DNA of 64,000 nt from positions 26,662,001-26,726,000 of the forward strand of contig CM059432.1 of NCBI GenBank assembly GCA_030390025.1. Reading direction: 5' to 3'. The DNA is from Squalus acanthias (Eukaryota). The translations under genes were made by a program, and so were the position numbers. Of the stretch, positions 1 to 64,000 are shown one piece after another. Numbering within the stretch: position 1 is the stretch's first letter; each line of letters opens with the position of its first letter. Under the pieces are notes generated by a model. The model ran no database searches, was not told the DNA's origin, and saw only the letters and a program-made list of their open reading frames with translations.

Positions 1-1813
1 AAAGTTGGCCCATTGCAGTCAGATACGGGGGAATATATAATGGGAAATAAGGAAATGGCAGACCAACTAAATGCATACTTTGGGTCAGTCTTTACGAAGG
101 AAGACACAAAAAACCTCCCTGGGATATCGGGAAAAATAGGGACATTGGCAAAGGAGGAACTGACGCAAATCAATATCTCTAAGGATATGGTGTTAAGGAA
201 GCTAAAGGGATTGAAGGCGGACAAATCCCCAGGGCCTGATAACATGCATCCTAGGGTACTGAAGGAGGTGGCCCTAGAGATAGCGGATGCACTAAGTATG
301 ATTTTTCAGAATTCATTAGACTCGGGAACAGTGCCCATGGATTGGAGGGTAGCTAACGTTACCCCACTATTCAAAAAGGGGGGTAGGGAAAAAGCAGGTA
401 ATTACAGACCTGTAAGCCTTACATCAGTTGTGGGCAAAATGCTGGAGTCCATCATTAAGGATGAAATAGCGGAGCACTTAGCAAATGGGGACAGGATAGG
501 ACAGAGTCAACATGGATTTACAAAGGGTAAATCGTGCTTGACTAATCTATTGGAATTTTTTGAGGGAGTAACTGGTAAAATAGATGGGGGAGAGCCAGTA
601 GATGTGGTGTACCTGGACTTCCAAAAGGCCTTCGACAAGGTCCCACATAAAAGATTAGCATGGAAAATTGAAGCTCATGGGATAAAGGGGAAAGTATTGA
701 CGTGGATAGAGAACTGGCTGTCAGATAGAAAACAGAGAGTTGGAATAAACGGCTCATTTTCTGAATGGCAGGCAGTAACAAGTGGGGTACCGCAGGGATC
801 TGTCCTGGGTCCCCAGCTGTTCACAATTTACATTAATGACCTGGATCAGGGAGTCGGATGCAGCATTTCCAAATTTGCAGACGACACTAAACTAGGAGGG
901 GGGGTGGGCTCAGAGGAGGAGACCAGGAAGCTCCAGAGCGATTTGGACAGACTGGGTGATTGGGCGGATAAATGGCAGATGCACTATAATGTGGACAAGT
1001 GCGAAGTTATCCACCTTGGGTGCAGGAACGGGAGGGCAAATTATTATTTAAATGGCAATAAATTGGGAGAGGGGGAAGTACAGAGAGACCTGGGTGTTCT
1101 TGTACACCAGTCACTGAAGGCGAGCATGCAGGTGCAACAGGCGGTCAAGAAGGCAAACGGTATGCTGGCCTTCATAGCAAAAGGGTTGGAATACAGGAAC
1201 AGGGATACCTTGCTGCAGCTGTACAGGGCACTGGTGAGACCACACCTCGAGTACTGTGTACAGTTTTGGTCGCCTCATCTGAGGAAAGATGCTCTTGCCA
1301 TGGAGGGGGTGCAGCGGCGATTCACCAGGCTGATACCAGGAATGGCGGGATTGACCTATGAGGAGAGACTATGTAGTTTAGGGATGTACACACTGGAGTT
1401 TAGAAGATTGAGAGGGGACCTCATAGAAGTGTATAAAATTCTGACAGGTCTAGACAGACTAGATGCAGAAGGAATGTTTCCCTTGGCGGGTGAGAACAGA
1501 ACTAGAGGACATAATTTAAGGATAAGGGCTAAACCATTTAGGACAGAAATGAGGGGGAATTTCTTCACTCAGAGGGTGGTGAACCTGTGGAACTCATTGC
1601 CACAGAGGGCAGTGTACGCCAGCTCATTAAATATATTTAAGAGGGAATTAGATATATTTCTACAGGCAAAAGGGGTTAAGGGTTACGGAGAGAAGGCGGG
1701 GACGGGATACTGAATTGGAGGATCAGCCATGATCTCATTAAATGGCGGAGCAGGCTCGAAGGGCCGGATGGCCTACTCCTGCTCCTATCTTCTATGTATC
1801 TATGTATCTATGT
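1..1813 (+). mobile_element. CR1 LINE, 3' part (runs off window start), young copy
   Basis: RT motifs (VYLDFQKAFDKVPH, GVPQGSVLGP, KFADDTKL), CR1-type C-terminus, short 3' UTR and (TATGTATC)n tail at 1791-1813. Confidence 0.95.
13..1713 (+). CDS. CR1 ORF2 reverse transcriptase (partial, uninterrupted 566 codons)
   Basis: Frame open from the window start to TGA at 1711-1713; complete RT domain. Confidence 0.9.
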   Translation: MQSDTGEYIMGNKEMADQLNAYFGSVFTKEDTKNLPGISGKIGTLAKEELTQINISKDMVLRKLKGLKADKSPGPDNMHPRVLKEVALEIADALSMIFQNSLDSGTVPMDWRVANVTPLFKKGGREKAGNYRPVSLTSVVGKMLESIIKDEIAEHLANGDRIGQSQHGFTKGKSCLTNLLEFFEGVTGKIDGGEPVDVVYLDFQKAFDKVPHKRLAWKIEAHGIKGKVLTWIENWLSDRKQRVGINGSFSEWQAVTSGVPQGSVLGPQLFTIYINDLDQGVGCSISKFADDTKLGGGVGSEEETRKLQSDLDRLGDWADKWQMHYNVDKCEVIHLGCRNGRANYYLNGNKLGEGEVQRDLGVLVHQSLKASMQVQQAVKKANGMLAFIAKGLEYRNRDTLLQLYRALVRPHLEYCVQFWSPHLRKDALAMEGVQRRFTRLIPGMAGLTYEERLCSLGMYTLEFRRLRGDLIEVYKILTGLDRLDAEGMFPLAGENRTRGHNLRIRAKPFRTEMRGNFFTQRVVNLWNSLPQRAVYASSLNIFKRELDIFLQAKGVKGYGEKAGTGY

Positions 1814-3353
1814 CTTAAAAGAAGTGGCTGGTGAGATAGTTGATGCGTTGATTTTAATTTTCCAAAATTTCATAGATTCGGAGAAGGTTCCATTAGATTG
1901 AAAAATAGCGAATGTAACTCCTTTATTCAAAAAGGGAGACAGAAAGCAGGAAACTACAGGCCAGTTAGCTTAACATCTGTCATAGGAAAGATGTTAGAAG
2001 CTATTATTAAAGACGTTATAGCAGGGCATTTCGAAAAGTTCAAGGTAATCAGGCAGAGTCAACATGGTTTTGTGAAAGGGAAATCATGTTTAACAAATTT
2101 ATTGGGAGTCCTTTGAGGAAGTAACATGTGCTGTGGATAAAAGGGAACCGGTGGATGTACTGTACTTAGATTTCCAGAAGGCATTTGAAAAGGTGCCACA
2201 TCAAAGGTTATTGCGGAAAATAAAAGCTCATGGTGTAGGGGGTAACATATTGGCATGGAATAGAAGATTGGCTAGCTAACAGGAAACAGAGAGTAGGCAT
2301 AAATGGGTCATTTTCTGGTTGGCAAGATGTAACGAGTGGTGTGCCACAGGGATCAGTGCTGGGGCCTCAACTTTTTACAATTTATATAAATGACTTGGAT
2401 GAAGGGACTGAAGGTATGGTTGCTAAATTTGCTGATGATACAAAGATAGGTAGGAAAGTAAATTGTGAAGAGGACATAAGGAGGCTACAAAGTAATATAG
2501 ATAGGTTAAGTGAGTGGGCAAAGATCTGGCAAATGGAGTATAATGTGGGAAAATGTGAAATTGTCCATTTTGGCAGGAAAAATAAAAAAGAAGCATATTA
2601 TTTAAATGGTGAGAGATTGCAGAGCTCTGAGATGCAGAGGGATCTGGGTGTCCTAGTGCACGAATCACAAAAGGTTAGTATGCAGGCACAGCAAGTAATT
2701 AGGAAAGCTAATAGAATGTTATCATTTATTGCAAGGGGAATTGAATACAAAAGTAGGGAGGTTATGCTTCAGTTATACAGGGCATTGGTGAGACCACATG
2801 TGGAGTACTGTGTACAGTATTGGTCTCCTTATGTAAGGAAGGATGTAAATGCATTGGAAGCAGTTCAGAGAAGGTTTACTAGACTAATACCTGGAATGGG
2901 CGGTTTGTCTTATGAGGAAAGGTTGGATAGGCTAGGCTTGTATCCGCTGGAGTTTAGAAGAGTAAGAGGTGACTTGATTGAAACATATAAGATCCTGAGG
3001 GATTTTGACAGGGTGGATGTGGAGAGGACGTTTCCTCTTGTAGGAGAATCTAGAACTAGGGGTCACTGTTTAAAAATAAGGGGTCGCCCATTTAAGACAG
3101 AGATGAGGGGAAATTTTTTCTCACAGAGGGTCATGAGTCTTTGGAACTCTCTTCCTCAGAGGACGGTGGAAGCAGAGTCTTTGAATATTTTTAAGGCAGA
3201 GGTCGATAGATTCTTGATAAGCAAGGGGGTGAAAGGTTATCGGGGGTAGGCGGGAATGTGGAGTAATCGGATCAGCCATGATCTTATTGAATGGCGGAGC
3301 AGGCTCGAGGGGCCGAGTGGCCTACTCCTGCTCCTAATTCGTATGTTTGTATT
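1814..3353 (+). mobile_element. CR1 LINE 3' fragment, frameshifted RT
   Basis: ORFs 1898-2116 and 2341-3249 carry RT motifs; CR1 3' UTR; abuts the tail of the younger copy. Confidence 0.93.
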
Positions 3354-4068
3354 TAGGTGTACTGGTACAGGAAACACAGAAAGTTAGCATGCAGGTACAG
3401 GAAGCAATTAGGAAGGCAAATGGCATGTTGGCCTTTATTGCAAGGGGGTTGGAGTACAAGAGTAAGGAAGTTTACTATAATTGTACAGGGCTTTGGTGAG
3501 ACCACACCTGTAGTACAGCACACAGTTTTAGTCTCCTTAGCTGAGGAAGGACATATTTGCCTTAGAGGTGGTGCAATGAAGATTCACTGGACTGATTCCT
3601 GGGATGAGAGGATTGTCCTATGAGGAGAGATTGAGTAGATTGGGTCTATACACTCTGGAGTTTAGAAGAATGAGATGTGATCTCATTGAAACATATAAGA
3701 TTTTGAGGGGGATTGACAGGGTAGATGCTGAAAGGTTGTTTCCCCTGGCTGGAGAGACTAGAACAAGGGCGCATAGTTTCAGGATAAGTGTTCGGCCATT
3801 TAAGACTGAAATGAGGAGGAATTTCTTCACTCAGAGGGTTGTGAATCTTTGGAATTCTCTACCCCAAAGGGCTGTGGATGCTGAATCGTTGAGTATATTC
3901 AAGGCTGAGATAGATAGATTTTTGGACTCTAGGGGAATCAAGGGATATGGAGATCAGGCAGGAAAGTGGCGTTGAGGTCAAAGATCAGCCATGATCTTAT
4001 TGAATGGCAGAGGAGGCTCGAGGGACCGTGTGGCCTACTCCTGCTTCTAATTCTTATTATCTTATGTT
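3354..4068 (+). mobile_element. CR1 LINE 5'-truncated 3' end
   Basis: ORF 3604-3975 is the CR1 ORF2 C-terminus (RRNFFTQRVVNLWNSLP); 3' UTR with TTCTTAT tail. Confidence 0.92.
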
Positions 4069-4599
4069 TTCAAGGATGGTAGGAAGACAAGCCATAACCA
4101 GAGAGCCTGAACCTACACACACCAACGTACTCTTCTTCGGAACCTCAAAACTTCTTCTATCCCACTTTGTTCCTTCCTATCCTGTACAACCTTTAAAAAA
4201 AAACTTAACATTATTCAATCACTACTTCCAGATTGATCTTATTTTCTCTTTTCAACCTTATTTTAGCCCTTCATCTTGATTTCTCAACCAAAGTATGCTC
4301 TCACACACTTGTTGTCAGCCAATAGTGCGAGAAGAATGGGAGTGGAGAATGGGCCACACCTAGAAAATTTATGGAGCGCAAATTATTAACTGCATATTGG
4401 GCAAAAAAAATCCAGAGAAGATCGTGCAAGCAATGGTCATAATGAAGAGTTAAAGAAGAGTGAATTCAGCTGTAGACTGAACTGATCAAGACAAATTGAC
4501 CTCTTTGTGCCCATTCTTGGGTCGATTTTGTCCATGGAAAATTGAATCCTGTTCAAATCAGGTCCAGATAAGAGAGAAATCTTTTGTTACAGCAGCTTT

Positions 4600-5010
4600 C
4601 TTGGAGTAGGAGTAATTCAATGAACCAGGTTTGATCAATGTTATGGCAGGAAGAAATACAAAGGAGTGTACAAGCATAGCAATACTATCAGCTATCCTAC
4701 ATTGAGCGATGTACAGTTTGTGGAGGAGTCCAAAGCTAGATGTCATAAATATAAAATAGTCACTAATAAATCCAATAAGGAATTCAGGAACTCCTTCTTT
4801 ATCAGAGAGTGGTTCGAATGTGGAAATCACTATCACATGGAGCCGTAGAGGCGAATAGCATAGATGCATTTAAGGGGAATCTAAATAAGTACATGAGGGA
4901 GAAAGGAATAGATGGATATGCTGACAGGATTAGATGAAGTAGGGACGAGGCTCATAGGGGGCATAAACATAGACCAGTTGGGCCAAATGGCCTGTTCTGT
5001 GCTGTAAGTA
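4600..5010 (+). mobile_element. Old degenerate CR1 3' end
   Basis: KEFRNSFFIR-like C-terminal motif and 3' UTR 'gaccagttgggccaaatggcctgttctgtgctgta'. Confidence 0.7.
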
Positions 5011-5203
5011 CTATACAATTCAGTGTAATACTATCAAAAGTTGTCAGCTCTTTTAAAGATCTTTAATCAATGGTTTTTCTGTGCAACATTTAAAGATAGC
5101 TGGCTCTGCAGAAACCCATTGCCCTTTCATCTAAACAATCACTCACCCAAATCTCTCTGGTAAGGCCTGGTTTACATATTTCATGCTCTAACAGAAATAA
5201 ACA

Positions 5204-5420
5204 GTGAGAAGTCGCACAACACCAGGTTATAGTCCAACAGTTTTATTTGAAATCACAAGCTTTCGAAGCGCTGCTCCTTCATCAGGTGACGAAGGAGCAG
5301 CGCTTCGAAAGCTTGTGATTTCAAATAAAACTGTTGGACTATAACCTGGTGTTGTGCGACTTCTCACATTTGTCCACCCCAGTCCAACACCGGCATCTCC
5401 ACATCATGGCTATCATCAGT
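5204..5420. mobile_element. Penelope-like element terminus as inverted repeat (hairpin 5204-5367) plus 3' extension
   Basis: Both arms match the ends of the GIY-YIG element at 58190-59866; TSD AATAAACAG at 5196-5204 and 5421-5429. Confidence 0.9.
5253..5289 (-). ncRNA. Minimal type I hammerhead ribozyme motif (Penelope-associated)
   Basis: Minus strand TCAC CTGATGA A GGAGC AGC GCTTC GAAA GC TT GTGA: core boxes, stem II, stem I. Confidence 0.75.
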
Positions 5421-5779
5421 AATAAACAGCACACTATAAGACAAATTTTGACCAATTATTATCAGAAACTAATCAGCAATAATATTTACCAGAATGTATA
5501 AATAAGGGAATTTGTTGGCGCAAATGTTTTAGTGCTCAGTTTTTTCAAAACTGCATTTTAATCTAGCGCAGAAAATCTTCTCACTCTGCGAGTTGTATTG
5601 GTCTTCTGTGAAATTTGTATGTGCCAGTCTCAATCCAGTGTTTCACGGTTGTGCATCGATTAAACTTCCCCTCTTTTGGCATTATTTGGCATTCACTTGG
5701 AAGTCTCACTCAGAAAGGCTGCATTGACAGTTCATTTTGGAATTAAAACTTCTGTAGCAAGGCATGGACTTCTGACAAA

Positions 5780-6210
5780 AAGAACAATTTGTATTTAAAT
5801 AGCACCTTCAGCAGAAAAATGTCCTAAGGCACTTCAAAGAAGCAAAAGGAAAAATGGACGCCAAGCCAAAGAAGAATAAGAGAGGTGACCAAAAGTTTGG
5901 TCAAAACCATAGGTATGAAAGATGGTGTTAAAGTAAGAGAGGGAGTGGGAGGCAGAGGGATTTAGGGAAGGAATTCTAGAGCAGAGGACCGAGGAGGCTG
6001 ATTGCACAGCTGCCAATTGTAAGGCAAAAGGAGGGTAGGATGCACAAGAGGCCAGAGTCAGAGGAACAGACAGGGGGTGGGCGGTGGTGGGGGGGGTGGG
6101 GGGGGGGGGGAGGGCGGGGGTTAGTGTAGGGTTGGAAGATGGGGCAAGGCCAAGAACGGATTTAAACATGAGGATGAGAATTTTAAGCTTGAGGTGTTAG
6201 GGTACTGGTT
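5780..6210 (-). mobile_element. L2-like LINE 3' end, degenerate
   Basis: Similar to the L2 tail at 20088-20768; minus strand ends ggtgctatttaaatacaaattgtt. Confidence 0.7.
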
Positions 6211-6652
6211 GTAAAATTAAGTCTTGGACTACTCTGGCAAACAGCGAACAAATACACAATGAACTAAATGGCCTCCTTATTATAAAATTCTGGGGAAGAA
6301 ATTCGGTATCGTCCTGTTTGGGGCGCTATTATTGCTCGTGGGTCAAGTTTAGCGCCCGGCGCTAATTATCGCCTCCGACTGCAAACTTGGCTTCTATCGC
6401 CCCTGGAGGTGATTTGAGCGCTAAATCAGGTGCTACACACCTGTCTTAAGGCGCTAACGTCGAGGAGCGAGGCGCTACCTCAGAGCGTGGGCGACGCTCA
6501 GGTGATGTCAGTTAGCAATGGAACACAGACAGACTGGCGCCGGCCAGTTCTTAAAGGGGAGGGTCCATGTTGCTGTCCAGCCACAACATGCTCATTGCAG
6601 CCTTTAAACTCGGCTTGGAGAGACCTGTAAATCAATTGTGCTGGAACCACCA

Positions 6653-8518
6653 ATGGATAGGCCCAGGGAAAGAGCTCAGCGCTTCAGCGACTGGGCCTTG
6701 GTGGCTCTGGTTGGTGCTGTGGAGCGGTGACGGGCAGTGTTCTACCCACACAGTGGCAGGAGGCCATTGCCCCGTGAATACAGAAGAGTCTGGAGGGAGG
6801 TGGCTCAGCACGTCTCCTCGAGGAGCCTGGTGTCGAGGACCCACATCCAATGTCGTAAGAAGTTCCATGACCTCACTTGGGTGGTCAGGGTGAGTGGCTG
6901 CTTTTCAATACCTCGACATCCCTCCATCTCAACTTCACTCTGTGCCCAGAGGGTTTAAAAACCCCAAATTCCCAACACTCATCCAAGAACTATGGCCATC
7001 TCATAAAACACACACGCACATTCCACACCTTGCATACATTAAGGGCTATTCAGCTATGGGAGGCACATCAGCCAAGCACATGGCTGCATACATTAAGGGC
7101 TATTCAAGTATTGGAGACACATCAGGCAAGCACATGGCTGCATACATTAAGGGCTATTCGACTATGGGAGGCACATCAGGCAAGCACATGGCTGCACATT
7201 CACTCAGATGCTGTCCTTTTTCTTGCAGGCCAAGCTATCTCATAACAGGCGGCAGCAGCAACGCATGGGAGGAGGACCGGCTGACCTACACACCCTCACC
7301 GATTTGGAGGCGTGTGTGCACAGGATCGTTGCCAGCCAGGTCATAGGTGCCATGGCCGCTGGAGAGGTCGACCCCCTTGGGGACAGCAATGGTATGTTCA
7401 TCAGCTTTCTCTCCTCTCTCATTCCACTTGCCCCTCACAACACCAGCCTTTTATACTTTCAATCCAACTTACTAAATGTCTCCAGTCCTTGCTCCCTTAC
7501 TGCCCCCCTGTCCTGACACTAAAGCCACTCTTGTACCTCCCTGCTTTCAGATAGTGAACCACCAGCTGACCAGCCTGTCCTTCAACCTACCAGTGGCAGC
7601 GACAGCACAGGCGAGGAGGAAGAGGAAGCCGGAGCCTCACTGCCTGCATCACCCGAGGGAGCCCATTCTGACACTGGGACCACGCCTTCCTTGGAGGGGA
7701 GCAGGGGGGTAGGGTCTGATGAGGGTGAAGCTCTGGGACCCAGCGGGCTGCAGCAATGCCATGGGGGTAGGGAAGCTCGGGGGCCAGCTCCCCGGAGGAC
7801 GAGTAGGCAAGCGAGTCCTGCTGCACAGGACTCAGAGGAGGACAGCGTCATTGCGGCCATGAATAGCCAGGCCCTGAGCATGCACACTGAGCTCATGGGT
7901 GCAATGGCAAGGATGCCCAAAAGCATGGATGGACTGGCTAGGAGTGTGGCGCAGTCTGCTGCAGCACAGACCGACACAACACAATGGCTTAGTGCTGCAA
8001 TTAAGTCATTGGCTGGTGCCATCCAGTCTCAGACGGCTCTCATGCAGTCTCAGATTGATGTCACGCAAGCATTGACTGCTGCATTCCTCGCTGGGTTGGC
8101 CACATTGCCCCAGGGCTCTCACAGTACCGCAGCAGGCCAGCAATCTGTGCTCGAGCAGATTGCTCTGGATGCTGAGGTACTGCCCCGTGGGAGTGCCAAT
8201 GTGTCGGTTGAGCAGGAAGGTGCTGTCCTCTCTCAGGATGACAGCATTCCTGCTCCCACCACTGGCACTTTCCCATTGCACTTGCCACAGCCTGCAACAC
8301 AGCCAGCCCAGACTGCTGCCGCCCATGCAGAGTTGGTGCAGTCTGCAGCCGGGGCCTCCAGGCCCAGAGCTGGTCGAGGGCGTCCTTCAAGGGCATCTGT
8401 AGTCTCAGGTTCTGACAATCAGCAGCCTTCCACCAGCCTTGCTGCAGCCACTGGGGCCACATTATGGAGGAGCAGTAGGAAAGGGGGGAAGTGCGCAAGG
8501 GATGGAGATCACCCTTGA
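6653..8518 (+). pseudogene. Harbinger Myb/SANT-like DNA-binding protein, exons 6653-6889, 7229-7391, 7551-8518
   Basis: RFSDWAL...VWREVA...RTHIQCRKKFHDL trihelix motif; GT-AG introns of phase 0 and 1; spliced frame of 455 codons with one in-frame TGA at 6728-6730. Confidence 0.85.
7031..7200 (+). repeat. 54-bp tandem repeat, 3 copies plus partial, in intron 1 of the Myb gene
   Basis: Units start at 7031, 7085, 7139 (TGCATACATTAAGGGCTATTC...). Confidence 0.9.
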
Positions 8519-8844
8519 AGGGCAAACAGTAGGAGGTCTAAATAAATGGTGGGAATGTTTGTAGTAAAGGTCGAGGTTCGTGTGATTACATTTGTTTACT
8601 GTTTTGCCGTTTATCTCCATCTTGTGAGAACCAGTTCTGTTAGTTCATGATTTGTTGTGTTTGTTTCTAATTGTTTGTCCTGAATAAATGACACATACAG
8701 AGTTTGTTAAAGAAAAAAGTTTTTGTATTCAATATGTACATGTTTGGCCTTTGGAATCATTGCTGCCTTGGCTGGCTATAGGGGCTGCGGGTTGCTTTCC
8801 ATGATGTTGTTCTCCATGCCAGAAGCCATCTCCTGAGTAGGGGC

Positions 8845-11660
8845 CTAGAAGCGGCTTATCAGCTGTTCACGGACGGCCCTTGCACTGACAACATTGTGGG
8901 CCTCCCTCCCACGTTAGTGCTGCTGCTGATCCTCCTCCTCATCCTCCTCCTCCTCTTCCTCCTCCTCCTCCTCAGGTGGTGCACCAGTCCCTAGTGGCAT
9001 TGGCTGGGTCCTCAGGATTGCCAGGTTGTGAAGCATGCAGCACACAACTATGAACAGGGAGACTCGCTCAGGAGAGTACTTCAGGGCTCCTCCTGAGTGG
9101 TCCAGAGAGCGGAACCGTTTCTTCAGCACGCCGATCGTCTGCTCAATTATGTTCCTGGTGGTGATATGGCTCTCATTATACCGCAGCTCGGCAGGGGTAT
9201 TGGGGTTACGGAGCGGTGTCATCAGCCAGGTGCAGAGTGGATAACCCTTGTCCCCGAGGAGCCATCCACTTGGGTGATGCGGCGCCTGGAAAAGGTCTGG
9301 CGCACCAGTCTGGAGCTGGATGAAAGCATCATGGCTGCTGCCAGGATAGCGGGCATTGACAGCGAGTATGAGCTGTGTGTGGTCACAGACCAACTGCACA
9401 TTTAAGGAGTGGAACCCGTTGCGGTTTCGGAATACCTCTGCATTTTCATGCGGTGCCCGCAATGCCACATGCGTGCAGTCAATGACGCCCGCTATCCTAG
9501 CAAAGCCACATGCGCGTTCATGCTGTTTGGCCTGTAAGGGGTTCTTGTCGTGCTTGTGTCACAGACGGTGCTGGTGCGAGGTTAGGCCTTCGTTGCCTAA
9601 TACTATTGCTTGCTCTGGTCTCCGGCCAGCCTTGTTGCAATAAGCACCTGTGAGTGGTTCGACCCACTCGCCCTTACGGTTCTAACACTGGACTTAGGTG
9701 CGAGAGCAGTAATGCAGAGAAAAACTCAAATAGACCCGGTTGAATAGTACGAAATGGAAAATCTTTATTACATAGCGTCCAAGATAATGAAGTACATGTC
9801 ATAGGCGCAAATTAATGAGAGTACAAGTATACATACATTCATAAAGCTTGGTCTATGGTAATGAAGAACGCACGGCACATCGTAAAAAGGGGAACACATT
9901 ATACTTTATCCTTAATAAAACCACCCTCCCCTATCAATACCTACACTACATCTAGATTTGTAGGATCGGGAAACATGCTCACCACTCGTGATACTTCGGA
10001 GAATTTTAAAGTGAGGCACTCGGCTCGTTCGCTGCAGCGCCTGACTGTCACGTGTTTGGAGGGGTCTCTGTACCCCACTTGTTTATCTTCGCTGCTGCGA
10101 CAAGCAGGCTGGGCTCCCCGTTGTCATGAAGAACTCGACAGAACTCGGGCCCGGTTGTAGAACTCAAAGAAAAGTCTTCCTGTACTGACACCAGTTGTCG
10201 GTAGAATTCAATGAAGAGTCTTCCTATGGTGATGAAGTCGATGGACCTAAACCAGTTCGTGCAATAACCCGTAGAATTCAAGAAATGAGTTCTATGTTTT
10301 CGGGCGCGGTCGGGGTTTACTGACCGCGGCGGCACGTGGATTCTTCTTCTTTTCTTGTCATTTCGTCTTGTCTTGTTGGGCCTTCGGATCCAGACATCGT
10401 TTACCGACTCTCGGGATGGTGCACCCGGTCACTTGCCCTTGTCGAGGCGGCTCGTTCCGTTTGAGCTCCACCCAACATTCAAATAACCGACCAGTACGGC
10501 TAAAAGTCATGAGTCAACAAAGTCCAGAGAAACACAGAAGGCTGCTCGTCCAGCAGAGCGATACCCGAGGATCAGAATAAGAGAATAAGAGAGCGATGGA
10601 CATTTGTTCTCTATAGTTATAGTGCTGTGTCCCCTTATCTCCCGCTCAAATCTTAATGTTTGTCCTTTGTATAATATTGCCGCTCAAAACTCCCAGCATG
10701 GGGCGATTCTTTCCTTAACGGGTTTCGGTAGCACCTGAAACTGGCCAACTACCCGTTAATGTTTTCCCCATTGTTGAACCGGCTAGGAGCCTCCCTGGCT
10801 GGGTTTTTGGGGGCCCCCGAATGCTTGCTTAATCACCCGTCGATGTCTCTCTCATTGTAGAGCCGTGGGGGTATTTGTGTACTGATGTGTCTGGATGGGC
10901 CTTCGATTGCCCAGTACAATGGTCCTTACTTGTGCATGGACAACGATTCCAGCACTTATATCTTTTGCTATTGTTTCGAATGCAAACAGGTTGCATCCTG
11001 TCTTTATCAGTGTTTATCGAGTATGATCCCGTCTTATATTGAAATGTTTATTCGAACGCCATCTTGTCTGCCCACTGTGATTCTGGAAGCTTCTGCCACG
11101 ATGCGCGGTGGCCATTTTACAGGCTTCTGTGTCCTTTATATCATGACAGCATTTTGTTTAATAAAACTGATCAAACGAACCTGCTTCTATCTTGTTATTT
11201 TGAATCGCGATAATTGCGAAACTTTACAGGCCCGGGTCATGGGGAAAGAGATGTACTGGTGTCTCCTTTTATACAGGGCATTTGTCACCTCCCGGATACA
11301 ACAATGGACAGCGAACTGGGAGATATTGGCGATGTCCCCAGTAGAAGCTTAAAAGGAACTGCTGGCATAAAAATTCAGAGCCACTGTGACCTTCGCTGCC
11401 ACCGACAGAGACGTCCTGGTCCTCAGTAGAGGCTGCAGATCTGGTTGCAGCAGGTGGCAGAGTTCAGTGACCACCTCCTTGCTGAAGCGCAGCCTGCGCA
11501 AACACTGCTCCTCAGACAAATGAAGGCATGAGAACTGCTCCCTGAATACCCTCGGAGGGTAAGGTCTCCTGTGCAGAGGCCTGTTGGCCCTCCTCCCTCT
11601 GGCCATGTTTGCCACTCTCTCTCTGCGTCTCTGCTGCCTCCGATTCTGCAGGTGCAGGAC
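8845..11660 (-). pseudogene. Harbinger DDE transposase split by a solo LTR
   Basis: [43 protein letters not shown]; poly-Glu C-terminus; premature stops. Confidence 0.92.
9533..11228 (-). mobile_element. Solo LTR (1696 bp) of an LTR retroelement or ERV
   Basis: TGTAAG...CTTTACA termini; TSD GGCC at 9529-9532 and 11229-11232; minus-strand AATAAA at 9764-9769 and TATA-like ACTATAACTATA near 10612-10623. Confidence 0.85.
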
Positions 11661-12200
11661 GACACCCCGATTCAGTGCAGCCCCCAGAGTCTCTTCTAAA
11701 TCGCTGCAATGAAGGTCAAATCAAAATGAACCTGCAAAGAGCTGCTCAGTAGCCAAAACTCCTTCACACAGCGTTGAATCTCTCCAGAAGTCTCTCTCCT
11801 TCTCAGAATGCGTGGTGCAAAAATGTCGCCGACAAAAAAGGCAGGAAGCGGCCGCCTTTAAATAGCGCTCCCCCAGCCCCTTCCTGACTGCAAAACGTTT
11901 CTCTCTACCTGTCGTTGCTAGCGGCAGGTGGAAAGGCAGGGGGCGCGACTCAATATCCGGTCCGGCAGAATCGGAGGCAGCAGAGACGTAGAGAAAGAGT
12001 GGCAAACATGGCCAGAGGGAGGAGGGCCAACAGGCCTCTGCACAGGAGACCTTACCCTCCGAGGGTATTCAGGGAGCAGTTCTCATGCCTTCATTTGTCT
12101 GAGGAGCAGTGTTTGCGCAGGCTGCGCTTCAGCAAGGAGGTGGTCACTGAACTCTGCCACCTGCTGCAACCAGATCTGCAGCCTCTACTGAGGACCAGGA
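11414..12200. repeat. 236-bp inverted duplication (11414-11649 / 11965-12200) inside the Harbinger
   Basis: Arms near identical; both encode MARGRRANRPLHRRPYPPRVFREQ... on opposite strands. Confidence 0.93.
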
Positions 12201-12647
12201 AGTAACGATCTGCGGGCGCAGGAGATCGTTGCGGTAGTGTTTAACGCCGCCACAAAATGCCTGGTCAATTTCGTGAGCGCCACAAACATCGCCGCGATTG
12301 GGCGCTAACTTACTAGCGCCCCGTTAGCGCCCCCTATGATTCTATGGTTCGAACATCATTCATTGCATTTTTCTATACTTCTATTTTATGTTTCTCCACA
12401 TAAAACTGGGGTGCTAAAACTGAAGTTAGCGATCGCCACCGCTATTTTTCGCCGAGCGCTAAATTTAGCGCCTAGATAATATTAGCGACCCAAAATGGTT
12501 GCTAACGAATTTCTCCCCCTCAGTTTAAGAGTGTAGCATTTACACTCCAGTCCTTTGATACACTGCCCTTTTCTGAACTATTCACTAAACAAGATAACAA
12601 ATGTGCTGTTCAATTTTGACAGTATATGCACTGTTTTAAGATAAGTG

Positions 12648-12782
12648 GCAGTGTTCTCTGACTATATATGCTGTGCCTATATACATCTCTTCACTTCACC
12701 TGATGAAGGAGCAGCGCTCCGATAGCTTGTGATTTCAAATAAAACTGTTGGACTATAACCTGGTGTTGTGCGACTTCTCACA
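12648..12782 (+). mobile_element. Penelope-like 3' terminal fragment with mutated hammerhead (12696-12732, GATA for GAAA)
   Basis: Matches the PLE end; TSD TTAAGATAAGTG at 12636-12647 and 12783-12794. Confidence 0.88.
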
Positions 12783-13050
12783 TTAAGATAAGTGAGACAA
12801 GTGCTAGACAATTTAAAGAGACTAAAGACAAATAAATCCCAAGGGTGTGAGGGCATAGCCAGGAGTGTTGAGTGAGACCAGAAAGTGAGTACCAGCAAAA
12901 GTAATGGAAGCCATTCTAAGCAATAGGTTGGAGGACTACCTAAATAGAAAAGACCTGATAAGAAATAGTCAACATGGGTTTAGAGGTGGAAGTTCAGTAC
13001 AGGTAAAGTAAATAGTGGTATACCTTTAATGTAGGAGAAATTTCCTCCAG

Positions 13051-13600
13051 TTAAATATTGGGAAGACGGATGCCATGGTCTTTGGTCCCCGCCACAGACT
13101 CCATTCCCTGACCACCTACTCCATTCCTCTCCCTGGCAACTGTCTGAGGCTGAACCAGACTGTTCGCAACCTTGGTGTCATATTTGACCCCGAGATGAGC
13201 CTGAAAACCTACCTCTTTGACCAAGCTTTTGATCATCTGCCCCAATATCTCCTTATGTGGCTCGGTATCAAATTTTGTTTTATAACGCTCCTGTGAAGTG
13301 CCTTGGGGCGTTTTAGTGTGTTAAAGACGCGATTGTGGCGGATCGCCACCTAAACGGGCATTATCCACTTTTCCGTCCGTGGACAATATATCGATGCACC
13401 TTCCCTTTAAGGCACCTTACCTTTAAGGCAGGAGTGGGCGGGGCCTCAGGATTTTTCCAGAGAATTCTGGGAGTAGTCTGTTCAGCCATTTTGTACCATG
13501 CAGTTGGATTAAAGAAGTCTCTTGTTTTCCCACACATGGATTCAGCCTTAATTCGTGTTTTGCGGTATCCTCAACACGATATAAATACAAGTTGTTGTTT
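13051..13600 (+). mobile_element. L2 LINE, internally deleted, tail interrupted by a solo LTR
   Basis: LNIGK...VRNLGVIFDPEMS joined to an L2 3' UTR ending ATAAATACAAGTTGTTG. Confidence 0.85.
13334..13576 (+). mobile_element. Short solo LTR (243 bp), probably Gypsy-type
   Basis: TGT...ACA termini; TSD CGAT at 13330-13333 and 13577-13580; ATTAAA near 13508; removal restores the L2 tail. Confidence 0.8.
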
Positions 13601-13808
13601 ACTTGCACTTTCAGAAAGCCTTTAATGAGGTTCTGTACAAAAGATTTCTAATTAAGCTAACATCCATGGAAAGCCTTGATAATACAATGTGGGACAGGAT
13701 TAAAAGTTAGTTGAAGGATAGTAAGCAGAAAACAATAATGAGAGGTTTTTAATCGGACTGGGATAGGTGGTATGTGGAGCACTGCAGAGCTCAGTTTTAG
13801 GCCCACTC

Positions 13809-14531
13809 GGGGCGATTTTAAGCCACCCCGCCTGGCGGGAATGAACCAGGTGCAGTGTTAAAATTGTTTCCGATTACTTACAGTAACCCGAACCCTAAAC
13901 CTAAACCTAAACCTATCCCTTCCTGGTGCTTTCCCGCGCGTCTCCATTCCCAGAAACAAGATCATAAGGTTCCCAGATAGCTGACATGACATTTTTATCC
14001 TATGACACTCAAATATCCTCCCAATAGTCGACCCTTCCAGGAACGTGACAGGATGGCTGCTGGGAAACAAGTAATACCCCCAACATACATGGTTCATGAC
14101 AGCCCTGTGCACTTCCACCACGCCTGAAAAATGCAGGTATAATCAGAGCCACGGCACCAGCAGGATCAAAATTGAGCACACAAACAAAGGTTTAGGTGTC
14201 TTTAGGTGACCTCGCCATACAGAGAGGCCTGCATTTTATTACGGATTATTTTGCTTGTTGGAAAGGAAAGTGGATGTGTGTAGGGCTTGTGCAGATAGTA
14301 TTTTCCTCCTTGCTCTGACCTCCTCCACCAGGGCATCAGAAAACCTGGGAGAAGTCCTCTAACTCGTAACTGCTTTGAGAATTGTGTCTACAGTGTTGTC
14401 GGTTTAAACGGGCCTCATGTGGCCCATGGGAAATTGTGCCACGAAAATGGGTGCACTACCCCTATCCTGAGGCTATCAGGTGGACAGCCTGTAAGTATTA
14501 CATAAATGAGGCCCAGGAGTTAAAATCGCCC
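13809..14531. mobile_element. Probable Harbinger-type non-autonomous element (right boundary uncertain)
   Basis: GGGCGATTTTAA ... TTAAAATCGCCC inverted termini. Confidence 0.5.
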
Positions 14532-14959
14532 AGGTCTCACGCTGGCAGCGCCGAGCCGTTTGTCACTCGCCCCACCCGCCCGATTCCCACTCCAGATAGA
14601 AATCTGTTTTTATTGTTATGACTTGGATCCTGGGACCGATTGCAAGATGTCAACTTTGTAGTTGGCGCTGGAAACCAAGGAGCCCACTAACGATTTGCAG
14701 AAGGATTTTGAATCTATTATATAGCTGCGCAGACAGATGTTCGTTGAAATTTAACGCTGATAACACAGAATGTTGCACATAAGATGAAACAATGTGTGAC
14801 AAATTAATGGAATATAATTAGCTCAGGCTGACTCAGAAAGGGATCTGGGAGAAAAGGAAAAGCAGTTAGGGGATGGACTGCAATTAATTATCAAATGGCT
14901 TAGATAAGGCAAGCTCAAGACATTCCCAGCATTGATTAAAGTACATTATAGAATCATAA

Positions 14960-15425
14960 AGAAAGACTTGCATTTATATAGCGCCTTTCACGACCACTGG
15001 ATGTCTTAAAGCGCTTTACAGCCAATTAAGTACTTTTGGAGTGTAGTCATTGTTGTATTGTGGGAAATGCGGCAGCCAATTTGCACACAGCAAGCTCCCA
15101 CAAACAGCAATGTGAAAATGACCAGATAATCTGTTTTAGTGATGTTGATTGAGGGATACATATTGGCCAGGACACCGGGGATAACTCCCCTGCTCTTCTT
15201 CGAAATAGTGCCATGGGATCTTTTACGTCCACCTGAGAGAGCAGACGGGGCCTTGGTTTAACGTCTCATCCAAAAGACGGCATCTCCGACAGTGCAGCAC
15301 TCCCTCAGCACTGCACTGGAGTGTCAGCCTAGCTTTTTGTGCTCAAGTCCCTGGAGTGGGATTTAAACCCACAACCTTCTGACTCAGAGGTGAGTGTGCT
15401 ACCCACTGAGCCACAGCTGACACTG
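14960..15425 (-). mobile_element. tRNA-derived DeuSINE-like element (SacSINE1-like)
   Basis: A box TGGCTCAGTGG, B-box-like GGTTTAAATCC, core GATGAGACGTTAAACC...AAAGATCCCATGGCAC...CCCCGGTGTCCTGGCCAA recalled as the Deu domain; L2-type tail; TSD TAAAG/TAAGG. Confidence 0.85.
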
Positions 15426-16134
15426 TAAGGAGATAGTTTAACTCTGCTCGCCCAGCAGAAACCAGGCGGGCGGGCAGTTAAAATCGGCCCGACGGACTTA
15501 AGTGCTTGCTCTCTTCCCGCAGTCTTTGATTTTCTTCTTGTCACTGTCAATATCTAGACAGTGTGGTGAGGTGAATACAAAGGCAAACAAGTACAGCTAG
15601 AACATTGGAATACAAATTATACTAAGGTTAAGCTCAGGCTGTACAATACATTGGTTGGGCCCCCCTTGCAGTACTATATACAGTCCCGCCTCCACAAAGG
15701 GAGTGTGCAAGCATTGAGAAGGGTACAGAGAGGAGCAACAAGAATAATTCCAACTGTAAGGAAGGGAATGACACATAAGGAAAATCTCAATCTATACAGG
15801 GAAAAGCAGTTAGGGGATGGACTGCAATGAACTATCAAATGGCTGAAATAATGTAAGCACAGGACACTCCCAGCATTGATTAAAGTACATTATAGAATCA
15901 TAAGGAGGTAGTTTAACTTTGCTCACCCAGCTGAAACCAGGCGGGCGGGCGGGCAGTTAAAATCGACCCGAAGGATTTAACTGCTTGCTCTCTTCCCGCT
16001 GTCTTTGATTTTCTTCTTCACCATTTTTGCTGGACAATACTTTTCAAAATTACCTTCGAGACCAGAGGTTTGCAGATAACAAAACATGAATAACTTTATT
16101 TACAGGCAAATAGTAAAGCAAAGTACAATATATG

Positions 16135-16370
16135 TATAATGTCCTTGAGAGAAGGGAACCTGCCCTCCTAACCCAGTCCCACACTAATGTGGTTGACTCT
16201 TAACTGCCCTCTGAAGTAGCCTAACAAGCCACTCAGTTATATCAAAGTGCTACCAAGAATACCACACAGACTGCAAGGTTCAAGAAGAAGGCCCATCATC
16301 ACCTGCTCAAGGTAAGTATGGTCAATAAATGCCAATGAAGACCACATTCTGAGAGAGAATAATAAACAAA
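16135..16370 (+). mobile_element. MetaSINE-like / bipartite short derivative of the LINE at 45103-48365 (head missing)
   Basis: Core ATGTGGTTGACTCTTAACTGCCCTCTGAA...GCCACTCAGTT joined to that LINE's 3' end (GGTTCAAGAAG...CAATAAATGC). Confidence 0.75.
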
Positions 16371-16377
16371 ACTTTAA

Positions 16378-17090
16378 GGGGGTAAAATTGGCTCACGCCC
16401 CCTTTGGGGTGCTAACTTAGCTGGGGCACTACTTTTAGCGCAACAAAAAAGTTAGCGCCCCCGTGCCAGAAATTCAATGGCAGCGCCCCAAGCAAGAGGC
16501 GGGACACTACTGGAAGCGCCCCCCCTCCCTCTTTGGGCGCTCCCAATGAATATCGCAGCACTACGTGCAGCAGCGCACGCGCGCCGACATGTAGCACCGC
16601 AGTACTGCAGGCCTCCCTCCCCTGATTAAAGGGGAGGGGCCTAGCGCAGTGCAAACTGGGGCCCTGCTGGACCACCGGGGAGTGGGGTGCCGGCAAAAGA
16701 GCCCGGCACTCAAGAGGAGTGCCGGGCTGACAGATCGCGGCTAGCACCCCGCAGGAGGAGACCAGAGGGGGCAGGTGTTGGCAGGCGGCCCCAAAAAAAA
16801 ATGGCCGCCCGGCACCTGCCCTTTAATTATCATCACCCCGGCCGCAAAAACGCCTCCCTGACCCTGTCGGACATAGCGTCTGGCGGTAGGTCAGGGGGCG
16901 CGAGCCAAGTTTGCGGCCGGGGCGCTAGTGGGATGCTGTGCATGGTGATGACATCATCAGCGGAGGCGCAGCGCCGCGGGGCGCTACCAGCTACTGCCGC
17001 CGCTACCCTCCCGCTGAATTTCGCGGGAGGTGTTAGCGGCGCCGCGCCCAGGCGCTAACGAGAGGCGCAAAGCAACACAATTTTTCCCCC
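16378..17090. mobile_element. Harbinger-type MITE
   Basis: GGGGGTAAAATTG / CAATTTTTCCCCC termini; TSD TAA; GGGGCGCTAA-type subterminal motifs. Confidence 0.88.
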
Positions 17091-17247
17091 TAAAAGTTCA
17101 TAATGGGTCACCCTTTGTATGTATGGTCTCTGATTCAGTTGGTGTCACTGTCTATTTGTTCTTAATATTCTGCTGTGAATTTCATCTGTTTCTGAGTAAT
17201 CCCACTGGACTACTAGGTTTTGGAACTCCCTGCTGCTTTGATAATCC

Positions 17248-19347
17248 AACAAAAAACTCGCGACCTAAAGGACAGATGGTGGGTGGAGAAAGCGCAGGAG
17301 ATCCAGCAGCTAGCCGACAACCACGACGTGCGTGGATTCTTTAGCGCAGTCAAGACCATCTATGGCCCAAGTACCCAAGGTCCTACCCCACTGCGGGCCA
17401 AGAACGGAGAGGTACTCTTCAAGACAGAGAGGCAGTCAGTGCCCGCTGGAAGGAGCACTTCGAAGATCTCCTTAACCGAGACTCTGTCTTCGACGCGAGT
17501 GTGCTCAACTCCATCCCGCACCACCATCTCAGCACAACCCCAGCCCGGCATGAGGTTGAAAAGGCCATCCGACAACTGAAGAACAACAAGGCCTTGGGAG
17601 CAGATGGAATCCCTGCCAAGGCACTAAAGCATGGCGGAGAAGCACTACTGGTGCGAATTCATGAACTCATTTTTCTTATCTTGAAGGAGGAGAGCATGCC
17701 AGGGGATCTCAGAGACGCCGTAATTGTAACCATCTTCAAGAAAGGTGACAAGTCCGATTGCGGTAATTACAGAGGAGTTTCCCCGCCTTCTGACACAGGG
17801 AAAGTCATCGCAAGAATCCTCCTCAATCGCCTTCTCCCAGTGTTCGAAGAGCTCCTCCCAGAGTCGCAATGCGGATTCCGCCCACTAAGGGGCACAATGG
17901 ACATGATCTTCACTGCACGTCAATTACAAGAGAAATGCAGGGAACAGCACCAACCGCTGTACATGGCCTTCTTTCATCTCACAAAGGCCTTCGACACTGT
18001 CAACTGTGAGGGATTATGGAGTGTCCTCCTCAAATTCGGCTGCCCGCAAATGTTTGTCACCATCCTCCGCCTGCTTCACGATGACATGCAAGCCGTGATC
18101 CTGACCAACGGTTCCACCACAGACCCAATTCACGTATGGACTGGGGTCAAGCAAGGCTGTGTCATCGCACCAACGCTCTTCTCGATCTTCCTTGCTGCAA
18201 TGCTCCATCTCACCCTCAGTAAGCTCCTCGCTGGAGTGGAGCTAATTTACAGAACAACGGAAAACTGTTCAACCTCCGTCGCCTCCAGTCCAGATCCAAG
18301 GTCGTCCCATCCTCTGTCGTCAAATTACAGTATGCAGACGACGCTTGCATCTGCGCTTACTCGGAGGTCGAACTCCAAACCATCATCAACACCTTCACCG
18401 AAGCGTACAAGAGCATGGGCCTTACACGAAACATCCGTAAGACAAAGGTCCTCTACCAACCTGCCCCTGCCACACAGTACTGCCCCCCGATTATCAAAAT
18501 CCACGACAAGGCCTTGGACAACGTGGACCACTTTCCATACCTCGGGAGCCTACTGTCAACAAGGGCAGATGTCGATGATGAAGTCAAACACCGCCTTCAG
18601 TGTGCCAGTGCAGCCTTCAGTCGCCTGAGGAAGAGAGTGTTTGAAGACCAGGACCTCAAACCCGGCACTAAGCTCATGGTCTACAGAGCAGCAGTGATAC
18701 CCGCCCTGCTGTATGCCTCAGAGACATGGACCATGTACAGCAGTCACCTCAAAGCACTGGAGAGGTACCACCAATGTTGCCTCCGCAAGATCCTGCAAAT
18801 CCATTGGCAGGATAGGCGCACCAACGTCAGTGTTCTCGCTCAGGCCAACATCCCCAGCATCGAAGCTTTGCCCATGCTCGATCAGCTCCGATGGATGGGT
18901 CACATCGTCCGCATGCCCGATATGAGACTCCCAAAACAAGCGCTCTACTCGGAGCTCCGACACGACAAGAGAGCCCCAGGTGGGCAGAGGAAACGCTTCA
19001 AGGACACCCTCAAAACTTCCTTGAAAAAGTGAAACATCCCCACTGACACCTGGGAATCCCTGGCCCAAGACTGCACAAAGTGGAGGAGAAGCACTCCACT
19101 TTGTTTGGAGGAAGGCGCCGAACACCTCGAGTCTCTTCGCCGGGAGCAAGCGGAAGCCAAGCGCAAGCAGCGCAAGGAGCGCTCGTCAACCCAAGCACCC
19201 CACCCACCTGCCCCTTCAACCACCGTCTGCCCCACCTGTGACAGAGACTGTAGGTCCCGCATTGGACTCATTAGTCACCTGAGAACTAATTTTTAATGTG
19301 GAAGCAAGTCATCCTCGGTTCCGAGGGACTGCCTAAGAAGAAAGAAG
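17248..19347 (+). mobile_element. RTE-clade (BovB-like) LINE, 5'-truncated, frameshifted
   Basis: LPESQCGFRP, TGVKQGCVIAPTLF, LQYADD, QLRWMGHIVRM, GGQRKRFKD, C-terminal CPTC..GLISH finger; (AAG)n-like tail. Confidence 0.93.
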
Positions 19348-20087
19348 ATGGTTTTTGATTCAGTTGGTGTCACTGTCCATTTGTCCTTAATATTCTGCTG
19401 TGAATTTCACCTGTTTCTGAGTAATTCCACTGTACTACAGTACTAGGTTTTGGAACTCCCTGCTCCCTCATTAATCCTGGTTTTAGTTCCAAGGTGTCAA
19501 AACCAGTATTTCTGGCAAATTTTAGACGTTGACATTCCCAGGTCAAATCGAATCATTTTCAAGTACATTTTTGATTAGCATAGGAGATTACAACAACAAA
19601 CCAAGCAATGCTTTAGTTAGTAATCCAATCAAACAGAGGAGGTCGACTTTACAAAACATAAGTTTTAGGTTACAGGAAGTCAACAGTGATATATATATAT
19701 GTGAAAACGTTGCACATCAGTGTCAAACATACAATTTCTTTTACAACACAAGTATTTAGAAAAAAAGGAAAATCCTTGCTATTTAAGTCATTGAGAATGT
19801 TTGCAGTTTCAATCAACAAACCAATCTGAAGGATCCCTTGAACATTAACGTCAAGGAAACAAACAATACAGAGTTTGTCATATGCAACCTGACATCTCCA
19901 AGCAGGTCATTTTTCAGAACTCCCTGCTGCCTCGATAATCCTGATTTCAGAGTTCAACACAGAAGTGATACTTGTGGGATAATTAAACATGTCAGTCTCA
20001 ATCAGTTTGTATTTGTTCACTCTTTAGCTGACTTTAACTATTCGAATGTTGCATAACAACTTGAGGGTGAAACTTGGTCCACACCAG

Positions 20088-20768
20088 TACAACAACAACA
20101 ACTTGTATTTATATAGCACCTTTAACGTAGTAAAATGCCCCAAGGCTGTTCACAGGAGCATTATCAAACAAAATTTGACACATAAGGAGATATTAGGGCA
20201 GATGACCAAAAGCTTGTTCAAAGAGGTAGGTATTAAGGAGCGTCTTAAAGGAGGAAAGAAAGGTAGAGAGGCAGCTAGGTTTAGGGAGGGAATTCCAGAG
20301 CTTAGGGCCTGGCAGATGAAAGCACGGCTGTCAATGGTAGAGCGATTAAAATCGGGGATGCACAAAAGCCCAGAATTGAAGGAGCGCAGATATCTCGGCG
20401 GGTAGTAGAGCTGGAGGAGATTATAGAGACAAGGTGGGGCGAGGCCATGGAGGGATTTTCTAACAAGGATATGAATTTTAAAATCAAGGCATTGCTTAAC
20501 TGGGAGCCAATGTATGTCAGCGAGCACAGGGGTGATGGGTGAACGAGACTTGGTGCGAGTTAGGATACGGGCAGCAGAGATTTGGATGACCTTAAGTTTA
20601 TGGAGTGTGGAAGATCGGAGGTCGGCCAGGAGTGTGTTGGAATAGTCAACTCTAGAAATAACAAAGGCATGGATGAGGGTTTCAGCAGCGAATAAGCTGA
20701 GGCAGGGGCAGAGTTGGGCGATGTTACGGAGGTGGAAATAGGCCGTCTTAGTGATGGCACGGATATGT
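20088..20768 (-). mobile_element. L2 LINE 3' part
   Basis: ORF 20150-20833: AETLIHAFVISRVDYSN, ITPVLADIHWLPV; (TTG)n tail. Confidence 0.92.
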
Positions 20769-20979
20769 AACATGAAATTTGCTTGTTGCGAATCGACAAC
20801 CTGTTTTACACTGTGCCCGATTTTCTTTTCCACTCCGTGCTACTGCCGTAGACCAATTTCACCTCCTTGTGGCCATGTGAAGATAAAACTTGAATTTATA
20901 TTTTTCTTTCTTTTTGAAGTTGTTTCTTCTCCAAGGTAAAATATGTAAATACTGGGGAATGAAACACTTGCAGGCACCC

Positions 20980-21330
20980 AGTGTCAGCATCAAGCACTCA
21001 AGGTCGGGTATAACACAGCTATAAGCAGATCAATGCTTTCTCTACCCTACCCTAATAATGTGTGGAAATTTACAAAACCACAAATTCAGAAGATCACTCC
21101 ATACTGTACCAGTGTGGAGTATTTTCCACAGCAACCATTCTTAGGACTATCTGAGTGACATTGCCAATTAGGGGCTAGTTGATTGTGTAGGCTCATGCCC
21201 ACTAGGATTTAGATTGACACTGCCCAAACTCATTTCACATTGGATCCTTATATCCAGCAGACAGAAGAGACTTCCATTCCATCAGTTTAGGTCAGGTATG
21301 AATCCAAGTCCTAGAGGTGAAAGGCCACCC
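20980..21330 (-). mobile_element. LF-SINE-like ancient tRNA SINE relic
   Basis: Minus strand GCCTTTCACCTCTAGG...ATGTGAAATGAGTT...TCCTAGTGGGCA...CTAATTGGCA matches the LF-SINE consensus as recalled. Confidence 0.65.
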
Positions 21331-21334
21331 AGTT

Positions 21335-21778
21335 TTTTTTATTTGCATTTACATTGTGCCTTATTGCATTGAAATCTTTCAACACACTATACACAATGAA
21401 TTGCTTATGATTAGTTGCTATATAGGCAAATGCAGCAGCAAATTTGTACCTCAAAGCTTTATGAATGTTCTTTGAGAAGAAAAGTTAATTTGTCTTTAGC
21501 GGTGTTGGTTGAGGTAAGAATGTTAGCAAGGACAGCAGGAGAACTCCTTAATCTTCTTCAAATAATGCCAAGGGATCTTTAACATCTACCCAAACCATCA
21601 GACAGAGCCTCAGTTTAACATTCCAACCAAAGGTTGGCATTTCTAACAATGTAGCACTCCGTACATACTGCGTTGGAGCGTCATAATCGATCATGAGCTC
21701 AACCATCTGGCAAAAGGCTCAAAGCCACAACCTTGCAATCCAGAGATGAGAGGGCTACCCCTGAGCTAATCTGGCACA
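21335..21778 (-). mobile_element. Degenerate DeuSINE-like copy
   Basis: Colinear, diverged match to 14960-15425. Confidence 0.7.
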
Positions 21779-22249
21779 CACCAATAACATAATACACAAA
21801 TGGTATGTAAGATACAGAACCTTGGTCAAAGTATGATGAACTAGCTTTATGGTTAATGGAAAGAATAGAGACTGTGAGGTGCTAAATCGACAATTGTGTC
21901 AGCTAACCACAATGAAACAGTTAACCACAGACATTGTCTGCTGCTCACCTCAGGGAGAAAAAATAAAGCAGAAAAGGTCACAGCTTTGGAACTTGGCAGA
22001 TCAACAGATCAGCAGAACTAAACGAGAGGAAGAAAATAACTCCTTATATGACAGTAGAAAGCCTTAAAGGAAGACAAAGAATATTACCTGACAGATTACT
22101 ATTTGGGCTCACTTCAAACTGTATAAAGGAGGACGAACTGTGTTATTGGCAAGAGAGGCAAAGGCATCTCACTGGAGTTACCATTGAACTTGTTGAGTTC
22201 TATATGCAAGAACAAGAAGACAAGGAAGAATCACTTCAGTAGACATTCC

Positions 22250-23185
22250 GGGGTCTAAATTAGATAACCCCCAAAAACGGGTGCGGGGATCACGATGCAC
22301 AATTAACCCATGCCCGTTGATTGAAATGTAGGCAACACGCCAATTTCGTGCGTAACTTGCTAGCCTGCACTGCTTGAAGCTAGCCTGCACCTCTTAAAGG
22401 GGAGGTGCATTGTGGCTGGAGCAGGTGCTGACAGTCATGCAGGAAATGAATCTGACCTGGGAAACTGGCACAACATGGGAGAGAGTGAGCTCCAAGGATT
22501 TTGGACGCTGCACTGGAAGCCTTGGTGGAGGAGTTGGAAATTAGGAGAGCTGTCTTGTATCTGCAGGAGGACCAGGGGGCACTCCAGACACATGCTCAAA
22601 AGGCAGTGGGAGCAGATAGCAGTGTAGGTCAATGCCAGGAGTCATGGTCCGAGGACTTGGATGGAGTGCTGCAAGAAATTGAATGCAGTGAATGCATCTT
22701 CAAATGCCATATCCTACCAACTGCATCAGTAGCCTCAGTCACTGCTCAATTCACCACACCCCCACCACTCACACACCAACAATCTCTATCAATCAGGACT
22801 AATACCTAACATTCTTAGTTTTACCTCACCCTCAAACACATAGCACTGCTGCAAGCCTCACATCCACACTTCACAGCTTGCACACACTGGCAGCTATTCA
22901 ACTGTGACAGCCACATCACCCAACCAGATTGCACAACACTCACTGACACACTTCCCTCTCTCTTGCAGGAGAAGGTGGCGCACAACTGGAAGCAGCAGGA
23001 CCCAGCCATGATCCAGCATCTAATGGACAATGTCTCAGCTTCCATTGCAGCACAAGCAGCAGCCATCCAACGTCCACCGCAATTCACCCCAGAAGTATGC
23101 ACTCGTGCCACGGACACAACTTTGGAGCTCTAAGGGCACTCATAGCGCCCAAAAAACGGGTGCTAACAATCCCAATTTTGCACCC
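22250..23185 (+). mobile_element. Internally deleted Harbinger with Myb exon remnants
   Basis: GGGGTCTAAATT / AATTTTGCACCC termini, TCC flanks; DAALEALVEELEIRRAVLY exon 1 remnant and acceptor CTCTTGCAG|GAGAAG near 22968. Confidence 0.75.
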
Positions 23186-24339
23186 TCCGGCTGTCCCAGA
23201 ACAACAGCTTTGTCACACCACCTTCTGAACCATATTCCACAGTTGTGAATGTTATATTGAACTGTTGCTTATTGTCGCTCGGCAATCACATAATGTGCTT
23301 AGTAATCTTGATACCAGTTTCTGTGGTTGTTGTCTCCACTCGGTTAGAATAAGGGTAATTACCCTAATCATAGGGACAAGTGAAATTAATAACCTTACAG
23401 GTGTAGGTAACAGGAGGCTAGAGGAGAAGAACCAAGAAAATTCAGACGAAGAATGTGCACTGCCCAGGAGAAGGTTGTCTCATTGCTAATGTGGAAACAT
23501 TGGACATGATGGGGGAAATTTTCAACCTCACAGCCTGGGTGGTAACGTGGCTGAGCGGATCAATGGAACGAAAATCAGGAGGGTTCTACAATGGACGGGA
23601 TTCCACTCCACCAGGTTACGACCCAGGAAGCAAAATTGAAAGCTATCTCCCACCCCAGTCTCTCCACCATCACTCGGCAATTGGAAATGTGATGGTTTCT
23701 GCAACATCATCTCAACATTTTCAATGATTGGATCGGAGTAGCTCTTTTGACGAGATGCTTGTTTCCTATAAAGGACATTATAACTTGTTGGGAAAACAAT
23801 ATTAGTCTATTTCCAGGCCTATGAAGCCAGTATCAGTGCAATATTCTGTGTATTTTGATATCTTATTCATTGTTAATTGCAAAAAAAATTGGTTCAAGGC
23901 TTTATGGATAAAAAGAAAATCAATGTAGAATTTTAAAGGAATTAATTCAGAATTAGGTTGGCTAGTAAAGAACTGCCATTAAAAGCTCAATAATATTCCC
24001 AGACTCTGAATATCACAAAGAGGTGACCTTTAATTGTGCACAGGGTAAATAGAAAATAGTAATTAGCAAGTTAATAGGACAATAGTTTAATAAGGTCACC
24101 GCAACATCCTATGAAAACTGAAATGGCTGAATAGTCTGCCATTACTCACTGTCAAGAGTAACTTTCGATGGTCTATTAAATAATGGTGACAGTCTGCACA
24201 CACTAAATAATAATAATGGTGGCTATGCAGACTGGTGTAGGATAAATGCGTCACAGTAGCTTTCCGGGTATCTAACATTCACCTGCATGATGTGGTGCAG
24301 ATGATCACATAGAACCTGCACAATGATTGATCGGAACAC

Positions 24340-24830
24340 CTTACTATTCAAAAAAGGCTTAGAATTTTAAGAGGAGGCCAGATGGCTACATGGGTTCCAT
24401 CATGGAGGTTCTGCATTCTTGGGAACCCAACCATTCTGAAAAAGTGCAGAGCCCTCCCCTGTTGCTGGCAAATAGGGGGCATCGGTTGGAAAACAATGTC
24501 ATGCGCGCTGGCAAACAAGGAAGCAGTGACTCGACACATGCAGGAGGTTTGGGCAAAAGCAAGTTTGTGAGGGCTTGGTAGCAGCAAGAAGACAGGTGGG
24601 TTTGGTGGAGACAGGCATAAACCACGGGAGCTTAGCTGATTTGATGTGGTACCTGATAAGGCTGCAAAGGAAGCATTTGCATAGATGTTCAAGGCAGTTG
24701 TGACTTTCATAGCCATGAACATAGTCATCCCAGTCCTAGATAACGTTGACAGCTCAGGCCACAGGAGACTGCAAAGTTCTAAGACTGCCTCCCAGGTGAA
24801 GCACAGAGGGCAAAGGCACATCTCATCGGA
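24340..24830 (-). pseudogene. Degenerate Harbinger transposase fragment
   Basis: MKVTTALNIYANASF...VGFPRMQNLHDGTHVAI. Confidence 0.8.
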
Positions 24831-25293
24831 AATGCCCCATTAACTGTGGCAGGATCTACAGACTCGCCTCCTTGAATTATGGCAGATGCCCTCAGATGCA
24901 GGCTGACCTGTCTCTGCAGATTCCTGTGGAATTCTTCCTCATCTTCTATGAGAGAGATGTCCAGATAAAGAGTTAAATAGAGAGTTAAACTCCCCACAAT
25001 GCTAGGAAGTGAAAAAGGGAAGTGAAAAATATCAAAAAATGCAAAACAGTAGAACAAGATTAGCAACAACAAAAAAATGCAGCTATCTAAATGCAATAAA
25101 AGCAATCCAAAAACATAAAGAAGATCTCTCACTCCCCAAACAAGTCAATACAGCTTTAAGAAAACTCACTGTGGAGGTCCGGGAGCATGGTTTGATATGC
25201 ACCTGCTTTTGATTGGCCTAGAGAAATGGCATTGCTTCTCTGAGCAAATGCGCAAAAGGATGGGGTGGAAAGCTCCGCTCTTATCTACATAAT

Positions 25294-25934
25294 GGGCCAT
25301 AATTTGCTGTCAAAAGAACAGTGAGGCTAATTTCGCTCGCGGTTACTTATGTGCAAATGGTGCAGCAACTTCAGGCAGGGGGGGCAGATGCGCGTCTAAA
25401 CTCAGATATCTAAAAGTTGCTGTCCGAGTTGCGCCACTCCGCCATTAGCTTCGCGAAAATGACATTGCGCTGTCTGGCTCACCATCGAAATGCATTGACT
25501 CACGTGAAGTTGCTATATTTGCGCAGTAAATACAAACTAAACTCGTCACAGAAAGTTAAGTCTTGTCCATTTCAGCCTAAGTACCCTTTTAACGACATAA
25601 GTGTTAATTACTTCAAGTCAACCTCTCTGGAACTAAAAATTAACTATTACAAGTGTGAAGTTTCATTCCTTCAGGTTGTAATTGTTGTTAGAGATTTTAA
25701 AAATGCAATTTTTAAGAAAATTTAAATTTACTTTTCCTTTCTGTCTTTTTTTTCTCTCTTAATATAATCTTTCTTTTCCTCTTATTTCTCTTTCTATACC
25801 TGTTTTGGCATTGAATTTACGCACTCTAATTTATACTTCCTTCTCAGTCCTTGTGCTGTTAATTTCACAATCCTTCAATCTGGTTGGTTAAGGAGATGCA
25901 CAGTTGATTGCCCTGTTCACTCAGGTCGCAGATG
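25294..25934 (+). mobile_element. Harbinger-type MITE, left part only (family of 37148-43161)
   Basis: GGGCCATAATTTGCTG terminus; colinear with 37148-37677 plus 42918-43020; truncated at an L2. Confidence 0.75.
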
Positions 25935-26560
25935 AGGCAAGGGCGGAGACGGGCGATGTTGCAGAGGTGGAAATAGGCGGTCTTTGTTATGCTGCGGATA
26001 TGTGGTTGGAAGCTCATTTCAGGGTCAAATATGACACCAAGGTTACAAACAGTGTGGTTCAGCCTCAGACAGATGTTAGGGAGAGGGATGGAGTCAGTGG
26101 CAAAGGAACGGAGTTTGTGGCGTGGACTGAAAACAATGGCTTCATTCTTCCCAATATTTAATTGTAGAAAATTTCTGCTCATCCAGAACTGGATGTCGGA
26201 CAAGCAGTCTGACAATTTAGAGACCATGGAGGGGTCGAGAGAAGTGGTGGTGAGGTAAAGCTGGGTGTCATCAACGTACATGTGGAAACTGATGCTGTGT
26301 TTTCGGATGATGTCGCCAAGGGGCAACATGTAGATGAGAAATGGGAGGGAGCCAAGCATAGATCCTTGGGGGACACCAGAGGTAACGATGCGGGAGCAGG
26401 AAGTGAAGCCCTTATAGGTGATTCTCTGGCTACGATTAGATCGATAAGAATGGAACCAGGCAAGTGCAGTCCCACCTAGCTGGACGACGGTGGAGAGGCG
26501 TTGGAGAAGGATGGAGTGGTCAACCGTGTCAAAGGCTACAGACAAGTCCAGAAGGACGAG
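25935..26560 (-). mobile_element. L2 LINE RT fragment
   Basis: LLDLSVAFDTVDH, GVPQGS, HMYVDDTQLY, NFLQLN. Confidence 0.92.
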
Positions 26561-26562
26561 GA

Positions 26563-28045
26563 ATAATCCCAGCAACTACAGGACAGTCAGTCTAACGTCA
26601 GTGGTGGGAAAAAGTTTAGAGACAGTAATCCGGGCAAAATTAATTGGTATTTGGAAAAGTATGGGCGAATAAGTGAAAGTCAGCACGGATTTGTTAATGG
26701 TAAATTGTATTTGACTAACTTGATTGAGTTCTTTGATGAAGTAACGGAGAGGGTTGGTGAGAGTAATGCAGTTGATGTTGTATATATGGACTTTCAAAAG
26801 GCATTTGACAAACTACCACATAATAGATTTCTTTGCAACATTAAAGGGACAATGGTGTCATGGATACAAAATTGGCTAAGGGATAGAAAGCAGAGAGAAG
26901 TGGTGAATGGTTGTTTTTCAGACTGGAGGGAAGTATCCAGTGGTGTTCCCCAGGAACCACTGCACTTTTTGATATATATTAATAACTTGGACTTGGGTAT
27001 ACAGGGCATAATTTCAAAGTTTGCAGAGGATACGAAACTCAGAAATGTAGTAAACAATGAGTAGCCGACTTCAGGAGGACATAGACAGACTGGTAATATG
27101 ACCAGACACATGGCAGATGAAATTTAACGCAGAGAAGTGTGAAGTGATGCATTTTGGTAGGAAGAATGGGGAGAGGCAATATGAACTGAATGGTACAATT
27201 TTAAAGGGGGTGCAGGAACAGAGAGAGCCGAGGGTGTATCTACACAAATCTTTGAAGCTGGCATGACAAGTTAAGAAGGCTGTTAGAAAAGCATATGGGA
27301 TCCTCGGCTTTATTAACAGAGGAATAGAGTACAAAAACAACCTACACTGAATTGCGTTAGAATCATAGAATCATAGAATGATGTAGCACAAAAGTAGGCC
27401 ATTCGGCCCATCATGCGGGCTCTTTGGTAGAGCTATCCAATTAATCCCACTCCCCTGCTCTTTCCCCATAAACCATTATAAATCACTGGTTAGGCCTCAG
27501 CTGGAGTATTGTGTTCAATTCTGGGCACCACACTTTAGGAAGAATGTCAAGGCCTTCGAGAGGGTACAGAAGAGATTTACTAGAATGGTACCAGGGATGA
27601 GGGACTTCAGTTATGTGGAGAGACTGGAGAAGCTGGGGTTGTTCTCCTTAGAGCAGAGAAGGTTAAGAGGAGATTTGATAGAGGTGTTCAAAATCATGAA
27701 CGGTTTTGATAGAGTAAATCAGGAGAAACTGTTTCCAGTGGAAGAAGGGTCGGTAACCAGAGGACACAGAATTAAGGTGATTGGCAAAAGAACCAGAGGC
27801 GACCTGAGGAAACATTTTTTTACACAGCGAGTTGTTGTGATCTGGAATGCACTGCCTGAAGGTGTGGCGGAAGCAGCTTCAATAGTAACATTCAAAAGAG
27901 AATTGGATAAATACTTGAAGGAAAAAATTACAGGTTTATGGGGAAAGAGCAGGGGAGTGAGATTAATTGGATAGCTCTACCAAAGAGCCGGCACAGACTC
28001 GATGGGCCGAATGGCCTACTTTTGTGCTATATCATTCTATGATTC
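26563..28045 (+). mobile_element. CR1 LINE 3' part with an inverted CR1 tail inserted at ~27358-27470
   Basis: RT motifs in ORFs 26651-27064 and 27585-27974; tail ATTCTATGATTCTA. Confidence 0.9.
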
Positions 28046-29360
28046 TAACGCAATTCAGTATAGGTGCAGCCTTTGTAAGAAAGTACCATTTAATTCAGCT
28101 CTTGAAACAACACAGGCTTATTTAAAAGAACATTATATGATTCATGGAGGTTTTTTTTTTACAACTCTCATTTGTGTATTACTGCTCGTTTTTCAATAAT
28201 CTGAACCAGTTCTCATTATCTAAGAAAGATCCCCTGCAGAGTACCATTCAGACTCAGCTGCATGATCTTTGTGGCAGCAGGCGGCCCAACATGCAACAGT
28301 CCCAGTGGATAGCAGGTGCTTTGCCAGTTTACTTCAGGGCATAAACAGCTATATTCAGCTTGGCTGTATCCGTCCTGCCTGGAGTTAATCACATTATTGC
28401 AATGTTTCCTTGAGATATGTGACCTCAAATCCCTTAGAAACCCAGACTATATTAACAAGTCTCTGGTGAAGATTCTGCAAAGAGAAAGTCCGCAGTCAGT
28501 GATAACTTCAGGAGGAAGATTTAATTGTTTGATTCTGGTTTCGGAGGCAAATAATCCCTGCTGATTTTCTGGTGGCAGTACATTTTCTAGGATTTTTTTT
28601 TAATGTATGACAGTTAAGGTGCTTTATGTGCATGTGTGATTTGCTCATCAGTGAATCGAGTAGTGGAGATGAGTGGTGTCTTTATATTTCCTCGGGATAT
28701 AGAAAATGAACTTACATCAAGTTTCAGAATGACAGCTCCTCAGAAACAAAGCATTTGTGTCTAGCATCAAACAGTCCCAGGTCAGGTATTGCAGAACACT
28801 GAGCACTATTGTCCTCTTAATGTACCTCAACTCTAAAGTCCAAAGATGAGCTACATTGTGCCAAGTCCCTATCTTAATTGATTCACCAAGTGAATTTATC
28901 ATATTAATGTAAAGGCAACTTTTGGGCATTTGCCACTTGACCATTGAGAATTAGTGTGAGAAAGCTTGGGCTAATTTAACTCAGGACTGCAATAGGGAGA
29001 GATGAGTCTTTCATCCTGCTGTCTGTCAGAACTGCATTTGAACCCAGCTGACAGAAATGAAAGGTTACATGTTCTAACATATTGGGAGAGCTAATGCATT
29101 AAATATAAATATAAGACTCAGAAGAGGCAAAAGTTCAATATATATTAACAAGTATTGTAGCAGTCGGAGGAAATCCTTTCAATATTTCATGTGTTAAGAT
29201 GGTAACAGTGAGTGAAAGTATATTTTATATACTTTTTAGGGCAAGTTTTGAGAGTCTCTACTTCTGGCACAGAGTCTCACTCAATAGGAGCTTGGATTGG
29301 AGAATTGGGTGCAGAGGTCAGTCCGTTGGATTCACAGTGCTCCCAATAGTCCAGTCATTA

Positions 29361-31919
29361 GGGGGGAATTTTGCCAGCCCTGCGGAGGCAGGTATGGAGG
29401 CGGGACTGCCGTGAAAATGGCAGAAACTGGGAGCGGGTAATGAGGAAAAAGCAGAGAAATGAAATAAATACTTTGTTTCTGTCTTCACGGAGGAAGACAC
29501 AAAAAACCTCCCAGAAATACGAGAAAACCAAGGGTGTGGTGAGAATGAGGAACTTAAAGAAATTATTATTACTAAAAAAAAGTACTAGCAAAATTAATGG
29601 GACGAAAAGTCGATAAATCCCAAGGACCAGATGACCTACATCCTAGGGTTTTGAAAGAGGTGGCCATTGGGATAGTGGACGCATTGGTTGTCATCTTCCA
29701 AAATTCTATAGATTCTGGAACGGTTCCTGCAGATTGGAGGATAGCAAATGTAACCCCACTATTTAAGAAAGAAGGGAGAGAGGGAACTACAGACCTGTTA
29801 GCCTCACATCAGTAGTTGGGAAAATGCTGGAATCTATTATAAAGGATGCAATAACTGGGCACTTAGAAACTAATGGTAAGTTTTGGGCAGAGTCAACATG
29901 GATTTATGAAAGGGAAATCCTGTTTAACAAACCTGTTGGAGTTCTTTGAGGATGTAACTAATGGAGTAGACAAAGGGGAACCGGTAGATGTGGTGTATCT
30001 GGATTTTCAGAAGGCCTTCGATAAGGTCCCACACAAGAGGTTGGTGAACAAAATTAGGGCACATGGAATTGGGGGTAATATACTAGCATGAATTGAGAAT
30101 TGGTTCACAGACAGAAAACAAAGAGTGGGGATAAACGAGTCTTTTTCAGGATGGCAGGCTGTGACTAGTGGGATAGCCCAAGGATAGGTGCTTGGGCCCC
30201 AGCTATTCACAATCGATATCAATGATTTGGATGAGGGGACTAAATGTAACATTTCCAAATTTGCTGATGATACAAAGCAAGGTGGCAGTGTCAGTTGTGA
30301 AGAGGATGTGAAGAGGCTTCAGGGGATCTCGACAGGCTCAGTGAGTGGGCGAGAACATGGCAGATGGAATATAATGTGGATAAATGTGAAGTTATCCACT
30401 TTGGTAGAAAAAACAGAAAGGCAGAGTATTCCCTAAATGGTGAAAGATTGGGGAATGCAGATGCCCAAGGGGATCTGGGTGTCCTTGTACATGAGACACT
30501 GAAAGTGAATGTGCGGGTGCAGCAAGCCATTAGGAAGGCAAATGGTATACTGGCCTTCATTACAAGAGGATTTGAGTACAGGAGTAAAGAAGTCTTACTC
30601 CAATTATATAGGGCCTTGGTGAGACCACACCTGGAGGACTGTGTACAATTTTGGTCTCCTTACCTAAGGAAGGATATACTTGCCATAGAGGGAGTGCAAT
30701 GAAGGTTCACGAGATTGATTCGTGGGATGGCGGGACTGTCATATGAGAAGAGATTGAGTAAACTAGGCCTGTATTCTCTTGAATTCAGAAGAATGAGAGG
30801 GGATCTCATTGAAGCATCCAAAATTATTACAGGGCTTGATAGGGTGGATGCTGGGAGAATGTTTCCCTTGCCGGGGAGTCTAGAAGCAGGGGCCACAGCC
30901 TCAGGATAAAGGGTAGGCCATTCAGGACTGAGATGAGAAGAAATTTCTTCACTCAGAGGGTGGTGAATCTTTGGAATTCTCTACCCCAGAGGGCTGTGGA
31001 GGCTCAGTCATTGGGTATATTCAAAAAGAAATCGATAGATTTCTGACTAGTAAGGGCATCAAGGGATATAGCGATAGGGCTGGTGAATGGAGTTGAGGCA
31101 GAAGATCAGCCATGATCTCATTGAATGGCGGAGCAGACTCGAAGGGCTGAATGGCTTACACCTGCTCCTATTTCTTAAGTTCTTATGTTCTTAACCCACT
31201 CCCAACCCACCTCCGTGCCATCTTCCTGGGAGGCGGGTCCCCAACTCGCGCAGGGGCACGTCTCCTTGAGGCGGGAAGGGGATTAGAGCCAATTAACTGC
31301 CTGTTAACAGGTAGTTAACAGGCAGTTGAGAGGCTTATCCCCATTTTACGCCTGCAATTGCAGGTTTCCCGATGGCTGCGAACCTCGCCAGGGTCAGCGA
31401 GGCGAGCAGTGGGTCTGCGGGGGTGAGAGGGATCGACAAGTCCGCTGTGGAGGTGAGTGATGGGTGCAAGTGTGGAGAGGTAAGTATGAGAGGTGAGTGT
31501 AAAGTGTTAGAAAAAGTTTACTTACCTTTGTTTCTTCCTGCAGGCTTCAACCCTTGGGGATCCGGAAGTGCCTCATCTCAACGGCAGAGATGACAGAATG
31601 GCTGCTGCATTCTCAGATGCAGCAGCCATCTGATTTCTGCTCAGGAGAGAGTTTTGGTGAGCCTTCAGTACAAGGGCTCACCTTAGAACAGAGATTGTCA
31701 GTGTTTGACAGCTTCTCAAAGCTGTCAAACGCTGATAATTCATCTGACGTCCTCTGTCACCGGCTTTCCCTTAATTGGCCAGCTAAGCCCACAGGGCGGG
31801 CTTAACAAGGTCATACAAGGGAAAATAGCGTGGGTTGGCCGGACGTCGTTGGGGGCGGGACTAAAACCCGACAACCAGCAACACCGCCCCAACGCGCCTC
31901 CATTGAGAAAATCCAGCCC
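29361..31919. mobile_element. Harbinger-type MITE interrupted by CR1
   Basis: GGGGGGAATTTT / AAAATCCAGCCC termini; TSD TTA; same family as 40411-41241. Confidence 0.82.
29440..31191 (+). mobile_element. CR1 LINE 5'-truncated, decayed RT
   Basis: RT motif fragments across frames; tail TTCTTATGTTCTT. Confidence 0.92.
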
Positions 31920-31954
31920 TTAAGTAACTGGAAAAACAGGAATGCTATGATTCA

Positions 31955-32298
31955 GACACGGCTACGGACACGGCAACGACACACCCAGCCCAGTCGACCC
32001 TGCAAAGTCCCACTCACCAACATCTGGGGACTTGTGCCAGAATTGGGAGAGCTGTCCCAAAGACTAGTTAAGCAACAGCCTGACGTAGTCATACTCACAG
32101 AAACATACCTTTCAGCCAATGTCACAAACTCCTCCATCCCTGGGTATGTCCTGTCCCACCGGCAGGACAGACCCACCAGGGGTGGCGACACGGTGGTATA
32201 CAGTCGGAAAGGAGTGTCCGTGGCAGTTCTCAACATTGACTCCGGACCCCATGAAGTCTCATGGCAACAGGTCAAGCATGGACAAGGAAACCTCCTGC
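31955..32298 (+). mobile_element. APE endonuclease fragment of the LINE family at 45103-48365
   Basis: TNIWGL...PDVVILTETYL...RQDRPTRGG; nucleotide match to 47660-47985 (minus). Confidence 0.85.
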
Positions 32299-32912
32299 AT
32301 TTCACAGCTTAGTTTCTGCTGCCTTAGCTTCCCAGTGGCTGGGAAAGGTGCATATGGGTCAGCAAATGCAAAAACTGCTTCACTGGACTGTACACTGTTC
32401 TGAGTCACTCATAGCTCACAGGTGTCAAAAAAGATGACTCCCTGCACCTCTGATGGCACAGTTCATATTGTCACTGAAGTATTTAATGCTTTCAGTGAGA
32501 ATCATCCCACTGGGTGGATATTGGAGCTGCAAAAAGCAGTACTGTTGCTTCAGTTATCTTATACTGTTGAAGCCAAAGTCACAGATGTAAACTTTGTTTA
32601 ATTACTGAGAACTCTAGATGAGTCACTCATTATGACTCTATGGCCGCGATTTTACCCTCGGTGGCGGGTTGGAGTCGGGTTGGCTGTTCGGCGGGTTCCG
32701 GTCCCGCTGCCCGTTTAATCCGCACTGAAATAAAGCTTTTCCCTTAAATGGGCTGATTAAGCCCGTCGTGCGCGCTACCCGGCCCAATCAGTGGGTTCGG
32801 ATCTGCTGCTCGCCTCTGCTGACGTCTTCCATCCAGCTGCATTTAAGGAGCCCATGCAACCTTGTTGTTTTTCATTCCTATTCTGATGCTTCTCAGTGTG
32901 GCACATAGCGAA

Positions 32913-34810
32913 ATGACTGCTTCAAGACCAAAGGCCTCTCCAAGATTCGATGATGACTCCCTCCATGCTCTTGTGGAGGGAGTGAGAGGGCGCCAAGAGG
33001 TTCTGTTCCCCTCAAATGGACAGAGGGAGCCTCCTCAGCAAACCAAGGCAGCCTGGCTGCAAATTGCTGAGGAGGTGAGTGCCAGGTCTTTGTGTGCACG
33101 CACCTGGGTTCAGTGCTGCAAAAGGTTCAATGACCTGCTACACTCAGCAAAAGTGAGTATAACATCACACTTACCGTCAATCTGCTCCCCATCTCCTCTC
33201 ATCACCAGCACTCTGCATTGTCAACCTACTCCTGCACATCCCACTTTACCCTTACATCCCTTGTACCCTTAACCATCCCTCTCTCTCTATGTACAGAATC
33301 ACTCCACCATTCTACTATGCACCCCTCACACTCACTATCACTGTTATGCAATGGCAACAACTAACAACGCACAGGGAGGGCCCTTGGTATTGGCACCTCA
33401 CTCCATCTTTGTCTCCCTCTAAGCATCTATGCTATGGATTCTCTACACTCACTCCAACATTCTCACTCAAACTCCACTTGTGTCCCTCATTGCAGGAAAA
33501 GAGAGCCCACAATAAGAGGGAGAGGGGCAGGACAGGAGGAGGGCCACCTTCCATTGCGCACTTGATCACCACTGAGGAGGCTGCTCTTGACATCGTCGGA
33601 GGTGCTGAGGAGCTGGAAGTGGGGGATGGAGAGACAGGCACAGTAGAGCAAGCTGGTGACAGAATAGATTTGCGACCCTCTCATTTAGATTGCATGAGTG
33701 ACTGATATGGCATCTGATGTTCATACAGATTGAGTTCTGATCATCTGCACAATGCGATGTGCCTGCTATGTTAATATCACATGTCTAACTCATGCCTTTA
33801 CTCCCCACAGGACCATCGAGAGCCCCCCTCCCCATTGTCCAGGAGGAAGAGCCGGAAGACCCCTCAGAGGAAGCTACAACCTCTGAGGGCGCAGTGTCAG
33901 CAGAATTGAGTGCACCCAGCATCAGCGCAGAGACGCGCACCTCGGTGGGTCATTCGTGAGATAGATTAGTGTTGTCACCTGGTGTATCACAGCTCACAAG
34001 TGAGCATCAGCAGATGGTGGAGACAGGGACAGCAGTGGAGAGTCCTCGTCAGAGGCCGCAGGGCACTCCTAGCTCTGTTCAGCTGCATGTGACCCTGTGC
34101 CTCTGGGGCCATCCAGAAAGAGAGCGGTGCTGGAACTTCAGCAACAAGTGCAGGAGTCTCTGACAAGTTTTGCATCCATGGTAACTGCGAGTGTGCAGAG
34201 AATGGAGGAGTCCATCTCAAACATAAGCAATGTCGTGGTGGAGGCAATGGCGCATGAACGTGCCGCCATGGAGAGTGTGGCAACCTCCTTGGAGGACATA
34301 ACTCGCCAGACTTAACAGAGCATGGTGACTCTTCTAAATAGATGGTCTGCTATGGAGGATAGATGGGCATCTGTTGAGGAGAGACACCAGAGGTACATGG
34401 ACGTCCCCGTTATGAGGACTGTCAGTACAGAGATGGGTCCTCATGGCCCCACTGATGTGCAGCAAGGTGCTCTCCAGTTACTTGCTAGCAGTGAAGTGCG
34501 GGCGACCCATGAGAGGGATGTTGGTGGTCGCCAACAAGAGTGTGGGCTCCTCTTCAAGCGCTCACACTCCCATGCCACTGCGGAGCCCTCGGTCAGAGCT
34601 CCAGATTCCTCACCCAACTGAGATGGCCGTCTCAGCCCCTGCACAGCCACAGGAGGTGCAGACTGTTGCCGAGCACTTCCAGGTTCCAAAACCCAGAGGA
34701 CGCCTGCCAAAGGTATCGAAGCAGGAGCAGCATGAAAGTGAGCAAGGTGCCTCAACATCTGCTGAAGCCACAGGAGAAGCACCACATAGAGCTCGTGTAA
34801 GAGAAAGTTA
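32913..34810 (+). pseudogene. Harbinger Myb/SANT-like gene, exons 32913-33152, 33496-33655, 33811-~34810
   Basis: PRFDDDSLHALVEGV...AAWLQIAEEV...RTWVQCCKRFNDL; RGRTGGGP; intron phases 0 and 1; stops and frameshifts in exon 3. Confidence 0.85.
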
Positions 34811-35108
34811 ACACACAAATAGTCACAAGGGTAGTCACTTGGGTGTTTTGATGTAATACAAAGTGAAGATTATCATCATTATTTCAATTGTAATAAAGAA
34901 ATGCGATGACAAAGATTCAAAGAGTTGGCCTATGTGTGCCCAGAAATGGAAGTGTCACAGTGAGGTGTCAGGGCGCCTTTCATCTGTAATGATGGTGGTG
35001 AGAGTGATAGGAACCCACAGTTTATTGTACAGATGGTGTATGATGTGTTAAGAAGGTCGGCCAGACACTCATTTCCATGTGGCAGCCACATGTGTTTGCT
35101 TCGTAAAC

Positions 35109-36320
35109 TTAAGCAAATCTGGCAAGGATTAGTGCATCCCTTGCCTCACGGCCAGCAATGTGCTCGCATGCTGGTGGAACTGGCACATCCGCCTCCGCAA
35201 GGTCTTCCTCCTCCTGCTCCTCCTCCTCCTCTAAGGAGGAGGCTGTGCACTGAGCCACTTGTTCCTCAGGCAGCGGTAATCCACGCTGCTGTGCGCTGTT
35301 GTGCAGTGCACAGCAGACCACGATGATTCTGGAGACCCTGGCTGGTGAGTACTGTAGGGCTCCACCTGATCTGTCGAGGCATCTAAATCGCATTTCGAGC
35401 AAGCCGATGGTTTGCTCGAAGATGCCTCTGGTGGAAATGTGGCTGGCATTGCAGCGCTCCTTAGCTTCGTTTGATGGGCTCCTCAACGGCGTCATTAGCC
35501 ATGTCTTCAGGGGATAGCCCTTGTCTCCAAGGAGCCATCCGGAAAGTTGGGTTGGCAGATTGAAGAGCTGAGGCACAGTAGACTGCTGCAGGATGAACGA
35601 GTCATGGCAACTGCCAGGGAACTTGGCGCAAACATGCATAATGTTCGTCCTGTGGACGTTAAGGGAGTGGAAGCCCTTGCAGTTGACAAATACAGCTGGG
35701 TTGTGATGGGGTGCCCTAATAGCCACATGTGTGCAGTCTACGATGCCCTGCACCCTTGACAAGCCTGTCATATTTGCAAAGCCAACCGCACGTGCGGTTA
35801 CACTTGCTTCATCTGTGGAGAAGCGGATGTAATTGTGCGCCTTTGCAAAGAGGGCATCAGTAACCTGCATGATGCAAGTGTGTACGGCCGACTGGGAGAT
35901 GCTGCTGATGTCTGCTGATGATCCCTGGAAGGACCCTGAAGCAAAAAAATTGACGGTGGTGGTGACTTTGACAGCCACTGATAAGGAGTCTCCACCCGCT
36001 CCTCTGGGCTCCAGGTGTTGGTGCAGCATTGCGCAGATGTCAGCGACTACCTCTCGCGGAAGTCTCAGCCTCCTTTCGGCACTGCTGCTCACTCATGTTG
36101 AGGAAGCTCATCCTCTGCCTGTAAACCCTGTGTTGGGGTTATCTCCTGCGGCACGCTGAAGCCCTGCGCTGATGCCCTCTGCCCTGTGTAGCATCAGGTG
36201 GCCGAGGAGAAGGTTGGCGCTCCTATTGTTGCTGCTGCTGTTGTGCCGGGTTCTGCTGCTGCCGCGGCTGCTCTTCCTCCGATTCTGAGGACCAGGATGA
36301 GAGGGTTTAAATGGTTCCCA
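35109..36320 (-). pseudogene. Harbinger DDE transposase
   Basis: ORF 35109-36092: [33 protein letters not shown] segment deleted; frameshift near 36100. Confidence 0.92.
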
Positions 36321-37924
36321 TACTGCTGGTATATATCTCAGTTGAGGAATAGATGTTTTAAGCACTCAGTCAATGTGGGGAGAGGGATTTCCAAGGAGGT
36401 CACAGTGCATACGGATCTCAGCTTAAACACTGACAAGCTCAGTAGACCTGCAAAATGCGTTCCAACACCTCAAAACACAAGTTCTGCCATCTGAAAGTCA
36501 GCCATGTTACAGGTCCGCTTTTATGCTGCAGGTGCAGCTGTCAAGAATTCAGGTAGTTGCTGAACCCGGCACAATCAGCTGGCGTGTTTGGCGCACGACG
36601 TGGCACACGCTGAAAATGTCGTAAAATGGGACGAGCCTGGTAAAATGGGATTATGTAGGCAGTTAACAAGCTGTTAACTGCCTTAAGTGCCTCTCCCGCC
36701 GCTTGGTGTCGGGTCTGATCGGGACTCCCAGACCCCGACACTTTGCAAAGTTGCGTGGAGGTTCCGAACCCGCCGACAACCAATACAACTTTAACCTCTG
36801 ACCCGCCTCCAAATCCGCCCTCTGAGCACCGGCAAAATCGCTGCCTATGACTCTATGAAGCGTCAAGGCCTACAGTGACCATCAAAGTTGAAAACACTAA
36901 GAGAGACGATATGGTAACTCAAGAAGCAATAATTCAAGGTAATGAAAAAGATGACAAAGTAGTAGTTAATCTCCTTTCACTGTGCCTTATCCCCAAAATG
37001 TACCACTTCACCTTTCTCTGCATTGAACTGCATCTGCCATCTAATTGCCCCACTGTTAACATATCTATGACTTCCTGAAATCTCCTGCATTCTTCCTACA
37101 GTTGGAGTATTCTAGATAGGATAATAAAGCTAAAGTGAAGATAGGTTGGCCCAGATTTTGCTGAAAAAATAACAGTGTCTGAACGACACAAGCCGTTATT
37201 AATGCGCAAATCTGCCAGCTACTTCTGGCGAGAAAGAGATACCTCATGAATTGCGAATCACCAGAAACTGCTGGCCAATTTGCTTCGTGAAAACAGCATC
37301 TCGCACTTAACCGCCCGTGATTTTCGTGAAGTTTTTGCATTGACACATTAATTGGCCATTAAACTCACCACAGAAAGTGAAGTCTAATAAATAACAGCGT
37401 AAGGTCCCTTTAAATTATGTGATATATGTAAACGGCTGCCAATCAACCTCTCTTGCCCAGAAAGTAAACAATTAAAAGTGGGGAATCTCATTCTTTCAGG
37501 TTGTTAATTGTTTTAGGAGATTTTAAAAATGTCAAACATTAATTTTTTAATTTTTTTTAATACTTTTCCTTTCTGTCTCTTTTTTCTCTCTCTCTCTCTT
37601 AATCCAGTCTTTATATCTCTCTCTTTATTTTTCTTTCTGTACCTGATTTGACATTGAATTTACCCACTCGAATTCACAGAGCAGATTAAAACTGAGTGTA
37701 CTATTTGGGAATTTGGAAAGAGTGGGAATTCGGAGAAGAAGGGGAAGGAGTTGTTGCTTTTTGCCTACACTACTTGTAGTGCTTTGTGTTACAGGTAGAT
37801 ATTTAATTTCAGTACCCTTAACTTAATCTAGATCAAGTAAGTTGTCAAGAAACTACACTGTAAACTAAGTTACCTAATTATAAATTTAATTACATTTAAT
37901 TCAATAAAACAAGGTCATATAAGG

Positions 37925-38862
37925 ATGACAGTGCAGGTAGTGTGCTGCAACTGCAGCATGTGGGAGTTTGTGGAGAGCATTGTGATCCTGGACAACCACG
38001 TTTGCAGTAAGTGCCTGCGTCTTGAGGAACTTCAGCTCAGAGTTTTTGAGCTGGAGTCTGTGGTACAGACATTGCGGGGCATCAGGGATGGGGAGAGTTA
38101 CCTGGACACTTTGATCAGGAGGCAGTCACACCCCTTAGGTTAGGTAGTGGTACAGGTCTGGTTAATGGTCAGGGTGTGACTGCAACTCAGGCAGGTAAGG
38201 GGACCCCAGGTGCAGTGCTGGAGGAGCCTCAGCCTTTCCCCTTGTCCAACAGGTATGAGGTCCTTGCTGCCTATGTGGATGAGGGAAAAGCCTGCAGGAT
38301 GGATGAGCAAGCTGACCATGGCACCATGGAGCAGGAGGCCATTCAAGTGGGGGGAGTGAAAGGGAATGTAGTTGTGGTAGGGGATAGTATAGTCAGGGAG
38401 ATAGATACTGTTCTCTGCAGCCGCGACCGAGAGTTCCGAAGGTTGTGTTGCCTTCCCAGTGCCAGGGTTAAAGACATCTCCTCACGGCTGCAGAAGAACT
38501 TGGAGTGGGAGGGGGAGGATCCAGTTGTCGTGGTCCACGTAGGAACCAACGACATAGGTAGAACTAGGAATGAGGGAGTTTGTGGAGCTAGGATCCAAAT
38601 TAAAAAGCAGAACATAAAGGTAATAATCTCTGAATTGTTACCTGAGCCACACGCAAATTGGCATAGGGACAAACAGATTAGAGGTTTAAATGTATGGCTC
38701 AAAGAGTGGTGTAGGAGGAAGGGGTTTCAGTTCACCGGGCACTGGCATCAGTACTGGGGAAAGAGGGAGCTGTTCCGTTGGGATGGGCTCCACTTAAACT
38801 CGGCTGGGACCAGTGTCCTGGCGAACCGAATAACTAGGGTAGTAGACAGGGCTTCAAACTAA
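37925..38862 (+). pseudogene. CR1 ORF1: zinc finger, leucine zipper and SGNH esterase
   Basis: CCNC...CSKC, LEELQLRVFELE, VVGDSIV, HVGTND, DGLHL; frameshifted. Confidence 0.88.
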
Positions 38863-39762
38863 TGAAGAGGGGGTGGGAGGATTCAGGAAAGAGTCAATTT
38901 AAAAGCAGCGAGAGAAATGGCAAGGCTCTAGAGCAGAGTATAGTTTTGGGTAAAAATAAGCAGAGTGGGTCAGGAAGGGACAGAGAGAGTAACAAAGGTA
39001 ATAAGGCATCAGTGACTAAGGTGACATCAGGGAAAAATAGAAATAAATCAAAGCTAAAGGCACTATATCTGAATGCGTGAAGTATTCGCAACAAAATAGA
39101 TAAATTAATAACGCAGATAAAAATGAACAGGTTTGATCTAATAGCCATTACGAAGATGTGGTTGCAAAGTGGCCAAGGTTGGGAACTAAATATTCCTGGA
39201 TACTTAACTTTTAGAAGAGATAGGTAAAATGGAAAGGGAGGAGGGATAGCCCTGTTAATAAAGGATGGGATAAAGACAGTAGAGAGAAAGGATCTTAGCC
39301 CCAAAATCAAGAAGTAGAATCAGTTTGGGTGGAGCTAAGAAACAGCAAGGGGCAGAAAACATTGGTGGGAGTTGTTTATAGGCCCCCAAACAGTAGTTGT
39401 AATGTAGGGCAGAGTATAAATCAGGAAATTAGAGGCACATGTAACAAGGGTGATACAGTAATCATGGGGGACTTTAATCTACATATAAACTGGGCAAACC
39501 AAATTTGCAGTAATAGTGTGGAGGACGAATTCATGGAATGTATGCAAGATAGTTTTCTAGATCAGTATGTTGAGGAACCAACTAGGGAACAGGTTATTTT
39601 AGATCCAGTATTGTGCAATGAGAAAGGGTTAATTAATAATCTTGTAGTAAAGGGGCCTTTAGGGAAGAGTGACCATAATATGATAGAATTTTATATTGAG
39701 TTTGAAAGTGATTTAGTTAAATCCAAAACTAGGGTCTTAAATCTAAACAAAGTAAACTACGT

Positions 39763-39868
39763 AAAAGAAGAAAGACTTGCATTTATATAGCGCCTTTCAC
39801 GACCACCGGACATCTCAAAGCTCTTTACAGTCAATGAAGTAGTTTTGAAGTGGAGGCGCTGTTGTAAC
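39763..39868 (-). mobile_element. DeuSINE-like 3' tail fragment in CR1 ORF2
   Basis: Matches 14960-15060. Confidence 0.85.
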
Positions 39869-40226
39869 ATAGGTATGAGAGGCGAGTTGGCTAAGGTAGA
39901 TTGGGAAACTACATTAAAATGTATGACGATAGACAAACAATGGCTAGCATTTAAAGAATGAATACATAATTTACAACAAATATACATTCCTTTAAGGCAC
40001 AAAAACCCCACAGGAAAAGTGGTCCAACCATGGCTAACAAGAGAAGTAAAAGATAATATTAGATCAAAAGAAGAGGCTTATAATGTTGCCAAAAAGAGTC
40101 ATAAGCCTGAGGATTGGGAGGATTTTAGAATTCAGCAAAGGAGGATCAAGAAATTGATAAAGAAAGGGAAAATAGAATATGAGAGTAAACTAGCGAGAAA
40201 CATAAAAATAGACTGTAAAAGCTTCT

Positions 40227-40295
40227 ATAGTCATAGTCATAGTCATAGAGTCATAGTCATAGAGTCATAACGGTGCAGATGGAGGCCATTCGGCC
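40227..40295 (-). mobile_element. Inverted CR1 3' tail with (CATAGT/CATAGAGT)n
   Basis: Microsatellite plus GGAGGCCATTCGGCC; TAG flanks. Confidence 0.75.
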
Positions 40296-40410
40296 TAGGT
40301 ATGTAAAAAGGAAAAGATTAGCAAAAGTAAATGTGGGTCCCTTACAGACTGAGACAGGAGAAATTATAATGGGGAATAAGGAAATGGCTGAGAAATTAAA
40401 CAAATACTTG

Positions 40411-41241
40411 GGGGGGAATTTTGCCAGCACTCAGGGGGTGGGTTTGGAGGCGGGACCGGTGGCAAAATTGCAAAGATTGACAGCTTTGGTCCCCGATTTG
40501 TGCATGGACCCGACACCTAGCGGCGGGAAGAGGATTATAGGCACTTAATTGCTTGTTAACAGGTTGTCAACAGGCAGCCAAGAGGCTTTTTCCAATTTTG
40601 ACAGGTCTATTGAGGGCTTCCCGATGTCCGGACACCACGCCAGGGTAAGTGTGGTGTGCTGTGGGTCTACTGTAATGTTTCTTCATTGATGACAACAGCA
40701 GAAGTGGTGTGAAGGATCCAATGGTATACTGGTGAGTTTCAGAGGTAAGAAAATGTTGGGAAAATCATTTTTAATGTATTTAGACTTTTCTGCAGATAAC
40801 AAGTTTTGAAGTGTTTGTGTAGTCCCACCTCATTGGGAGAACCTCTCTCACCAGTGACAGATCGCTTCTGTAACCTCACCTGCAGCTGCCATCTGTTCTA
40901 GCCTAAGGAGGGAATCACTGGAGAGCCTGGGTGCAAGGGCTCACCTTTGTACAGTGATTGTCCGTGTTTGCAGCACCGCAATGCTGTCAAAAACTGAAAA
41001 ATCACCTGTCAAAAAAAATTGTGCATGGCCCCTTTAAGAAAACCTGGCAGATGATGCGTCATCAACTGACGTCATCTGACACCGGCTTTCTCTTAATTGG
41101 CTGGCAAGCCCGCAGGGTGGGCTTAACAAGGCCAATTGATGCAAAATCGTGTCTGTGCATCGGACGTCGTTGGGTGCAGGATTGGAACTCGGAAGGCAGC
41201 TGTCCCGTCCCCAAGTCACATCGAAAGGTAAAATCCAGCCC
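40411..41241. mobile_element. Harbinger-type MITE inserted in CR1 ORF2
   Basis: GGGGGGAATTTT / AAAATCCAGCCC termini; removal restores AAATACTTTGTGTCTGTC. Confidence 0.88.
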
Positions 41242-43169
41242 TTTGTGTCTGTCCTCACGGAAGAAGACGTAAAAACTTCCCGGAAATAGTGGACAACCAA
41301 GGGTCTAGCGAGAATGAGGAACTGAAAGAAATTAGTATTAGTATAAAAATAATACTGGAGAAATTAATGGGACTGAAAGCCAATAAATCCCCTGGACCTG
41401 ATGGTCTACCTCCTAGGGTTTTGAAAGAGGTGGCTTTTGAGATAGTGGATGCATTGGTTGTCATTTTCCCAAATTCCATAGATTCTAGAACAGTTCCCAC
41501 GGATTGGAAGGTAGCAAATGTAACCCCACTATTTAAGAAAGGAGGGAAAGAGAAAACAGGGAACTACAGACCAGTTAGCCTGACATCAGTAATAGAGAAA
41601 ATGCTGGAATCTATTATTAAGGATGTGGTAACAGGGCACTTAGAAATTAATAATAGGATTGGGCAGAGTCAACACGGATTTATGAAAGGGAAATTGTGTT
41701 TGACAAATCTGTTAGAGTTTTTTGAGGTTGTAACTAGCAGAATAGACAAGGGAGAACCAGTGGATGTGGTGTATTTGGATTTTCAGAAGGCATTCGATAA
41801 GGTGCCACACAAAAGGTTATTAAACAAAATTAGGGCTTATGGGATTGGGATAATATACTAGCATGGATTGAGGATTGGTTAACGGACAGAAAACAGAGTA
41901 GGAATAAACGGGTCATTTTTGGTTTGGCAGGCTGCAACTAGTGGGGTACCGCAAGGATCAGTGCTTGGGCTTCAGCTATTCACAATCTACATCAATGATT
42001 TGGATGAGGGGACCAAATGTAATATATCCAAGTTTGCTGATGATGCAAAGCTGGCTGGGAATGTAAGTTGTGAGGTGGATGCAAAGAGGCTTCCAGGGGA
42101 TATAGACAGGCTAAGTGAGTGGGCAAGAACATGGCAAATGGAATATAATGTGGAGAAATGTGAAGTTATCCACTTTGGTAGGAAAAATAGAAAAGCAGAG
42201 TATTTTTTAAATGGTGAGCCTTGTACATGAATCACTGAAAGTTAACATGCAGGTACAGCAAGCAATTAGGAAAGCAAATGGTATGTTCTCCTTTATTACA
42301 AGAGGATTTGAGTATAAGAGTAAAGACGTCTTACTGCAATTATATAGGGCCCTGGTGAGACCACACCTGGAGTATTGTGTACTGTTTTGGTCTCCTTACC
42401 TAAGGAAGGATATACTTGCCATAGAGGATGTGCAACGAAGGTTCACCAGACAGATTCCTGGGATGGGGGAATTGTCCTCTGAGGAGAGATTGAGTAGACT
42501 AGGCCTATATCCTCTGGAGTTTAGAAGAATGAGAGGCGATCTCATTGAAACATACAACATTCTTACAGGGCTTGACAGGGTAGATGCAGGGAGGGTGTTT
42601 CCCCAGGCTGGGAAATCTAGAACCAGGGGTCACAGTCTCAGAATAAGGGGTCGGCCATTTAGGACTGAGATGAGGAGAAATTTCTTCACTCAGAGGGTGG
42701 TGTATCTTTGGAATTCTCTACCCCAAAGGGCTGTGGGGGCTCAGTCGTTGAGTATATTCAAGACAGAGATCGATAGATTTTTGGATATTAAGGGAATCAA
42801 GGGATGTGGGGATTGTGCAGGAAAGTGGAGTTGAGGTAGAAGATCAGCCATGTTCATATTAAATGGTGGAGCAGGCTCGAGGAGCCAAATGGCCTACTCC
42901 TGCACCTAGTTCTTATGTTCACCTTCCTTCTCAGTCCTTCCTCTGTTTATTTCTTAACCCTTAAATCTCATTGGTTAAGGAGATGCACTGTTTGTCCTGT
43001 TGTTTACCAAGGTCCCAGGTGCCTTGTTGTCCTCACTGCGCCATTATCAGCTTTCCCATCCAGCAACTTTGTGGGCAAAAAATGTTGAAACCTTAACATT
43101 CACGAACAAGTCTAACTACCGGAGTGTGCCATGAGATGTTCCGCTGCAGCAAATCTGGCCCATTAAAAT

Positions 43170-45070
43170 GACACCTAAAATGAGAGGCTGTAGTTCTGAA
43201 GAAATTAAGGCTCTTTTCACTGGTACAGATAAGGTTAAGGTAGGACCCAATAGACGTTTACAAAATTATAAAAGGTTTTGAAAGAGTAAATGGTGAAAGA
43301 TTATGTCAACTGATTAGCAAATTGGTAAGAAGAGGCATAACACTGAGGATTATCACTAGCAGAACAAAGGGAGGGGTGGAGGAATGTGTTTGTCGCACTG
43401 AGAGAGGGAATGCTTTACCACAAGTGACTATTAAAACAGAACTATAAATATTCTTTAAAAAGGAATTTGGTAAGCATTTGCAAAGGAAGAATGAAAATGG
43501 ATAATGAGAGAGAGTAGAGAAATTGGAATTAGAGCAGATGGATCCAATTAACATGCTAGCACTGGCACAGGCACAGTGGGCTGAATGCCCTCCTTCTGTA
43601 TTATAAAAGTTACAAAATTGACGGGCAGGAAAAAAGCGGCTGGTCCATCAGGCCTGCCGACATGCATGATGGCTGTCGCATCATGATCAGACACTTCCTA
43701 CTCCCCACCCCCCCTAAGTCTGCGCTGCTCTAAAGTAAATAGATCCAGGCCCATTAACCTATCCAAGTAGCTAAATTTCTTTAAGCAAGGAATCATTCCC
43801 TTAGGTTGCCACTGGACATTTTCCATTATATCACCCTCCATATGGGGAGACCAAAACTGGATGTGTACTCCAGATGCAGTGTAACCAGCAACCAGTGTAG
43901 TGACAAAATGGTGTCCTTTGATTGATACGGAATGGTTCTATGAATACAACTTAATACACTGTTGGTTTTAGATACAGCTTCTCTGCATTGGTCATGAAGC
44001 TACAGTGATCTGTGCACAATAACACATAAATCTTTTTCTCTCTCAACTTCTTTCAGTATTGTTTGCTGCAAATGATAGTTGTATTCTGTGTTGGACCTAC
44101 CAACATGAATGAGAACTACATTTATCTAAGTTAAATGCCATTTGCCATTGTGTGGCCCACTACCCTAGCGCATCTAAATCTCTTTGAATTTGATTGCACT
44201 TCTCTACTGTCTAACCCTTGCACAGATTTTGGTGTTATCTGCAAATTTACTGACCATAGCCCCAGCGCCACTATCCAGGTCTTTAACATAAGAACATAAA
44301 AACATAAGAAATAGGAGCAGGAGTAGGCCATACGGCCCTTCGAGCCTGCTCCGCCATTCAATAAGATCATGGCTGAACTTTTACATCAACACCACTTTCC
44401 TGCCCTAGCCTCGTATCCAATGATTCCCTTACTGTCCAAAAATCTATTACTCTCAGGCTTGAATATACTCATCGACTGAGCATCCACAGCCCTCTGGGGT
44501 AAAGATTCACAACCCTCTGAGTGAAGAAATTTCTCCTCATCTCAGTCCTAAATGGCCGATCGCTTATCCTGAGACTATGATCTCCTACTTCTAGACTCTC
44601 CAGCCAGGGGAAACAACCTCTCAGCATCTACCGCGTCAAGCCTTCGAATAATTTTATATGTTTCAACGAGATCACCTCTCATTCTTCTAAACTCCAGAGA
44701 ATATAGGTCCATTCTATTCAATCTCTCCTCATAAGACAGCCCTCTCATTCCAGGAATCAATCTAGTCAACCTTCAATGCACCCCATCTAAGATAAGTATA
44801 TCCTTTCTTAGGTAAGGAGATCAAAATTGTACACATTAATAAAGACAGTGAACAGTAGCAGGCCTAGGATTGATCCCTGGAGGACACCACTAGCAATGTG
44901 CCAACAAACTGAACCCAATTCCATTAACTACAAATTTTTGTGAGAAGTCGCACAACACCAGGTTATAGTCCAACAGCTTTATTTGAAATCAAATTTTTGG
45001 TTGCGAGATTGGAGCCATATTCCTAATCCAGCATTATCAAATTCCGACTGATACAAGAATCTATCTTGTA
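43170..45070. mobile_element. Cluster of CR1 remnants, including a younger minus-strand 3' end at 44284-44835
   Basis: ORF 44575-44769 (-) is the CR1 C-terminus; (ACATAAGA)n tail at 44286-44310; older CR1 pieces on both sides. Confidence 0.75.
44941..44989 (-). mobile_element. 49-bp Penelope-like terminal fragment
   Basis: Matches the PLE end; TSD CAAATTTTTG at 44931-44940 and 44990-44999. Confidence 0.88.
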
Positions 45071-45102
45071 AAGTAAGGCTGGAGGATAAGAGAAGGGTCA
45101 AC

Positions 45103-48100
45103 TTTTTTTTAGTTCATTTTTATGGGAAGTAGATGTCACTGGCAAGGCCAGCATTTATTGCCTATCCCTAATTGCCCTTGAGAAGGTGGTAATGAGCCGC
45201 CTTCTTGAACCGCTGCAGTCCGTGTGGTGAAGGTACAGTGCTGTTAGTTAGGGAGTTCCAGGATTTTGACCCAGCAACGATGAAGGACCTGCGATATACT
45301 TCTAAGTCAGGATGGTGTGTGACTTGGAGGGGAACTTGGAGGTGGTGGTGTTCCCATGCGCCTGCTGCCCTTGTCCTTCTACGTGGAAGAGGTCGCGGGT
45401 TTGGGAGGTGCTACCGAAGAAGCCTTGGTGAGTTGCTGCAATGCATTTGTAGATGGTACACACTGCAGCCACAGTACACCAGTGGTGGAGGGAGTGAATG
45501 TGGAAGGTGTTGATGGGGTGCCAATCAATCGGACTGCTTTATCCTGGATGGTGTCAAGCTTCTTGAGTGTTGTTGGAGCTGCACTCATCCAGGCAACTGG
45601 AGAGTATGCCATCACACTCCTTACTTGTGCCTTGTAGATGGTGGAAAGGCTTTGGGGAGTCAGGAGGTGAGACACTCGCCACACAATACCTAGCCTCTGA
45701 CCTGCTCTTGTTGCCACAGTATTTATGTGACTGGTCCAGTTAAGTTTCTGGTCAATGGTGACCCCCAGGATGTTGATGGTGGGGGATTCGGCGATGCTAA
45801 TGCCATTGAATGTCAAGGGGAGGTGGTTAGACTCTCGCTTGTTGGAGATAGTCATTGCCTGGCACTTGTGTGGAGCGAATGTTACCTGCCACTTATCAGC
45901 CCAAGCCTGAACGTCGTCCAGGTCTTGTTGCATGCGGGCATGGACTGCTTCATTATCTGAGGAGTTGTGAATGGTGCTGAACACTGCAGTCATCAACGAA
46001 TATCCCCATTTCTGACCTTATGTTGGAGGGAAGTTCATTGATGAAGCAGCTGAAGATGGTTGGACCTAGGACACTGCCCTGAGGAACTCCTGCAGCGATG
46101 TCCTGGGGCCGTAATGATTGACCTTCAACCACCACAACCATCTTCCTCTGTGCTAGGTATGACTCCAGCCAGTGGAGCATTTTCCCTCTGATTCCCATTG
46201 ACTTCAGTTTTACTAGGGCTCCTTGATGCCACACGCGGACAAATGCTGCCTTGATGTCAAGGGCAGTCACTCTCACCTCACCTCTGGAATTCAGCTCCTT
46301 TGTCCATGTTTGGACCAAGGCTGAAATGAGGTCGGGAGCCAAGTGGTTTTGGCGGAACCCAAACTCGGCATCAGTGAGCTGGTTATTGGTGAGTAAGTGC
46401 AGCTTGATAGCACTGTCGATGACACCTTCCATCACTTTGGTGATGATTGAGAGTAGACTGATGGGGCGGTAATTGGCTGGATTGGATTTGTCCTACGTTT
46501 TGTGGACAGGACATACCTGGGCAGTTTACCATATTATCGGATAGATGCCAGTGTAGTAGCTGTACTGGAACAGCTTGGCTAGAGGTGCGGCTAGTTCTTC
46601 AGCACGATAGCAGGGATGTTGTTGGAGCCCATGGCCTTTGCTGTATCCAGTGTGCCCAGCCGTTTCTTGATATCACGTGGAGTGAATCGAATTGGCTGAA
46701 GACTGGCTTCTGTGATGGTGGGGGACCTCAGGAGTAGGCCGATATGGATCATCCACTTGGCACTTCTGGCTGAAGGTGGTTGCAAATGCTTCAGCCTTGT
46801 CTTTTGCACTGACGTGCTGGGCTCCACCATCATTGAGGATGGGGATATTCATGGAGCCTCCTCCTCCCATTAGTTGTTTAATGGTCCACCACCATTCACG
46901 ACTGAATGTGGCAGGACTGCAGAGCTTTGATCTGATCCGTTGATTGTGGAATTGCTTAGCCCTGTCTGCCCATGCTGCTTCCGCTTTTTAGAATGCATGT
47001 AGTCCTGTGTTGCAGCTTCCCCAGGTTGGCACCGCATTTTTAGGTATGCCTGGTGCTGCTCCTGGCATGCTCTTCCACACTCCTTATTGAATCAGGGTTT
47101 GTCCCCTGGCTTCATTGTAATGGTAGAGTGAGGGATATTCCAGGCCATGAGGTTACAGATTGTGGTGGAATACAATTCTGCTGCTGCTGCTGTGGCTCAC
47201 AGCACCTCATGGATGCCCAGTTTTTAGCTGCTAGATCTGTTCTGAATCTATCCCATTTAGCACGGTGGTAGTGCCACACAACACGATGGAGGGTGTCCTC
47301 AGTGTGAAGATGGGACTTCTTCTCCACAATGACTGTGCGGTGGTCACTGCTACCAATACTCTCATGAACAGATGCCTCTGCGATAGGTAGATTGGTGAGG
47401 ACGAGGTCAAGTAGGTTTTTTCCTCGTGTTGGTTCTCTCACCACCTGTCGCAGGCCCAGACTGGCAGTTATGCCCTTCAGGACTCGGCCAGCTCGGTCAG
47501 TTGTGGTGCTACCGCACCACTCTTGGTGATGGACATTGAAGTCTCCCACCCAGAGTACATTCTGTGCCCTTGCTATCCTCAGTGCTTCTTCCAAGTGGTG
47601 TTCAACATGGAGGAGTACTGATTGATCAGCTGAGGGAGGGCGGTAGGTGGTAATAAGCAGGAGGTTTCCTTGCCTATGCTTGACCTGAAGCCATGAGACT
47701 TCATAGGGTCCATAGTCAATGTTGAGGACTCCCAGGGCCACTCCTTCCCAGCTGTATACCACTGTGCCGCCACCCCTGGTGGGTCTCTCCTGCCGGTGGG
47801 ACAGGACATACCCAGAGATGGTGATGGAGGAGTTTGGGACATTGACTGAAAGGTATGATTCTGTGAGTATGACTATGTCAGGCTGTTGCTTGACTAGTCT
47901 GTGGGACAGCTCTCCCAGATGTTAGTGAGGAGGACTTTGCAGGGTCGACTGGGCTGGGTGTGCCATTGCCGTGTCCGTAGCCGGTGCCGAGGTCGATGCC
48001 GGGTGGTGCGTCCTGTTTCATTCTTATTAATTTTTTTCGTAGCGGTTTGTTACAACTGAGTGACTTGCTAGGCCATTTCAAAGGGCAGTTAAGAGTCAAC

Positions 48101-48365
48101 CACATTGCTGTGGGTCTGGAGTCACTTATAGGCCAGACCAGGTAAGAACGTCAGATTTCCTTCCCTAAAGGACATTACTGAACCAGATGGGTTTTTACGA
48201 CAATCCGATAGTTTCATTGTTACCATTACTGATACTAGCTTTTTATTCCAGATTTATTTAATTGAATTTAAATTCCCCAGCTGCCATGGTGGATTTGAAT
48301 TCACGTCTCTGGATCATTAGTCCAGGCTTCTGGATTACTAGCCCAGTTACATTACCACTACGTTA
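45103..48365 (-). mobile_element. CR1/L2-group LINE (distinct lineage) with tRNA-like head, SINE-like core and one decayed APE-RT ORF
   Basis: APE (YRPP, VGDFN, LDLVLTN, SDH), RT (ALDIKAAF.RVWH, GVPQGSVLGP); tail GGCAATAAATGCTGGCCTTGCCAG; A/B-box-like motifs at 48355-48365 and 48291-48302. Confidence 0.88.
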
Positions 48366-48373
48366 CCGTTAAG

Positions 48374-49482
48374 TTGCCACATAAAAGGTTACTGCACAAG
48401 ATAAGATCTCACGGGGTTGGGGGTAATATATTAGCATGGTTAGAGGATTGGCTAACTAACAGAAAACAGAGAGTCGGGATAAATGGATCATTTTCAGGTT
48501 GGCAAACTGTATCTAGTGGGGTGCCGCAGGGATCAGTGCTGGGGCCTCAACTATTTACAATCTACATTAATGACTTGGATGAAGGGACCGACTGTAATGT
48601 AGCCAAATTTGCTGATGATACAAAGATAGGTGGGAAAGCAAAGGATATAGATAGGCTAAGTGAGTGGGCAAAAATCTGGCAGATGGAGTTTAATGTGGGA
48701 AAATTCGAGGTTATCCACTTTGGTAGGAAAAATAAAAAAGCTAATTATTATTTAAATGGGGAGAGATTACAAAATGCTGCGGTACAGAGGGATCTGGGGG
48801 TCCTTGTATATGAATCACAAAAAGTTAGCATGTAGGTCCAGCAAGTAATTAGGAAGGCAAATGGAATGTTGGCCTTTATTGCAAAGGGAATGGAGTATAA
48901 AAGTAGGGAAGTCCTGTTACAACTGTACAGGGCATTGGTGAGACCACACTTGGAGTACTGCGTACAGTTTTGGTCTCCTTATTTAAGGAAGGATATATTT
49001 GCATTGGAGGCAGTTCAGAGAAGGTTCTTATGAAGAAAGCTTGATCAGTTTGGGCCTATACTCATTGGAGTTTAGAAGAATGAGAGGGGATCTTATTGAA
49101 ACATATAAGATTCTGAAGGGGCTTGACAGGGTAGATGCAGAGAGGATGTTTCCCCTCGTGGGGGAATCTAGAACTAGGGGACATAATTTCACGATAACGG
49201 GGCACCCATTTAAAACAGAAATGAGGAGGAATTTCTTCTCTCAGAGGGTCGTGAATCTTTGGAATTCTCTTCCCCAGAGAGCTGTGGAGGCTGGGGCATT
49301 GAATATATTTAAGGTGGAGATAGACAGATTTTTAAATGGTAAGGGAGTCAAGGGTTATGGGGAGCGGGCAGGGAAGTGGAGTTGAGGCCAAGATCAGATC
49401 AGCCATGATCTTATTGAATGGCGGAGCAGGCTCGACGGGCCGAATGACCTACTCCTGCTCCTACGTCTTATATTCTTATGTT
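48374..49482 (+). mobile_element. CR1 LINE 5'-truncated
   Basis: RT motifs in ORFs 48374-48835 and 48999-49385; CR1 tail. Confidence 0.93.
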
Positions 49483-51199
49483 CCCTGTTGGACAAATAGT
49501 TCTTCTTGAATCAAGTTCAGGATTACAAAAGACGTATTAGAAAAGCCTTCAACAGATGTGAAATCCTTTTGTGGTACAATGGTTGAAGACTCCGATTCAT
49601 GGCAGTTGGGCTTCATGATGAGTTAAGAGCTGTTGAGACAAAAAGAAATATTGAGCACAGAAGAGGAAACTAAGGCAAATTCTTAGAGCTAGTTTGAGCC
49701 AGATGAAAAAAAGAAAGTAAAAATATTAATTAAGAAATGTACAGTAAAATAAAACAAGAAAATAAATTAGGGAAAAGGTATACACTTTTTACCAAGAAAA
49801 CTTGGTAAAAAGTGATGATAAAGTGCAAGTGTAAACAGATAACATGGTTTTCATCGAGCTACAAGAGGCTAAAAATCACAGCTCTGGCTCATTAGAATGA
49901 CATATTGGTGACTGCAGCTTTTTCTGCAGAACATCTCTACTTTGTCAATTGTACGAATACCTCTTTATTTTAATTAGCTACAAGTTTTGCTTTTGCAAAA
50001 TAAGCCTTATTTTAAGTCCATGATGTATAAATTATCCTAATATGAAACAGAACTCTAGTTCAGTGACTGCATGTACAGCACAGTCATGAAATGTCCCTCA
50101 CTCCCTTCTGCTCGCTTAGTGTCCAGGGCACTGTTCTACTTTCTCAGCTGCTACAGATTAATTTGAACCATCCTAATTTACTACCATCTCCCAGATGCCT
50201 CCACAGAGCCAAGTGCACACCCGCCTCCCCCACAACACACACTTCCCTAGACACTCCGATTCCTGTAATTCATCATTCTACCATTGTAAATATGAATGTT
50301 TAATGTAGCCTGTTTTGTAACAGTTGAGATTTCTGTGCGTATTGGGAAGGGGGATGGGAAGCGGGACTCGCTGTTGCAAGAATTAATTGGCTTAACTCTT
50401 TTATTTACTATATGTTCCCAGTACAATGCTACTTTTTTTAATTTCCATACGTTAGCAAGAATGTCACTACGGATTTGGAGATTATCCCATAGGATCCTAT
50501 TAAACTTCCTTTTCAAGATGTAAAAACATTAGAACATAAAAGTTCATGTAGTCAGAAAAATTGCAGTAAGATTCGTCATTTATCCCACAGGATCCAATAA
50601 GGTATCAGGGTTCTTGTGACTGGGTGGTGCAGTTCACTTTCCCAGTTGTAATCTAGTTGTGAATGCAATTTGGTGGTCGGGCATGAAAGCCTGGTTTCTC
50701 TGCGTGTAAAGGGTGCTGAATCTTTGGGACAGTCTCAATTCAAGTCCGAGTGGGCAGCATAAAGCTATCCACAATTCAACGTAAAATGGCTGGTGTGAGA
50801 AATGAAAGTTTTACTGGTGCAGAAGGGGGCAATATTCTGAGATAGGGTTAAAGCATGCTGTTAAGGATGGCATGGAGGGTACTTTACTCTATGGCCCTGA
50901 TTTAATGATGAGCAGTAAACAGCCTCATTGGTGGTGAGCGCAGGTTGGAGAATCAGGCACCAAGCCTCGCGGGCCTGGTTTGTTCCCATCCAATTTTGTG
51001 AGGCATCATTTTTGAGGGAGAAAAGAGGTTTTGCCATAGGCAGGCCAAATTCACATTTACATAGTTAAATTATCTAACTCCTAAACAATTTCACATGGCT
51101 ATGTGCCAGTGTGCACCTTCCCCATATATTATCGACACACTTCAGCTCAATGGGCCTGTCCTGCTTTAGACTATTCCTTCAGTCTATTTTTGACACAAG

Positions 51200-52373
51200 G
51201 CGTCAGCCTTGGCTCAGTAGGTTTAAGTCCCACTCCAGAGACTTGAGAACATAATCCAGGCTGGCACTCCAGTGCAGTAATGAGGGAGCTGTCAGAGATG
51301 TTGGCCCAGAAATTCGGGTCCCCACGGGTGAGTACGCGCTGTGTACTCACGCGTAGGGCCACCGGAAGTGCCGGTTTCGCGCATGCACTGCGCATGCACG
51401 GAAAACCGGAACTTCTGGTCTCCTGAAGGAAGGGGTTCGTGGGTCAACTGCGTGCGCGGGAGAGGCAGTGCGTACGCATCGAACTTCCACTTTTTTTACA
51501 GGTTTCTCCGTGCGGGTAAGTCCCTAGCAGCTGCGCATGGAAAAAGCAGGCGGAAGGCCTGCTTTTAACAAGGTAAGAGGTGAATTAAGTAAAATTGAAA
51601 CATTTTTTCCCCAGGTTTATCATTTTTAAATACTTTAAAGAAAGGTAAGTTTATTTTTAGCCCTGTTAAAAACTTTAATAAATGTTTTCAAAAATTTTAA
51701 TTTTTGTTTAAAATAGTTAATTTATGTAATTTATAGTTATTTTAAAAATGTGATGTTTTTTAAAAAAATATTTGAAGTTTTACTTAGGTTTTGGGGCTGA
51801 TCTCTATTCATAGATTTGACAGGTTTTCCTGTCAAATCTATGAATGGAGATTCCCTGCTCCGATTGGCTCCCCATGGACCACGTGATCCCAGGGGACGGT
51901 GCGAACTAGTTGCACCGCTGGGATACGCGAGCACTGCACACCGGCAGCTGGAGGAGGCCCAGGATCGGAATCCCACGCGGGCCCACTGCACAACGGCAGG
52001 CGCGCTATGTAAGTGCAGGTCGGGGGCTTGCGCCCACGGGAAGCGTCCGACCCGAATTTCTGGGCCGATGTCTTTCAGATGAGATGTTAAACCAAGACCC
52101 TGCCTGCCCTCTCAGTTGGATGTAAAAGATCACATGGCACTATATCAAAGCTGGGGAGTTCTCCCCAATGTGCTGGCCAATATATATCCTTCAATCAACA
52201 TCAGTAAAAAAGCTGATTTTCTGGTCATTAGCTCATTGCTGTGCGCAAATTGGCTGCCGTGTTTTCTACATTACAACAGTGACTCCACTTCAAAAAGTAT
52301 TTCATTGGCTGTAAGTGCTTTGGGATGTCCTGAGGCATGAACAGTGCTATATAAACGCAAGTCTTTCTTTCTT
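51200..52373 (+). mobile_element. DeuSINE-like copy split by a MITE
   Basis: Head 51200-51302 and body 52067-52373 colinear with 14960-15425. Confidence 0.85.
51303..52066. mobile_element. Harbinger-type MITE with perfect 18-bp TIRs and AT-rich core
   Basis: GGCCCAGAAATTCGGGTC / GACCCGAATTTCTGGGCC; flanks GTT/GAT. Confidence 0.9.
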
Positions 52374-53037
52374 TAAAGCAAAGTTGCCATTGTTTCAGTT
52401 AATGTTGAAGTGTATATTTTTTTGGCAATGAGCATTTATCTATTTCTCCATTTTTCCTTGAGTATTTCTATTTTGTTTGCTGTTGCCGTCAGTTTTCTGA
52501 ACCAGATGTTCCTGAAGTCTCGACAATTACTGCAGCGGTAAAATTGCAGCCAGCAAAGTTAGAAGGATCGGAATCCCTTTGGCTGTTCTCATATCACTGC
52601 ATGAACTGGGTGAGGAGAATCAATTCATGAAGGGGACAAAATCTTCAGGTCCAACAATACTTCAGGGGGTACATTAGCTGTTGTAAATATCCAAGGCCCC
52701 GTGTTTACAGACCACACCGCTTCTACCTGGCTAGGCCAGAGAAGGCCAGTCTTTATCACCTTCACTTTACTGCAGAGGCAGTGACCGAGCTATGCCATTT
52801 GCTGTGGGCTGGCTTGCATACAATTTAAAGACTCAGAACCATGGTGTTCCACAGTTATGAAGGTCACAACAGCATTCATTTCTACACAGTGGAATCCCAT
52901 CGGCAACTCCAGGGACATCTGCCATGTAAGTCAGTTTGCAGTTCACACCTATATAAAGTGATTGATGTCATGTTTGCCTTTACCACTTTCCCAGAGGCTG
53001 ATAGGCTTCCCAAGAGCCCAAGACATTATAAACTCTC

Positions 53038-54358
53038 AACCTTGGCTCAGTGGTAGTACACTTGCCTCTGAGTCAGAAGGTTGTGGGTTCAAGCAACACT
53101 CCAGAGACTTCTGGGCAGAGACTTCAGTGCAGTACTGACGAAGTGCTGTCTTTTGGATGAGACATTAAACCGAGTCCCCCATCTGTTCTCTCGATGGATG
53201 TAAAATATCACATGGCACTTTTCAAAGAAGAGCAGAGGAATTCTCCCAGTGTTCTGGTCAACATTTATCCCTTAACCAATATCACTAAAACAGATGATCT
53301 AGTCATTTATCTCTTTGCTGTTTGTGGGACCTTGCTGTGTGCAAATTGACCGCTGCCTACATTACAACAGTAACTACACTTCCAAAGTTTTCAATGGTTG
53401 TGAAACGCTTTGGGGAAAAAATTCAGTTAGTTGCGCCTCCCGTTAGCGCCTTAAGAGGGCGCTAATGGGGCGCAAAGCAACTAGCGCCCGGGCGCGGCGA
53501 TGTTTGCGCCACTTGCAAAATTAACTAGACATTTTGCAGCAGCGCTAAACACTGCCTCCATGATCTCCTGCGCCGGCAGATCGTGGCATCAGTCGAGTGC
53601 GCAACGCCCCGGTAACGCCCCGGAGCGGATATTGAGTGGTGCCCCCTACCTTACCGCCTGCCGCTAGCAACGACAGGTTGAGGGGAGCGTTTTACAGTCA
53701 GGAAGGGACTGGGGGAGCGCTATTTAAAGGCGACCGCTTCCTGCCGTTTTTTGTTGGCGACATTTGTGAACTACGCATTCTGAGAGAGAGAGAGAGAGAC
53801 TTCTGGAGAGATTCAACGCTGTGTGAAGGAGTTTTGGGTAATGAGCAGCACTTTGCAGGTTCATTTTGATTTGCCCTTCCTTGTATCGATTTAGAAGAGA
53901 CTTGGGGGCTGCACTCTGAGCTCTTTCCCTGGGCCTCTCCATTGTTCTTTCCAGCAAATTTGATGTACAGGTCTCTCCAGGCTGAGATTCAAGGCTGCAA
54001 TGAGCAGGATGTGGATGGAAAGCAAGATCAACCCTCCCCTTTAAGAACTGGCCGGGGCCATTGTGTCTGTGTTCCATTGCTGACTGACATCACATGAGCT
54101 TCGCCAGCGCTCTGAGTGAGCGCCTCGCTCTTCGGCCTTTGCGCCTTAAGACAGATGTGTAGCACCTGATTTAGCACTCCAATCACCTCCAGGGGCGATA
54201 AAAGTCAAGTTTGCAGTCGGAGGCGATAATTAGCGCCAGGCGCTAATCTTTGCGCCCAGCCGATAATTGCGCCCCAAACGGGGCAATACTGAATTTTTCC
54301 CCCTTTGTGGCTTCCTGACTATGTGAAAGATGCTATATAAATGCAAATGTTTTCTTTC
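53038..54358 (+). mobile_element. DeuSINE-like copy, tail split by a MITE
   Basis: TGGCTCAGTGG, GGTTCAAGC, core; tail resumes at 54304. Confidence 0.85.
53412..54303 (-). mobile_element. Non-autonomous deletion derivative of the 6292-12519 Harbinger family
   Basis: Both ends align to that element in opposite orientation; TIRs GGGGAAAAAATTCAGT / ACTGAATTTTTCCCCC; TSD TTT. Confidence 0.92.
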
Positions 54359-54517
54359 ATCCCATGCATCGGGGTCAGATTTGAACCCAGGTCCCAGAGG
54401 TGAATAATTAGTGGCAAACATTCGGTTTTGTTCACAAGCATTTGACGTAATACTGTAAATCATGATTCAAACAACAAAAAGAAAGATTTTCTGAACATTT
54501 TTTAGTGATGACAATTA

Positions 54518-55261
54518 GGGGTAAAAATTCAGTTGGTTGCGCCTCCCGTTAGCACCTTAAGAGGGCGCTAATGGGGCGCAAAGCCGCTAGCGCCCGGGCG
54601 CAGCGATGTTTGCGCCGCTCGGGAACTTAACTCGAGATTGTGCGGCGGCGCTAAACTTTACCGCTGCGACCACCTGCGCACGCAGATTGTGACGTCATTC
54701 CATGGTGCAACGCCCTTGTGGCGCCCCGGAGCGGAAATTGAGTGGCGCCCCCTGCCTTACCGCCTGGCGCATCCAACGACCGGAAGACTGGAACGCTATC
54801 AATCGCTGTGGGGCTGGGGGGGGCGCTATTTAAAGGGGGCCTCTTCCTGTCTTTTTCTGTGGTTGACATTTTTGCACCACTCGTTCTGAGAGAGAGAGAG
54901 AGATTCGGAGAGAGAGAAAGAGAGACTTCTGCATTGAGTCAACGCTTTGTGAGGTAGTTTTGCCTACTGATCCTAACAGTTGCCCCCCCCCCCCCGCTTT
55001 AAGAACTGGCCGGCGCCAGTGTGTCTGTGTTCCCTCGCTAACTGGCAGCACCTGCGCTGCGCTCGCGCGCTGAGTTAGCGCCTCACTGCTCGGCCTTTGC
55101 GCCTTAAGACAGGTGTGCAGCGCCTGATTTAGCGCTCCACTCACCTCCCGGGGCGGTAAAAGTGAAGTTTCCAGTCAGTGGCGATAATTAGCGCCAGGCG
55201 CTAATATTTGCGTCCAGACGATATTTGCGCCCCAAACGGGGCGCAACCTAATTTTTCCCCC
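54518..55261 (-). mobile_element. Second non-autonomous derivative of the same Harbinger family
   Basis: Colinear with 53412-54303 with a larger internal deletion; flanks TTA/TGT do not match. Confidence 0.88.
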
Positions 55262-58200
55262 TGTCACTTTAACTCACCAGAATGCATTGATACATTTTGT
55301 TTTACAGGGCCTGGACTTGGATAATAAACGAGGGAGGGAGGGAGGGCGAGAAGGATATGATTGGCAGGAACTGCCGCCCTTCCCTCAGGAAAAAAAATCC
55401 TAGTGATCTCCAAGATATTGATCCGCATAAATCACCATTTGGATCCTCTTGTGCCGACAGTCTGAGATGGTAATATGTGTAAAATATACTGATCGCAACA
55501 TGGCGTTATGTGGGCGTCTCCTGCATTGTGCAACAGAAAAAAAATTAAAGGAAAAGGTGCAACAACACAGTCTCCACAGAGAATGCAAAACTCACTACAA
55601 CACTAGGTTGAATTACATAGCCAGTACATTAGTGGTCCTCTGGGGCCTCATTATTGCCAGCCTTTCAAAGCATTACTTGTCACCTCCAATAGTCATCTAC
55701 TTTGGCCAGTGCTGCTCATCAGCGGTGTAGAGTGTCTGTGGTGTCGACCTTTATCAGCAAAGTATTAACTTTACAGGGGCTATTTACTTAGCAGCACCAT
55801 AGTTATTCTAGTTCTGCTCCCAAGGAAGATTAAACTTGATCCTCGCTCCACTCAGTTCTCAATCTAAACTGCATCAACTAGTGAGGTACTGAGAGGAGAC
55901 AGCAGTGTATCTCTTTGAGGGGAGCAATAGTGAATATCAAAAGTCATGTCCAAGCGGATCCTGAGTGTCTCCTGGCCGTAACCTCCAATCTTTCTCTTTA
56001 GATGTCTCCCAACCTTTCTCGTCTTTCATTATTTTATTTAATATAATCTAACTATTCCTCAGAACCTTACTCTTTCCAAATACACCATTCAACATACTAA
56101 ATAGTCCTGGATATAAGGTGTTCAGGAAAGATAGGGAAGGAAAGAAAGGAGGTGGGGTGGGAGTATTGATTAAGGAGAATATTACAGTGCTGGAGAGAGA
56201 GGATATCCTGGAGGGATCAAGGACAGAATCTATTTGGTTAGAATTAAGAAACAATAGAGGTGCCATTACACTACTGGGTGTAATCTATAGGCCACCAACT
56301 AATGGGAAGGATATCGAGGAGCAAATTTGCAGGAAAATTACAGAGAGGTACAAGAACTATAGAGTGGTGATAATGGGGGACTTCAACTATCCTAATGTAG
56401 ACTGGGATAGTAATAGTGTAAAGGGAAGAGAGGCGTCCAGGAGAACTTTCTTGATCAGTACATTTCCGGTCCAACAAGGAAGGAGGCATTGCTGGATATG
56501 GTTCTGGGGAATGAGATGGGTCAAGTGGAGCAATTGTCAGTAGGGGAATATTTAGGGAACAGTGATTATAGCATCATAAGGTTTAGATTAGCTATGGAAA
56601 AGGACAGGGAGCAATCTAGAGTAAAAATACTTAATTGGAGGAAGGCCAATTTCAGTGGGTTGAGAATGGATCTGGCCCAGGTAAATTGGAATCAAAGATT
56701 GGCAGGCAAAACTGTAATCAAACAATGGGTTGCCTTTAAAGAGGAGATGGTTCGGGTACAGTCGAGGTACATTCCCAAGAGGGGGAAAGGTAAGGGAACC
56801 AAAGTTAGAGCTCCCTGGATGACGAAAGAGATAGAGAGTAAGATGAAACAGAAAGATGACAGATGTCAGGTTGAGAATACAAGTGAGAACCAGGCTGAAT
56901 ATAGAAAGTTCGGAGGGGAAGTGAAAAAGGAAATAAGAGGGGGAAAGAGAGAGTATGAGAATAGATTGGCAGCTAACTTAAAAGGGAATCCAAAAGTCTT
57001 CTATAAGAATATAAATAATAAATGGGTAGTAACAGGAGGGGTGGGGCCAATTAGGGACTAAAATGGAGACCTATGCATGGAGGCAGCGGGCATGGCTGAG
57101 ATACTAAATGAATACTTTGCATCTGTCGTTACCAAGGAAGAAGATGCTGCCAAAGTCATAGTGAAAGAGGAGGTAGTTGAGATGCTGGATGGGATAAAAA
57201 TTGATAAAGAAGAAGTACTGGAAAGGCTGGCTGTACTTAAAGTAGATAAGTCACCAGGACCGGATGAGATGCATCCTAGGATGCTGAGGGAAGTAAAGGT
57301 GGAAATTGTGGAGGTACTGGCCATAATCTTCCAATCCTCCTTAGATACGGGGGTGGTGGCAGAGGACTGGAGAATTGCAAATGCTATACCTTGTTCAAAA
57401 ACGAGTGTAAGGATAAACCCAGCAACTACAGGCCAGTCAGTTTAACCTCAGTAGTGGAGAAGCTTTTAGAAACGATAATCCGGGACAAAATTAACAGTCA
57501 CTTGGACAAGTGTGGATTAATTAAGGAAAGCCAGCATGGATTTGTTAAAGGCAAATCGTGTTTAACTAACTTGATTGAGTTTTTTGATGAGGTAACAGAG
57601 AGGGTTGATGAGGGCAATGTGGTTAATGTGGTGTACATGGACTTCCAAAAGGCATTTGATAAAGTGCCACATAATAGGCTTGCCAGCAAAGTTGAAGCCC
57701 ATGGAATAAAAGGCACAGTGGCAGCACGGATACGAAATTGGCTAAGTGACAGGAAACAGAGTAGTGGTGAACAGTTGTTTATCAGACTGGAGGACAGTAC
57801 ACAGTGGTGTTCCCCGGGGGTCAGTACTAGGACCACTGCTTTTCTTGATATGTATTAATGACTTGGACTTGGGTGTACAGGGCACAATTTCAAAAAATTG
57901 CAGATGACACAAAACATTGGAAGTATAGTGAACAATGAAGAGGATAGTGAGAGACTTCAAGAGGACATAGACAGACTGGTGGAATGGGTGGACACGTGGC
58001 AGATGAAATTTAACGCAGTAAAGTGCGAAGTGATACATTTTGGGAGGAAGAACGAGGAGAGGCAATTCTAAAGGGGGTACATGAACAGAGAGACCTGGGG
58101 GTGTATATATACACAAATTGTTGAAGGTGCAGGGCAGATTGAGAAAGCGGTTAAAAAAGCATATGGGATCCTGGGCTTCATAAATAGAGATGCCGGCGTT

Positions 58201-58267
58201 GGACTGGGGTGGACAAAAATGAGAAGTCGCACAACACCAGGTTATAGTCCAACAGATTTATTTAATT

Positions 58268-58305
58268 TTACAAGCTTTCGGAGCTGTCGCTCCTTCGTCA
58301 GGTAA
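58268..58305 (-). ncRNA. Minimal hammerhead ribozyme motif
   Basis: Reverse complement of 59777-59814. Confidence 0.78.
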
Positions 58306-58785
58306 GTTAGCAATGAGAGAATCTCCCAGAATTCACAATTTAAACCCAGACAAAATCTATTCACATTATTCGCTACAACAAAGAGCACAGCCAAGACAAT
58401 GAGATGTGTCCCAGGGGGTCCAACGTGTCAAACCACCTGCTGGCTGCATATCCTGTCAATTTGTGTTCTTGTGTTAGCCTTTTTAAAAAAAAAAACAAAA
58501 AAAAAAAACAAAAAAAACACCTGGAAAGACCGGCCATGATGTCAAGTCACGTTCTGTATCGTGACATGAACCCGATATCGCGATTGAGGCCATCCTCATG
58601 AGTGCGGAACTTGGCTATCAGTTTCTGCTCTATGATTTTGCGCTGTCGTGTATCTCGAAGGCCGCCTTGGAGAACGCTTACCCGCAGATCCGAGGCTGAA
58701 TGCCCCTGGCTGCTGAAGTGTTCCCCGACTGGGAGGCAACCCTCCTGCCTGGCGATTGTTGCGCGGTGTCCGTTCATACGTTGTC

Positions 58786-59532
58786 GTAAGAACGGGATAT
58801 GACGCTCGACTCGTCGATCGACAGTTCCGACGGGCCACAGCGAAAAACCGCATAGACCTCCTCAGAAGACGAACACGGGACACAACCAACAGAGTACCCT
58901 ACGTCGTCCAGTACTTCCCCGGAGCGGAGAAACTACGCCATGTTCTTCGCAGCCTTCAACATGTCATCGATGACGATGAACACATTGCTAAGGCCATCCC
59001 CACGCCTCCACTACTCGCCTTCAAGCAGCCGCCTAACCTCAAAAGTACCATCGTTCGCAGCAGATTACCCATCTTTCAGGAGAACAGCAACCAAGACACC
59101 ACACAACCCTGCCACGGCAACCTCTGCAAGACATGCCAAATCATGGACACAGATACCATCATTACACGTGAGGACACTACCCACCAGGTACACGGTACAT
59201 ACTCATGTGACTCGGCCAACGTTGTCTACCTGATACGTTGCAGTAAAGGATGCTCCAGAGCATGGTACATCGGCGAGACCATGCAGACACTGAGACAACG
59301 TATGAACGGACACCGCGCAACAATCGCCAGGCAGGAGGGTTGCCTCCCAGTCGGGGAACACTTCAGCAGCCAGGGGCATTCAGCCTCGGATCTGCGGGTA
59401 AGCGTTCTCCAAGGCGGCCTTCGAGATACACGACAGCGCAAAATCATAGAGCAGAAACTGATAGCCAAGTTTCGCACTCATGAGGATGGCCTCAATCGCG
59501 ATATCGGGTTCATGTCACGATACAGAACGTGA
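58786..59532 (+). CDS. Penelope RT thumb/linker and GIY-YIG endonuclease, 5'-truncated, open frame
   Basis: CKTC, NVVYLIRCSKGC..WYIGET, LRQRMNGH, VGEHF, EQKLI, GLN. Confidence 0.9.
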   Translation, partial: VRTGYDARLVDRQFRRATAKNRIDLLRRRTRDTTNRVPYVVQYFPGAEKLRHVLRSLQHVIDDDEHIAKAIPTPPLLAFKQPPNLKSTIVRSRLPIFQENSNQDTTQPCHGNLCKTCQIMDTDTIITREDTTHQVHGTYSCDSANVVYLIRCSKGCSRAWYIGETMQTLRQRMNGHRATIARQEGCLPVGEHFSSQGHSASDLRVSVLQGGLRDTRQRKIIEQKLIAKFRTHEDGLNRDIGFMSRYRT

Positions 59533-59776
59533 CTTGACATCATGGCCGGTCTTTCCAGGTGGTTTTTTTTTTTTGGTTTTTTTTGGTTTGTTTTTTAAAA
59601 AAGGCTAACACAAGAACACAAATTGACAGGATATGCAGCCAGCAGGTGGTTTGACACGTTGGACCCCCTGGGACACATCTCATTGTCTTGGCTGTGCTCT
59701 TTGTTGTAGCGAATAATGTGAATAGATTTTGTCTGGGTTTAAATTGTGAATTCTGGGAGATTCTCTCATTGCTAAC

Positions 59777-59814
59777 TTACCTGACGAAGGAGCGACAGCT
59801 CCGAAAGCTTGTAA
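59777..59814 (+). ncRNA. Minimal hammerhead ribozyme motif
   Basis: TTAC CTGACGA A GGAGC GACA GCTCC GAAA GC TT GTAA. Confidence 0.8.
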
Positions 59815-61759
59815 AATTAAATAAATCTGTTGGACTATAACCTGGTGTTGTGCGACTTCTCATTTTCATAAATAGAGGCATAGAGTACAAAAGCAAGGAA
59901 GTTATGATGAACCTTTATAAAACACTGGTTCGGCCTCAACTGGAGTATTGTGTCCAATTCTGGGCACCGCACTTTAGGAAGGATGTGAAGGCCTTAGAGA
60001 GGGTGCAGAAAAGATTTACAAGAATGGTTCCAGGGATGAGGGACTTCATTCATGTGGATAGACTAGAAAAGATGTGGTTGTTCTCCTTAGAACAGAGAAG
60101 ATTGAGAGGAGATTTGATAGAGGTGTTCAAAATCATAAGGGGTCTAGGCAGAGTAGATAGAGAGAAACTGATCCCATTGGCGGAAGGGTCGAGAACCAGA
60201 GGACACAGATTTAAGGTAATTGGCAAAAGAACCAAAGGCGGCATGAGGAAAACCTTTTTTACGCAGCGAGTGGTTAGGATCTGGGAATGCACTGCCTGAG
60301 AGGGTGGTGGAGGCAGACTCAATCATGGCTTTCAAAAGGGAATTGGGTAAGTGCCTGAAGGAAAAAAAAATTGCAGGGCTACGGGGAAAGGGCAGGGGAG
60401 TGGGACTAGCTGAAGTGTTCTTGCAGAGAGCCGGCACGGGCTCGACGGGCCGAATGGCCCCCTTCTGTGCTGTAACCATTCTATGATTCTATGAACATAT
60501 ACGTTTTCCTGCTTACATCCTGACTGCATTGCAATCAAAACTCCTTGCATCATATCCTCTTCTTTCCCCGAACCTCAAAGCTCCTTGACTCCCTCTGTCT
60601 TCTTCTCGTCCTACAAACTACTTTTAAAAGCAAAGCTTAGTATTAGCTAACCATCAGTGCTTTGCTTATCTTGTCTTCTATCCTACCCTTCCCAAACTTG
60701 ATGCTGTCCTGCAATATCAAGGCTTGGGCCTTCACCTAGATTTCCCAATAACTGAGGCTGCATTGAACAATGCCTGGGAGCAGGCTGACTGTGTATTCTC
60801 TCAGCAGTAAACGTGGTTACAATCGAAGCTGAGGGACAATATGCCAAGAGTTAAACTTAAAGAAAAAGAAAGTACTTTAAAAATCAGATTCTTTTTTATT
60901 GATGTATTCACCTAGATTAAAGCCTATTTTGAAAGTTTATTAATATTATGATGGGGTGTGCAAATCTTTTCTCTTTTTGAGCCAATTAGCCGTGTGCCAT
61001 GAGGCACAGAGTACAAGAACAAGGAGATAACGTTGATGTTGTCAGGTTACAGGTGGAGAACGATATTCGGTTTTCAGAACCCCGATATAGGAACAATATA
61101 AAAGCAATGGGAAAAAACATTTAATGGCTGGGAAATCATGAGCTGAGGGCACGTGCCCATGACTACTGAGATGCACTCTCTGCGACTGCTGCTCCTCACA
61201 CATTCCTTGAGATCTTTCCCCTACCAACACTGAAAATAAATCCACCGTGCTCTTAATAAGTGTGAGTGTATAGTCTGCATATTACTGTCACCAATGTTAT
61301 TGTAAGAAAGTTTAATCTGCTTGTACCAAATTCATCTCTTTGCTATTTTTACAGCGGAGGGAGCCCATTTATTTTAAATTCTTCGCATCAAAGTGATCCG
61401 CAAATGGTTAACGCCTCTGTGAAAATGGCTGAGAGAGGAGTTTAAACATGACAGTGTTAAGCGCTCATATTCCAACATTATCAAGAATAATTTCTACCGT
61501 TCTAAGCGTATGCTGTTTCTTAGATTTCATTATTTTATATTAGCTTTCTATTAACTGTTGAGTGTAATTCCTGGACTGGCCCTCATTAGTTATGCATGGT
61601 TGGATGGCAGCAATAAAACACCTTCCCATGGGTTTCCTGCTACTGGCAGAGAGGGAAACTCAGTGGTGCTGCGCCGCTTAAAATGTTGCAGCTAATTAAA
61701 AGGGAACATGTTTTTTCGTGGGGAGCAACAGAACAGTGCAGCAATGAGGATCTAACCAC

Positions 61760-62470
61760 CGTCCCCTTGACATTCAACGGCATTACCATCGCCGAATCCC
61801 GGCAACATCCTGGGGGTCACCATTGACCAGAAACTTAACTGGACCAGCCACATAAATACCGTGACAACAAGAGCAGGTCAGAGGCTAGGTATTCTGCGGC
61901 GAGTGTCTCACCTCTTGACTCCCCAAAGCCTTTCTACCATCTACAAGGCACAAATAAGGAGTGTGATGGAATACTCTCCACTTGCCTGGATGAGTGCAGC
62001 TCCAACAACACTCAAGAAGCTCAACACCATCCAGGACAAAGCAGCCCGCTTGATTGGCACCCCATCCACCACCTTAAACATTCACTCCCTCACCACTGGC
62101 GCATCGTGGCTGCTGTGTGTATCATCTACAAGATGCACTGCAGCTACTCGCCAAGGCTTCTTCGGCAGCACCTCCCAAACCCACGACCTCTACCACAAGG
62201 GCAGCAGTCTCATGGGAACACCACCACCTCCAAGTTCCCCTCCAAGTCACACACCATCCTGACTTGGACATATATCGCCGTTCCTTCATTGTCGCTGGGT
62301 CAAAATCCTGGAACTCCCTCCCTAACAGCACTGTGGGAGTACCATCACCACATGGACTGCAGCGGTTCAAGAAGGCGGCTCACCATCACCTTCTCAAGGG
62401 CAACTAGGGATGGGCAATAAATGCTGGCCTTGCCAGCGACGCCCACATCCCATGAAGAATAAAAAATAAA
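61760..62470 (+). mobile_element. 3' part of the LINE family at 45103-48365
   Basis: LSTIYKAQIRSVMEYS; same tail GGGCAATAAATGCTGGCCTTGCCAGCGACGCCCACATCCC. Confidence 0.9.
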
Positions 62471-63451
62471 AAAGGATCAGGGTGGGGGGAACTTCAGCAT
62501 CAGAAAGGGCTCCCAGATTTACTGGTACTTCACTGGATGACCTTCTAGTAGAAATAAGGTCCAGAATATCAGGTCTCCTGGGGACACAGAGTAGGAAACT
62601 GCCACATAGTGCAGGAAGGTTACATAGCTTCACATGATTGGCCAAGGTAAGAGATAGCACTGTTCCACTAGCACCTACTTTAAAAATGATAGAAGCATGA
62701 ATTACCTCCTTGCCTCTCATCGGGAACAAAGGGACATAGAAATTGCTAGATGAAAAAAATGACCATGGTCCATGCCACATTGGGTTTTTCTCTTGAAGGT
62801 GAGATATTTAAATAGAGCCTGCACGTGTCATAACAATGGTGTGTATGTAAACATATGGGTGATAAGAAGTATCGCTTAACTCTGTATTCTCATGACAAAG
62901 GAAAAGGTAGTGCACAGCCAGTGCAACAGGAGGACAAACACCAATCTTGAAAACTTTGGAGTAAAAATTTGCCTGTGCCTATTTTTGGGACCAGACCAGC
63001 GCTGCACACCAGAGCACACCCACACCAAGAAGCCCGAGGATCAATAGAAATTGGACGCGAAACGTCAATTTAGGGCCACCAACTCAGCGACAGCGGTCCT
63101 CAGGTAATTCCTGGGAGGTGGGTTGGACTGGGCAATCGTGACACCTGTGGAGTCGGGGAAGAACTCTTTGTGGCTCCATAATAAGTGATTTATTTTAAAA
63201 CAAAAAACATTGCCGAAGGTGTGCTGAATAATCCTGAGCGGGGCAGGCCCGACGCTCATCACTGAGTAATTTTGAAAAGGGGTCCCTCCCAAAATGAGTC
63301 CTTGGAGGCTTCTCAGCCACCTACCTCTCAACCTCACTTTAGTCAGGGAGCACCTCGTAGAAGTAGTAGGTTAGGAGCAAGAGCAAGTAAGGTAGTGTAA
63401 GACGTGTGGGATTACCCCTCGCCCCGTCCAACTGGTTATAGAGTTCGGACT

Positions 63452-64000
63452 TGAGACTGGTTGGCGGACAGAAAGCAGAGAGTAGGAATTAATGGGTCTT
63501 TTTCCAAGTGGCAGGCAGTGACTAGTGGGGTACCGTAGGGATCGGTCCTTGGACCCCAGCTATTCACAATATACATTAATGATCTAGATAAGGGAACTAA
63601 ATGTAATATCTCCAAGTTTGCAGATGACACAAAGCTGGGTGGGCGTGTGTGCTGCGAGGAGGATACCGAGAAACTCCAGGATGATTTGGACAGGTTGGGT
63701 GAGTGGGCAGAAGCGTGGCAGATGCAATATAATGTGGATAAATGCGAGGTTATCCACTTTGGTGTCAAAAACAGAAAGGCAGACTATTATCTGAATGGCA
63801 ATAGAATGGGAGAAGGGGAAGTGCAACGATACCTGGGTGTCCTTGTGCACCAGTCGCTGAAGGTAAGCATGCAGGTGCAGCAGGCGGTGAAGAAGGCAAA
63901 TGGTATGTTGGCCTTCATAGCGAAAGGGTTTGAGTATAGGAACAGGGATGTCCTGCTGCAGTTGTACAGGGCCTTGGTGAGACCACACCTTGAGTACTGT
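63452..64000 (+). mobile_element. CR1 LINE 5'-truncated, runs off window end
   Basis: RT region similar to 710-1258; one TAG at GVP*GS. Confidence 0.92.

Follow-up and report, generated by a model that had tools for sequence, protein, structure and literature searches.

How does a LINE come to begin with a tRNA-like head and a SINE-type core, and is such a 5′ end an accident of one locus or the way in which a whole family begins? If the latter, how would such an element be transcribed and translated? These questions are raised by an element of ∼3.3 kb on the minus strand of the window, by which we mean the whole 64,000-nucleotide stretch of Squalus acanthias DNA that was analysed. A sequence-only reading of this stretch had proposed an autonomous, SINE-headed LINE with a single ORF. 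The element is a dead copy of Zenon, an abundant and already catalogued LINE family of sharks and rays. It is nearly full length (45103–48370), only the family's leading GGG being missing, and it runs in the order head, AT-rich linker, core, leader, APE endonuclease, reverse transcriptase (RT), short tail and poly-A. The tRNA-derived head (48280–48370) has a long variable-arm hairpin, and it contains a Pol III A box at 48355–48365 and a B box at 48291–48302, each with one G>A change in this copy and each where it had been proposed. The AT-rich linker (48197–48279) contains no TTTT and is followed by a conserved core of ∼145 nt (48053–48196; suggested earlier at ∼48050–48200), which is common to SINE-like copies and was matched to no named SINE domain. 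An Arg-rich N-terminal leader (47939–48049) opens onto the APE domain (47340–47938; Pfam PF14529/PF03372, E 6e-15), whose first motif, at ∼47938, lies 115 nt after the core. The RT domain (45754–46489; Pfam PF00078, E 8e-27), here split by frameshifts, and the tail (45103–45240) follow, the latter comprising the last ORF codons, a stop (45170–45168), an AATAAA (45159–45154), a stem-loop and a poly-A that ends at 45103. The close spacing of core and APE, the succession of APE, RT and tail, and the absence of both a SINE tail ahead of the ORF and any space for an ORF1 had all been read from the letters, and all are borne out.

The window copy and 40 fetched copies together gave a family majority sequence of 3,310 nt, to which individual copies are 92.9–97.4% identical. 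The window copy matches the majority at 3,118 of 3,262 aligned bases (95.6%), and its ORF is broken by 8 frameshifts and 4 in-frame stops. A 5′-truncated CR1-type LINE fragment (48371–49400, plus strand) adjoins the Zenon head, head to head, and the leading GGG of the Zenon copy is absent at this joint.

Seen as a single locus only, the core–APE junction could be the product of a one-off SINE insertion or template switch. The 3.7-Gb host genome refutes that explanation and leaves it next to no probability: all 40 scored matches among 5,826 candidates span the junction, and a 17-nt core-end motif typical of LINE-type copies has 5,553 exact matches. Other exact motif counts are 5,214 for the core end, 3,738 for the APE start and 21,179 for a site near the 3′ end of the ORF, with 0 matches for the reversed-motif controls; the far greater frequency of the 3′ motif means that most copies are 5′-truncated, as is usual for LINEs. 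At 30 APE-start loci (the first 30 on contig C1), the core lies upstream every time, once interrupted by an insertion; 19 of these loci extend to the head start, and the other 11 break off inside the head or core and have no sequence in common next to the junction. Among 30 fetched copies long enough to include the first 25 nt, 17 begin with the same GGGAA. None of the 30 APE-anchored loci has an ORF1 or any alternative 5′ end. Across the family the 5′ end is fixed, and it is the tRNA head. Independent target-site duplications, which the sequence-only reading had named as a further sign of such copies, are not enriched: a duplication of at least 6 nt flanks 1 of 21 full-length copies, compared with 1.7% of mismatched flank pairs. 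One full-length copy (L103, G000:C1:88887100-88891400) is flanked on both sides by 86 nt of directly duplicated sequence (89.5% identical), a length well beyond that of ordinary target-site duplications. At the APE start (window 47917), several copies (the window copy and some of L001–L030) have lost 19 nt between short direct repeats, at a frequency that is biased because the search query carried the deletion; many copies have similar microhomology-bounded deletions.

What is this family, and what about it is new? Zenon LINEs have been reported from sharks, rays, coelacanth and hagfish, and all of them lack ORF1 and end in poly-A (Stuart et al. 2026, PMC13343379). Our comparison with the published consensuses was made by eye and covers the first 400 nt of each. 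The first 345 nt of our majority equal the SquAca_Zenon-1 consensus (Supplementary Table 2 of that paper) except at about two places, namely one subfamily site and the A-rich linker. The consensus is 3,314 nt long and the majority 3,310 nt plus GGG, and both have the single APE–RT ORF, the missing ORF1 and the poly-A tail of CR1-Zenon. Given this 5′ match, the family and its missing ORF1 are already known, and the new part is the reading of promoter and translation. The main text of PMC13343379 holds 0 occurrences of "tRNA", "promoter", "polymerase" and "start codon", and a search of the open literature, with subscription papers and Repbase/Dfam entries outside its scope, returned no description of a tRNA-headed or Pol III-transcribed autonomous LINE. 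The promoter architecture of this known family is apparently undescribed. By eye, the CarCar, ScyCan, RhiTyp and HypSab consensuses also start with the same tRNA-like head; A and B boxes can be made out in all five shark and ray consensuses (the B box is imperfect in HypSab), the variable-arm stem persists despite sequence differences, and the core shows 3–7 differences to the consensuses of three other species. The first 400 nt of two hagfish and one coelacanth consensuses contain no tRNA-like head. Within the genome, shared variants per 100 sites number 2.8 in the core versus 6.9 in the head and 7.4 in the linker, all from small counts. A degenerate core pattern had no match in either metagenome or viral contigs, and blastn with leader and tail found no match among 160 related loci of other organisms. 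In a quick RT tree that includes only unnamed relatives, the shark RT sits on a long, unresolved branch.

Does the headed element depend on its own protein? The majority contains one ORF open for 973 codons. With CpG sites excluded, omega for changes private to one copy is 0.97 (transitions) and 1.07 (transversions), and for changes present in at least 5 of 41 copies it is 0.29 (transitions; 16 N, 28 S) and 0.43 (transversions; 15 N, 8 S). The purifying selection on these shared ORF variants implies that those headed elements which spread depended on the protein they encode; in other words, they were autonomous. Anatomy and autonomy of the headed LINE are well supported, and with a fixed head and body in many copies, the proposal of an autonomous, SINE-headed, single-ORF LINE stands. 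Could the element be a non-autonomous chimera nonetheless, in which a SINE head was fused to what remains of an ORF2 and mobilised in trans by a distinct, conventional master LINE? The lack of an AUG start to the ORF would fit, as would the finding that none of the 40 fetched copies has an intact ORF, the longest open stretch being 478 aa. The selection on shared variants, the openness of the majority ORF, the single type of 5′ end at the APE-anchored loci and the same anatomy in the consensuses of other species argue the other way, such that this explanation is largely refuted and we hold it to be very improbable.

If the headed LINE is autonomous, which polymerase reads it? Pol III stops at T-runs, and its RNA is uncapped. 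From its sequence, we consider it likely that the Zenon LINE is transcribed by Pol III. The family majority matches both box patterns, its 5′ boundary falls sharply at the start of the head, as expected of an internal promoter, and its sense strand has no internal terminator of four or more Ts, as for a type-2 Pol III unit (0 TTTT and 7 TTT in 3,310 nt). ARAGORN and Rfam find no tRNA in the head of the window copy; at five other loci, the Rfam tRNA model matches two (one, the sister copy L009, at 29.8 bits versus a gathering score of 29) and gives no match at three; most heads score under this threshold, which counts against Pol III use. The triplet at the anticodon position suggests a Leu tRNA as a possible donor of the head. 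A donor search of the genome returned Lys and Cys tRNAs alone, with a best z of 4.5, for Cys, which is not decisive; tandem arrays of tRNA-Lys(TTT) genes spaced by ∼1.8 kb were seen on contigs C29, C2208, C1484 and C1516 of the same assembly (G000).

The scarcity of T-runs can be weighed against several nulls. Recoding of the same protein with uniform codons yields a mean of 5.1 TTTT and none in 1 of 1,000 trials; with the element's third-position bias the mean is 4.1, with none in 10 of 1,000; with the element's own codon usage, none occur in 126 of 1,000, and TTT runs are still low (5 against 11.3; 10 of 1,000). The majority ORF itself uses TTT for 3 of its Phe codons and TTC for 15. Shuffles of the window copy lack TTTT in 4 of 500 cases when mononucleotides are preserved and in 64 of 500, which is not significant, when dinucleotides are. 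The density of TTTT is 0.20/kb at 20.5% T in Zenon copies versus 2.92/kb at 24.9% T in 43 CR1 fragments of the same genome; base composition predicts about seven times the TTTT that Zenon copies have, and it matches the CR1 figure; most TTTT sites in Zenon copies (16 of 19) are private. Among 92 relatives (those with a match of at least 2 kb out of the 160 related loci), the median observed/expected ratio for TTTT is 1.21, none lacks TTTT, and the ratio is below 0.3 in two. A B-box-like word occurs in 1 of the 61 relatives with 5′ room, in AT-rich DNA, and relaxed ARAGORN runs returned noise. One T-poor related locus with few T-runs lacks its 5′ end (L214, JARHYK010000017.1), and many prokaryote genome bins contain contigs with eukaryote-type APE–RT LINEs (L211–L290), likely host contamination. 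A tRNA-type promoter, the lack of a normal start codon and the avoidance of four-T runs together point to Zenon as a likely rare case of a protein-coding element transcribed by Pol III.

Where, then, would translation begin? The first in-frame Met is codon 287, past the APE domain, and an in-frame TAA (48050–48052) directly after the core bounds the ORF upstream. Most relatives start with Met, several with a basic leader, and the shark ORF has an Arg-rich leader without Met. Non-AUG initiation of the ORF is likely on these grounds. The core ends in a predicted hairpin (48061–48075) with a 7-nt anticodon-like loop, and the loop's UAGC is complementary to a GCUA ∼20 nt downstream, whose in-frame GCT (48041–48043) is a candidate initiation site. 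Of 35 pattern-matched copies, 33 have the GCT in frame with the ORF, although slippage in the linker, a trinucleotide-like repeat, would go in steps of three in any case; by eye the GCT is in frame in the consensuses of all four other species, and the consensus published for SquAca has it displaced by one base. The 4-nt pairing of loop and GCT(A), found post hoc, has a chance probability of about 0.03, and the case for it is weaker because 9 of 62 copies have a variant loop. The core folds no more stably than shuffled sequence (z −0.55), a triple pseudoknot (PKII/PKIII) is not clear in the helix list, and Rfam gave no match to an IRES or HDV-like ribozyme in the window copy or the other loci scanned. 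We regard an IRES-like start at the core end as a tentative lead. Somewhat more doubtful is a complete scheme in which the autonomous LINE would make a full Pol III transcript and translate it free of cap and AUG through a core-end structure that mimics a tRNA anticodon, like the factorless IRESs of viruses, its SINE offspring keeping the core; if this is true, the conserved SINE body is a ribosome-binding module inherited from a LINE.

The main competitor leaves transcription to Pol II, starting from the core or reading through from the host, and treats the tRNA head as the relic of an old SINE fusion, the low T content having some other cause. The AATAAA and poly-A of the tail would suit Pol II as well, the element is T-poor overall (20.5%), and the weaker nulls (dinucleotide shuffling and own codon usage) leave room for chance. 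Its translation could use an in-frame AUG-GCC-UAG micro-ORF inside the terminal hairpin of the core (48076–48068), which by eye shares the ORF frame in 4 of the 5 consensuses and could precede AUG-independent reinitiation. Against this, both boxes have been retained in sharks and a ray, and the variable-arm stem has survived sequence change (both by eye); the sharp 5′ end at the head start and the TTTT deficit of Zenon copies, with CR1 and the relatives at expectation, also speak against it, and we consider the Pol II explanation possible but unlikely. Far less probable is a Pol III-type head with translation from a leader AUG in the +1 frame and a subsequent shift into the ORF. All five shark and ray species have that AUG in their -1 consensus, and by eye some between-species changes are silent in its frame, but 27 of 57 copies no longer have it, and no classical slippery heptamer is seen in the leader. 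Additionally, of six shared non-CpG leader variants, four are silent in the ORF frame and just one in the +1 frame, the other five altering the +1 peptide.

Our best explanation, which the sequence makes probable, is accordingly an autonomous, tRNA-headed Zenon LINE with likely Pol III transcription and non-AUG initiation. Pol III would read the whole 3.3 kb because it would meet no T-run; the RNA would be uncapped, and so the core would likely recruit ribosomes and set the frame; the Zenon protein would copy the RNA from its 3′ tail; and removal of the ORF by internal deletion would leave a ready-made SINE, likely many times over. LINEs are usually described as coding Pol II messages and SINEs as non-coding Pol III RNAs (PMC5786205). 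If our explanation is true, a LINE that keeps a tRNA head across sharks and rays and avoids T-runs over 3.3 kb blurs this division, its RNA is a natural protein-coding Pol III transcript, and a single internal deletion can turn a LINE into a SINE. The role of conserved SINE bodies also becomes testable, as the body here occupies the very place at which translation would have to start without an AUG. Uncapped RNA with proposed IRES use has been reported for the retrotransposons R2 and L1Tc (PMC3383444), and in Type 6 (dicistrovirus IGR) IRESs non-AUG initiation is set by an anticodon–codon mimic (PMC12221177); the likeness of Zenon to the latter consists of one hairpin and a 4-bp pairing. The head–body–tail plan with A and B boxes is common to Zenon, MetaSINEs, DeuSINEs (e.g. 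SacSINE1, with a Deu body and an L2-type tail; PMC5499810), the V-SINE HE1 and CORE SINEs, whereas in Zenon alone of these a coding ORF under selection separates body from tail. In bivalves, Zenon LINEs are SINE partners (PMC11481361). The bipartite non-autonomous LINE derivatives compiled by Kojima (2018, PMC5786205), reported there only for RTE, Ingi, Vingi and R2, resemble the SINE-like Zenon copies in being short products of internal deletion that keep both ends; they become SINEs only on acquiring a small-RNA head from elsewhere, whereas the parent Zenon LINE is already headed.

Is the LINE the source of the SINEs, as had been suggested? Half of 30 core-anchored loci (15) continue into the ORF, and the other 15 jump from core to tail. 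One short form with a fixed junction has 567 exact matches; another motif, with 2,508, marks older LINE copies together with short forms that have many different junctions, several retaining the first ORF codons. The SINE-like tail includes the last codons of the ORF and so comes from the LINE. On a tree of 71 5′ modules (44 LINE, 27 SINE-like), rooted at the midpoint only, the LINE/SINE label changes 14 times, with at least 4 changes forced by strong branches, and the simplest account is that the younger short forms likely arose by repeated internal deletion. The proposal holds for these younger copies, which are interspersed with LINE heads; on the same tree, a supported group of 7 older SINE-like rows stands as sister to all sampled LINE heads, and the first origin may have run in either direction, with the head possibly taken from an older SINE. 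The suggested resemblance of the core to the MetaSINE domain, whose 66 bp directly follow the tRNA head in MetaSINEs, was not confirmed: by eye the core is unlike both the BivaMeta and the BivaMD alignment, and of 6 core words none is present in the supplement of PMC4824008. Exact-word searches of two published supplements gave no match to the DeuSINE, V-SINE, CORE-SINE or UCON3 central domains. A suspected core–tail pairing proved inexact, with a single 7-nt match elsewhere. Majority nt 329–335 (window ∼48046–48041), at the ORF start, form a 7-nt inverted match with the tail (∼45215), near old SINE-like core–tail joints, and may favor deletion there. The window itself also holds a 5′-truncated SINE-like derivative with core joined to tail (16173–16332, plus strand), and two further Zenon fragments (61751–62473 and 31959–32298, both plus strand), one a 5′-truncated 3′ end and one an isolated APE-start piece.
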